This document shows positions 1-64,000 of a DNA stretch of 64,000 bases, piece by piece. This stretch comes from Entomortierella parvispora E1425 (Eukaryota > Fungi > Mortierellomycota). How positions within the stretch are numbered: the stretch's first letter is position 1; each line of letters opens with the position of its first letter. The DNA lies in contig BQFW01000003.1 in the NCBI GenBank assembly GCA_020891255.1, forward strand, positions 496,001-560,000. Direction: 5' to 3'. The notes beneath the pieces were generated by a model, which saw nothing but the letters and a program-made list of their open reading frames with translations, did not search any database and was not told where the DNA came from. The position numbers and the translations under genes are program-made.

Positions 1-2716
1 TTTTGAACAAGATTGTTCTCGTTCACTTGAAGAACAACAGAGACAAGTTCAACCTTTTAATGTAAGTGTAGATCATATAAGGGGTGGATCTCGGCAGTTT
101 TTGTACCATGCTGATTACTCATGCTCTTCCTTTTGTCAATTTCAGCTTCATGATCCGCAAGGTTTATGCTTTGGTCGCTGGCGAGTGCTCACCAGATAAC
201 CCAGATTCTCCTCAGCACCAGGAAGTTTTGTTGGGAGGGCATTTGTATGGATCCATCATCAAGGAGAAGATTGAGGATTGGTTGAACGGCATCAAGGCAC
301 AGATTACCCAGGATGTCCGTCGCAAGGTCGCTGGTGTTGATTTCCTCAACAGTAAGTTGGATCGTCAATGTGAAAATCTTACGTTTTCATCAACAGTTGA
401 AACGGTTGCTAATGGATACCCATGCTTTTTAATAGACCAATACTTCACAAAGACTCTTTTGAAGACGAGTGGACTTCAGGATATTGGACAAAAGATGTCC
501 TACTTCCTCGCCACCGGAAACCTGGTGTCCAACACTGGTCTGGATTTGCAGCAAGCCACCGGTTACACTATTGTTGCCGAGAAGTTGAACTTTTACCGTT
601 TCTTGGCCCATTTCCGTTGTATCCATCGTGGTTCTTTCTTCGCCGAATTGAAGACGACCACTGTTCGTAAATTGCTTCCCGAAGCCTGGGGATTCCTCTG
701 CCCTGTTCACACACCCGATGGTTCCCCTTGTGGTCTTCTGAACCATTTGTCACATACCTGCAAGGTCATTACGCAGCCTGCTGATGTTTCCCGACTTCCA
801 AACATCTTGGCCTCCCTCGGAGTTTCCCAGACACTCGTCCCCGCTCGTGGACAAAAGACAGTTGTCGTGCAGCTTGACGGTCGTATCGTCGGATACTGTT
901 CCTCCGACGAGGCAAAGAAGGTGGCTGACGCCCTTCGTCACTACAAGGTCTCTGGTGCTCATCAGGGAGCTATCCCTCTAGATGTTGAGTTGGGTTATGT
1001 TCCAGTTTCTCACGGTGGTCAATACCCTGGTCTCTACATCTTCTCAACTCCTGCTCGTATGATGCGTCCTGTGCGTTATCTTGCCAATGGCAAGACGGAT
1101 ATGGTCGGTTCGTTTGAGCAAGTCTACATGGAAATTGCCTGCATGGATGATGAGATCCGCCCTGGCGAGAGCACCCATCAGGAGCTTGCCCCCACCAGCA
1201 TGTTGAGTATCATTGCCAACTTGACCCCCTTCTCCGACTTTAACCAGTCTCCCCGTAACATGTACCAGTGTCAGATGGGTAAGCAGGCCATGGGAACCCC
1301 CGCCACTGCACTCAAGTACCGTACCGACAACAAGATGTACCGCCTTCAGACTGGACAGACCCCTATTGTTCGCCCTGCACTCCATAACACTTATGGAATG
1401 GACGGTTTCCCCAACGGTATGAACGCTGTGGTCGCTGTTATCTCCTACACTGGTTACGATATGGAGGATGCCATGATCTTGAACAAGTCCTCGCACGAGC
1501 GTGGATTCGGATATGGTACCATTTACAAGTCTGAGATCGTGGATTTGGGAGATCTGAGAATCCGTGGTGAGGCCGTTCTTCACCATTTCGGAATGGGTCT
1601 TGATGCTCCTCGTTCCTGGAGAGAGAAGTTGGATAAGGATGGTTTGCCTTGCATTGGTGTGACTCTTAAGGAGGGCGACCCCATCTGTGCCTACATTGAC
1701 GATACTACTGGAAAGACCATGATCAAGAAGTACAAGGGTATGGAAGATGGTATTGTTGACGAGGTCCGTCTCTTGGGTTCGGACAATGGCGACTCTGAGC
1801 TTCAAAAGATCCACATCAAGCTTCGTATTACCCGTTCACCCATTATTGGAGACAAGTTCTCATCTCGTCACGGACAGAAGGGTGTCTGTTCCCAAAAGTG
1901 GCCCTCAGTCGACATGCCTTTCTCAGAGTCTGGAATCCAGCCCGATGTCATTATCAACCCTCACGCTTTCCCCTCTCGTATGACCATCGGAATGTTCGTC
2001 GAGTCTTTGGCAGGAAAGAGTGGAGCTTTGCACGGTATTGCCCAGGACGCTACTCCTTTCACCTATAACGAGACCTTCACCGCCGCAGATTACTTTGGTG
2101 ATCAGCTCAAGGCTGCTGGATACAACTACCACGGAAACGAGCCCATGTACAGTGGTATCACCGGCGAGGAGTTCAAGGTCGACATTTACCTTGGAGTAAG
2201 TATAGCACCGGGGTTTATCAATCAACAAGGACAGGATGCTGGTTGCACTGAGAACGAAACCACTAACTTTTCTTTTCATGAATGGTTCCCGTGTAGGTCG
2301 TTTACTACCAGCGTCTTCGTCACATGGTTTCTGACAAGTACCAGGTGCGTACCACTGGACCAGTCCACAACTTGACAATGCAGCCTGTCAAGGGTCGTAA
2401 GCGTGCTGGTGGTATTCGTTTCGGAGAGATGGAGCGCGATTCACTGCTTGCCCACGGAGTTTCGTACCTGTTGCAGGATCGTCTCATGAACTGCTCGGAT
2501 TACTCGATCTGCAACATCTGCACAAAGTGCGGCAGTATCACCTCACCAATCTCGACGCACGCGGTCTCATCACTATCGAACGTGCGTGAAATTGAGTGCC
2601 GAGCCTGCCAGACGAGTACGGGTATCGACCAGGTTGCGATTCCTTACGTCTTTAGATACCTTGCAACAGAGTTGATGAGCATGGGTATCAAGGTCACACT
2701 CAAGACTCAGCCATAG
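1..2716 (+). CDS. RPA135: RNA polymerase I second-largest subunit (RPA2/Rpa135), 5'-truncated by the window edge
   Basis: Motifs [54 protein letters not shown] and [11 protein letters not shown] plus a C-terminal zinc ribbon. Pol I-type sequences include [12 protein letters not shown] and PDNPD. GT-AG introns at 62-145, 352-435 and 2196-2296 join ORFs 84..2375 and 2324..2716 in frame. Confidence 0.97.
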
Positions 2717-3124
2717 ACGATTTCTTCACATTTTCCTTTTACCATTATTTTCGCACCTTACCGTAAATGAAACCCATTGCATATTTGTACCTTCAGAAAG
2801 TTTTCAGACCCCTCTGGGTGCGAGGTAGCAGCCAATGGCTCTTTGGGGATTGAGGTTGTCCACAGGGACACTGGGGGGACAGAGCGCTCTGTGGGTTTAC
2901 CACAGAAGGAAAGAAAAAAAGATAAAGAAAAAAAAAGGTTCTCTCACCCAACACACCCGCGAGCTGAGTCACAACAGAGGAAGAGGACCAAGAGCCAGGG
3001 CGGACGGACGGAGAATGCGGAGAAGGGAGGAGAAGAGAAGAGCGGCCGGTGGATCAGCGGCCTCTCTCGGGCGCAGAAGGATCAGCCAGGAGTCGATGCA
3101 TCCATCCATCTCTTTGCACTGTCC

Positions 3125-3172
3125 AATCCATCCATCCATCCATCCATCCATCCGTTTCATTCCATCCATCTC
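3125..3172. repeat. (ATCC)n microsatellite upstream of FPGS
   Basis: atccatccatccatccatccatccatcc...tccatccatc, read directly. Confidence 0.8.
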
Positions 3173-3242
3173 TTCTCTTGCTTGCCTGCCCTTCCCTCCA
3201 CCCTTTCCCCAACTAGTCCAGCCCAGCCCACCGCAGCGCGCC

Positions 3243-5761
3243 ATGTTCATAGTCCGCCAAAGGACTTTTTGCAGCCGTACCCCAGCCTTGTCCCCCTTGT
3301 CCTCCCGTCCCTCTTTGCTCGCACGCTCATTCCGCACAACGCCACCACGGTCGCTGCATCTTCTGCCTGTCCGTGACACGTGCGCCCCATCGACAACCCA
3401 CCCCTGCCTCACCCCTGCCTCTTTACCATCCTTCTTTCCCCTCTCCTCCTCTGCATCCTCGCCAGCTCGACCACGACTCTCAGTCCGGACAGCATCCTTT
3501 CGACCCGCAAGCCTCGCCCGCAATCTTTCGACCTTGCCCCAATCTCAACTGATCAGGTACCTCTCCACATTCTCTCCTTCTTTCAGAGAACAGGTTCAGA
3601 CCATAGACCACTATCCTCAACTCGACGATCGTATCAAGATATTCGCTGCGCCAATGCCTCGCTCTTACGCAGTATGTTGACGTCCACCAGATCCGTTGAT
3701 CATGCTGCCGCTCCGGGTTCAGTGGGTTGCAAGCTAAACGCGTATTGTTCTCTCCCGTAATTTGACCATTAGGATGCCGTTGACAAGCTCAACGGTCTTC
3801 AGACCAACTTTGCTGTGCTGGACGCTGTGCGGAAATCAGGAGGAAGCTCGAACAAGAATGCCATTTCAGAAATGGTTGATTTCATTGTCAGGAGCGGCTA
3901 CCAAGTAAGGCAACCGGACCCTGGCCCCTTGCAACAGTCCATGACAAAAAGAAGATAGTCTCTGGAATGGTGATCTGACTCATTTCGAACACAACTCTGC
4001 CATCGCCTCATTTTTAGCCGGAGGACTTTGACGACCTTAACATGATTCATGTCACTGGCACCAAGGGCAAGGGCTCTACCTGTGCTTTAACAGAGTCCAT
4101 CCTTCGCTCATATGAGGGCAAGAGAAAACTGAAGACTGGTAATACTGACACGAGGAAATCAAGGGGGAGGAGGGGGGCAGAAGACGAAGTACTTTAAAAG
4201 GATATTCTCCTGAAATTGTGAGATCCCTCGACTAAACGTCGTGTTGTCTGATATTCTTAGGTCTTTACACATCGCCCCATCTCATGGAGGTCAGGGAGCG
4301 GATCCGGATCGATGGAGCGCCTATTAGCAAAGAGCTTTTTGCAAAATACTTTTTCGAGATCTGGGACCGTCTCGATTCCACAGGAGTAAGCCCTTTTTTT
4401 GAAGTCGCGATAAGCATCTCGCAATTGCGTGACCAAGATGCATGAGAATGTTGTTATTTTGATCTGCGTGCTTAACTCTATTTTTTTTCTTCATAAAAGG
4501 ACAAATCAAAGCCTGGTTACTTCAGATTCTTGACAGTCTTGGCCTTTCATGTGTTTAAGCAGGAGAAGGTCGATGTTGCAATTCTGGAGGTCGGCGTCGG
4601 TGGAGCTTATGACTCAACCAACATTATCAAGAACCCCGTGGTCTGCGGTATCGCCGCTCTGGGAATTGATCACGTCTCAGTTCTGGGATCTACCTTGGGT
4701 GAAATTGCATGGAACAAAGGAGGCATCTTCAAGAACAACGTGCCCGCGTTCACGTCACCCCAACCGACTGAGGGTCTCGACGTCTTGAAGAGCAGAGCAA
4801 CGGAGCTGGGGGTATGTTGACAGCCCAATTGATCTACTGGATGTATTATTCTCATTTCCAGATCTCTCATCAAATTAATTATGACCTTTTAGGCGTCTCT
4901 CCAAGTCATCCCCACAGTTCCAGAGGATATTAAAGACGTCAAGGTTGGGCTTGCAGGAAAACACCAAGTTTCCAATGCAGCCTTGGCAACGGCGTTGTGC
5001 CGAACCTGGATTGAGAAAGTACTTGGCGAAAGGATTGAAGGCGCTGGATTCTTCCCAAACGCTTTCCTCAAGGGACTGGAAAGTGCGCGCTGGCCTGGGC
5101 GTGGCCAGATCTTGGTTTGCAAGGATAAGCCCAAGATCACTTGGTTTTTTGATGGCGCCCACACTGCTGAAAGTATTCATGTCTGCGCAGATTGGTTCAA
5201 GGATGCCAGTAACGCTAACACGCATGGGTAAGAACTTGCGCAGCTACTTGAGCCTTTGTTTTCGTTACATCATACCTTACAAAGGAATCGAAATTGACTC
5301 ATTTCTGCGCGGGGTTTCTCTGTGTTGATAGTTCTGTGAAGAAGGTTTTGGTGTTCAATTGCACAGGACCAAGAGATGGCGATGCGCTCTTGGGACCTTT
5401 GGCCAAGATCCAATCAGAGGTCAAGTTTGATCAGGCTGTTTTCACTCCTGCGATTACCTTTGCTTCCAACACTTATAAGGGAGACCTCGTCAACAACAAC
5501 GCGGCGTTGGATCTGGAGCTGACCACACAAAAGACGCTGGCGAAATGTTGGGTGAAGCAAGTTGATCTGGCAGGGCGCCCAGAGGGTGAAGTCGAGACCA
5601 AGACGACAGTTTTGCCTTCGATTGAGCACACTGTCAACTGGATCGACGACTTTGTAAAGTCTGAAACGGCACAGGGGGCAGATCAGATCCAAGTTCTGGT
5701 CACTGGCAGTCTTCACCTTGTTGGAGGTGTACAGAGTGTTCTCGGGTGCGACGTGGTTTGA
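3243..5761 (+). CDS. MET7: Folylpolyglutamate synthase (FPGS). Upstream in-frame ATG 3243 adds a presequence-like extension; core start is ATG 3654
   Basis: Spliced exons give YADAVDKLNGLQTNF, IHVTGTKGKGST (P-loop), GLYTSPHLMEVRERIRI, KPGYFRF, EVGVGGAYDSTN, WPGRGQ, DGAHT and VLVTGSLHLVGG. Introns include 3672-3772 and 3904-4017. Stop TGA ends at 5761. Confidence 0.93.
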
Positions 5762-6637
5762 AGCACTTTCCCCCCATACTTTCAGCTTGTAGCCTTTGTA
5801 ACTTAACGATTCATGAGCATCTTCACGATTTCATCAAAAAAAAAAAAAAAAAAAAAAATGCAAACGTCACCGATTTTTTTGGAAAGCTGAAATGTAATTC
5901 ACGTGACCATAGGTTGCTGGCTGGCCGTGGACGCGAACAAAGAAAGCGACTGAATGGGGCCGTCCCTCTTCTTCCTGACTCGACAACACCCCACGACCCA
6001 TCCTTCGATTGTCATCTCGGCGCAGTGCATTGCTGGAGCTGCCGTACACTCACATCATCGACTCCCCGGGCCATCATCAGCTGTTCAAGGGGTTTTAATT
6101 CCATCCGAGGAGCATTTTCAACTTCAATTCATGATCCCGGACACAACTCCCACCGAGCAACACTCTTGACAAGAAGGGAAAAAAATACACTCTCTATCGT
6201 TGACCCCTCAGCCTGTCCCAGAGTAGGTGCCTATGAAACGATCAAAAATGCATACCCCTATATCCTTATACCTGTCATAGCTGCACCTACGCTGAGCATA
6301 GCGCAGCCTGGACATGCAGCACTGCCTTGGCCTTCTTCTGCTGAACCTGTGTTGGAGGGGAGGGGGGGGGGGGCAGCTCTGCCTTGGTCTAGGACCTAGA
6401 CACAGTTGTGCCTGCTCGAACACATGATGTTGTTTTAAAAAGTAACACCGAGGACCATGCAGCTTATTAATTTCAGCCTTCTCCTACACTCTGTCTGTCT
6501 ACCTTCAGAGTGCTTTTTTTAGCCAGAGCTGTTCTCCTTGCTTTGCGTACCTCTGGAAAGACTTAGACCCATATCAAGCGCCCCCCCCCCCCCTCCTCTT
6601 CCACGCCAGATAAACATACAAGTTCGATCGCCCAACA

Positions 6638-9600
6638 ATGTCAGAGTCAGTCTCCCAAGACCTGTGTTTGGTTGACAGGATCCTCGACAAAAGAATAGAC
6701 GTGGACACGGGCGAGGTGGAGTATCTGATCCGCTGGCTAGGCGCTGACCGGGACGGGAATGATTTCGAGGATTCCTGGGAGCCAGACTACAACGTCTTCG
6801 GAGAAGAGCTCGTCGAGGAATTTGAACGGATGCGGACCGCTCGGCGGTTACAATATAAGGCCAACAAAGCTGGACGGCTGTCTGTTCACTCGAGTCCAAG
6901 AGTCGATGGAGACGACCATGGTGTGCAGAGGCTTCACTCTGTACCGCCGCGGTATCATGCGCAAGTCCCGTCCTCTACGCCTGGGAGCAGCAAGACGACA
7001 ATGCATGACCATCAACAGGTACCCTCACTCCCAACGGCTGGTCAACCGCCTCATTACCCAGTTCTGTCTCGGCCTCCTCGTTCGCTTGCACCATTGCCCT
7101 CGTATCCACCTACTTCGCTGTCTCTCTATTCAAAGCCAGCGCTGGGGCGTCTTCCTTCTTCAAAGGTACCGACTCGGGATGCTACCAAAGCTCTGGAATC
7201 CACGATTGGCGAGTCCGCAACAGTAGATACAGCGGAACCTATGAATGTAGACGAGACAGATGAATCGCCTTCACAGAATGACAAACGGAAGAGAGTAAGG
7301 AACTTGAATACTCAGCCTTGTAGCAAATGTGTTTTTTTTTTTCTTTCATAGATGTATTTTTGAATCTTTTGAGTCCTAACCTCTGCGCTCTCTCGTCATT
7401 GCTCTTTTTATTTTTTATGTTTTCCTTTCATTATTAGGACGGAACTTTTCAACTGGCAAAAAGAAGTGTGATGACGAACAATGGACCAATCATTCGACCT
7501 CTCAACTTGGATTTTGACCTTGAACGATCATATTTTAAATCCGTGATTGTGAAGTCACCCCTGGTGAAGGATGCCACCATCCGGAAAGAGATGTTGATGA
7601 TCTTGAAGAATCCAGAGCAGCCAGGTATAACTCTTTTTTTTTTAATTTTTTTTTTTTTCCCACTCAGCGCTGATACGGATTTTTTTTGGTGGCTCAGCGG
7701 GCAGAGGTTCTAAACGGAGTATGCGATCTATTTTCTAGGCCTAGCAGATAATGCAACACTGAAGCGCTCAGAGACCTGGTTGATCGAGGTGAAGCGACAG
7801 CAACAACAGGACCTGGATGTCAGTCTATTTTTGGCATTGGATATTCCCAAAGGAATCGCAAAAGCCTTATTCCTGCCACAATCCATCCTCGAACGTCAAC
7901 GTCAGGACAACCCTGGGTCGGGACTTGTATTGACTGATCGAACAATCGTATCTTCCATTCTGATGGGAGACCTAGAAGGTAAACACTCAATGAGGATCGT
8001 TTCCCGAAATGTCAAGGTGGTTTCTTTCTTTCAGGTTGCTGAACTTTTCTTTCTTTTTTTTCTTTCTCTCTTTTGGGTAACTTAGGATCTGGTCTTTGTC
8101 CACCTGCAACACCAGTCCTGGAAGAGAAAACAATTATACCCGACGACACCACTACCCCAAAGCCATCGTCGCCGTCAGAGACACCGCTGGTTTCGACCCC
8201 ATCGAATGATACGACGGAGTTGGAGGAGAAACCAGAGGTCATTCTTAATGGCCACAGTGGTGATACCAACATGGAATCGCCAACACCGGAGAGTAACGGA
8301 TCAGTGGAAAGTTATTCTTGCGGATGGGAAGGATGTGGGCGTACCCTTGGAACGGCAGAAGAGCTTCAAAGTCACGTTATGGATAGTCACTTGAAGAGTC
8401 TACTGAACGGCGTCTCTTTGGCGAACCCTAAGAATACTAAGAGCATCAAGACCGAGGAAGTCAACGGAAGTCATTCAACAGCCGATCTGGATCTTACATC
8501 GGAACAGACATGGGAGATTCGGTATGAGTTGGCTCAGGACGCCTACCGGTCAATGAAGGATGAGATTAGTCAACTGAAAGGACTTGTGCAAAAGACGGAT
8601 GATCTGATCGAGAGCTCCAAATTGCTCTATACAACGGCTATTGGGTCGTCTGAGGAGACTATCAGGCGATTGGAGGCGTCGTTGGAGTGGGAAAAGAAGA
8701 AATGGAGCAAATACGTCGACGAAGTGAAGTCAAAAGGAGCCAAGGTTGAGGGCGCCCAACCTCAGCCAAGTGGCGTGGAACAGGTGCCAGAAGCCCTGGT
8801 TTTGGATCAACCGATGGAGGCTCAAGCGATGAACGCTATTCGAAGGATCGAGCGACTCTTGGAGGAGGCCAAGAAGGAGCAGGAGCAATTGGAGAAAGAT
8901 AATGCGGCACTCTATGCAAAGAAGAAAGGACTGGAGGAGGAGCTTCGAAAGGTCACTCTGCATTACGAAGAGGCTGCCGCTGAACTGTCGGAGCTCGAGT
9001 CAAAGGAACTGTCGACACTGGAGGAGCTAAAGGCTCGGAAGCTAAACATTCAAAGATACCGGAAATCAATGGAGCAAGAGCAGGAAGAGTCTCGGAAGAC
9101 TATAAAGAATCTTCAGGACACCATTGACACTTTAATGAAGGCGCCTGTCAATTCAGCCATTGTGCAGAAAGAGGATCTCCTTATCCCGCCACCGGATACT
9201 GTGGATGGCCCTGTCTTTGCCACTGCTCCTGATACGGCTCCTGCAGCGCCCACGGAGGATAACGAGGATGTCAGCATGACTTTGGCTCCAGGACCTTTGG
9301 AAGCACCCTCAACGACAATAGATACCCAGACCGCAATCGCGCAATCAATTTTTATCTCAGACGATGAAGAGCCCAAGTCTATGAATCCTGACTCTGTTGA
9401 CCTTACAGTGCCGGTACCAAACTCTTCAGTATCGACCCAACCGCCTGCGATTGAGCAGCCTGAGCCTGCCATCCCCCCTTCCGCTCCAGCGCCTTCTGAT
9501 TCCGTGTTTGCAGCCGAGGAGTTGGCTGTACCCGAAATGTCTGCGCCATTGCCTTCTATCCCAACAGGGCCTATCCCAACAACAACTGCGGCCATTCCCA

Positions 9601-10109
9601 CCACAGCATCTCTGCTTTCTCATACCGCACCCAATGCCAACGGATTCTCTTCGCCTATCATCACCCTCACGGATAGCACCTCAACACCTTCTACTGGCTT
9701 TTCTCCATTGCCGGTAACAGTCAAAGCTCCAATCCCGACCCCGTCTTATGTTCATCCACCAGAGAGATTGAGGCCACCGGAACCCAAGGTTGAATGGCAT
9801 GCACTTGAGGATCCTGAGGAGGACGAGGATCATTCGAACCCGGCGACCATGAACTTGGTGCTACCATCAACCCCAGATCTTTTGCAATTAACCAACGAGG
9901 ACTATGGGGACATTATGGATGACGAGTCTGTGGAGCGATCATCTCCTTCCTCAGCGTCCGCCTCGAACTTGACAATTGATTCGGCATCGGCGCCACTGGG
10001 AGGACTTCATCCTTCTTCAGGAATGGAAGATGGTGTGGATCCATTGGCCGGACTTTTGGGTGATCCAACGGACTTCATTGACCTCTTGACCAAGAGTCTT
10101 AACCCTTGA
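6638..10109 (+). CDS. Chromodomain protein with one C2H2 finger, a long coiled coil and a Pro/Ser/Thr-rich tail
   Basis: N-terminal LVDRILDKR...EYLIRW...SWEP chromodomain. Introns 7295-7437, 7625-7738 and 7979-8085 join ORFs 6638, 7468, 7780 and 8073 in frame. CGWEGC-x12-HVMDSH finger. E/K/L-rich heptad region. Confidence 0.8.
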
Positions 10110-10698
10110 GCGATTGATCATTACCTCGCTTCAAAATCGTTTTCTCCCTCTTCATCATTGTTTCATCGTTTTCTAAAAAAGCAGATCGTTCATTTTTTTC
10201 TTTCATTTTTTCATTTGTTCTCTTTCCCATTTCTCAACTGTACTGGACTTCTACTATTTCACTTCAATACGTTCACGCGCACGTACTCTGCACGTCTATG
10301 CATGTGCATCAGACCAACTACTTTTCCCTCCTCTCTTCCTCATCAATTTTTTTTTCACCGTTGTTCAATAGTCTTCTGCCCTGTATATTTCACTCTTTCT
10401 TTCTCTGTCTGTGCCTTTTCCATCACCATCATCCCACCCGCTGCCACTTCCTAGGGTCTGCGCTGTACACGTACAATGATTTTCCCAATAAAAGAGACAA
10501 CATACAACGCGTCGTCCATGAATGAAAGAACGTCAAGAAGAGGCAATCGTGACTGCCCCCCTGAATCAACTCCTTCCAAAAAAAAGTGGTTCGATGCATT
10601 GAGAGCCGTGGATGAGTACATGAACTCTTTGTCCGCTCCTTCTCCTCTTCTCCTCATCTTTCTCTCCTCCCCCCTTCTCTCCCATCCCCGTTCACTTG

Positions 10699-12388
10699 AT
10701 GCCTTCTTACTTTGTCTCCTCTCCAGGAAAGGTCATCCTCTTTGGCGAGCATGCCGTCGTCTACGGAAAGGTATTCAGCCCAACCATCATCAGTCCAATA
10801 AAAAGCCCCGAGACATTCAAGCTCATGCTTTTTTTTTCTTTCTTCATCTTGTACCTCGCTAGGTTGCCACGGCCGGTTCATTGGGTCTTCGTTCCTACTC
10901 TCTAATCCAAAACAGGACCGATGGCATTGTCGAAGTCAGTTTGCCTGATGTCCAACTCGCGAGATCTTGGCAGATGAAGGACATTCCACGTCAGGCACCG
11001 TGGGAAGGTAAGAGATTATCGTCAATGGAGTACTGCCTCTTCTTTGCCTCAGAATGGACGGGGGGCTGACCTGACTTTACATATAGGATTCCCATACCCT
11101 CCTGCAACTATGAACACCGAACTCCTGGCTCAGTTGACAGCCTTTGTGGATCTGGGCACCCAGACCAATCGATCCCAGGCTGCGATCGCGCTTCTTTATT
11201 TGCACTCTTATTTGACCAAGGATGACATTGCTGCGCAGGGATATGACTTTTCTGTCCGATCCAATCTCCCTGTCGGCGCTGGACTGGGATCCTCAGCCTC
11301 TTATAGCGTGTGTGTCGCCACGGCGCTGTTGAAGATCAATGGTCATTTGACAGGATTGGACACGGTGACACAGCGGGATCTTGTTAACCAGTGGGCTTTC
11401 CAGGCTGAGAAGGTCATCCATGGCAACCCCAGTGGTATTGACAACACTGTTAGTACCTTTGGAGGTGCCGTTGCATTCAAAAAGGGAGCCATTGAGCCAT
11501 TGCCTGGGTAAGTGAACAAAGAACAGAGACTTGAATGATGAGCAACTGATCAAAGCTGACCTTCCTGCCGTTCTACTATAGCTTCCAATCCTTGAGATTC
11601 CTTCTCACTAATACAAGAGTCCCAAGAGAGACTCAAGTGCAGGTGGCTAATGTTAGAAAGCTGCGCGAGAAGGTAACAACCTGCTTCCACTTTTTTCTCA
11701 GGAATACATCAACTGATAGAATGAACGACTAAATATTTCCATGGATGTTTAGTTCCCTGCCATCGTCGACCCAATGTTGGATGCCATTCAGGAGATAAGC
11801 ACATCTTGCAAGAACCTCTTTAGTCAGGAGAACCTGGACCGGGCTCAATTGCTCTCCCAGTTTGGCGTAAGAGATTTGTTTTTTGTCTCTATTTTCAGTC
11901 ATTTCAAGGGCTACTTTCGGCCGTACTGACTATCATTTCGGACAATGTTGTAGGAATTGGTCGATGTCAACCATGGACTGCTGGCGGCCCTTGGTGTTTC
12001 GCACCCCTCGCTCGAGAAAGTTCGTGAAATCTCTTCTAAACTGGGGCTCAAGTCCAAGTTGACTGGAGCCGGCGGTGGAGGCTGTGCCTTGACTTTGATC
12101 CGAGATGGTTAGTGAACATTTACTTTCCCTGGCCATCTGTTTCTCTTTTATGTTCACGGATATCTTACTCACCTTCCTTTTTCATTGCCCGGAATAGATG
12201 TTACCCCAGAGACAGTCGCAGTCGTTAAACAGTTGCTGGAAGCTGAGGGATTCTACTGCATGGAGACGAGCGTTGGAGGTCCTGGAGCTGGAATTTTGAC
12301 CCTCACGGAAGCAACGTCTATCCCAGAGTTCTTGGCCCATGACAAGGCCTATTTTGACGCCACTCAAAACTGGGCCTACTTTGTATGA
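10699..12388 (+). CDS. ERG12: Mevalonate kinase
   Basis: SSPGKVILFGEHAVVYGK, GHMP motif PVGAGLGSSAS, HGNPSGIDNTVSTFGG and SKLTGAGGGGC across several exons. Last exon is ORF 12185..12388. Confidence 0.95.
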
Positions 12389-13213
12389 TTGTTCCATCTT
12401 GAGGAAGCCGCCATCATAATATCCAATTACATATCAATACTATTAGACATAAAAAAAGCATCAGTCCCAAGAACAGCGGGCTGTTTGGAGTGGGCATCGC
12501 AGCTCTTGTCGCCGAGAACACAGGTGTAGAAAGACATCCTCTTAAGGGGTCCATGAATGTGGAAAGGACTTTACACAAGAACACAGGGCAACTGAAAACA
12601 AAACTCGTTGACTTTCCCACACTCACCCTCATTTGCCTCCACTTGCTCTCTTTCCAGCTCGAGGAGACAATTCATCCAAACCCTTCCTTTGGAAACTGTT
12701 TTTCAGTTCTTCAGTTTTTTTTTTTATTTTTGTTTAATATTTTAGTTGGATTATGGTTTTTTTGTACAAGTTTTTCTTCAGAAAGAGATAGAATGAGAAA
12801 GTGCTGAGGTGAGGGGAAAAAAACGAGGGTCTCTATCCAGGCGACTAGAGAGAACTCCTCTGAGAAACCAGATGGACTACTGAATGCTGTCCAGCTGTTT
12901 TGTTAAATACAGTCCATTTTTTTTTTCCTTTCCTTGGGTCTTGGTCAGTCATCCGAATGGTAGATGACTTCGGGCACAAGCGGGTGGGGGGGTGAGGCAA
13001 TCGATCATTTCGCAACAAAAGAGTTTTAGGGCGAAAGGCGATTGTGGGGGACGCGCAGACCTCGGTGTTACCAAGACTTGAAAGAGAATGTTGAGAGGGA
13101 GGTGGTTGAGGTTATTTCGTGTCAGAGAGGCAAACGAACAAAGAGACTTTTAGAAAGCTGGGGGGTGAAGGTGGATCAAGACCAGGGTCTCAATCCAACA
13201 ACCAAGAGTCCTT

Positions 13214-15412
13214 TCAGACAACAGACGCGGCCTTGGCGGCGGCGGCGTCTTTCTTGGGGTTCGAGGCATTGAAAGATTGAGGGTGCTTGGCACGGCGATG
13301 ACGCTGGAGATCATGCTGGCGAGTGAACTTCCAGTGGCACTCATCGCAGGGGAAAGGACGAGCGGTGGTATGGGTCATCAAGTGCGATCGCAGGTTGAAC
13401 GGCCTCGTGAAACGGCGCTGACAGACCGGACAAACATGAATGTCCTTGATTTCAGGCACCATCTCGGGCTCTAACAAGACCTGATGATCGTGTCCGCCCC
13501 CATACGACCCTGAAGATGACCGCCTACGATCTTGACGGATCGGCGAAACAGAAGAAGAGACTGAAGACTCGCGCGACCTCGAGTAAGCCGAATCGTAAGG
13601 TCCGGTAGAGATGGTCATAGACTTGGGTCGAGCTCTGAAGGTATTCCGGCCAGTTCTTGAGTAATTGTAGCTGGGATCCTTCTCCTCGTCCTCTTCTTCT
13701 TCCGACTCTGAATCCGACTCTGAGTTCTCATCTTCGGGAATGTCCTGCAAAGGCGAGTTGGACAAGGACGAAGACGATGACAACTCGACGGGTGCATCCG
13801 TGATCTGCTCTCCACAAGGGAACTTGCCCGGGCACTTGCACAACATTGACAGCTCGGTGGTCATGGTCTGATCGCTGTATCCAGTCTGGTGCGAGATATC
13901 ATTCCTGAACAAGGACGAGGCAGACTCACGCTCGAGGTCCATCTGGTTCATTGGCGGCGTCATCTGGTGGTGCTGCTGCTGATGTTGGTAGCCGCCAGAA
14001 GAGGGAGCCATGACAGGGGCCGAAGGGAAGCCGCTGTTATTCGCGGCCATGTTCATCATCTTTTGAGGCTGAGATGGAGTGGCACCCGAGGTTGGGAACA
14101 GATCGAAATCGGTACTGACGGCGGCCATGAGAGGTGACTCTGCGAAAGGAGAGCCACCAAGACTGCTACTGCAGCTGCTACTGAGACTGGGACTGAACGC
14201 AACAGAGCTATCGAGGTTATCAAACTGCCTCAACAACACTTGGTATGCTTGCTGTTGCTGGACCTGTTGTCGCATCAATGAAATCGTGGGTTGTTGCATT
14301 GTCTGGAAGGGCATTGAGGGGGTAGTGTACTGAACATACGCGTTGTGATTGCCGGTCTGGATCGTCAGGGGCTGAACCCCGTAGAACAAGGTACCGAGAT
14401 CGGGTCCGTCCACACCACTATACTTTTGATAAGCAGGGGCGGAGGGGGAGGTGGGGGGTGTATATACACCAGCCTGGGCCATTTGATAATCAAACAGAGG
14501 CTGCTGCTTCTGGTAGACCTGCTGCTGGGGCTGGACCATCTCGCTGGAGGTGTCAATATCGAGCAACTGCTGGTAGATAGAGGTCTCACCGGGGAAGAAC
14601 ATGGGCATGTCCAAGAGCTCGAGCTCAGCGGCAGACTCGGGCGAGGAGAAGGGCGAGGAGGCACAGGAGGAGACAGAGGACAGGGGCGAGTTGAAGGCCA
14701 TGGTGTGGTTGTTGGTGCTGTTGGACTGCCTGCGAGAGAGAAGAGGGAGGGAGAAAGAAAGAAAAGGAGCGAGTCAGTGCTGCGCACGACCATAAAAGGG
14801 AATTCGCCCTTGGTGCCACAACTCCACCGTCGAAACTCAGTTGCACACCGCATCCATCCCGCACATCTCGTTGGACGGCGCGATTAATAATCAACACAGA
14901 CCCACTTTGTATCTTTTTTTCTATTCTTTTCTTTTTTTTTTGCTCCATTGCATCCCGTCCATGCAACTGCTCTTTTTCCTCTTCCTCTTCCTCCTCTTTC
15001 TGCGCAGACTCGACAGACTCGTAAAAAGAATAGATGGATGTTGCGAAACACAAGAATGGGATAAAGAAAACCGCTCAGTAGATTCTTGTTCTTCCTCACA
15101 GTGGCCAAGTCACACTGATCCTCGAGAGAACGGGAACAAAGGGACCCCCAAGGAGTGTGAAGTTTGAGAGAACAGATGCGCAGATCATGCAGCAAGTGTA
15201 TTTTCTTCAAGAGGGAAAAGAGAGAAAGAAAGAAGGAGATTATTAATACAACGACAGCAAGCTCACATTACGCCATGCTCCTCTACCTCCCTCCCTTCCC
15301 TTCTCCCCTCCTTCACTGGCTCGACCACACACTTGCGCAGACCTCGCTGGTTGGGAGTACTCAACAAAAGAGACGGGCACGCTCGTTTGACAGGGGGATC
15401 TGCAACTTACAT
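13214..15412 (-). CDS. C2H2 zinc-finger transcription factor, Crz1-like fingers. Main exon 14729..13214; probable start codon split AT|G by intron 15410..14730; fallback ATG at 14701
   Basis: ORF 13214..14701 has two C-terminal fingers (CPVC..RFTRPFNLRSHLMTH and CDEC..FTRQHDLQRHRRAKH) and a Q/S-rich N-terminal region. GTAAGT donor at 15410. CTGAC branch point, polypyrimidine tract and CAG acceptor ending at 14730. Confidence 0.88.
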
Positions 15413-15668
15413 TATGATAATTTGCTAGATGTTGTTGATGCTATGAAAGATGCTGTTTGCGAAAGAGTAACAAAGTCGTCGAGGATGCTTGAAGTGCGAG
15501 TGAGAAGGGAGGTGCTGGTTGTTGAGGAAACAAGGCGGGTATGAAGCTATGAAGCGAGACAAGAAGAGAGGCCAGAGATAGCGAGAGAGAGAAAGAGAGT
15601 TGTATGCTAGGGAAGCAAGCAAGAAAAAAAGGAAGGGGAGCAAAGCAAGGGAAGAGGGTCTACCTGGG

Positions 15669-15676
15669 CTTTTATA
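15669..15676 (-). promoter_or_regulatory. TATA box of the Crz1-like gene
   Basis: TATAAAAG on the minus strand, followed by a pyrimidine-rich, ATG-free stretch of about 250 nt that ends at the split start codon. Confidence 0.6.
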
Positions 15677-18600
15677 CTTTCTGTGCCTTGCCCCGTCCAC
15701 GGTCAGTTGACGCCAGTGCATTTGTCATCGAGTGACTAATTGATCGCTTTTTCTTTATCGACTGAATACTCGCGATTGAATCGAGGTCATCCACTCCCCT
15801 TTTCTCGTCTCCCACTCGGGTCTGTGGCACGGCCCGATTCTGTCTCTCGTTCTCGTCCTCTCCCGTTGCCCTTCTTGGTGCCCAAATGCCATTCTCGCTT
15901 ATAAGACAACCCCTCCTTGCCTTATCTGTTCCTACCTGGAGAGAGGCGGTTGGCGGCCCTTGGGTTCAAGTGTCTCTGACTCCCTCCCATTGCCAAACGG
16001 TCCGTTTGTGGGGATTTAGTCCAGTGGTGATCTTTTATCCATCTGCTGGTAGGCAAAATTGAAGGGCCATTGGGGCCCAAACAAGGTTGTATGAACGAGC
16101 GCACGACCAACAACCCAGCAGCAATTGGGGGGTCAGGACAAAGAGACAAGCGCCCAAAAAAAAAAAAAAACTTTAGGTTTTGGCTCCTTGCCCATTCCTT
16201 CGCTGAATAATTCACCTGTCTGTTGCGCCATTTCCAAGAGTGACAGATATTTTTATTCCTCGTTGTTTTTTTGGATTCTGGGTGTCTGGCGCGCCTGCAT
16301 GACCCTTATTGTCAATTAGCTCTCTACAAAGGAAAGAGAAGAGGTGTGAGGGAGATGGCGGAGACTGATCAAGGAACTGAACAGGAGAGAAGATGGCGAC
16401 GATACTGAAAGAGAAAAATAAAATGCATCAGCCCTGGGTGGCAGCCTTGCAAGGTGCCGCAACCTTCAAGAAGGAGGTGCAGACACAGTGAAAGTCTGCA
16501 GGCGAGAAGAGCACTCTAATTGTGAGCCAAACATCACCATTGGAGTCTCTCCCTTCAAGGGAGAACTTTCAAGCGCGATCAGATAAATGTGAACGGGAAC
16601 TTACGTGGCCACCTGCGCAAAAGTGACGAACCGCGTGAGGGCACGCGGCGTCATTGAGCCTGAGAGAGAAATTCCCTTTTTCGATCTTCCTTTTTTTTTT
16701 TTTTTTTTTTGTCCTCCCTCCCCTTGCTGTTTGGATTTGCATTGCCCTTGTCGCAATTTTCGTTGTTGTCAAAAGTGAGGACCACTGTTGTTCTGTTTGT
16801 CGTTTCGCATCTTGGCAACCTTGGCAACAGCAACGGGAGGGAAGGACGATCACAGGAGCACAGAAGTCGCTCGAAGCATTTTTCAGTCCAGAACTCAGCT
16901 GGTCAAATGAACAAAGTCCCGACTGTCAATTGACACGTCCCCTCCAGAGTGGTCTGTATTTGGACACATCCGGGTATTTTCTTACGCCCGCCCAACGGGA
17001 GCTCACGTTGTTTCCCTCCAAGGTCCGCGCTCACCTTCTCCTATCTTTATTTCCACGCTTTTCCCCCTTCTCCCCTTCTCTCCACATCCGATTACAGAAA
17101 AGGAGGCAGAGGTTCCCTCTGACCTCTTTTGGTATCCCCGCTACTTCTAATTTTCTCTCAATTGCCTCTGTGCGACTGGTCACCAAGAGTCAGGTTGCTC
17201 CAGCCCTATGTCTGCTTTACGAGCTTCTCCGATGGCAGACCCATCGTTCGCTGTTGTACGCTGATGGTCCACAGGCACATTTTATTCCTCCGCCGCCGTT
17301 CTTGCGCGATTTCTTCCCACCCTTGCGAAGAAGAAAAGTGTGCCCACAGAATTTTTTTTAAAACAAATACTTCACTCCACAGACCCACCTCCCATGCGGG
17401 TTTCGCATTCATTTAAAGGGGCGAAAGAAAGAAGAGATCCTTTCCATGTGTCTTCAATAGAAGACCCTCTCAAATATTTCAGCCACAGCTTCCCTCCTCC
17501 TCCTCTCTGCGGAGTGTACTGGTACATGAACATGTACCCTGACCTCTTGTGTTCCTGACTGGAACATCGCAGGAATGGATCATGCAAAGATGTGCAAGAG
17601 GACGGACGGGTGAATAAAAGAACGCCCATCCATGGAACTACGGCTTCACTTTTTCCCGGAATGCATATCGACGACAACAAAAGAGAAAAACTCCCCGGCA
17701 AACGATGCACAGATGCACACCAGTGCACCAGTCCAAACCCCTCCCCTTTCATCGATGGCTTTCGTTCGAGAGCGTAGATGAAAAGGGCATGCATGTGCCA
17801 ATAGGGTCCATTATTAATATAACCAAGGCGTGCGGGATGACCAAAAGAATTCAATCCGATTTTTCCCCTCCTTTTCTCTTTCGGATTGAGTTCTTTTGGC
17901 GATGAACCTAGAACCGTTGTTTTTGATACCCCTCTCTGACCCGCCGTTGCTTATTTGCACGTTTTCTCAAATCCGTAATTGCACAACAACTGATTGCGTT
18001 TTCTTGTGCTCCTCAAAAGCCAAAAAAGTTGCTCAAACAATGAGATCATCGCGCAGTGTCCACACAACAAATATTTCCCGGCAAAGCACAACGTTGGGAC
18101 GCGTGTCGTTGTCGCGTAGTAGAAAAAAAAAGAAAAGAAACTTGCGGGATGATCGACCCTGTTTCTAAGCGCTCTTGCATCATGGTACGCCGCGCACTGG
18201 ATAGACCATTGGTATTGTCGCATCTCCTTGCCCCCTGTGGTTTTCTTCTTTCTTACCGGTGTCGCCTCTCTCTCGCTGGTCTAGGAATGGGTGCCGCAGC
18301 TGGCCTCCTTTCTCTTTCCTTCCTAATCTCTTGAAATCTTGCGCTGCTATCAAAGAAAACAAGAGGCAAAGGGTGCTTGTCGATTTGGTTATCTAGAGAA
18401 GCAGACTCAAACACTTTGTCCCTGACCATGTCACTTCATTTCATTCTTTGATCAAACTCTTGCGAGTCTCAACATCATTACACATAAAGTCTGGATTCAT
18501 CATTTGACGCCATCGGTTTGACAGTCAGTCAATGGTTCCTGAAGATAAAAGAACAAGTCGGCAAAGATTGTGACGACATGTCAGCCTCACATTACAACAA

Positions 18601-19157
18601 TTGCGTGCTTGGAGAGATATATGGTCGGTGATACTTGAACATTGCTGAAGCGCCGGGAGTAAGACGAAACAACATCCGAATGATCAACAACGCTAAACCT
18701 TTGGTATCCATGGTCATTAAAAATATACATAAAAAATCAAGACCCGAGACCGCTAATTCAGTTCGAAAGGAGTGGAGCATCGACAAAGTTATCTCATTCT
18801 TAACCTTTGGCGGGTTGACCGGATCAGTTCCATTACTTTCAGACCCCTCTTTCTTTCTCTGTCTCCATCTATCGTCTAGAGTGTATCTCTATCTTTTACT
18901 TGTGCTCTTCCACAACCTTCAGAGAACTTCAGCGCTGTCTTTGCTCTTCAGACGCTCCGCAAATGATTGCAAAAGATACGATCAGCCCATCTACCGATCA
19001 CGTGAACACATCGAAAGTGGCTTGTACCCGCCATAAACAAGATCACCCTGGCATCATCGTACATTCAACAGACACATTAGCTCCGGGTCTTGAGGTCTAT
19101 CATTTCGTTGCTTTGCGTCTTTTTCCTCCTCGTCCGTCACATCCCATTCTCTAAAAA

Positions 19158-19857
19158 ATGTCATCCCCAGCAGCTGTTGTGGCCATGACCTCGACCGCCT
19201 CCTCCAAGGCCACTGTCGCCTCCCTCCGCAAGCTCATGTCCCACCCCCAGGCCCTGAACAAGAACTTGACGGGTCTCCGCGTTCGCCCTCAGTCCGACTA
19301 TTCACATCAATGGGTCCCCGTCCCTGGTGTCGCTACCGCCAAGAAGCCTTCCTCTTACATCGCCCCTAACGCTCCATCATCATCATCACAATCAGGAGCA
19401 CCCTCAATACTCACCGCCACAGGAGAAAGAGTCAGGATGCGTTGGCAACAATCCAAGGTCTCGGGCAGAGTCTTGGCTGATATCCGTAAGAAGGTTGCCC
19501 GTTTGGAGAGGGCCGGTATCGCTTTGGCCACTCACCCCGAGACTGGTGTCGCTGTTCCCGGTGCCCAGGTCTTGAACTTGCCTGCTCCCAAGCCCTTGTC
19601 CACCAAGACTGTGCGTATGGGCAAGCCCGATAAGGGCCGTAAGCATGATCGTACTGCTCCCTTGAGAAAGGCAAAGGTCGCCAAGGCCATTGCTGAGATG
19701 CCCAAGACCATCGAGACCTGGAAGAAGGTATGGAAACATGGAGGCAGGATTGGTTTTGTTTTTTGATTCCCAAGCTAATTTCAATGTTTTCTTTCATATC
19801 GTAATCTAGGCCAAGGCTGCTGAGAAGACAAAGACAAAGAGCACCCTTCCTTTCTAA
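19158..19857 (+). CDS. MRPL25: Mitochondrial large-subunit ribosomal protein mL59 (MRPL25-like)
   Basis: RW..KVSGRVLADIRK and KPDKGRKHDR..RKAKVAKAIAEMPKTIETWK match the mL59 pattern as I recall it. Intron 19728-19809. Last exon AKAAEKTKTKSTLPF, stop at 19855-19857. Confidence 0.8.
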
Positions 19858-20155
19858 GCCTGTTCGACTCGGGAATGCACAACACCTCTCTTCTCACTCA
19901 GTTGGAACATTACAGGAGGAAAACAACCCAATATTTTTTTTCATAGACTACACCATGCACACGGATCACATCGGATTTCTACATAAAGGATTCAAAACAA
20001 CTTCGGGCACGTTTTCAAAGGATGGGGATATGCATCTATGGAGTTCTTTTCAGATCCAAAGTTGCAAAGTGTTGGAAGAGGCGCAAAATCAAAGGATTTT
20101 TTATTCCGTGCATGAGATGTGGATGAAAATCATCCTTTTTTTTGGATTTTTTTTT

Positions 20156-23100
20156 CTACTTCTCGACTTGTTCTTCGACAAACCAATCTTGCTCTTCAAC
20201 CCACCGGAAACGCTTTACAACAGTTCCATGAGGCTTTGGTTCGACGCAGTAGAGAGTGTGTAGATGGACATCCATATCGGGCATCTTTGACCGATCAATG
20301 TCCATCAGATATCCCAGAAGAATACGAAGAACAACACGGTGTGTTACAATCAAAAGGTCTGAGGTCATTCTCTCCAGTTCAATGATCAATGGGTTCAGCC
20401 GTTGGATCACATCCAGATATGACTCGCCTCCCATTCCTAAAAAACAACGAGGCAGGAGGGTCAGCAGAGCGCTACTGATTAGTATCTATTCCCTTCGAAG
20501 TTCATGGCGAAGAGATGGTAGACTAGAACAGGAAAAAAGCATACCAGGGTATCGGTAAAACAGCTTGTTCACTCTCCGTGCCTCGTATTCCTCTGGATAC
20601 CGCTCCTGGATCTCGGAGTATGTCAGTTCTTCGCAAATGCCGGCGTAAATCTCGTTCAAAAACCGCATGTGCTTGATATCATAATCCTTTGGATCAAACT
20701 CCTCCACAGTCTCCTTTGTCCTTGTCAACATACTAGTCCAGACTGCAGTGGTTCGTTCCCTTTGAGGAGAGACGGCCATCCCTGATTGGGCTTCACTCCT
20801 CCGGGACTTTTCTTGTTCCTGTCGTTGGTGTTTGATGAATCGGGAAAGACAGCTGGCATACTTCTTTCCTTTTGCTGATAAGGGTGCATCTCCTCCTAAA
20901 GTTTCATCAATCATTGTAAGTATTAAAGGAAAGCAATCGGAAGCAAAACTCACAGCTGATCCATCAACAATCAAGAAGGGCCTTACCAATCTTGCCAGCA
21001 ATGTTGTCCAGACTCTCACCATGGCGTGTCAACCAGATACACCTTGGGGAGAGGTTAAAGTTCATCAGATAAAAGATGCATTGTCCAGCGAGGTATCCTT
21101 GAATGTTGTATGCAATGACCTACGTGGGGTAGAGTCCAGAATTAGTTCAGTCGTTCATGCGTGCTAATAAAAAAAGTGCCTTGAGGCATTTCCTTACTTT
21201 CTTTCCGACATTGATCAGTTTACAGTACTGAATACCGTCCTCTTCGTCCTCTTCGCCCAGGGTTTGGTAAGCCTTCTCATAGTTTTCAAGTCGCTTTTTG
21301 AAATCATCCCTCGCCTGCTTTTCATCCATGCCCTTGTAGTCTGGTGAACTCAACTTCATCGTAATGTTGTGGGCCAACACCACGGGATCTGTGCATATTG
21401 ACTGTGGGAGAAAAGAGACAGAACAAACAAAAGGACCCAAACGTTAGCTCAATGGGTCAGGCGCATGATTATTTTTTGTGGATCTTCCCCGCGTTTGAAC
21501 AGTAAAGAGACGCAACTTGCCTCAATAAAAAGCACTCTACAGTTCGGTTCTGATTCCAGTCGATGCAAGAGCAATTTCCTAAAGGGTAGACAAAACAGAT
21601 ATTTGTCAGCTACGGGTGCACTCGTACAGGTGTGTTGTCGCCATGCATTCCTTGTCCACCAACCTGCGCTCTCGGGATGAGTTTGTGGCGTCTAACAATG
21701 AGAAGATACAGCCCGAAAGGAAAGCAAAGCAGTTGTTGCAGAGTTAGAACCTGGACCCCGATATCTTTCCTGCTCTTCCATGCCAAAGGTTCGTTTTGCT
21801 CCCCCCGAGTTTCGTTCTGTCAGCTCTACAATACCATGAATGCCGACGCGCCCTCCTTGTTTGAGCCAGATAATCAGCTCTTCTAGGCTTTCCAACGCCA
21901 AATCGTCCCGGATATTCTTGGCTGCAGTGTTGTTGGGGTCAAAAAACACATGGGAGTGACTTGTACCGTTCCTGTTGTCTCCTTTTGAGGCTATTCTTCG
22001 TCTGTTACCAACGTTAAACACCTATCGTACAGTTTGGTTTTGGTCAGCAATTGCTCAAGAGAAGGCCTGGCCGAGCAAATGATACAAAAGATGGCTCTGA
22101 GACCCGAGTGTTTAGAAGGGGGTGGTGCGCTGGATCGATCACAAAGAAAGAAAGAAATAGAAATACAGAGCTCACAAGGACAGGACACACAACGGTTGTG
22201 CCAAACAGAGGCGACCCTTATCTCGATCAAGGAGAGCGCATCGCACGTTTGCACCGAAAGAAAGAAAGGGGAAAACAGGTCTGAAAAATAAAGAGTCGGC
22301 GGGAGGGCGTGAAGCACAAGACGCACTGCTCAGCAGATCAGTCGCTGGATCCACTTTTCTCTCTCCTCTCGCTGCTCGCCAATGGCGCCGCAAGACGGAT
22401 AGGTTTTTGTTTGTTTGCGATTTTTGCGATCTCCCAATAGAGTTCTCCGCGTTCTCTGCGGATTGACCCTTTTGAAACTATTTTGTCGATGGTCACTTGG
22501 CCCAAGGATCGCGCGGCTCTCACAGCGCTTGTTCATTTCTCCCGTCTTATCAGCCAAAGGAGAGGGCAAAAAAAAAAAAAGAGTCCAAAGAATGCAAAAG
22601 CGCCTTTTTCATCGTAGACTGTGAACCTGCACAGATCCCTTATCTCACAGCAACATGGAAAGATTTTTTTTGTTGATTTTTGTCCCCGAACGATCTGATC
22701 ACTGTACCTTTGTGTCGTATTGTAACCAGGTCAGATAACGCTGCAGCTTCTTGACAAGGTAGCTCTTGCCTCGAGCGGGCAAGCCAACTGGGAAAAAAAC
22801 ACAAAACGTAGAGGATTGTGAGCCAAAGGAGCCTGGTTCACTCACTCGGTTTGTTCATTCGTTCATGCGTTCGTTTCATCCCATCGTTCCATGAGGCCCT
22901 TACCCATGATGACAACCAACTTTGACCCAAACTCGTGTTGGGTGTCCTCCAGCTCTGAGAGAATACAGATATGATTATAGAATAATGATATGAAGTGACA
23001 AAATAGAGTCACCATCCCCAAATAAATAATGCAAACGTAGCCATGGTTAATACTGGTGACAGGAGATAGATAGACCGTGCGCTCGAGAGACAAAAAAAAA

Positions 23101-23424
23101 ACAATGCATCCATCCTTGGGCAACCAAAGAGATGCTCAATTGACAATGAGTCATCAGAAGAGGCAATTTACCTTGCGGCAGTTTGGTCATGACCACGCCA
23201 GGCTGATCAATCGAGCACAGGCTTCGCCGCCGAAAGGCCTCGGCGGACTGGGGTTCGAGCGAGGGGATAGAGAGGTTGTTGCCAACAGGTCCTCCACCAC
23301 TAAAACGTGTTGCTGCAGCGGCAACGTCGACCGCACCAGCCTTTGCACCAGCCCCAAGGATCGGGCTGGAAAGCTGGATGGGGTCTTTTTGCATCGTATG
23401 TGTGTATGTGGACGCCAGCTTCAT
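20156..23424 (-). CDS. 6-phosphofructo-2-kinase/fructose-2,6-bisphosphatase (PFK26/FBP26 family)
   Basis: Spliced VIMVGLPARGKS (P-loop), VFNVGNRRR, WLTRHGES (histidine-phosphatase motif), LNEIYAG..E, YRYPG, GGESYLDVIQRL and IVTHR. RRRS PKA-type site in the first exon. Start could instead be ATG 23394. Confidence 0.93.
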
Positions 23425-23913
23425 GTGATTATTCTGCCAAGGGACGATATATAGAGGTGGATATGTAGGTGGGTACGAACGACAGAAGTATATGGAAGGG
23501 GAAGAAGAGAGGCAAGGGAGAGAGAGCGTGTGTATGTGTGTATGCCAAGGAATGAGGGCAGTTTGGTTGGTGGCGAGCGAGTGGTGAAGTGTGAAAAGAA
23601 GAAGAGAGGAAGTGTCAAAAGAGGCAGAAGACTGATGCGCAGGAAAAAAAATCGCGAGACTGTTTCTGGAGTTCTTCCCTGATCATCGCCCTTCATCCTG
23701 CTCGCACTGGCCAAAAGGCGCGTGCCCTGCACCCATGTCCCTTTGACTGCCCACCACTTGTAAATAGCCCAATGAGCACCCAACACAGACTTTGTCAATT
23801 GCTTTAATGTACGGAATATGGTCAATGGTAAGAAGACTAGTCTATGTGGATAGTAGTAGTGGATATATATATTTTTTGGGCTTGTTTCTTTTTGCGGGCG
23901 CACACCGCGAGGC

Positions 23914-25914
23914 CTATCCGCGATCCACATCGTACTCCCATCCAGGAAAGTCTTGACGATGTTCAAACATGTCTACAAGCTTCTTGTTGAACGGCTCAAA
24001 GACACGCTGGAGACGGAATCGGGTCGCAAGCTCCAGTGGAGGGTCCGAGAATGTTGGCTGCTGTGACCTTGGTCTATAGTCTGCCTCTGCATCCTCGTCG
24101 TCCAGATCAATGTCATCGCTTTCGTCCTGAACAACAATCGAGTTTGAGCCAAAGATCTTGCTAAAACCAGCACCGCCGTGTCTCAAAGGCGCCATAGGGT
24201 CTGTGCCAATCTCAATGGGGAAGTTCAGGAAGGGCGCGGGGTCGAGGCTCAGGAAGTGCGATAACCGCACCATAGTTGACACTGTCGATTTCTTATCATA
24301 GAGATCCTCGGTTCGAAGAACAAGAATCTTGGTAAATGGCACGTACTTCACAAACTCATGGAGCTGAGAGTAGTAAAGACCTTTGACAATTAGGCTCAGA
24401 AGAGGCGCAGGAGGATCTGTACAGGGAGTCTGACGTTAGCTTCTGTGTGCAAAGTTAACGATTCTCAAAATGACATAAGGGCAACAATTTCAAACATACC
24501 CCTGGCATTGTTGGATCTTGGGCGGTTGGGAAGTCCCATGCGCTTGGCCGCTATAGTTTTTTTTGTAAAAGAAAATCATTCGTTTAGCTACAGCGCATCT
24601 CAAACATTTGACACACTTGTCAGAGGTGTTGAACTTACTCTTGTTGGCTTCCTCTGAATGGCACTTCAAGAACTCTGTCCACTTTTTGCTTCCTGGACGG
24701 GCAATGCACTCCTTGAGGATCAACAACTCTTCGGCCACGATCTCTTCGAAACTGTATCCAGCGGCGTATTGCTCTAAGAAACAGGTTGCAACATATGATA
24801 ATGTCAGAGCCGAAAACGTAAAATGAGGGATAGTCAATGAATTTGAACGTACTCTGCTCCAGATAGTTGAGGTATGCACGGTCAATGGGGTCTCTGAAGA
24901 TAAAGACGGCCTTGATCTCTGGCATAGTGTTAGCGATCCGTTTGCTGGCGCCGTCCATGTGGAGATAGCTTGGGGCACATTCGCCCACCAAGATCTTTTG
25001 GTCGTTGTATGTTGGATTTTCCTGATGGTCCATGTTGTTGACATGACCGAGGCCGTAATGCTGGATATGAGGCAGGGATTCTCCTGACAATACGGGGTTG
25101 TGTGGTGCAACTGGCGGGATATCCTTGATTGAGGGGAAATATTGTAGGTACCACTCAAGATTTTTGGAGGATGGCTCGAGGTCGCTGTACTTTTGCGAAC
25201 CAAAGAAAGGCGATTCCTCGATGTCGGGCATATCCACCAATGATGCGTTCCCGGTTCTATTGTCGTCCATATATCGCATGGGCGTCAAGCAAAATACAAT
25301 GTTAGAACAGCGTTGATGTTGGTGCAGCTACAAAAAGGGAGCACAAGAGGGACATTCCCTCGCCAGGCTTGCGCCAGTAAACAAAAACCAAGTTTCAAGG
25401 CAAAGACAGCGAAACCAAGGGAAAAAAAAAGAAAAAAAGGCCGCAAAGCCTCTAGTTACCTCTCATGCATCTCGTTAGACTTGACAAGGTCCCACACCTG
25501 AGGATGGGTTCGGAAGGCCTCATAGAGGACATTGGCAGCACTGTGTTCTGCTCCAGCAATCATGAAGCTGGGGACAATCTTCTTGCAAATCTGCCAATGG
25601 CGACCATTTTTGCAGACGGGGGGGAAATAGATTGTTGTGCTTCGCTCCTTCTTGGTCAAGCGCTTAGGCAACATATCGACCTCATCCTTGGCATCGTCGT
25701 CGAGAGCAGTCGCCAGCGACTTTATCCTGACCTTGCCCTTAAATTGAAGACTGTGGGCATAACGTTCCATCATGATTCTCTCTGCATCTTGTGGGTCTGG
25801 TTCCATCAAACCCATGCCAGAGAGGAGATTCTTTGAGGGCAGGCGCACCACAAACACTAGGCAGATGGACAGGAAACAGCACACGAGTGCAATCCTGCGT
25901 ATGCGGGGTGGCAT
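23914..25914 (-). CDS. Type II membrane sulfotransferase-fold protein (HS3ST/NDST-like) with degenerate PAPS motifs
   Basis: Short basic N-tail and hydrophobic helix (MPPRIRRIALVCCFLSICLVFVV). Motifs PSFMIAG..LY..HPQV, EESPFF, EWYLQYFP, GECAPSYL, KAVFIFRDPIDRAY and GLYYSQL..KILVLRTEDL are colinear with heparan-sulfate sulfotransferases across 4 exons. Confidence 0.8.
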
Positions 25915-26308
25915 TATGGTCCTGCTTCTGTCTGGCTGACTATGTGAAGATGGGGGGCAGGTGTGGCAGCCAGATTACAGGCGGAGGGTGCAGCGACGGA
26001 GAGAGGTCAAGGCGGCCGTTTGATGTGCTCAGGAGGAACACAAGGGGAGAGGGAGGGAGAAGGGGGGTGAGGTGGAGCAATAGAAAGAGGAGATGTGTGT
26101 TGTTCTGCTGGCGGGTAGATGCGAATGCAGTTGATGACAAGAGACGAGCGACCAGACCGGGAATGGGAGTTGGATGAATGGACGGACGACCATGGCGAAA
26201 TGGAAGAGAGAGAAGGCGGAGGGGGCAAAAATACTTCACTTAAGGGTGCATTTCGATGTGAAAGGTGTGCTCTTTTTTTATTTCTTGTCCTTTTGGCTGA
26301 ACTGAAGC

Positions 26309-27060
26309 TTACTTATCAGCGGCTGTTGGAGGTGCAAGGGCAATGGCCTTGATCTCGATCAGGAGCTTGGGCTATTGAAAGGTGGCAGAAAAGACAATGC
26401 CTGTTAGTGCATCAAGCAAAGGTTAAAATGACAAAACATATAAACATCTTCACTTCCTTACAGAAGGCAGAGTCAGCACGCCAACACAGGTTCTTGAAGG
26501 TCCAGTTGCAGCATCAAAGTAAGTGTTGTACACCTGGTTCATTGCTCCGTAGTCCTTCATATCCGTAAGGAAGACGGTCATATCCACAATGTTCTTCAAA
26601 GATGCGCCTTGGGATTCGAGGATGACCTTGATGCTATTTTACAAGATTGGTTTCGTTTGATGATGATATTAGTTTCTGACATTGATAGTTGTCTGTCCAC
26701 AAGACGATCATGGGCACAGGGTGCGGACTAAACTCGCTACTTACTTTTCAATCACAGCCTTGGTCTGAGCTTTGATATCGAGTTCCAGGGTTCCGTCTGC
26801 ATTCTCCTTGACGCCCTCGTACCTGCAATAGAGAGAGAGAGAAAAGAAGTGATCAGAAAGCGATATAGGCAGGAAAAGTATCGATGCACTGTGCATGCAC
26901 AGGACGCGTGAGAAAGTAGCCCTTACGTGCCGTCCAGACGGCGGGAAGAGATGCCGGAAACGTAGATCATGCCGTTGGCAATTCGGCCATGGGGGTAGTG
27001 GGCCAGGGCCGGGGCACGGTCTTTGAGGATGATGGCAGCTCCGTTATGGGATTCAGACAT
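26309..27060 (-). CDS. RidA/YjgF/YER057c/UK114-family protein, resembling the 2-aminomuconate-deaminase-like subgroup
   Basis: Four exons: MSESHNGAAIILKDRAPALAHYPHGRIANGMIYVSGISSRRLDGT | YEGVKENADGTLELDIKAQTKAVIEN | IKVILESQGASLKNIVDMTVFLTDMKDYGAMNQVYNTYFDAATGPSRTCVGVLTLPS | PKLLIEIKAIALAPPTAADK*. Not assembled by the ORF track. Confidence 0.9.
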
Positions 27061-27456
27061 GATGAGGATAAGGGAGGAAAGGTAAGTACCCCTTCGCATG
27101 TTCTCATCCCCCATGCTTTTAGGAGGGTCCGGGAACTGAAGAGGAACTGCCGTGGCAGCTTAAGAGGAACCAAACCTATCAAAAAACAGGCCAGCCAATC
27201 ACCGTCTGCGCTGCGAGACCCGCCAGACAGCCCTCCACTCTGATGTCATGGAACAATGGTCCTTCTTTCTTCAATTCGTCAGCCAAGGTGCCACGCAAGT
27301 CTTGGTCGTCATCCTCCGTATATATAGACCAGCCTTCGTCTCTTTTTTCATCTCTCCTTCACCCACTGCCCATCCTCCAAGCTCCGCCTCACAGCTGCGC
27401 CCACCTGACCATAACCAACCCCTCAATCCTTACCACCCACCCTTGAAACTTTGACC

Positions 27457-28309
27457 ATGGAGTTACCATCCATTGGGAAGCATTGCTCCGACTCTACTTG
27501 CTCTCAGTTGGGTAAGAACCGCATGACGATAGTTCACAAGAGTCAAAAGGAATTCACAACGTAAAGATGACAGATTACTAAAGTCCTCTCTGCATGCCCT
27601 AATAGACTTTTTACCATTTACATGCCAGTACTGCAAACAAACATTCTGGTAAAGCCCAACGTATTTATTATTTTTTCAGGAACCGACCCAACCCACGACA
27701 AGTGAAGGTTACGTTTCAACTGACACCTTCACCTTTATTAATAGTCAGGACCATTGGAGACTGGAGGGACATGCATGCCCAAATAGCCAGGATGCAACTC
27801 TCAAAGATCAAAGAGTACCCATCTGTCCCCTATGCGACAAGCCCGTCCCCGTCAAGAAGGGGGAGGATCCCAATCTGAGAATGGAGCAACATATCTCTGC
27901 AGGATGCCCAGAACCAGCCGCCACTGTCTCAAAACCCATCTACACAAATTCCTGCAATGTCAAGGGCTGCAAAAATCGATCCGCCATCCCCATCGTCTGT
28001 CAAAAGTGTCGGCTGAACTATTGTTTAAAACATCGACTGGAGGGTGACCATGCATGTGCATCCCAGCAGCAGACCTCAGCTCCAGGAAACAAGGGACGGC
28101 CGAACGGGAACAGTAGCAATGGCAACAACAGCAGCAGCGGAGCCAATGAAAGCAATTGGTCGTCCAAGGCCGTTAATGTGGCTCGGAATGCTAGAGCATC
28201 TGCCGCAGCTGCAGCTGCTCAACAAAGAGCAAACGCCAATGCCAGCAGTCATGGTCGTCATGGAGGCTCGTCGGGGAAGACGGAGAAGGACAAGTGCTCG
28301 ATCTCATAG
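27457..28309 (+). CDS. Tandem AN1-type zinc-finger protein (ZFAND2/AIRAP-like)
   Basis: MELPSIGKHC..C.QL|DFLPFTCQYCKQTFC|QDHW..HAC, CPLCDKPVP..GEDPN..EQHI..GC, and a second AN1 finger CNVKGC...CQKCRLNYCLKHRLEGDHAC. Confidence 0.9.
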
Positions 28310-28492
28310 ACTAATGCGACGATTTAGAAATATGCCATACCCGATAATCGATAATACAAAGGCAGTGCGCCAGCTTTTTTTTAAAAAAAAATCTGGTTAC
28401 GAGAAACAAGGGATTAAAATACAGGGGTGCCTATCAACATGGCCGTGGTATATGAGAGAATTAAACATTAAGAGAGACTCAGGACATAAAAG

Positions 28493-31478
28493 TCATGTCG
28501 ACACCAACGGCGAAATCCCAGACAATGATCTAGTGAGCACCAAAAAAAGGGATTAATACCAAAGCAAACGAGATGAAGGACAGAATGAAATTTGGTTTCT
28601 TGTCATTCTTACCTTTTGATCCTGCGAACAACTGACAATTTTTGAATCATTGAATTGCAGCTTAAACACCCTATGGGAGTGTCGGCCTTCCAGGTCTGCA
28701 AGCTTATTGCCGGTTGCTCGATCCCAAATCTTGATTGACTGGTCATAGCTTCCACTGATGATCTTTTCCTTTGAGAACTGAAGTGTCCTGACCAAACTCT
28801 CGTGACCAGTCAAGGTGTGGACACATTCATTTTTGGCAATATCCCAGACCTTGATAGTTCGATCCGAAGACCCACTGATAACACAATTTCCCTCGAGTTG
28901 AATGCAGGCAATACCCCGAGCATGACCATACAGGGTCCTCAAACATTCGCCAGTGTCAAAAGACCAGACCCTGATAGTTTTGTCACCACTTGCAGAGACG
29001 ACAATCCTGACATTGTCAGGGAATCGAGGGGCCCTCAAGTTAGACTCCTCAGCTGATGAAGCAGGGTCAGACGAAATCTCGGGCGAGAATTGAACAGCGT
29101 TCACTGCAGCAACATGACCCACTAGCATTCTGATCATTTTGCCTGTGCTGATACTCCAAATCCGGACTGTTTGATCCTTGCTGCAACTCACCACCGTATC
29201 GTTTTCGAACCGTAAACTCAAGACACTTTCTGAATGTCCAGTCAATGTCTTGACCACCGACCCAGATTCCATGTCCCAGACCATGATGTTGGTGTCACTG
29301 CTACCACTCACAATCCTGTTTCCTTCGTAATGCAGGCAGAGTACACTTGCACTATGGCCGGATAAGGTCCGAGCGCAGATACCAGAGTCCAAGTCCCAGA
29401 TTTTGATGGTGTTGTCTCGACTTCCACTGACGATCTTGTGGTCATCAAACTGCACGCAGTAGATACCTTCAGAATGACCTGGTAATTCTCGCGCGGTATG
29501 GATCCCACTGTTCCAGTTCCTTTCCAAGATTGTTCGTTGTTGACACAGATACTTCCAGTTAATAGTAGGCCGTCCTGTGGAAGGGTCCTGATGGATAGCT
29601 ATTGTTGCGGGCGAGAGAAGCTTCAGCGGGCTCGGTGTGTCCATTCTAGAGTATTCCATTCGCCTGGGCATTGCCGGTATTTTCATTTCTGAAGTCGAGA
29701 CATCGTCCAAAGGAGTGAAATGATGGAACGATCGAAGAATGGGTGATCGGGGTGGAGAAGATGCGCTTCGATGATGCTTTGAAGGGCTAAGAGGAGATGG
29801 GAGATGCATCAACCATCCTGCTAGAGAGCTGGGATGGTTGTGGTGGTGGTGATGATGGTGGTGGTGCTGAAATGTCGGTGAGGATGATGCCGACGTATTC
29901 GGTGAGCGTGACGGGGAATCGGTGTCATCCCCACTCATGTTTCGATGAGAGTGCAGATATGGCCAAGCTGCTGATCCAGACACGCCCATGACCCCATGTC
30001 TAATAACATTCCAGAGACTTTTTGAAGAACCCGGCGGAAGAGAGCCTCCTGCGGGGCTGCTACTAGACAAGTGTGGTGTGGTGGGTATACTGGGAGTTGT
30101 GGGTGAAGTCGGTTGCGATTCTGATTTTGGCGGGTCCATAGAATTTGACCTTCGGTGACTGAAAAATCTTGTTGGACCTGCAGAGAGCTGTCCTGGTGAC
30201 GAAGAAGCTCCTCCTGTGAATATATTAGGAAGCCGAAGGGCAGCTGGAGGATTGGTCCGTTGAGATATTTTCCTGCGAAGTGAAGGTGGTGCTAAGCGTG
30301 GGTTGCTGATATACATTGGTATTGACATGCGGGGACGGTAGAGTGACGGAATGAATGGAGCATTGGAGAGTGAAAACCGTCCATGTCTCTGAGATGCGGA
30401 AGAGGATGTGTCTGCTGTTGAGGACGATGCTCCAAATTGAGGATCCATTGGTAATGACGGTGATTCTTCTGGTGAAATAGAGACATAGCTTCGGCTCGAG
30501 ATGCAAAGTCCTGGAATCGATGCTGAAAGCTCGGGATCATCTCCTTCGCTGGAATGCGCCATGACGACATCCTCTGAAGGGTCAGAAAGAGGCGAGCCTA
30601 TGAATTCTGAGCTGCTGCCTTGCCCATATCCAGAACAGAAGCGTTCGTCTTCGCTGCCGTATTGTGCTGTTGTACTGGGCGCTCTCCTAGGTGAAAGCTC
30701 ATAGGTAATATCATCATCAACCTCCAGCATGTCGATTTCCATCATTTTGCGTTTTCCGCTTTTCACCGAAGATTCTGTTTCAAAGTGGACTCGATCACGA
30801 TGTCGCTCCTGCTCCTGACGAAGTACCCAACTGACTTGTAGTTCACTAGATCGGAGATACCAGTCGACCATGTCCTGGTTCACTGTCCAGCCCTGCGCAA
30901 AATAGATACGCTTCCAGATAGAGTTGTCGCATGCAAACTTGTACCACGCCTTGGACACCAATGCGACCCTACTTAATGTTTCTGCATCTAGGAACGACAA
31001 GACATGAACTAGAAGGGAAGGGTGGTTTGTAACACAGAGTGGTTAGGTTGATGTCACCCCAAAAAGTATATAAATAAAAAAAAGTAGTTGATCAATCTCT
31101 CAAGATTGTTCTATGTCAACAGCGTCACCTACTTGCAAGTTCATAGGGGAGAAGAACCAGAAAGTCTCTGAACTGGAATAAGGGCGTCAAGCGCATAAAA
31201 CTCCTTGAAAACACCGAGGGCGAGACCGACTTTAAAAGTTGGATGGCAAGTTCTAGGGAAAAGAGCACAGAGTGATGGTAGGCAAAGATAAGTCTGGGCT
31301 TTCGTAAAGAAACAGATAATCAGGATATATTGAGGGCCCCATCAATCATACCTGCACGCTGTTCATCGCTCCAGCCATGAACCCATTTAGGTATATCTAT
31401 CCGATGTTCGTCATAGCCCTCGTCGGGTAAACTGGGGGAGGGAGAGTCTGGATGTGACGGACTTGAGGAATGGGACAT
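28493..31478 (-). CDS. F-box/WD40 protein, beta-TrCP/FWD-1-like
   Basis: F-box RDFLVLLPYELA|IHVLSFLDAETLSRVALVSKAW. Seven WD40 repeats from GHSEGIYCVQFDDHKIVSGSRDNTIKIWD to HSHRVFKLQFNDSKIVSCSQDQK|IIVWDF, which follows the beta-TrCP pattern. First exon MSHSSSP... starts at 31478. Confidence 0.9.
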
Positions 31479-31799
31479 GGCGCGGGTACCCTGAAAAGCA
31501 GCGTGTGGCCGATGCAATGGGGCCGAGTCGTGAGGATGTAGGTGTGCTGTTTATTGCAAAAGGAGAAAGTGAGCGGGTGAAGGTGGACTGAACAGAGAAA
31601 GACCATGGTGTGCATGGGTGGAAGGAAGGGCCCGAGGAAAGGAGTGTCGCAAGGCATGCAACAAGAAATATTTCCGGTGACGTGAACATTTTTTTTGTGC
31701 GGGCTTGCAGCAAACGCGCTGATCTTTTGCCCTTCTGCATTCAACCAACGGCGACATTCTTGACAGGACCCTTCAGGACCCAAACAAAACACTGCATCC

Positions 31800-34700
31800 A
31801 TGTCGCTTTCTACCCTGGCCCAACTCGCCGAGAGTTCGAAGCAGCTAACCAGCCACATTGGTGGGCTGCAGCTGCCTCACATTGAGCGTGGAATTGATCA
31901 GATTGAGAATCAATCGCGCAAGCTTGCCGCAAAAACGACAAAGCCTATTGACCTGGCCGACAACAAAGCGTAAGGAGATTTGACGAGATAACAGTTGAAA
32001 AGCAATGGACAGGGGATGGATCCTGCAACCTAGAACTCCTCGCTACTAAGGAAAAGACCTCTGCAACAAAGTTTCGGAAATTAACGACTACGCCTTGCGC
32101 GCGTTTTATGGTGATATAGTCACTTCTTTCTGGCGAAAGGTGGCGTTGATGCCAATGCCATGAACTCGACTCTGAACGCAATCAATCTCAAGTCTACATT
32201 CGAACCATTCCAGCCAATTCACGACACTGATACAGAGGTACATACCTGACGCAGGTGTTCACAGCAACATGTCAATTCTGGGTAATCGAAAAAACCGACT
32301 AACACTGACTTTACTTGCATTTCAATGTAGGCCTTCTTGAAGTACCAGCACGAGCAGATCATTGTTAACACTATTGATGAGAGCAGACGGGAGGTATGCT
32401 TGGAAATGAAACTGACTGTAACAACTTGCGCCTACTATCGTTGAATCATCCACTAACACCATATCTCTTGCAATGAGTAGACCGTCATGGATTTTGACTC
32501 CAACTTCGAAACTTCCTTAAATTACGACTGGGAGAGGACAAAAAAGAGAATCTTTGAAGAATTGGGACAGCATCATGGTCAAGCCAATGGAGCAGAGAAG
32601 GACTTTGGTGCTTCCACCAGATCTTTCCGTGGAGCTTCTAGTGTAAGGCAATTTGATCCCGCTACACTTGAGGAAACTATCGACGCACATATTCTGACTG
32701 TAGTTCTGATATCGTTTAGTCGTCGTACGTTCCTGGAATTGGCCAGAACCCAGCCTCCTTGGACTCTTTATTCAGCACACTCAGGCCGTATTACAAGGTC
32801 GTTTACGATCTGTGCGATGCACGTCTTCAGGGCTCTGCTTACCCTCTGGCCAGCTCGTTTGTTGAGGCGTCGCGTTTGGCTCACAAGGATCAGGTAAATG
32901 AGATAGACAAATGGTGATCTGCTTTCTTGATCTAGTGTAACTTATATCTCCATTTTCTTTTAGGCTAACCCAAAGATTCAGGAGACATGGGAGCTGTTGG
33001 TGTCTGTGTTGGGCGAACAGGAGTTGCGTAACGGTCGCTTCCAGAGCCAAACCTTGAAGGAGCGTGTCTACGCCAACGCCTACTTGAACTCTCCCTACAA
33101 AAGTCCAAGTGCGGCTGCTCTGCGTCAGCATTTGATCCGTGGATCTAGAACTTTCTTGGAAAAGCAGTTCATGAACCATATCGAGGCTGCTGTAGCCGAA
33201 AACCCTGCAGAGGCAAACCTCGGAGGCGTCCCTTCACTTATGAATACGATCCGCGCCTTTGTTCAATTGAAATATCTCCGTTATGGATCATGGTCACAAC
33301 CCAATCTTGAGGTAAGTTTGTATCTGACTAATTCCGTCTTTTTTGAGAAGAGCATATCTAACTCTTCATTGTCATGGATTTTAGATTGCAAATGGTCAAG
33401 CAGTTTGGGCACAGCTTTACTACATGCTCCGGACAGGCAATGCTCACGAGGCTCTGAAATACGCAACAGAAATTGAACAAAGCTTTGCACCAGCCGATCG
33501 CCAGTTCGTTACATACCTCGCAACATACTTGGAAAGCGAGGATCGGACTCTCCCCACACCCATGCAGGAGCGCCTGCTGTCGGACTTCAACCAAAGGATC
33601 CGTTACAGCTCTGATACCGTGGATCCTTACAAGCTGACGCTGTACAAGATTATCGGAAGATGTGAGCTGAACAAGAGAACCACACCTGTCATTGGAGCGT
33701 TGGAGGATTTCATGTGGCTTCAGGTATAAATATTTTCTGACGTTTAATTCTTGCCAAAGCTACTCTTTGTGTGATCCTAACCTGCCTCCATGTTGTATGC
33801 ACTAGCTTTCTATGATTCGTGAGCCTAAGAATGACACCATGCCACAGGACAAATATGACCTCGCAGACTTCCAGGCTCTTGTCCTTAAGTACGGTCCAAA
33901 CTACTTCAATCCTAAGAACAACAGCCCCCTCCAGTACTTCCAAGTTCTTATCTATTCACAGCAGTTCGAGAGGGTAAGTGCCAAGGTCGCAGAGTGTAGA
34001 TGCATGTTCGGCCAGTTTTTCTAAAGTTTTTTTGTTTTCAACTTGATTAGGCAATCCACTATCTCTCATCATCCAAAGCCTACACAGTAGAGACTGTGCA
34101 CATGGCAATTGCTCTCACATACTACGGATTGCTCCGTATCCCTTCTGTCCATCGCGTCTCAGATCCCAACCCATTCACAGTCTCCTCGGATGCTCAAGGC
34201 CGCGAGATTTCACACTACAACTTTACTCAGCTTATTCATTACCAGGCGCGTATTATTGCAGAAAGATACCCGACTGAGGCGCTCACGTACTTGTACCAGA
34301 TTTGCCTGAACACGGATTTGAGCCCAGCCACGAACCAGGAGCAGATCCAACTGTGCCATAGCTACATCCAAGAGTTGGTTCTCCAGAGTAGCGACTATCC
34401 ATCCTTGCTTGGCTCTACCAGACACGGCATCAAGACGCCTGGTGTAATCGAAAAGTACTTGCGCTTGATCAAGATCGAGAACAGTGACCAGTTCGTTAAG
34501 GATATCACGATCAAGGCTGCTGCGAGCAAAGCCAAGGAGGGCCGAGTTGACGATGCAATCCAACTCTACAGCATTGCGGAGGCCTACAACCAGGTCATCG
34601 AGCTTTTGAACAGACAGCTGGCGGAGGTCATTGCCAACCCTGGCTTGCAAAACTCTGGTAACGGTCCTGCGGATTCGGGTGTGAACATTCCAGCGATCCG

Positions 34701-35251
34701 TCGTTGGATCAATGAGTATGTGCAGGACCCCAAGATCAACCAGCAGATCATCCCAAGGAACTTGGAGACTTGCGGAATTTTGCTCAAATTGGTTGAGTTC
34801 ATGGAGCTTTATGAGCGCGCCAAGTATGAGGCTGCTGTTTCTGTCATCGAGGAACTCGACCTGATCCCTCTCGAGGCTGACATGACAATGATCGCCAAGA
34901 AAGCCGAGCGATTCCAGAACCTGGACGAGTGCGTAGCGAGGAACTTCCCCGATGTGCTCTTGAAGACTATGGAGAGTTTGTACAAGCTGTATCAGACTTT
35001 GAAGTCGTCCCCCTACGATGAGGCTGGCCGCAGAGACGTAAGTTGTGCACCGATTTACCTTTTGAATGTTCACTTTCTCTGGTATATTGGAGTTTCGGTA
35101 TTGACGATATCTTTCTTTTTTATAACAGCATATGACCATGTTGAAGAGGAGGGCTAGGACCTTGATGATGTTTGCTGGTTCGATCAAGTTCAGGATGCCA
35201 GCAGATACCTATGCCAGGCTCAATCGTCTGGATGTGATGATTGTGGCGTAA
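31800..35251 (+). CDS. NIC96: Nucleoporin Nic96/Nup93
   Basis: N-terminal LPHIERGIDQIE, KA|HFFLAKGGVD, GSRTFLEKQF, VWAQLYYMLRTG, DPYKLTLYKIIG, EDFMWLQ, YFQVLIYSQQFERAI and VHMAIALTYYGLL across multiple exons. Stop at 35249-35251. Confidence 0.95.
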
Positions 35252-36154
35252 ATGGGGTCCATGGTGACCAACTCTTCAAGATAGACAAAATAATATTGAC
35301 GCTACAGGCGAGGAGGAACCAAAATAAACAACTTTTTTTTCCCGATCAACCTCAACTTGTTCAAACAACTTTGGGATATGATCTTGACGCGTCTGTATCA
35401 TTTCCGAGGACGGAAGGTAGGCACCACCCGTCTTGCTCCATCCAATGTTTGTAAAGTGGGGTTCTCTTTAGAAAACGGGCAGGGCAGGAGTTGAAATTTT
35501 CCGATTTTCTCCTCGTGCTCATTTTTCCCCCTCTTCTTGTGCCTGAGGATCATCCCTTCAAGGATAGGACAAAGGTTAGATTCTCCTTGCCGGCAGGTGC
35601 CTTCCAGTCCGAAGCTAGGAGCATATACCTTTACTTTACATTGGCGAACAGGCCTACAGTGGAGCGATTCTCGCAGCTGAAAACCCGTCTAATCATTTTG
35701 GTGGCAACCGTCATCGGCACCCCTCCATATCAGTGTGGGTGGTCATTGTGGGCGATAGCAGGAATGACTTCCTGTGGAGAAAGAGGGAAGATTGAGAAAC
35801 GGCTAGCTTGGTGTCAAGCCCCACAGGGGGAATTGCCGGGTGAGAAGACCAGCGATAGATAGGCCACAAACAGCAGGAGAGGGACTATCGATTCGATTGG
35901 CGGGGATCCGATTCCTACTCCTTCCACCCAAAGAGGACAGACGGACTGTCAAGTCAGACCCCGTCTTCTCTGACTCCAGTCTGCCGTCAGCGTGTTGTTT
36001 TGATTGTTTGGGTTTCGAGGATTGAATGATATTCTTTTGATTGTCAAAAAAAAAAAAAAAAAAAAAAAGGGCTGTCCCTGCTCCTGGATGTGCACCTTTC
36101 ACCGAGTCAGAGTGAGGAGTGGCAAAAAAAAAGAGTCAACCAAAGCAGGGGCAG

Positions 36155-36162
36155 TATAAAAG
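36155..36162 (+). promoter_or_regulatory. TATA box upstream of the GSIII gene
   Basis: TATAAAAG 237 nt upstream of ATG 36392, followed by a CT-rich, ATG-free leader. Confidence 0.55.
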
Positions 36163-36391
36163 AGATCTCCATCTTTTCATCTTTCCTTCATTTAACCTCA
36201 TTCATTCCTCCTTTCTCATTCATTCAATTCAATTCAATTGTTTGTTTGTTTGTTTCTCTCGCTCTCTTCTCTCTCTGTTTATTAATTTCCTCTCTCCCTT
36301 ACTCTCCCACGCCACCCCTTGCCACTACGGACTCTCCTGAACCCTCCATCTCACGACCCCTCCTCCCCATATATATATTATACACACAGCC

Positions 36392-39113
36392 ATGTCAGCG
36401 CTCAACACTGCCAGAGTCGAGTCTCTTAGGGACAACATCAACCGCCCTACTCGCAAGATCTCCTACCCCAAGAACGCCGATGGCACCCCCGTCTACACCT
36501 CAGAGTTCTTTGGCGAGAACGTCTTTCACCTTCAGCAGATCGCCAAGGCTCTCCCCAAGCCCGCCTATGCCTCCTTCTTGAAGCAGATGCGTGGTCGTCA
36601 GGCCTTGGACCGTGCCACTGCGGATGCTATTGCTCACGCTGTCAGAATCTGGGCTATGGACCGTGGTGCCACCCATTTCACCCATTGGTTCCAGCCCCAG
36701 ACCGATACCACTGCCGAGAAGCACGATGCTTTCTTGTCCTTGAAGTCGACCTTTACCGCTGCTGGAGAGGAGGTAAATGACTCAAAGCTTGAAAGAAAGC
36801 GGCGTACAAAAAAAGGAAAACATGGAGTCTCCAGAGGAAGGGAATAAGCGAGAAAAAGAACAACAGGAATTAGCAAGCAGTTGGTCGATTGCTGATATGA
36901 ATCCGACAATACCAACTCAGAGCAGCAGTTTGTCATGACAGGAGCAGCACCACGAACCCACTCGAAGGAACCGGACAAAAGGGCAGGTCAAAGGAGCGAA
37001 CCCGATCAAAGGAGCAGCAAAGAGAGAATGAGAGAGTGAGCGACGAGTCTGTAGGACAAACATGTGTTTGCTCCCCCCACCTGCAGAAATAGACTCTCAA
37101 TCACCTCTGAGGATGACGATCAATGACAACAAACAACTACAAAGAGTAGAACAGGTCCTGATCCCCTTTGCCCTTTTGCCCTTTGCCCTTTGCCTTCCTC
37201 TCCCTCCACAGGTCACTGCCATCGACGCCTTCTCTGGCTCGCAGCTTCTCCAGGCCGAGCCTGATGCGTCCTCGTTCCCCTCCGGAGGCATGCGCTCGAC
37301 CTTCGAGGCCCGCGGATACACCGTCTGGGACACCACCTCGCCCATGTTCATCCAGGAGGGTCCCCACGGCACCTCGGTTCTTTATATCCCTTCTGTCTTC
37401 ATCTCCTACAACGGTGATGCTTTGGACGAGAAGACCGTCTTGCTTCGCTCCACCGAGCAGATCTCCAAGGCCTGCTGTGACCTCCTCTCCCTTGTCGAGT
37501 CTGTCCCCGTCGGTGCCCAGCCAAAGACCAACCACGTCTTCACCACCCTCGGAACCGAGCAGGAGTACTTCTTGATTGATCGCTCCCTCTACTCTCTCCG
37601 CCCCGATATCAAGACCACCGGCCGTACCTTGGTCGGTAACTTGCCCCCCAAGCATCAGCAGATGGATGACCATTACTTTGGTCGTATCCCCTCCAAGGTC
37701 ATGGCCACCATGTCCGAGGCCGAGTTGGAGCTCTTCCGTCTCGGAGTCCCCGTCAAGACTCGCCATAACGAGGTCGCTCCCCAGCAGTTCGAGTTGGCCC
37801 CCATCTTCGAGGAGGCTTCCTTGGCTGTTGATCACAACTTGTTGACCATGGATGTCTTGTCCAAGGTCGCCCACAAGAACAAGCTCAAGGTCCTTTACCA
37901 CGAGAAGCCCTTCAAGGGCGTTAACGGTTCTGGCAAGCACTGCAACTGGTCCATGTCGACCGATAGCGGCGAGAACTTGTTGGATCCTACCGTCAAGCCC
38001 GAAACCAACTACCGTTTCTTGTTGATCTTGGTCTCTGTCTTGCACGCTGTCCAGCAGCACGGTGCCCTCTTGAGAACCTCGATTGCCTCCTCCTCCAACG
38101 AGCATCGTCTTGGTGCCTGTGAGGCCCCTCCTTCGATCTTGTCCATCTTCTTGGGTCAGCATTTGACCGAGGTCTTGAACTCCATTGAGGAGTCCCGCCC
38201 TATCAAGAACTTCTCCATGCCCGAGATCCAGACCATCAAGTTGGGTGGTACCGCTTTGGATGTCAAGGTCGCTTCCCTTCCCAGCATTGCCCGTGATTTG
38301 ACCGACCGTAACCGTACCTCTCCTTTTGCCTTCACCGGTAACAAGTTTGAGTTCCGTGCCGTTGGTTCCAAGCAGTCTCCTTCTTTCCCCGTCACCATCT
38401 TGAACGCTGCCGTGGCCTCTGCCTTGCAGGATGTCTCTGCTGCTTTGCGTGAGCAGATGGGATCCAAGCCCTTCCCCTCCGATGCTGACAAGTTGGCTGT
38501 CATCAAGCAGTTCATTGTCAAGACCAAGAACATCCGCTTCGAGGGTGATGGTTACTCTGATGCATGGATCGCCGAGGCTGAGAAGCGTGGATTGCCCAAC
38601 ATCAAGACCTGCCCCGAGGCCTTTGAGCAACTGATTGCCCCCCACCACCTGTCCATGTTGACCAAGCTCGGTATCTTCTCCAACAGCGAGTTGACCTCGA
38701 GATACTTCATCATGAACGAGCGTTACGCCAAGGATCTCTTGGTCGAGGCCAACACCATGCGCACCCTCTTGGCCCAGCAGATCTTGCCCGCTGCCTTTGA
38801 ATACCGTGGCTCCTTGGCCCAGTCCGTTCAGTTGTTGAACGCGATCGAGGGTGAGTCCCAGTCGCCCGAGCTCGAGGCCTTGAAGGCCTTGACGCCCGTG
38901 GTCAAGAAAATGCAGGCTGCCATTGTTGGTTTGGATGAGGCCATTGCCAAGTTGCACACTATCCATGACGATGCCGTCGCTGAGGCCAAGGCTGCCAGCG
39001 ACTTTATTGTCCCTGCTTTGCAGCATGCCCGTATCATTGCTGATCAGCTCGAGGTCTTGACCGCCGACAAGTACTACCCCATCCCTCGTTACAGCGAGCT
39101 CCTTTGGTTCTAA
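36392..39113 (+). CDS. Glutamine synthetase type III (GSIII/GlnN-like)
   Basis: GSIII signatures GATHFTHWFQP..TAEKHDAF, EPDASSFPSGGMRSTFEARGYT, GTEQEYFL, HNEVAPQQFE, EKPFKGVNGSGKHCNWS, RLGACEAPP and DRNRTSPFAFTGNKFEFRAVGS. One intron at 36773-37211. Strong C/T-ending codon bias. Confidence 0.96.
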
Positions 39114-39465
39114 AGGGGATAAAAAATTGCTTTCCCCTGTCTTCTTTCCCCCAGTCATTTCATCCGCATCGAACAACAAAACTCAGAAAAAAAAAATGTA
39201 GCATAGAGAACCCTTCCAACCTTTTCATCTAGATAGAAAATAAAAAATGTTTCCGTCAAACGCTCGAGTGCATCCTGGTTTTTATTGCCTGTCATCATGG
39301 TATGGGGGGAGTCAGATAAATATATTTTGGTGGCAGGGACTTGAAGTTGTAGAAGTACAATTGGGTTTTCTGTGTCATGAAAGATTTTTTTTTTCTCTTT
39401 TTCTTTTCTTTTTCTGAAGCATGTAACGATATGGGTAGTGGAAGGAAGAAGATGAAAAAAGTGAC

Positions 39466-42400
39466 TTAGGAGCTAGAAGCTACCTCTTCCATCGCCATCT
39501 CGGGCAATGGGCTGGACGTAGTCATCTCGCCCGCAGTAGAAGTAGGTTCAGACATGGTCTCATCCTTGATCCCAGCCGCCGTGGCAGTCGTGTCCTTTGA
39601 AATCTTGGACTCGCCCGTTTCAGGACGCGACTCGACCAGAGTCATATCTCTGTCAGGTTGCTGCTGCTGTTGATGTTGTTGTTCTCGCTCCTGCTGATGT
39701 TCTGGGCGAACGCGATCCTCATGAGGCTCGTCTTCATCCATTCCAGAAGGAGATTCGAACCGGTTAGCCAGCTCTGTGGCCACAAGAGGTCGGCTCCCTT
39801 CATCCTCCTTGTCTTGCCCTTCACCCACCACCCCTTCCTCGCCCTCCTCCTCTTCCTCAACAGACGCGGGCGTCTTCTTGGGAGGACGCGTCCATTCTCC
39901 AGAGCCAGAGGTCGTCACCGACACCATCGTGGGTGCACTGCTGGCCGCACTGCTCAGACTGGTGGTGCTCATCATACTATTGCCTGTGCTGCTTCGACTG
40001 GAGGCAACCCCGTTGGTCCCAGCAGCAGCTCTAGAGCCCTCCTCTTGGTCCGCTGAGGCTGCCGTTGCTGAAGGTGGCTGCTGCTGTTGGCCATCAAGAG
40101 CCGACATGGACGATGACGCCGAGTTGGAAGACGCTGATCCCTTTTGTCCACATCCAGTGCCGCCGCCCCGCCCCAAATGACGTCTCAGTGCATCCGGTCG
40201 GATGAATTGGTGATGACAGAACGAACACTCGAATGGTTTGATGCCTGTATGCAACTTTGCATGCCGGTTGCGATCATGCAGGCGTGAGAACGCCAGCGCA
40301 CAAGTATCACATTTGTACGGCCGTTCCGCCGTGTGCACCCTCATATGGGCCCTCAAATTGAACGGCCGCGTAAAACTCTTGTGGCAGTTGGGATGAGGGC
40401 AGGTATGGCTGGCCTGACTAGGACGACGGCCTCCTGCGCCAGCACCACTCTTGCCATTCTCATCCATATCCTTGTGCAAAGACTCATCCCCGTCCACTGG
40501 GAACGACTGCGACATATCTCTGTAGTCCATGCGACCCGTAGACGCCTGTCCCGACACAGATCGGTGGCGATCAATGGGAAGCGCAGGTCCTTGCATTTCA
40601 TAGTCCTGTCGTTCGTTCTTGTGCGCCTCAAAAGTCCTGGCCGTCTTGACTGCCGGACCGTCGTGAGACGATCCATGGTAGGAACCCGATCGCTTCTGAC
40701 CTCCAGGGATATGCTTGCTGGGGGCAGTCTGTCGTCCAGATTCGGTGCCGGGGGCCGGTGCCTGAGAGTTGGGACTATGACCCCGTGGCTGAGAACCTCC
40801 CTCTTGGTAAGGGTATGGTACAGGAAGATTCAGGCCAAACGAGGGTAGCATCCGATCGGATCGACGCTCCCCACCTTGTGATCCTTCATAGTGACCATGG
40901 TCATAGGACGACGGTGAAGTGGGATAACGACCATGTGCGGATGAAGATGACTGCTGTCGAAGCATGGGAGAGGTCGGAGAGCCTGCCATAGCGGATCCAG
41001 GCGACGAAGTGGGAGAGTGAGGCGGTGGCGGGTGATGGTACGATCCACTGTGGAAGGTAGGCGAGGGCCCTGGTCGGTGAGCCCCTTGATGACGATGATG
41101 GTCAGGTTCGAGTCGAATGGAAGGAAGGGAGCCAGAGCGCGAAGGAGGAACGTCCACTGGGCGCAGATACCTTCTTGGCCCAGACGACTGCCCTCCGTTC
41201 TCACCATTCCCAGCAGGATAGTGTGTTCCAAACGACTCCCGGAGAGGCGAGGGCGAGCGTGCTGGCGCTCCATGATGCATAGGTGCATGCATGCTCTGTG
41301 ATACTTGACGAGGGCGGGCATGGTGCGGTGAAGACGCCTGCCCATGGTGCTGTTGCTGGTGTTGTTGAGGTGGGGATGAGATCATGGGTCGCGAGTGTTC
41401 GTGTTGTTGAGCTTGAAGAGTCTGAGAAGAATCCCGGTGAAGATCCACTGGCGCCTGCGCCCTGGGAGCACTATTGTCTCCCGACATGGACTTTACATAG
41501 ATATTCCCGCCAGAACCTCTCGCCTTCTTGGCGCGGCTGTATGCCTCGTGAATGTCATCTTTCAGATTGCTCGTGTTGATACTGCCACCGTAGCCCTCGT
41601 GTGTAACCGTTGGTTTGGGTGCAGATCGTAAGGCTTCCAGTGCACGCTCAGAGTTGGGATGGTACATGCATACAAACTCTGTGCTCGCCTCCGGGTTGTC
41701 TTCAAACAAGAGTCGAGGAAGTGCTTGGTGGCAGTTGGGTACTTTGCCCGAAGCACCGTGACTCTCCAAAAGCTCGTAGAGGGTTCGTTGGTTTGTCCAG
41801 GCAGCATAGTGCAATGCTACAAGAATAAATATAAAATAGAATAAATATCGGTTCCACATTCATCTCTACGATTGATGTCTTGTTTTTGATGCAACCCTTA
41901 CCAGTAAACCCGTTCCAGTCAGGCGAGTTGATTTCGATGCGTTCTTGGAGAAGATACTGAACCAACAAGTTCATCTCGAGCATCACCGCCAGATGCAGCA
42001 TTGTATGACGTTGGTCATTTTGCATCGAGATGTGTTGAAGGTCCTCTGCATTCTTGATGGTGCTCAAGATGGCAGATTCAAGCGCCTTGCAGGACTGAGT
42101 GGTCGGCGACACTGACTGAGTTACGCTCAGGGACATCATCTCGGCGACTAGGTGTTCCAACTCTTCATCATCCTCCAGGCTCTGCTCCAATGACAATGGG
42201 CTGTGGCTGGACATGCGCCTGGGGCTGGAACCCATAGGTTTGAGTCGAGGTTGTCCAAGACTTGAACGTTGTGAAGTCGAAATGTCGGAAGAGTCCCTAC
42301 GCATGCTTCCTCTGCGAACTACCCGAGTGGCTCTGGATCGCATGTCACCCAGACCACCAAGCCGTTGCTCCACCTTTTCCGATACATCAGAGGACGTCAG

Positions 42401-45400
42401 CCCGGTTCCTGATCGGTGCGGTCCCTCGTCATAGTCGTCACGCCCCATCACCAGGATTTCTGCGACCAACTCTGCCAGTTGCAGTCCTCGCTTGTCTGCA
42501 TATGAAAACTTTGTATCCGGTGCGGCTCTACCCACCGATGACAATTTCGAGTGAAAGCCCACGGAAACTACAGTAGGCTGAATTCTAGGAGGTGTACGAC
42601 AGATCAGCACATCCGAGTGCAGCACGGTGACATTGGTTGCAGGCACAGAGTCAAAGTAAGGGGTCAATCCGGCTAAACAGCGACAGCAAGCGACAACAAA
42701 GGAAGGTTAAAGACAACATCTAGGGAAAGCAAAATCAAGCTTTCCTCAATGAATGCCACTTACATCTGAATCCAGAGCCAAACACTGTCACTTCAGTGCC
42801 ACCCAGCATGTCACCACTATCAGGGATGATCTTGGAGATTTTGGGAGTCACAATGGTCTCGTTCCAGGACTTTGACTTTACAGGCCCATAACCAGAATGG
42901 CCAGCCAATCTCGAATCAGGCATGGATGAACTATGGGCAGGGCCCGGGAACGATCCCGACCCTTGGAATGATGAGGATCGACCACTGTATGAATCTTTGT
43001 GTTGTTGTCTGGAATCTGCAGAGGCGGCAGGTTCCTGGATCCTTGGAAGGTGGTCAGAAGGGTAGGATCTTGGGCTGTCATACGAGTTGAACGATTGATG
43101 GTGTGGTGTATGTTGGGAGCGAGCTGCAGGCGAAGACTGCGCATGGTCGTGACTGGAGCCATAAGCTCGATCCATGGGCTCGTCGGGTATAGAATCTGGT
43201 TCCTCAGAATAAAAGTTTTGGCCTCCCATCACCATGGATGGACCCGCCGTACCGAGCTCATCCTCTGGACGGGTCACGCGAGGCTTGGCCTCTCCCTTAT
43301 CTTCACTGAATGAAGCCATGCCCTTGTTCTTATGGTTTCCCGTAAAAAGAATGTCCTTTGTCCTGCAAGAGCCCACGCGGATCTTGCTCCCATTAATGTA
43401 TTGCATCAGACTGAACTTGAAGCTGTTAATAGAATAACCAAGGAACATCACGAGGTTAGTGTTTGTCTATCGCCATTTTTCTGCTGCATGTACCATGCGT
43501 CATTTGCAATTTTTGGAACTTACAAATAACGGTCATTGTTGCCGCGTTTGTCGTGGTGTGTGGATGAACAAAGGACCTTGGCCATGACTGTCGATGTACC
43601 ATGAGTAAAATCGACAATGTGGTCCGATACACAAAATTGAAGAATCTGTCCAGGATCGACATTGTCGCCAGCCGTATGAGACTTTGCTGGTGCACCAGGC
43701 CCTGTTGAAGGCTTTCGTACCTTTCCTTCGACCTAAATGGACAGATCCGATGGGTGAAGATGACGTCAGCATCCGAGAGACTGGGGCTCTATTCTCAGCA
43801 ACGAAACATATAGAATCTGCGGGTTACCTTATGACAGCACTCCGGACAGGCTTGGACAATCGCTTCAGAGCTCGCCAAATGAACAGTAACCTCCAGATAA
43901 AAGTGCGTTTCCGGATCGCCAGGAGGAACGGAGGGTGCATCATGTGGCTCTGGTGCTGTGCCCACAGACGCGTCTGTTGCTGCAGCGCCATCTCCTTGCT
44001 TAGACTTCAAGTGGCTCTGTATCATGCGCCTTGGGAGGATGAGTGACATTGGGCTTGAAAATGCATCTGCAGCCGCTGTCCTCAAGTCTAGTTTGATTAG
44101 GAATTGTTGGCCTGTCCTGAACGAATTTGTGTCCTGATTACGCTTGTGGAAGGTGGCGACAGTCAGATGGTATTGTCCCGAGGTGAGCACAGCCGGTGAC
44201 GACAAGGCAGGACCACTAGATGTTTGAATGAATGGAGGGAACGGGGCCACAAGAAGAGAGAAGGGGACACAAAAGGGTTAGTTCATCATGCACCCCGAGC
44301 ATTGTGCCACCATCGATTGAGGGGAAAGGGAAACAAGGGGCAGGTGGCGGGTCTCAATGTAGCTGCCGAAGGGTCTCGCGCTTCTGAATTTGCTCGCTCT
44401 TTGTTGATGGTTTCCTGTTGTTTTCTTTGGAGCACGCCCACATGTGCGCAAGCGAAAGGCAAAGGGAAGGCTGAACAGAAGGAGGAGGGCTCGGGCCTTG
44501 GCACGCACGCTCACACATTCAAACAGACACACGCACACACGTACAAACGCATTGAGGGCTGAAAGCAAACAGAGAGTTTGCACCCGGGCGGGCTGAACTC
44601 AGCGGACCGCCTTTAGTGCAATTTGTCCCCTCCCGTGCTCCTTCTCCAGCGCCTGCACCCCTGGGAAGCCCATGATGAACCTTCTTTTCCTTTTTTTTCT
44701 CTTTCTAGTAAAAGGACACGTACCGGAAGCTGGTGGAGCTGCCGCTGTTTGCTCGACTGACAGGACCGTTGTTGTGGCTGTTGTGATGGGTTGAGGGAGG
44801 GTGATGGTGGCTCGCGGTGCTGCTGCCGCTGTTGCTGCGGTGGCTGTGATGATCCGACAACGTGTCCATTGATCCCGAAGAGCGCGGTCCTAAAACTGAG
44901 GTCACTGGTCCTGATGCTGGCGTGGCTGCCAGTGCCGATGACGACGAGGCATGGTGCTGGGGGTGGTGATCATCTGGCAGTGAAGCTTCGCTCATCAAGG
45001 GGCTATTGACCAGAAAAAGGGCCTCTTCCGGCGGGAGGACAAATGATGACGGTGCGGAAGCCTCCAACTAGACACACCAAAAAAAGAAAATAATCATGCC
45101 AAGGGAGAGAACGGTTAGCGTAGGGCCAATGGTCCACAGGATTCGGGCGACAGAGCGACCCAGGGGGAGCGGGGCGAAGGCGTAAAAAGGAGGCTGAAGG
45201 CAAAGAGGCGGCTCGTTCTTCCTTTTCATATTCCTGTTCGTTTGTTGTTGTTACTATTGTTGGTGTTGTCCAGGACATTGCCCAATGTGTGTTCACTGTG
45301 CTCTCTCGCTTTACATGGCGGATGGTCCATTCACTCCCGAGCAGCATCAAGCTGACGCAAAAACATTCAGTAACATAAATGGGGGGAGGTGGGATCCGTC

Positions 45401-45742
45401 CATAATGGGGACCATGCTCCTGTACATAAGCGAGAATGAGTGCACAGCTAAGGATCGTAGGGGTGTCCACGGTGATGTATCCATGTGCTGAGCTCGGTTG
45501 CCGCTTCTTGAATGCATTCACACAAAACAGGTGTGCTCAGATCGCCATCCACTGGTCCACTGCTGGTCAACATAAGGAGATAGGGCATGAATAGAGAAGA
45601 GTTGGTCACATACGGTCTGGCTTGCCTGCTGGCTGGGGGAGTAAGCATTGGGCGAGTTGGCCTTGTAGGGAGGGGCGGGATTGGACCGCGAGTTGCCTTG
45701 TTGCAGGCGATGTTCACCCGGAGGAGGGTTGTCTGAAGCCAT
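39466..45742 (-). CDS. Spt23/Mga2-like transcription factor (N-terminal DBD-like domain, IPT/TIG, 2 ankyrin repeats) fused to three C2H2 zinc fingers; 5' exon structure uncertain
   Basis: Exons give CPECCHK|VEGK..QILQFCVSDHIVDFTHG..KVLCSSTHH, DILFTGNHK, IPT (TPKISKIIPDSGDMLGGTEVTVFGSGF) and ANK (HTMLHLAV; GFT|ALHYAAW), then fingers FTRPFNLRAH, FSRLHDRNRH and FIRPDALRRH. Introns identified: 44723-44216, 43827-43733 and 41901-41817. First exon (45742-45614) is inferred. Confidence 0.82.
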
Positions 45743-46069
45743 TTTGAATATATCGTTCAATCAGTTTGAGGCAGTCAATCAGTCTAGAAAAGATCAATCG
45801 CCCAAAAATGAAGAGATGAGGCAGGTGACAGGGGAAGAGGAGACTCGAGGAAGATGGCAAGGTGAGATGAGAGGGAAAGAAGAAAGTGAACGAGCAAAGA
45901 GGGGGCAAAGAGGGGTGGAGAAATAATGAAGAGAAGTGGAAGAGGGGTGCAGGGAAAAGAGGGCGAGAGCAAAGAGAGAAGGTGGGAAACAAACGAGAAC
46001 GGACGATCGGCTAGAGTCAAAGAAGGCCCATGGAGAAAAAGAGATGAATGAAATGGATTGCAGATGAAG

Positions 46070-46150
46070 AAAAGAGAGAGAGAGAGAGAGAGAAAGAGAA
46101 GAGGGGGGATAAGAAGAAGAAGAAGAGGAAGAAGAAGCAAGCAAGCAAGC
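46070..46150. repeat. Compound microsatellite (GA)n/(AAG)n/(AAGC)n
   Basis: Visible simple repeats in the divergent intergenic region. Confidence 0.85.
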
Positions 46151-46383
46151 AAGAAGCAAGACGAGGACATCCCATCCATCCCATCGGTGCCTTGTCCGTC
46201 GTGGCGGGTGTGTCTCTGCGGCAGAGTGTGGCGGTGTTTCTCCGCCCTCGACTCTTTTTTTTTTCGTCTTACTTTCCCTCACTCGCTTGAATCCCCCCTC
46301 TCCTCTGCCAGAGTGCCCATATCCTCATAACAGACAACAACCCCGGGGAACAGGTTCGATTGCCCCACCCTCACTCTCTCTCT

Positions 46384-46422
46384 CATACACACACACACAC
46401 ACACGCGCGCGCGCGCGTGCGC
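46384..46422. repeat. Alternating pyrimidine-purine tract, (CA)n followed by (CG)7
   Basis: catacacacacacacacacacgcgcgcgcgcgcgtgcgca, 39 bp of uninterrupted alternation. Confidence 0.9.
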
Positions 46423-46548
46423 AGATACACAGACGGACAGGTCTCCTTGAAGGACACGACAAGGGAAAAAAAAATAATAAAAAACGACAACAACGCCCCA
46501 CCCCGACTCAGCCTCAAACCAACAGATTTTACTCTCTTTCTCTGCTGG

Positions 46549-46584
46549 GTCTCTCTGTCCGTCTCTCTGTCCGTCTCTCTGTCC
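46549..46584. repeat. 12-bp tandem repeat (GTCTCTCTGTCC)x3
   Basis: Read directly from the sequence. Confidence 0.8.
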
Positions 46585-47680
46585 GTCTGTCTGGTCTGTC
46601 TTGTCTGTCTTCACACTGCGCTGCACTTTACCCAACCCGACAAACGGCGCCATTTTAGACCCGTTCCTGATCCAGTCTCTCCACTCCATCTCCCTCGACC
46701 TCTCTCACCTCAGTCATCTTCGTCTTGGCAAGACCTGGCTTTCTCCCTCAGCCGTCGCAGCTCATCAGAGCAAACACGACAGCCTTCCACAAGGGTCTCG
46801 CCTTGTCCCACCCTGCCCTTCCTCGCCCGTCATTCGAGAACAAAAGAGAATCAAACGCGCGCACTTTGACTCTCTGGGGGGATCGACCTCTTCTCCTATT
46901 GTTGCTTCGCCAAAACAAAACCCTCTTTTCCCTCCATCCAATCGATTTTATCGGCGTGTTTTGTTGGTCCGGTTCCCTTGTCGATCCATGACGCGGCTCT
47001 CTACCTCGTTCAGGAACAACTTTGGCTATGGTGGTCTGTCACCGAAACATAGAGAAAATAGCCTGCAGGCCAATTTCGCCCTTCTGTCGGGAGAAGCGGC
47101 CAGCCCATTCTCCCAGCAGGATGAAAGATTAATAAATAAATTGCTACCGTGCCAGCCGGTTGGCTTGGCTAAAAGATGGGTCGATCCCATTCCTTAAGAT
47201 TGTATGAGGACTTGACCGGGCTCTCAACAAACCGACCATGGTTGCTGTCTGTTGTCCTGGCACAAAAGGCAAGCCAGACCACAACAGTTACAAAAATAAA
47301 TCGAGAGCCACGCCTCTTCTGTGCGGGTCCAAGAGAACAGAAAGAATTTGAAAGATACGATCGCGTTTTTTTGTTCCTTCTGTGCTGTCACACCAAGGGA
47401 GGGTCGCAAGACTCGGCGCGTCGCTTTCTTGCGTTGTTTCCCCCCCCCCCCCCCTTTTTTTTTTATCGCAGGTTGGGCTGGTTGGAGTACAACCTGTGGT
47501 TGCAGCCTCTGTCTAGCCTGGCCTGGCCTACATTGCCTTTGCACAGCACGCGCGAAAGAGGGAAGACAACCCTGGGCAGTCATGAGTCCTGCAACACAAG
47601 ACAAGACACCAGAAGCGTGTCTCTGGGTCATGCCGACTTTCACGAAGAACAGTGACAAAGAGGGTCGCGGTGACGATGAC

Positions 47681-47734
47681 AATGATAATGATAATGATAA
47701 TGATAATGATAATGATAATGATAATGATAATGAT
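47681..47734. repeat. Hexamer microsatellite (AATGAT)x9
   Basis: Nine perfect copies read directly. A 72-nt homopurine tract follows at 47750-47821. Confidence 0.92.
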
Positions 47735-48475
47735 GACCATCCATCCATCAAAGAAGAGAGAAAGAGGGAGAAGAGGGAGAAGAAGAAGAAGAAGAAGAAA
47801 AAAAAAAAGAAAAAAAAGAGGCGCGTCCAGGAGAGACATTGAAATCAATCATTTCCCCCTTCTCCGTTCATCCAACACACACAACACATATAACACACAA
47901 CACATATAACACAACACACATATAACACACACACAACAGAAACAGACACACAGTCCAGCCACCGCCCACGGCCGATTCGGGGCACATGCGTCCCTGTTTG
48001 CATCGCTTCATTTGCATCCTTCCTTTCTTTCTTCCTCTGTCCCGCCCTTGACCTACCCTTGACCCTTGCTCTTCCTCCGGAAGACTGATACCACTCCGTC
48101 CACATCTATCCTCTCCAGAACTCAACTGCCAACGGAAACTACTGCTTTCTTTTCTTCTTTCTTTCTGCTACTACTCGTTATTTTATAGTTTTGGCGACCT
48201 ACTGCTCATCACACACATCCTTCCTTCCTTCCTCAAATCAATCTTGAAATCTCTTTGTTCCCTCCCTCTTCCGCAACCCATCCCTCTCTGAGCGATGAAC
48301 TAATGAGGATCTCGTCACTCTTGCCACCCCTCCATCCATCAGTCAACATTACTCTAGGTAACTGCCCCCTTGCATGGCCACGTTTCGATCAGCCTTTGCC
48401 TGTCCTCTCTGCCTTGCTTGCTCACGCACTCTCTGTTCTTATTTTGAAAAATAGTGACACACTGCACCCCACAAT

Positions 48476-48940
48476 ATGGCTCCTACGAACCCTCCCCCGA
48501 TGCAGACGCGTCGTCCGAGCACTAGGATCCGATTCCCTCCTCATAGCCTATCTTCCAGTCAGATAGAGACAAAGACCATCTCTTCCTCCGTCGGTGCTGG
48601 CAGAATCCCTGGTCGTCCAGGACGGCCGCGTAAAGGAGTCTCGGTCGAGGACCCGATCCCAGATACAGACACTTCAAGGAGAACCCGAGGGCGGCACTCA
48701 AAACCCATCAGGGAGCCTTCAACCGACTCTAACGACTCCCCACGATCATCATCTACTCCAGACCGTCATTCACCAAAGACATCCTCGGCTCAGGACATGG
48801 ATGTGGATGCTGAGGGACATGGGAATAATGGCGATAACGATGAAGGAGAGAAAGCAACCTCTCTTGACGTTGCTCCTCGGAGGGAAAAAACTTCAATGTC
48901 TACTCGGTCTACAGCAGACTCGCCCAGAAGCAATAATAGC

Positions 48941-48980
<40 letters not shown>

Positions 48981-51676
48981 GCAGCAGCAGCGATAATAAC
49001 TCAAAAAACACAAATAACAAACAGGACTCAAAGTCCCTTCCAGGGCGGAGAAGGCGAAATACCAATGAAGGTAACAATCACCACGTAAGCGAGGATAGGG
49101 ACATGGAAGAAGCGTCCAGTGGCTCGGATAACGAAAACAGAGATGGAGAGTCGGATGAGGACCAGCAAGGGTCAGGGTCGAATTCAAAGCAAAGCGGCTC
49201 AACCAGTAGACGACCCACAAGAAGACTTTTGCGCTCCAGCAAAATCTTGGTGCCACTGAGCCTGTCTGTGGACGGTCACGATGAAGATATGGGAAGTTTT
49301 CTTAGTCAGTACTCGGATGAGCAGCAGCTGCTTAAAACCAGCATCAGCGCTGCCGAGGCGCTATCTCGTCTTCTTCAGCACGGCATGCAGGATCCCGACA
49401 GTCTTCACCAAGACATCACGGACACGCCTGGCTACGAGCTTATCCGGCACACGTTTGGAGGTATGTTCTGTCCGCCTCCTCGATTTATGGTCAGGTGGCA
49501 GTAACTGCCACCGGAGAGACCATCGTGTGTTGCCTATGTCAGGAGTATACCCTTTGCTCACTCATTCTCCTTTTTTTTATCGGGATACAGATATCGAAGA
49601 CTTGAATCTTAATCTCACAGGAAACGCTTTGTCAGCGCCAGATGAGAGTAGCGTCGAGGATGATGATCTTACAAAGGAGCTCAAACGGGACCATCGTAGA
49701 GCCAAGAAGCAGCTGACCGAGCTTTCAAAGGAATACAAGGCATTCAAGAAGAGGTACCATTTTTCGACATTTCCTAATAGTTCCCAATTCCTTCGATGAT
49801 ATCAGTACACTAACGGCGCCGTCTTTTGTAGAGGGATTATGACACAATCGGAAGAATTGGACAGTGAAGCAGCCCAGATCCGAGCAGGAACTCACCCTGG
49901 TCTCCAGGCAGAACTAAAGGCGATCGAGGAGAGACGAAAGACAAAGCTGTGCGTTCTACTTGCTAGAAGGGATTATCTCTCTCGTATGGCTGAGAACACG
50001 TTTGATGCAGTATGCAAAGCTGCTCAGGACCAATATTCTGTAAGTTGAAACATCTCTTCCTCACCGTTGATTGACTGCCAACCTTCACCGAGTAGAGCAG
50101 CTTCTGATGTTGTTTACCTCAATTACTCTCTCAGGCTGGTCAGATGGCGACTAGAAAGTCCATGATCGAATTGGTGCAAAGTCGTATGAACAGTATCAAG
50201 CAGGAGCTGCTGCAAAGTAAACAAGTTGCTGCGGAGCAGGAAATGTTGGGAGAAATGGACGCACACGGAAGAAAGCTGGCGTACATGTCGGCGAATGGAA
50301 TTCAAACTTTTGCTTACGACTCATGCCCGGAAAGCTGCTCTAGCTACGACTCGTATTCTAGCTCAGGAAGCGACTGCAGTGATTGTGAAACATGTCGACC
50401 AGAGCGGAAACCAAGGCGACCGGCACTTGCTCCCCCTCTTGGACTTAATCGGAAAGAGCTGGCGATCGACCTTGCCTTTTTGTTCCCAAAACAAAGATCG
50501 GCCCCACACTATCATGGCTACGGCCGTGGATACGACCATGGATCGAGGGCTGGACCCGGTTCTGACTACAACTTTGGCGAACCCCGGAAAATAATACACG
50601 TGCCGCCATCGACTAGAAACCAACTGAGCCTGATTGATCAGCTGAACGACGAACGACGGAGGAAGAGGCGCGTTCTGGACCGAGAGATGCAGAATCCTGC
50701 CTCCTCGAAGAGACATCGTCCAAACGAGGTAGACTCCAAATCAAATGAAGGCACGGAAGGAGCCTCTACACATGAGGGACCGACGTCTCGACCCACCATC
50801 GGGGGTGTACGTACCGCTCACCGCCATTCTACAATACATCGCATGGCTGCACCCCGTCTGAACACTACTCCTCCTTCACACCGTCCTCGATTCGTTCCTG
50901 GATTTGGTCCGGATGGAGTTCAATTGCCCAAGTCGTCCTCCGCTCAAGGATCTGGACCAACGCCACCATCACAACCGCATCTATCGAGGACTGCGCCATC
51001 AAGACCCTTGTCTGGATCTGTTCCCCATGGACCATCCTATGGACTGAGTGCTCAAGATCGTCCAAGCGCTCGTCGGTACCAACGATATCCGATTGCGGAC
51101 AAATTCGGACGACCTTGGGATGCAACTCGCCCTGGTATTCCACGGCTTCCTGGATCCGAAATGCCATCTTATCCTTCCTCCTCATCTCTGTCGACCCCAT
51201 CTACGGCCCCGACGACCAGACAATATCCATACCCACAGCCGCCGCCTCCTTCACGCCCCCCATCATCTGCATCCATTTCAGGGCCTTATAATTCATCCAA
51301 AAACAGACCGGGACCTCCTAGGCTTGCCGGACCAAATCCTCGACCTGGTTATAGACCCTCAAACTCAATTCCGCCCCGACGACCGCCCGTGGAATACAAA
51401 CCTCACCCGATTCTACAGGAGCTTGAAAAGACTAAACGGGGACCTCGACCTCGGGGAGCGACGCAACAAACCTCGTCGTCATCCATGCCGGCCCCACCTG
51501 TCAGAAGCACTGCTCCAGCGTCGTCTGGTCATGTGTCGACGCCATCACTTTCCCCAGCACTGGGCTCCTCGTCAGCAACCATGGCGCCAGTATCTGCAAG
51601 GGTGACGGCGACCCCTGTTCAGAATACTACCCCAAAGTCTACTGAACAACAACATCGACAAGTCGCTGGTGAATGA
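48476..51676 (+). CDS. Sds3-like (Sin3/Rpd3L-associated) coiled-coil protein with an AT-hook-like motif and a Pro-rich tail
   Basis: Introns join ORFs 48476, 49281, 49839 and 50144 in frame. Segment EELDSEAAQIRAGTHPGLQAELKAIEERRKTKL..RRDYL resembles the Sds3/Dep1/BRMS1 domain. GRPGRPRK near the N-terminus. (AAC)13 poly-Asn at 48941-48979. Confidence 0.7.
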
Positions 51677-51944
51677 TAATAAACGAGTGACGCGCATGTA
51701 CTCATTTTTGCGGAAAACAAATTATATCTAAATTGTCCTGGAAATCTTGGTTTATTTTGTGAAAGGAACGAACTTTTTTTTTCTTGATTGCTGTATGGTA
51801 TCGTATGTGGATGTGAGGGGTGAAAGTTCAAAGGGACGTTGGATGGTATAGACAGTTAAAACGCGAAACAAGGTATATATATGCGAGAGGAAGGAAAGGG
51901 AGACAGGAAGAGGGTTCAAGGGCCGGGCGTGTCGTGGCGAGCCT

Positions 51945-54146
51945 CTAGACACTCTTGTCACCACCGCTGGCCGCGGTCTCGACTGAGGGCCAGGCACCAA
52001 AGTGGTCGTGCATCATCTGCTGAGGACTCAAGGGCGAGACCAAAAGACTGAGCCAGAGATGCATGCTCAGCATTTGCTGACTGCAACTGAGCCTTTGATC
52101 CACGCCGTAACCGCTTGCGGGTCTGGAAGCCAAGAAGGAAGAGCCCTGACTCCTGGGCTGTTGTTGTTGCTGAGAAGATCCACTCTCAAAGCCAGAGTGG
52201 CGACTGGAACTCCGGGTATAAACGACATCGCCCTCGGGAAAGCACAAAGGCACCTTGCTATCTTCAATAGTCGACAGCAGACCTGATGAGGGAGGAGTCA
52301 TGGATGCCGCTGTGGATGCAGAGGCAGCCAGAACTGCAGCTGCAGAAGGCAATGAGGACGAGAGTCGATGTCGGGACTGTGGAAGAACGACCGAGTTGGT
52401 TCTGGACCGGCCAGAAGACATGTTGTGGCGTGGGACAATGGTAGCGGAGGTGTTGATCGTTGTGGTAATCGGCGACAACTTTGGACGAGCACGTCCACTG
52501 CCCTTAGTGGGTGTGGACGAAGTGGCGACGGCGTTGGTCAGCTTGGCCGCTGTGGAAGAAGAGAGGCAACCGAGACCGACTGCAACCTGAATCCTCTGAC
52601 AGTCGACCCATTCTTGCACCTGCTTGTCTTCCCGTTGAAGTTCTTCTGCAAAGCAAGCCCTAGCGGCGATGGCCCATTGGCGAACGGCCCTTGGGACCTT
52701 GTTCTCGAGTGAGAGCAATTGCTGCATCAGACGCTTATCTTGTCTGACAGATGCAGGCTCAACCGACGTGGCAGCCCTTCTTGCAACAGGCATTGAGGCC
52801 AAAGACAAAGATGAAGAGGAAGGATGAACATAATTGGGAATGAGAATGGGCTTTGGGATATTCCTGGCTTGGGTCCTCTTTGAGCTGGACTTGAGCATGG
52901 AGAGAGAGAGGTCCACGTTGCGCTCTCGCTCAGGCTGTGCGAGCGCTCCCAGGACAGCCACTCGTTCCTGTGCTCTTTCGGCTCCTCCGGCTCCTCCTTC
53001 GACCTCGTCCTCGTTCTCTTCAGGAATCGAAATGGAGGGTCCTCGTTTCATACTAGCGCTCTGAGTCGAGCCACGAGCGGCAGACGCTGCGGTCACCTTG
53101 GCCTGCTGTTGAGCTCGGACCAGTCGTGCCAGTCTCATCTTGTGTGCATACAAATCTGGACGGAACTCTAAACCACCTGTCGATCCCGCCTCGACAGTGG
53201 TCTCTTCCAACGGCGCGTGTCGTTGTCTCTGCCTCTGTTGTCTTCGTTGACGGCGATCTGTTCGAGCCCGGAGGTTCAAAAAGTTCATGGTCCAAGCGAC
53301 ATGCATGGTTCTCAACACGGGAGGGAGGGCAAGGCTCACAGCGCCCAAGAAGCAGAGTTCTTGTGGCAAGGGCAAGTCCTTGACGCGATGCAACCTCTGT
53401 TGAACCAATTGAGCGAGGACCTTCTCTGAAGTGATCAACAAGGGATCCTGAGGATGCTGTTGATTGTCTTCCTGAGGGGGAATTGAACCGAAAATAACAT
53501 TGTCGAGGGGGTCCATATCCTTCAAGAACATGACCGAGTCATCATTGTCTTCACAAGGAAAAGCAAAAGACACGGGGGACAAGGCCGAGGATGAAACAGG
53601 TTCATCTGTCTCGTCCTCGTCGTCATGCTGAAATTTAGGGGCCCGGATAGCCTTTCGTCTCAGAGCCTTAAACACCAATCCTGGGAACAAGTTGGCAAGC
53701 GTCGCGGGGTAGACTCGGGTCGTTTGGGCAAAAGTGGAAGAGGTGGTTGAATCTGTGGTCATTGTGGAAGAAGAACCAGTGGAGGACAAGAGGGAACTCT
53801 GAGATCCCCTTCGAGATCCCAAAGTTGACGATGAGGGAGAGTGGGAGGAGGAGCAAGAGGAGACCTTACGACCAGTAACGGAAAGGACTCCAAAGTTGAC
53901 CAATTCATAGATCGAATACCGGCCATGCACCAATTCACCATCACAAGTGACTTTGTACCGACCAATCTCTCGAATATGGTTTCCAAGGATGGCGCCTAGC
54001 AAGGCGAGGTCCATTGTTCCCTGTGGCCCATAGGTCGTCAGAGCTCGCTTTCGCAAGAGAGAGTCGTGTCGAATTTGAAGAAGTTGCATTGGCGTGGCGG
54101 TCGTCATGGTGGATGTAGCACAAAGGTTGTTGCTTGACTTGGACAT
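51945..54146 (-). CDS. Uncharacterised intronless protein of about 733 aa
   Basis: Long stop-free ORF. The first ATG is at 54146 (MSKSSNNL), after a CT-rich leader. Composition is protein-like, with S/R-rich linkers. No family recognised. Confidence 0.65.
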   Translation of the reverse strand: MSKSSNNLCATSTMTTATPMQLLQIRHDSLLRKRALTTYGPQGTMDLALLGAILGNHIREIGRYKVTCDGELVHGRYSIYELVNFGVLSVTGRKVSSCSSSHSPSSSTLGSRRGSQSSLLSSTGSSSTMTTDSTTSSTFAQTTRVYPATLANLFPGLVFKALRRKAIRAPKFQHDDEDETDEPVSSSALSPVSFAFPCEDNDDSVMFLKDMDPLDNVIFGSIPPQEDNQQHPQDPLLITSEKVLAQLVQQRLHRVKDLPLPQELCFLGAVSLALPPVLRTMHVAWTMNFLNLRARTDRRQRRQQRQRQRHAPLEETTVEAGSTGGLEFRPDLYAHKMRLARLVRAQQQAKVTAASAARGSTQSASMKRGPSISIPEENEDEVEGGAGGAERAQERVAVLGALAQPERERNVDLSLSMLKSSSKRTQARNIPKPILIPNYVHPSSSSLSLASMPVARRAATSVEPASVRQDKRLMQQLLSLENKVPRAVRQWAIAARACFAEELQREDKQVQEWVDCQRIQVAVGLGCLSSSTAAKLTNAVATSSTPTKGSGRARPKLSPITTTINTSATIVPRHNMSSGRSRTNSVVLPQSRHRLSSSLPSAAAVLAASASTAASMTPPSSGLLSTIEDSKVPLCFPEGDVVYTRSSSRHSGFESGSSQQQQQPRSQGSSFLASRPASGYGVDQRLSCSQQMLSMHLWLSLLVSPLSPQQMMHDHFGAWPSVETAASGGDKSV

Positions 54147-56695
54147 TGTTTGAGAGATGGAGCGTAAGAAAAGGTAGTGGTGTTGGTTTTTGTTTTTTTT
54201 TTCGCGCGTGGTGGTGCTTTGAGATGAAGGTAGTACAAAGAAAGACAACGGAAGTTTATCGGCGGTAGGGTGGTTACTTGGAGGGCGTGCGAGGAGGGAG
54301 AGGGAAGGGTATGAGGCGGCAAGGAAAGCCAAGTGTGGGGTGGTCGTTAAAGAACAAAACAAAAGAAGGAAGAAGAGATAACAAGAAGACAAAGATAAAA
54401 GCGGAAGAGGTGAAAGAAAAGAAAAGAACAGAAGAAAGAGAAAGGATTCATGCAGAAAATGAAAGTGACGACCCCAAAAAAAAATTATAAAAAATAAGGG
54501 GGGAGGGTGAACAAGAGAACTATTTTTACGACGGGAAAGAGGAGACAGACCGGCGGAAAAGGCGGTTGAAGAGGAGTGAACGACGAGGAGAGGAGGTGGA
54601 AGGAGATGGTTCTGGGGTGGACAGGAACGAAAGCTAAATGGACAGGAACAAAGATGTGCAATGAGGATGGCCTGTGTAAAAAGGTAAAAAGAAACAAGGA
54701 ACGTGAGGGATGGGTTGAGAAAAGGACGGATGTAAGGAAGGAAAGAAGGACGGAGAAAAGGAGGTATCAACCGTAGAAACGAACAATTGTTTGTTATAAA
54801 GAGGGATAGATGGTGAAAGCCCAATGGTGTTTCCAAACATTAAGAGACCGTCTTGGCGACTCTTTTTTGCTCGTGCGTCTCTTCGTTGTTCCTGGTAATT
54901 CAATTGTTCATCCCGCCCTCCCCTCTCTTTCTCTCTCTTTCTCGCTCTCTCTCACTGTCCTTTTTTTTCTTCCCCCTCCTTCGTTCCACTCCCTTGGTTG
55001 CTTCTATTGGCCTCTTGCTTTTTACGATTACTCCTTCAATCTTACCTCCTGGAGTGATTACGAAGAAATACAAAAAGAAGAATTGTGCATTTCGTGAGTT
55101 CATTATCCTGTCAGACCATTTTAAAAACTGCCCAGAACCTGCGTTTGAGGATCTGGGGGTTCAAGGGTTACTACATTGACGATGACGTTCGATCTGATTC
55201 GATCACTTCGTCAATGATAACTCGGGCCGTCTTCTGGGCAGTAATCTTTGAAAAGGGGCAGACGGGGAACGTTTCGATATTCACAGTGCCATGTACATCG
55301 GATACCGTAAAAAGATTATTACAATCGATCGCGAGGATACTTCAATTGGGTTCATAGACTCCTCCTTCTTCCCAATAACAAACGAATACCTTTTGGCAAG
55401 GGCGCTGCTCCCGTGCCTAGTCCCCCTTCTTTCAACGATCGCCTTGCATGATAAAAGGTTTGGACGCACAAATACACATACACTACGGACACACACACAG
55501 ACAAAGACCATCTTTTTTAATTTAGTCGACGTTCAATTTCACAGCAGTCGGTGTCAATTTCCGAGGAGACGGGCGGGTGAACGACGTTTCAAGGACCTTT
55601 TTGTGGATTCCGATGTCCGTCATTGGAAACAAGAGTTTTTCATGGGACGTCCCTCCCTTCTTCCCCACCAATCTCCTCAGTCTCCTCCATACACCAATGG
55701 CAATAGGCAGGAACGCAGCGTCGAGAATACAACAGGTCCCCATTACATCCCAATTTTCTATTTCCGTTGTTTCTGGACAAGGGGGCGGTGCGCGGAGTTA
55801 TCCTTTGGGGGGAAATGAATCACATCACAATTAGCGTCGTAATACGTAAAATAAATGGACGTTCAATGTCATTTTTCTTTCCCGCGCGTTTGTTTCGCGT
55901 ATCACCCAAATTGAGACCTTTTTTTTGGACATCCTATCCCGTCCTGCTCCTTGCTGAGACACTCGTGTGCTCTCAGTAGGGCACTGTCGTCGCTCAGCAA
56001 CACAAGGGCCAAGAGAGGAGGGAGGATCGTCCAAGTCGTTTTGCATGCCTATGCACGGTGCATGGTGGCGGAGCCCTCGTTTTAGGTGTCTTTATCTTTT
56101 TACTTTCTCGTTTGCCAAGAAAGGGATTTGATAGATGTTGTTGATCTTTTGCTCTACCAACATTCTTTGGCGGACATTGATCTCGTTAAAGTAAAGGTGG
56201 TACTGTAAGGAAAGCAACACCGCCTGACGAGCTCTCAAAAATGGACAACCAAAACAGGCTGTGGGTAGGATTGATTGAGATTAGCCCGTTGGCCAAATTC
56301 TGGTACAATTGTTCAACCCAGTTCGACCACACTAATCAATTGTAAACATTACACACTCCAGTTAATATCAGTTTTTCGGTTGTAGAAACTGGCAGCAGAC
56401 GCAAAGGAACAGCCCAAATGGAGCATGCTATGTTGGGGAAACTGTCATCCCTGAGCGCTTTCGGACTTTATTGACGCCTCTCAAACTTGAAGGGTCAGCC
56501 AGGCTGCCAGCACAGAAACGCGCGCGAGTATCTCGTACGTGTAGCATTGAAACACGTACGATGCGCCTACCACAGAAACCATATTCTCGATCGCAAATGC
56601 TACATCATATCAATCACGTGATCATTTTTTGCTCTCGAGCAAAAAAAAAGCCTGGAGGTGATCACCTTTGCATCATTCGTTTCTAGCTCAAGAAC

Positions 56696-59600
56696 ATGGA
56701 TTTACCGACGGCGTTGGCCACCATCGAGAAGGCCTGTGCCGAGCAGCAGGTGCGAAACATGAGGGCTAGGACCGCCATTTGCATGGACCCATCAGCAAAG
56801 ACAATAGGATGCACCTCATTTCTCTATGTTCTTTTTTTCTAACCGTTGTTTCCCTTTATTTCTCTCAGCACCCATCTACTCGAGTGCAAGCCGAGAAGGT
56901 CTTGATCGAGTTCAAGCAGAGTGCCAACATTGTTCCTGTATGCCAGTATCTTCTAGGTACCGGGATTTCGTATATAATTGAAAGACATGCCGCAGTGCCT
57001 CAAGCTAACGTCATAATAGTGAAAGAGGATTGATTAACCACTTGTGCGCTAACATGTTTATTTTTGCGCCCTTCTTCTAGCCAACTCGACAACGCCTGCT
57101 GTTCAGTTCCACGCCGCTTCAGGAATCACAGGAGCCATTGTTCGGGAGTATGGATTGTATCAGAAGCAAGACATCCATAACCTACAGGCCTACCTCATCG
57201 GCTACAACCTCCATCAAACGCGATTGGTGACCTGGGTCAGTAAGCAGATCTACCAGGCGATTGCCGTGATCTCCAAGCGCGGCTGGCTTGAAGCTACTGA
57301 GGAGGAGCAGGATGTCGTTTATAACCACATTCTTCAACTTTTGTCTATGGGCGACAAGGAAAAGAAGATCGGACTGTCTTTGGCGCACGCCATGGTGGAT
57401 GAATTCTCGAGCAGAGGAAAGGCGAGCAGTGTGGGGTTGACTTGGGATTTCCATTACAAAACCAAGAACTCGTTCGAAGAGAGACATTTGAGATTGTTGT
57501 TCGAGGCGGCACTGAAGATCTTGCACGAGCAGCTCGGACAGCTTATTACGAACCAGGGTCAGGAAGTTTCAGGAGCTCAGAAGCCGCTTTTGAGTCTTTC
57601 CATAATGCTGTTGGAATCGATTCTTCAGTGGGACTTTTCTTCTACGAGTAAGTTTCTGGATCTGGACGGCCATCATGATGGTCCAGTACTTAGTCTTTCA
57701 AAACTAACAAATTCGTCTTTTCTAGGTCAACCTGTTTTGGCAGGAACATTTGCAGATGATGAGGATGACGTTCCAAAAACTATAGTTTACCCTGCCAGTT
57801 GGAGACCCGTCCTTGTGAACGCCGATGTCCTTTCTATGTTCTTCAGCGTAAGGATTGAGTTCTATGCATTCGTGATATTTCGAGAAGAATTAGGATTTTA
57901 ATAGGGTTTCTCAACGTTTTCTCATTTTAGCTGTTCCCTTTGGTTCAGGATGACAATATTATGACACACCGAGTTCGACAGTGTCTGATCCAGCTTTGTG
58001 GACTTCATGGAGCGATTTTTGAAAGCGACGAAGCGACAATTCATCACATTTCCGGAGTTATGAGAGGTCTTTTGACGCTCGTCAGCAAGTATGGTCCATC
58101 TCTGATAGCAGCGTATGACCTATGATGTTGTTAGAATGATGCACTTATAGAGTTCTCTGTTGCCTTCCCTTAGCGTTGCATCATGTTCATCGGATGAATG
58201 TCTGCAGGCGGACTACACGGAGAACCTTATCGCCATTACTGAGATGATTCGACAGCTCCTCTCCTTCCACTCTATTCAGACTATCTGCGCCGTGCCTGAC
58301 CGCTTCGACTTCTTGAATCAGGTCGCTCTGTTGACAATCCATACCCTGAACGAATCCGCCAAAGTTCCAGAGGAATCAGAGAGTTTAATGGGTGCCTTCG
58401 ATGAACTTTTGGTGACTTGGGTCAAACTCGTTCAGGACTCCCAGGCTGCAATCTCTGATCACAACTCTCCGTCGTTGGTCGCTGACGCCACGAATTTGCT
58501 GCAGTTTTTCCACAGCATCAGTTACCGTATCGTGGAAAAATATATCGACACTCGCCTCGAACTCGCTAAACTCAACGCTCTGGACGAGGAGGAGAGCGAT
58601 GGATTCCAGGACTGGGAGACGTATGGCGATCAACTCATTTCGATCGCAGCATTGGCAAGACTTGACCCCCACAACACCCTTCTTCGCCTTCAGACCCTCC
58701 TTCACGAGCGCATCGAGGCTCTTCAGGGATTCCTAAACACAACACAGGACGGCAGCCATCCAGATTATGTCGTGTTCCTGTACGAGCACCTCCATTGGTT
58801 GATTGTGATTACTGGATATGTCTTTGCGGACAACAATGTGGGCGAAACTGCTCTTGTTCCTGAAACTCTGAATGGGCTTTCAAAGACCCAGGCGTTAGCT
58901 CAGGATCAGCTTGTCAATATTTTCAGCAATCTGATGAGCCTTTTGGACTCGGTTTCGCTCGATTCTCATTCTGCTCAGGTAATGCCTCTGTCTTGCTGGA
59001 TGTCTCTTGGTCATTCCCAAGATCCGCAGTTTGTAACGACATGTCTTTTCGTTGTTGGATGGTTATAGGCTATCTCTTGCAGTCCTCAGGTTGCCCTGTC
59101 TTTGTTTTGGTTCCTTGAGCGCTGGGTAAAAACATATTTGTTCTGCAATCCCGAAAATTACGCCAGTCTCAGGTAATGTCACATGTAGTTGCCAGTCATT
59201 TGCCATAGCGTCACCCTTGTTCTCTGACGAAAACCACGCTTCTTTAATAGTCCCAACTTGTTGCAATCATATGGTGAGCCATCGCGTGGAGGTCAAGGAG
59301 TCACCATCCTGGAGTTTTTGATTGCCAAGCTTCGAATCAACTTTGTCATGTGGAATGCCGATCCGGACGTGCTAGTTCAGGTTATTGCTCTCCTCAATTC
59401 ACTCGGACAACGGTCAGCATTGCGCGATGCCTTGTTGCGATCAGGTAAGAGTGGATTAGAAATACTTCGTTTGTTTGTTTGGTATCGGGACAGGAAGCTT
59501 ATACTGCTCTGCTGTTATCTTAGAACAATTCCCTCCTCTCGTTCAATTCTTTATCGATAACCTCTCCGTTCTCCCCGAGGTCATCCACAAGTAAGTGCGA

Positions 59601-60998
59601 TATCTTGTCAGAGATAACATACTGTAATTCAAGAATAGTTCTAACCGCTACGTATTCTGTCAACGCCATCTTAGCTCTCTCATCCAATCTATTACTACCA
59701 TTATTTCTTACGCGCCATCGGAGCAGCTCAACGGTCATTACTTTAATCTAATCTCGACGGCTGTCGAGACCCGCTTCGCAGCCGTTTTACATGACAAGTC
59801 ATTTACTGTCAGATACCAAACTCCCGAGGTCATGAGCCAAATCATGAACGGTCTCGAGGTGCGTAGGAAGCTCCATAAAAGAAAGAGTTGCGGCCATGAG
59901 CGGGACAAGGAGAAGTTAAATCTAACGCACCCTTTTTTATTTTATTTTCGTGTGCTATAGATGTTCAACGGTCTTGCATTGGCATCGACGGATATCAATA
60001 CCCCCATGATCTTTTCCTTCTGCTCTCGATTTTTTGAGTCGTTCGTGGACTTAGTTCGAATCTACAGCAGTTTCCCCGAAGTCCAAATTCTTGTCCTGCA
60101 GGTGTATTCGGACATGATTAAGAATTTTGAGTTTACAACTTTGTCGGCGGATCAGGTCAACTATTTCCATTCCTGTCTTCTCAAGTTGCTCCAAACTTTC
60201 TCTGCCGCCAATCTGGGAACCAAGCGATCATCGGCCTGGGAGGATGCGGAGGAAGATCCCTACAGTGATGTCACGGTGGTCTTGGAGCTTTTGTTGAGTT
60301 TGTTGGAAGTTCGCGGCGTGGACGAGATGCTGAACGGATCGGAATCAGCCGTGCTGCCATCGACAGTCGTGTTTTCAGGAATTAATATTCTGATCCCGAT
60401 GATCAAGGAGAACATGCTCAAGATCCCCCGACTTTGCACGCTCTATGTGCGCCTGATTTCAAGGTTAATCGAGTCATACCCTGGACGATTGATCGAGTTG
60501 CCCGCGGATCTGATGAACAACTTGATGGCGTCGCTCAAGTTTGGCATTGACCATAATATCCTCGAAGTCTCGCATCTGACGTTCCAGGCGATCACGGCCA
60601 TGGCCCTTTACAGTTGCAACCATCGACAGGCAGCAGCTGCCCTTCAGCCACATTTGGACGCGTTCTTGAAGTTGATGTTTGAGCAATTGTTGTTCAAGAA
60701 GCTGGACATGGAGTTGGTGGATGTTGCAGGATCGTGTGTCTTGGCCCTGGTATGTGCTAGACAAGAGGCTTATGGGGGCCTGATCCAGGAGTTGTTGGCG
60801 GCCAGTGAGACACCATTGACGCCAGAGTTGGAGCAGAGACTCTCAAGTTCCTTCCAGCACTTGTCCGAGGCTTTCCCTACTCAGCCTTTGCAGCCCAATC
60901 AAGGATGGACGATGCGAGATGTGGCTATGACGGCAACAAGGAGGGAGATCTTTTTGAGATTCTTGATGGGTGTCCGTGGTGTTTTGCGTGTCAAGTAA
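56696..60998 (+). CDS. XPO4: Exportin-4-like karyopherin
   Basis: MDLPTALATIEKAC..Q|HPSTRVQAEKVLIEFKQS..CQYLL|..VQFHAA..IVREY, AVISKRGW, VRQCLIQLCGLHG, EHLHWLIVITG and LLKIPRLCTLY resemble XPO4 as I recall it. Many short introns. Stop at 60998. Confidence 0.78.
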
Positions 60999-61245
60999 GA
61001 AAGGCGTATAGCACGAAGAAGGGGGTCCTCTGGGTATAGGAGAGGAGGGCTTGTAGAAAGAATAAATTAAGCCATGCACAACTGAGTCATACAATCTGAC
61101 ATGCAGAACCACCATGTTCCATCTTCGACTCAAATTGTGGGTCAAGGTTGTATACAGGTTGACGGTGAATTTTTTTTGTTAAAATGCGATGATGCCTCGC
61201 TACACTCTTCTACTAATTCTAAGAGACAGAAAAGTGGTTTCGGTC

Positions 61246-64000
61246 CTATGCAGCCAGGCCCAAGTTTGCGATCGCCTTCTTGGCCCCCGCAATCTCACTC
61301 TCGTACTTTTCCACCTTGGCATGCGACTCTGCCAGCTTCTTCATCAGCCACTGGACACGAGCATCCACCTCCTTGGGCAATCCACCCCCAGAGGAATAAG
61401 GCCACCAGGATCCGGACTGGCGGTAAGGCAGGTTAGCCAAATCCTTCAATTCGGACTCCCATTTCCCGATCTTGACCATTTCCTCCTTCTCCAAGTGTGT
61501 CGCAGCTTCAAGTTCCATGACCGCTGCAAATCCAATGTCGTTCAAGATCTGTTGGAAGGCCGATCTGTAGATGGGCTTGCCTGGTCGGACACCATAGGGG
61601 CGGCCGTGCTTGTGCACAATCGTGATCAGCTCGGCCTGCTCCAACGCCGCAAAAGACGATTCGTCATTCTTGAAGACGGGGTGGATCTTGAGCTCGTCAA
61701 AGTTGGCCGATTCGCCCGCTACCAATTGCTTCATCACCGTCCAGAACTGGATCGCGGTCCAGTTCAGGGAACGACCATCGGTCGAGTCAAAGTCAAACGC
61801 GTTCTTGCGCACTTCAATCACAGCCCTGCTCAAGATATCATGCACAGCCTCTGCGCATCCGAAATAGTAAAGAAAAAAAAAAGGGTCAGATACAACTGTA
61901 ATCAAGCGGCAGTGGCAGAGTGAGTTTTTCTTGTGGCGTTCTTTACCTTCGGGTCCCATGCCGCTCTTGACTTTTTGCACAAACAACTCCAAATCAGTGA
62001 GTCGTCCACCAATTGTCTGAACGGACGTGATCAAATCTGGGTACTCGTCCCGATCCAAGTACTTGTACACAAACTCCAAGGCTGATTCCAGGGTGGCGTC
62101 CGCCAAAACAATCGTCTCAAATGTCATGTTTGGCAGGGCCTTTGACAATGGCTTAGAGGCCGAGACATTGTTGCTGAGGAACACCACATGGGCAATGTGG
62201 TTCTCCACCAACACTGCAGCCCAATCGGCCAAGTACGTCCACAGTTCCTTGGCATGGGGTCCTTTCTCTCTTGACATGTATCCATCAATGATGATGACTG
62301 GAATCTCATCGGGATCCACCCATTGTCTTTCCTCAGCCTCTCGTCTCTTCTTGGCTTCCGTGGCACCCTTGCGACTGAGATCCAAGCTCTGAGTTGATGA
62401 CGAAGCAAAAGAAGCATCTGTAGGGCAATTGGACAAACCGAGTCCAGATTTGGCGAGAGTGGCACGGCGAGCCTTTTCCTCCACTGTCGCCTCAATCTTT
62501 TTCATGATAGCCTCGGGCGAAAATGTAGACATGTCCTTTGTAGGTGAGGTCTGTTGAATAGCGATAGTCAAGGTGTCCAGAATCTTCTTCAGTTGTCCTT
62601 CGAATGTTGCAGAAAGACCTATTGGCCGTATGCACGGAAAATTGAGATAGAAAATGTCAGATGCCTCTGTCAAAAAGTCATACCTTACATGACCCTTTAC
62701 ATTTGAATACAATGCCACTTACCGGCCTTTTGTCCAGTGGTAGCGGTGATAGCCACATCCATCATGTTGTTGATCGTTGACATGAACTGGAACAAGGGAA
62801 TATATCCAACTTGCTTGGCCAGGTTTGTCAACAGTTCGCTTTCACTCCTGGCATTGGCCAACTCCTCGCAACGGATGACGACCTTGTGCTTCTTCTCCTT
62901 GATCACAAACTCAACCATCTCTGTCTTTCCTGCACCACGGGGTCCGTGGACAATCGCAAAGGACTCTGGTGGAACATTCAGCCAGTTACGAAGCTTCTCC
63001 TCATCATGCTCACGCTCACGCCATCCGTTCACTTGAAGGGGATCCTGCGATCGGGTCAAGCGCCCGACTGTTTCCTTTCGCAGCCACCTCAAAACTGCGT
63101 ATTCGTCCAGGTTGAACAGCTGTGTGATCTTGGCGTGCATGCTGAAAACGCGCATGGGATCAAAAACCATGAAGGAGACTCCGGCAAGGGCCATACCGCC
63201 AAGGGGAACACTGATCCTGGGGTGGTTCGTCAACCAAGACCAAATGGCGTTGCCCTGAAGGGTCCTCTCATATGTCACGTTCAAGCGCACGCCGTTGATC
63301 TCTGCTCCATGAAGACAACTCTTGGCACTTGTGGCAGCTCTCATGAACGAGTACTGAACAATCGCCTGCTTCGGCATGTCCTTGACAATAGGCAGGGGCG
63401 TGATATCCATGATCTTTCCATACTTGCGGAACATGGTGTAGAGTCCTTCGACATTCAGATCTCCAGTGTATTCGATCCTGATACGATTGTTGGGGTATCG
63501 ACTGGCCATATCCTCCAAGAAGGGGGCTCCCTTGACAAGGAAAGCCCGCACTTTTTGAAAGTTGAACCACATGTAATGTCCATGACTGATCAAGTGTTGT
63601 TCGCATCGACTCTCAATCTCCTTCAAGGCTTCCCGAGTTGTGTACGAACTTGGGTGGACATATGAAAAGTGAACAAACATGCCACCATCTTTCAATCTAT
63701 GAGACATTTAAACCGCGGTCAAATTTTGTCAGTGCGCTGTTGTCCAGTCAGGTCTAGACTCTCCTTGCTCCGACATAGTTCCAGAGCAGTAAGGTAACGG
63801 CGCACAAGAGGCGAGTCCTGCCTTGTTCCCCCTCTCACCTTGGTTCAATGCCTCCAATCTTGAAGTGAAAAGGCATGGCGTTCTCTGGAGGCACGAGCTC
63901 CTCCTTGGCTTTGCGTTCCAGTTGTTTCCAGCCTGGCTTGAGCAGTGAGTAGCGGATATCCCACCAGCCCATCTTGAGCGGGTACGCGTTGTCAAAGTAC
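61246..64000 (-). CDS. YME2: Mitochondrial escape protein 2 (RRM, TM, AAA/RNA12 domain), 5'-truncated by the window edge
   Basis: YFDNAYPL, R|LKDGGMFVHF, KGAPFLEDM, RRM (LYTMFRKYGKI), hydrophobic PRISVPLGGMALAG, Walker A GPRGAGKT, PVIIIDGY and IGGRLTDLE. Confidence 0.93.

Follow-up and report, generated by a model that had tools for sequence, protein, structure and literature searches.

Mga2 and Spt23 of Saccharomyces cerevisiae and Mga2 of Schizosaccharomyces pombe regulate OLE1 and lipid genes; they are anchored in the ER and processed by the proteasome, and Mga2/Spt23 have become a model for how eukaryotes sense membrane lipid saturation. The window (the whole 64,000-nucleotide stretch of DNA of the soil fungus Entomortierella parvispora E1425 analysed here) probably contains, judging from its sequence, one seven-exon gene for a soluble, Mortierellaceae-specific Spt23/Mga2 paralogue. 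Like the S. cerevisiae and S. pombe proteins, the predicted product has a p53-like domain followed by an IPT/TIG domain and then ankyrin repeats. In contrast to yeast Mga2/Spt23, it lacks both the C-terminal transmembrane (TM) helix and any [LP]PxY motif, its R-E-R-K-R helix is replaced, and the juxtamembrane region and anchor have given way to a linker of ~450 aa, three C2H2 fingers and an acidic tail.

The gained portion resembles a different group of regulators. Crz1, Prz1 (the Crz1 orthologue of S. pombe) and CrzA are calcineurin-responsive C2H2 factors. Like the window protein, they have three consecutive fingers towards the C-terminus with an acidic tail of ~225 aa after them, finger helices of the types FTRP.NL..H,.R.HD..RH and.R.DAL.RH, a third finger that ends in Cys, and an upstream S/P-rich region with a PxIxIT-like motif. 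However, the similarity to Crz1/Prz1 is limited to ~90 residues and is not exclusive, a likeness that need not mean orthology, and we know of no Crz1-type protein with a p53-like, IPT or ankyrin module. NFAT, NF-kB p105, CAMTA and EBF are soluble IPT-containing transcription factors in which an Ig-like or p53-like DNA-binding domain is followed by an IPT domain; p105 and CAMTA add ankyrin repeats, and NFAT adds a calcineurin-docking, SP-rich regulatory region. Their resemblance to the window protein is an analogy of layout, with no specific sequence relation beyond the shared fold class.

Gene structure and shared introns

The gene and its parts, all on the minus strand, are as follows.

39466..45742 (-), whole coding sequence from ATG to stop; 7 exons, 1616 aa (spliced translation)
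45614..45742 (-), exon 1, aa 1-43; followed by a 546-nt GT-AG intron
44724..45067 (-), exon 2, aa 44-157 plus 2 nt
45043-44969 (-), hydrophobic-acidic motif in exon 2, aa 52-76; conserved in orthologues P0058, P0059 and P0061
43317..44196 (-), diverged Spt23/Mga2 p53-like DNA-binding domain, aa 165-392; exons 3-5, with introns 43827-43733 and 43523-43423
43828..43848 (-), CPECCHK, comprising the CxxC and the first residues of the remodelled recognition helix, which continues in exon 4 as VEGKVRKPSTGPG
42503..42845 (-), IPT/TIG domain, aa 550-633; Pfam 33.5 bits (cut-off 20.9), with the phase 1 intron 42763-42673 inside
41749..42031 (-), ankyrin repeats, aa 791-856; Ank_2 35.4 bits (cut-off 27.3), with intron 41901-41817 inside
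41901-41817 (-), 85-nt GT-AG intron, phase 1, between GFT and ALHYAAW of ankyrin repeat 2
41816-39466 (-), last exon, 2351 nt; a single open frame from ankyrin repeat 2 through the three C2H2 fingers
40408..41748 (-), linker, aa 857-1303; S/P/G/H-rich and presumably disordered, with short motifs conserved in the nine-orthologue alignment
41541-41518 (-), linker motif YSRAKKAR
41124-41107 (-), PSIRLE, aa 1065-1070, within RRYL.PVD...GSLPSIRLE (translation and regular expression)
40833-40813 (-), LNLPVPY, within the linker motif SDRMLPSFGLNLPVPY
Linker, (-), further motifs RSPSPLRES, KRSGSY and DYEMQGPALP, conserved in the nine-orthologue alignment
40147..40407 (-), three fingers, aa 1304-1390: C2H2, C2H2 and a third ending H...C (zf-C2H2 x3 in Pfam)
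39466..40146 (-), acidic tail rich in Ser, Ala and Glu, up to and including the stop codon; conserved motifs RFESPSGMDEDE and SPLPEM..EE

The coding sequence starts at an ATG at 45742, its stop codon ends at 39466, and its six introns are all GT-AG. The spliced 1616-aa model is identical, letter for letter, to GJJ69905.1 (P0102; hypothetical protein EMPS_02254, Entomortierella parvispora). Every sequence element of the original prediction is present where it had been placed. The motifs CPEC, IVDF, LCSSTHH and ILFTGNHK occur in the translation, spliced translation places the 85-nt intron inside ankyrin repeat 2, and the 2.3-kb exon said to carry the fingers is the 2351-nt last exon. The expected IPT/TIG domain, ankyrin repeats and three zf-C2H2 fingers were all matched in Pfam, and the order of IPT/TIG and then ankyrin repeats is that of the Spt23/Mga2 family (Pfam, whole protein). 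Orthologue alignments open a gap exactly at intron 41901-41817. At the other end of the protein, the N-terminus encoded by exon 1 (MASD..P.G...L) is similar to that of orthologue P0059, and the hydrophobic-acidic motif of exon 2 is possibly an activation segment. A search for RNA runs listed none, and a wider one listed DNA runs of the species and four more. These four runs, of a kind not stated, gave only chance matches of 20-36 nt and no joints against 39800-45750.

The introns connect the locus to Mga2. Three of the four domain introns share alignment column and phase with introns of Rhizophagus irregularis Mga2 (DNA-binding domain codon 357, phase 2; TIG codon 577, phase 1; ankyrin codon 834, phase 1), and the fourth is one codon off a Rhizophagus Mga2 intron, with equal phase. 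Intron 41901-41817 matches, in position and phase, the intron after aa 836 of the Rhizophagus protein. In the part of the gene that encodes the DNA-binding domain, TIG and ankyrin repeats, introns are retained where an intron-rich Mga2 gene of Mucoromycota has them, and these positions and phases argue that the window gene shares descent with the Mga2 gene. The canonical, TM-anchored Mga2 gene of Mortierellaceae is intron-poor: a single intron was mapped in the Gryganskiella gene. The ancestral introns are retained in the fusion gene.

The protein has no TM helix, as had been predicted for the region up to the stop: the 19-residue Kyte-Doolittle mean peaks at 1.41, within an ankyrin helix, and so stays below the 1.6 that is customarily required of a TM helix. 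That level is reached in 0 of 8 fusion orthologues. The C-terminal peak of canonical relatives is 1.8-2.8, and 2.74-2.76 in canonical Mortierellaceae proteins. The Spt23/Mga2 family is further characterized by an Rsp5-binding PY-type motif (LPKY), proteasomal processing and control of the delta-9 desaturase gene. The [LP]PxY motif was found in none of the eight fusion proteins, and is not reliably locatable in non-yeast canonical proteins either.

A diverged p53-like domain

The claim that the N-terminal domain is Spt23/Mga2-like held as remote homology; the Pfam match expected along with it did not materialize. PF25603 (SPT23_MGA2_DBD) has no match in the window protein even at E 10 (Pfam, whole protein), and the domain was likewise not found when separate exons were searched with Pfam. 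The orthologues score 15-20 bits against a gathering cut-off of 27 and thus fall below threshold; in three of them the sub-threshold matches span the profile from end to end. Alignment of six fusion-clade rows (five distinct) with 53 canonical sequences by hhalign gave a probability of 96.2% and an E value of 2.1e-9 over 177 columns, whereas the match to four canonical sequences alone was weak (probability 67%). C117, C120, C178, H182 and H183 (domain numbering) are invariant in 58/58 sequences.

Structure prediction points the same way. The AF2 model of the domain has a pLDDT of 75, and its top three Foldseek matches in Swiss-Prot are S. pombe Mga2 and S. cerevisiae MGA2 and SPT23. The likeness of this model to Mga2 is not fully independent evidence, because the input alignment was dominated by canonical domains. 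Against the PDB, the top 50 matches are all p53-family cores (probability at least 0.98 and up to 1.00, best E 3.6e-4, TM 0.35-0.50). As modelled, the domain has a beta-sandwich core that is superposable on the core domains of p53, p63 and p73. This predicted fold agrees with the finding, in 2026, that Mga2 is a p53-like DNA-binding factor (bioRxiv 10.64898/2026.08.31.748402). CAMTA-like (CG-1) and EBF-like readings of the domain were dropped; COE2 is only rank 19 in the fold search.

The recognition helix of the domain is remodelled. In canonical proteins the helix after the CxxC reads R-E-R-K-R (..RKK), and all 53 canonical sequences share its R, E, K and R. At this site the fusion clade has K-V/S-E-G-K and then V-R-K-P (5/5 rows of the alignment), and the canonical basic helix R-E-R-K-R..RKK is absent from the fusion-clade rows. 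The basic residues that Mga2 needs to bind O2R (bioRxiv 10.64898/2026.08.31.748402) are probably within the R-E-R-K-R helix. The loss of this helix hints that the fingers took over the reading of DNA. The p53-like domain might nonetheless retain DNA binding, because the remodelled helix keeps K/R residues and is invariant in the clade.

Soluble and anchored paralogues in Mortierellaceae

Orthologues that combine TIG, ankyrin repeats and zf-C2H2 fingers were found in Gryganskiella, Dissophora, Podila, Gamsiella and Lunasporangiospora and in four more Mortierellaceae records (P0058-P0061). We saw this architecture only in Mortierellaceae, in at least six named genera, Entomortierella included. 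The original prediction did not recognize the architecture. It is absent from the literature searched, but it is conserved across the family and already deposited in databases as predicted proteins.

Canonical Mga2, with PF25603, TIG, ankyrin repeats and a TM helix, is present in Mortierella alpina, Linnemannia, Podila, Haplosporangium, Actinomortierella and Gryganskiella (for example, KAG0047287.1 of Gryganskiella, KFH72905.1 of Podila verticillata and OAQ25724.1 of Linnemannia elongata). These proteins belong to the same family and the same genomes as the fusion and share its TIG and ankyrin modules. Unlike the fusion, they match PF25603 strongly, have a conserved TM anchor and are ~1300 aa long. 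The C-terminal TM helix KMLFLFWVPVLLVMLALTIIRI occurs in 15 of the 16 canonical Mortierellaceae proteins examined, exactly in 14 and with one conservative I/V change in P0281. Gryganskiella (one assembly, two contigs) and Podila verticillata carry both types. Since related genomes keep canonical Mga2 beside the fusion, the window gene appears to be an additional, strongly diverged paralogue. A sister relation between the fusion clade and canonical Mortierellaceae Mga2 was neither rejected nor demonstrated (AU test, p-AU 0.345), and the maximum-likelihood tree leaves the clade unplaced, in a polytomy, on a stem of ~5 substitutions per column.

Loss of the anchor has a parallel in Mucorales. Anchor-less Mga2 paralogues of Lichtheimia (P0126) and Mucor (P0136 and P0149) are soluble and coexist with an anchored copy, as the fusion does. 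However, they have the canonical DNA-binding helix, zero fingers and a conserved ...GQVYNFMLDPF tail, and they form a separate clade inside the Mucorales/Umbelopsis group, independent of the fusion.

Several other accounts of the locus could be given. It seems highly improbable to us that two distinct head-to-tail genes, one Mga2-like and one for a C2H2 protein, were merged here by a chance open frame. Although the linker is of low complexity, no stop codon interrupts the 2351-nt frame between ankyrin repeat 2 and the fingers, and ankyrin repeat 2 is itself within the finger exon. Nine orthologues (45-65% identity) are continuous in the same way, and blocks of conserved motifs are spread over the whole linker. 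The E. parvispora annotation was made by AUGUSTUS with cDNA hints, and models in other, separately deposited genome records concur (PMC8759367 for the annotation). We also consider it very unlikely that the fusion is the sole Mga2/Spt23 of its lineage, with the anchor swapped for fingers to give membrane-independent control of lipid saturation. It is a member of the Spt23/Mga2 family without a TM helix, and the canonical copy is seen in relatives and not directly in E. parvispora. Nevertheless, TM-anchored Mga2 is present in the Mortierellaceae listed above, from Mortierella alpina to Gryganskiella, and the Gryganskiella assembly and Podila verticillata have it alongside the fusion. The original proposal that the membrane anchor had been replaced thus fails for the lineage. 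Finally, the long stem and the loss of residues invariant in canonical proteins could reflect relaxed constraint on a redundant, functionless duplicate, but we find decay barely credible. Within the clade identity is 68-78% in the p53-like domain, where long stretches do not vary at all, and 79-91% in the fingers; the remodelled helix is invariant in sequence, and frames are intact in all species. Such clade-wide conservation after a long stem is what a burst of change, and then purifying selection, would leave behind.

Fingers, regulation and significance

The fingers have the helix residues R/F/N/A, R/H/D/R and R/D/A/R at positions -1, 2, 3 and 6. Their description as Crz1-like stands insofar as S. 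pombe Prz1 is the best reviewed match (Swiss-Prot, fold search; E 4.1e-7, 46% identity). It does not stand as an exclusive assignment: the fingers of Sp2, ZIC, KLF and EGR follow with E values less than ten times that of Prz1 (6e-7 to 3e-6), and among the Swiss-Prot matches Cryptococcus CRZ1 is rank 22 and S. cerevisiae CRZ1 is outside the top 30. Sequence matches in the PDB are generic, as are the C2H2 clusters that were the sole result from the protein atlas. The recognition pattern itself recurs in fungal finger proteins unrelated to the fusion, for example Gryganskiella P0009. No donor of the finger module can be named, because the candidates P0009 and Coemansia P0008 resemble the module only within the fingers.

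We suspect that the fusion protein would be a nuclear transcription factor that is independent of proteasomal release from the ER. It might dimerize through its IPT domain, as Mga2 does, and would read DNA mainly with its fingers, whose helix residues appear to be of the fungal Crz1/Prz1-like class. Phosphorylation or docking motifs of the disordered linker could provide control. The fusion would then add a new branch beside the membrane sensor and not replace it, and we speculate that it might be coupled to lipid or calcineurin signalling.

Two more specific schemes can be drawn from the same features. The protein could be a calcineurin-responsive factor of the Crz1/Prz1 type to which the Mga2-like module is accessory, with PSIRLE (PxIxIT-like) and LPVP (LxVP-like) as docking sites and dephosphorylation of the SP region leading to nuclear entry. 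The Prz1 match and the rank of Cryptococcus CRZ1 are consistent with this, as are the motifs themselves. PSIRLE, which had been predicted before the fingers, is confirmed at aa 1065-1070; PSIR[LF]E is present in 6/8 orthologues and LPVP in 5/8, both in conserved blocks of a linker (~450 aa) that is otherwise poorly conserved. However, the finger matches are not exclusive to Crz1-type proteins, such short motifs turn up by chance where disordered regions are long, and either motif is missing from two orthologues. We therefore regard this scheme as unlikely, if worth keeping in mind. Less likely still, the fusion may be a trans-tethered output of the membrane sensor, in which case it would heterodimerize through IPT with the ER-anchored precursor of canonical Mga2, be held at the ER and be freed by processing of its partner. 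A second, finger-defined regulon would thus be turned on by lipid saturation, perhaps with a calcineurin input on the linker as well. Were this so, the disabled p53-like helix and the acquired C2H2 array would be a hand-over between DNA-binding domains caught midway.

Industry obtains arachidonic acid mainly from Mortierellaceae, fungi in which the regulation of desaturases is poorly known. What we describe, as read from sequence, is a domain rearrangement at the level of a family and not a new class of system. As a conserved soluble paralogue in which the sensor helix has been exchanged for a finger array and the p53-like recognition helix rewritten, it amounts to a natural experiment. It raises the questions of which parts of Mga2 serve which need, how transcription factors swap DNA-binding modules, and whether the lipid-saturation circuit of oleaginous fungi may have a second branch.

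Gene structure and predicted domains

Three-frame translation and splice-site inspection define the fusion gene as a single minus-strand gene of seven exons and six GT-AG introns.

Exons of the fusion gene (translation and splice sites)
45742-45614, minus strand, exon 1
45067-44724, minus strand, exon 2
44215-43828, minus strand, exon 3
43732-43524, minus strand, exon 4
43422-42764, minus strand, exon 5
42672-41902, minus strand, exon 6
41816-39466, minus strand, exon 7

The introns are, in order, 546, 508, 95, 101, 91 and 85 nt long. The first two (45613-45068 and 44723-44216) are fivefold the length of the other four (85-101 nt), and the second contains GT-rich low-complexity runs. The spliced product of 1616 amino acids is identical at every residue to P0102 (GJJ69905.1, hypothetical protein EMPS_02254, Entomortierella parvispora), named 'C2H2-type domain-containing protein' in UniRef. 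The E. parvispora genome was annotated by AUGUSTUS with cDNA hints from RNA-seq (PMC8759367). Every exon was recovered by tblastn of four orthologues on the window, with an alignment gap exactly at the ankyrin intron; for exon 1 the one line of support is that it weakly resembles the N-terminus of a single orthologue. The original prediction placed an 85-nt intron (41901-41817) inside an ankyrin repeat, and this holds exactly: the intron is GT-AG and phase 1, and joining ...SPDWNGFT to ALHYAAW... restores a standard ankyrin repeat. Contigs from four sequencing runs whose type is unknown matched the gene only by chance. Splicing is supported by consensus splice sites, the restored domain consensus, conserved intron positions, and the agreement of gene models across several species whose records were deposited separately.

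Domains of the whole protein (Pfam)
aa 550-633, IPT/TIG
aa 791-856, ankyrin repeats
from aa 1304, three C2H2 fingers

The TIG, ankyrin and C2H2 parts of the prediction were thus found, whereas PF25603, the Pfam model of the Spt23/Mga2 DNA-binding domain (cut-off 27 bits), had no match in the window protein. As had been claimed, there is no hydrophobic helix: no 19-residue window in the whole protein has a Kyte-Doolittle (KD) mean of at least 1.6, and the highest (1.41) is within an ankyrin helix. The value of 1.6 was likewise unreached in eight orthologues. S, P, G, H and E are enriched in aa 400-545, 860-1300 and 1390-1616. We are nearly certain that the architecture is as described.

The convergent neighbour (37062-39113, plus strand) is a 683-aa ORF with GSIII_N, Gln-synt_C and Gln-synt_C-ter, a type III glutamine synthetase. 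It ends only ~350 nt from the fusion-gene stop, too close for another exon to fit downstream. On the upstream side of the fusion gene is a microsatellite block (46111-46161, 46549-46610, 47676-47734, 47751-47819 and 47873-47952) of (AAG)n, GTCT-based 12/24-mers, (ATGATA)n and CA-rich units, and ORFs called there are low-complexity artefacts.

The N-terminal domain and its recognition helix

The proposed Spt23/Mga2-like N-terminal domain is upheld by remote homology and by shared introns (below). PF25603 matches three orthologues end to end but sub-threshold (15-20 bits versus the cut-off of 27). With hhalign, the domain profile of the fusion clade (the window protein and its Mortierellaceae orthologues) matched 53 canonical domains with a probability of 96% (E 2.1e-9, 177 columns); against four canonical sequences only, the result was weak. 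In the PDB, an AlphaFold2 model of the domain (pLDDT 75) matched p53/p63/p73 cores (E from 3.6e-4), and its top three Swiss-Prot matches were S. pombe Mga2 (3.8e-9), S. cerevisiae MGA2 (7.3e-9) and SPT23 (3.8e-7). The alignment behind the model is mostly of canonical sequences, and the fold evidence is therefore supportive, not independent.

Mga2 has a p53-like domain, and this uses a helix with R252, R253 and K254 to bind the O2R element of OLE1 (10.64898/2026.08.31.748402, 2026 preprint). About 95 residues in from the start of the domain, these residues by their position probably fall in the recognition helix. All 53 canonical domains have the pattern C-x-x-C-x-x-R-E-[R/A]-K-R-x-x-[RK][KR][KR] with R, E, K and R invariant; the 53 include the anchored Mortierellaceae and anchor-less Mucorales proteins. 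At the same site the fusion clade has C-P-E-C-C-H-K-V-E-G-K-V-R-K-P-S-T-G-P-G, invariant save one V-to-S change (in the orthologue P0061) and containing helix breakers. The model has only a short helix here, then low confidence. The Cys and His residues that do not vary in any of the 58 sequences are retained.

Coexistence with canonical Mga2 and descent

Word-indexed searches with the last exon and exhaustive phmmer searches with the IPT-ANK exon found the fusion architecture only in Mortierellaceae: Gryganskiella cystojenkinii, Dissophora ornata, Podila verticillata, Gamsiella multidivaricata, Lunasporangiospora selenospora, four further NCBI records and some Logan fragments. Most are titled 'SPT3 Dosage dependent suppressor of Ty-induced promoter mutations-like protein', which is how automatic annotation has rendered SPT23. 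Beyond these orthologues, E-values fall to generic ankyrin or IPT matches.

The original prediction held that zinc fingers had replaced the membrane anchor, and the related genomes argue against this. Searching with the Rhizophagus Mga2 DNA-binding domain found canonical proteins of about 1280-1430 aa in Mortierella alpina, M. polycephala, Linnemannia, Podila, Haplosporangium, Actinomortierella and Gryganskiella, and cluster members add those of M. antarctica and P. verticillata NRRL 6337. A nearly invariant C-terminal TM helix (...KMLFLFWVPVLLVMLALTIIRI..., KD 2.74-2.76) is present in 15 of the 16 examined. Gryganskiella has both genes in one assembly, on different contigs, and P. verticillata also has both. 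Because anchored Mga2 stands beside the fusion in related genomes, the window gene is, on comparative grounds, a paralogue rather than the Mga2 of the lineage with its tail exchanged.

Anchor-less paralogues that coexist with anchored copies (P0242, P0248, P0252) also occur in Mucorales; unlike the fusion, they retain a canonical domain and lack fingers. These proteins (P0126, P0135, P0136, P0146, P0149 and P0161) form a separate Mga2 clade with PF25603, TIG and ANK, no C-terminal hydrophobic helix, and a conserved tail, ...LPTR..N.LS..YTFS....C......GQVYNFMLDPF.

We mapped the exons of Rhizophagus irregularis Mga2 (P0132 on L002) and of the Gryganskiella fusion (P0001 on L003) and canonical (P0302 on L001) genes, and compared intron positions on the protein alignment. 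Three window-gene introns, in the DBD (codon 357, phase 2), TIG (codon 577, phase 1) and ANK (codon 834, phase 1) regions, share column and phase with Rhizophagus Mga2 introns, and a fourth, located after K287 and of phase 0, lies a single codon from a Rhizophagus phase-0 intron. As independent evidence, these shared positions and phases indicate that the DBD-TIG-ANK part descended from a Mucoromycota Mga2 gene rich in introns. They also show the ankyrin intron to be old and conserved. Whereas the fusion paralogue has the ancestral Rhizophagus-type introns, only one intron was mapped in the canonical, TM-anchored Gryganskiella gene (L001:1501-5995), after aa 67 near the 5' end, and this gene has one 3.7-kb exon; the canonical copy could reflect cDNA-mediated intron loss or origin as a retrocopy.

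In a careful ML tree (47 sequences, 712 columns), the fusion clade was recovered at 100/100 on a stem of ~5 substitutions per column within an unresolved polytomy; the canonical Mortierellaceae stem is also long (1.16). Constraining the two Mortierellaceae groups together cost 1.18 log-likelihood units (p-AU 0.345), so that a duplication within Mortierellomycotina would be allowed. Three IPT-ANK proteins of unknown origin (P0076, P0082 and P0083; Logan/JGI metagenome) group with Basidiomycota Mga2. The C-terminus of P0076 is weakly hydrophobic (KD 1.57), and the first 300 residues of this protein hold no recognisable PF25603 domain; P0083 matches the last 30 positions of that profile only. Deposited models joining PF25603 to STEEP1, TatD, SelO, eIF3G/RRM and others (P0226, P0227, P0233, P0241, P0247 and P0315) look like merged neighbouring genes, not real fusions.

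Zinc fingers, linker motifs and possible function

The fingers are 79-91% identical among orthologues. S. pombe Prz1 is the Crz1 orthologue, and it is their best match among Swiss-Prot models (E 4.1e-7, 46% identity), in keeping with the predicted Crz1-like character; but Sp2, ZIC, KLF and EGR all come within tenfold of it in E-value, and Cryptococcus CRZ1 ranks 22. Helix residues -1, 2, 3 and 6 are R/F/N/A, R/H/D/R and R/D/A/R, contact residues that S. cerevisiae Crz1 probably shares. A Coemansia protein (C-terminal fingers), a lichen-fungus protein and another Gryganskiella finger protein (N-terminal fingers) have the same pattern and no similarity to the fusion outside the fingers. 'Crz1/Prz1-like' is the best label available, with orthology a possibility.

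The 450-aa linker is poorly conserved overall, yet several blocks are kept in the alignment of nine orthologues.

Conserved linker and tail blocks
NLKDDI.EAYSRAKKAR, linker, NLS-like
RSPSPLRES, linker
RRYL.PVD...GSLPSIR[LFY][ED], linker
SDRMLPSFG.NLP.PY, linker
KRSGSY, linker
DY[DE].QGPALP, linker
RFESPSGMDEDE and SPLPEM, tail

These blocks are probably functional short motifs. PSIR[LF]E matches a loose PxIxIT pattern in 6/8 orthologues and LPVP matches LxVP in 5/8; a role for calcineurin is one possibility among others. The [LP]PxY motif is absent from every fusion protein searched.

The architecture had not been recognised in the original prediction, and full-text searches on Mga2/Spt23, Mortierella, Mucoromycota and E. 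parvispora turned up no description of the fusion or of the Mucorales anchor-less paralogues; the fusion proteins are already in public databases, under automatic names. These comparisons show a predicted soluble member of the Mga2 family in which the recognition helix is altered and the fingers and linker motifs are conserved, coexisting with anchored Mga2 in relatives. We lean toward the joint proposal that it would be a nuclear factor that dimerises by its IPT domain, reads DNA mainly via its fingers and has its activity regulated by way of the linker.
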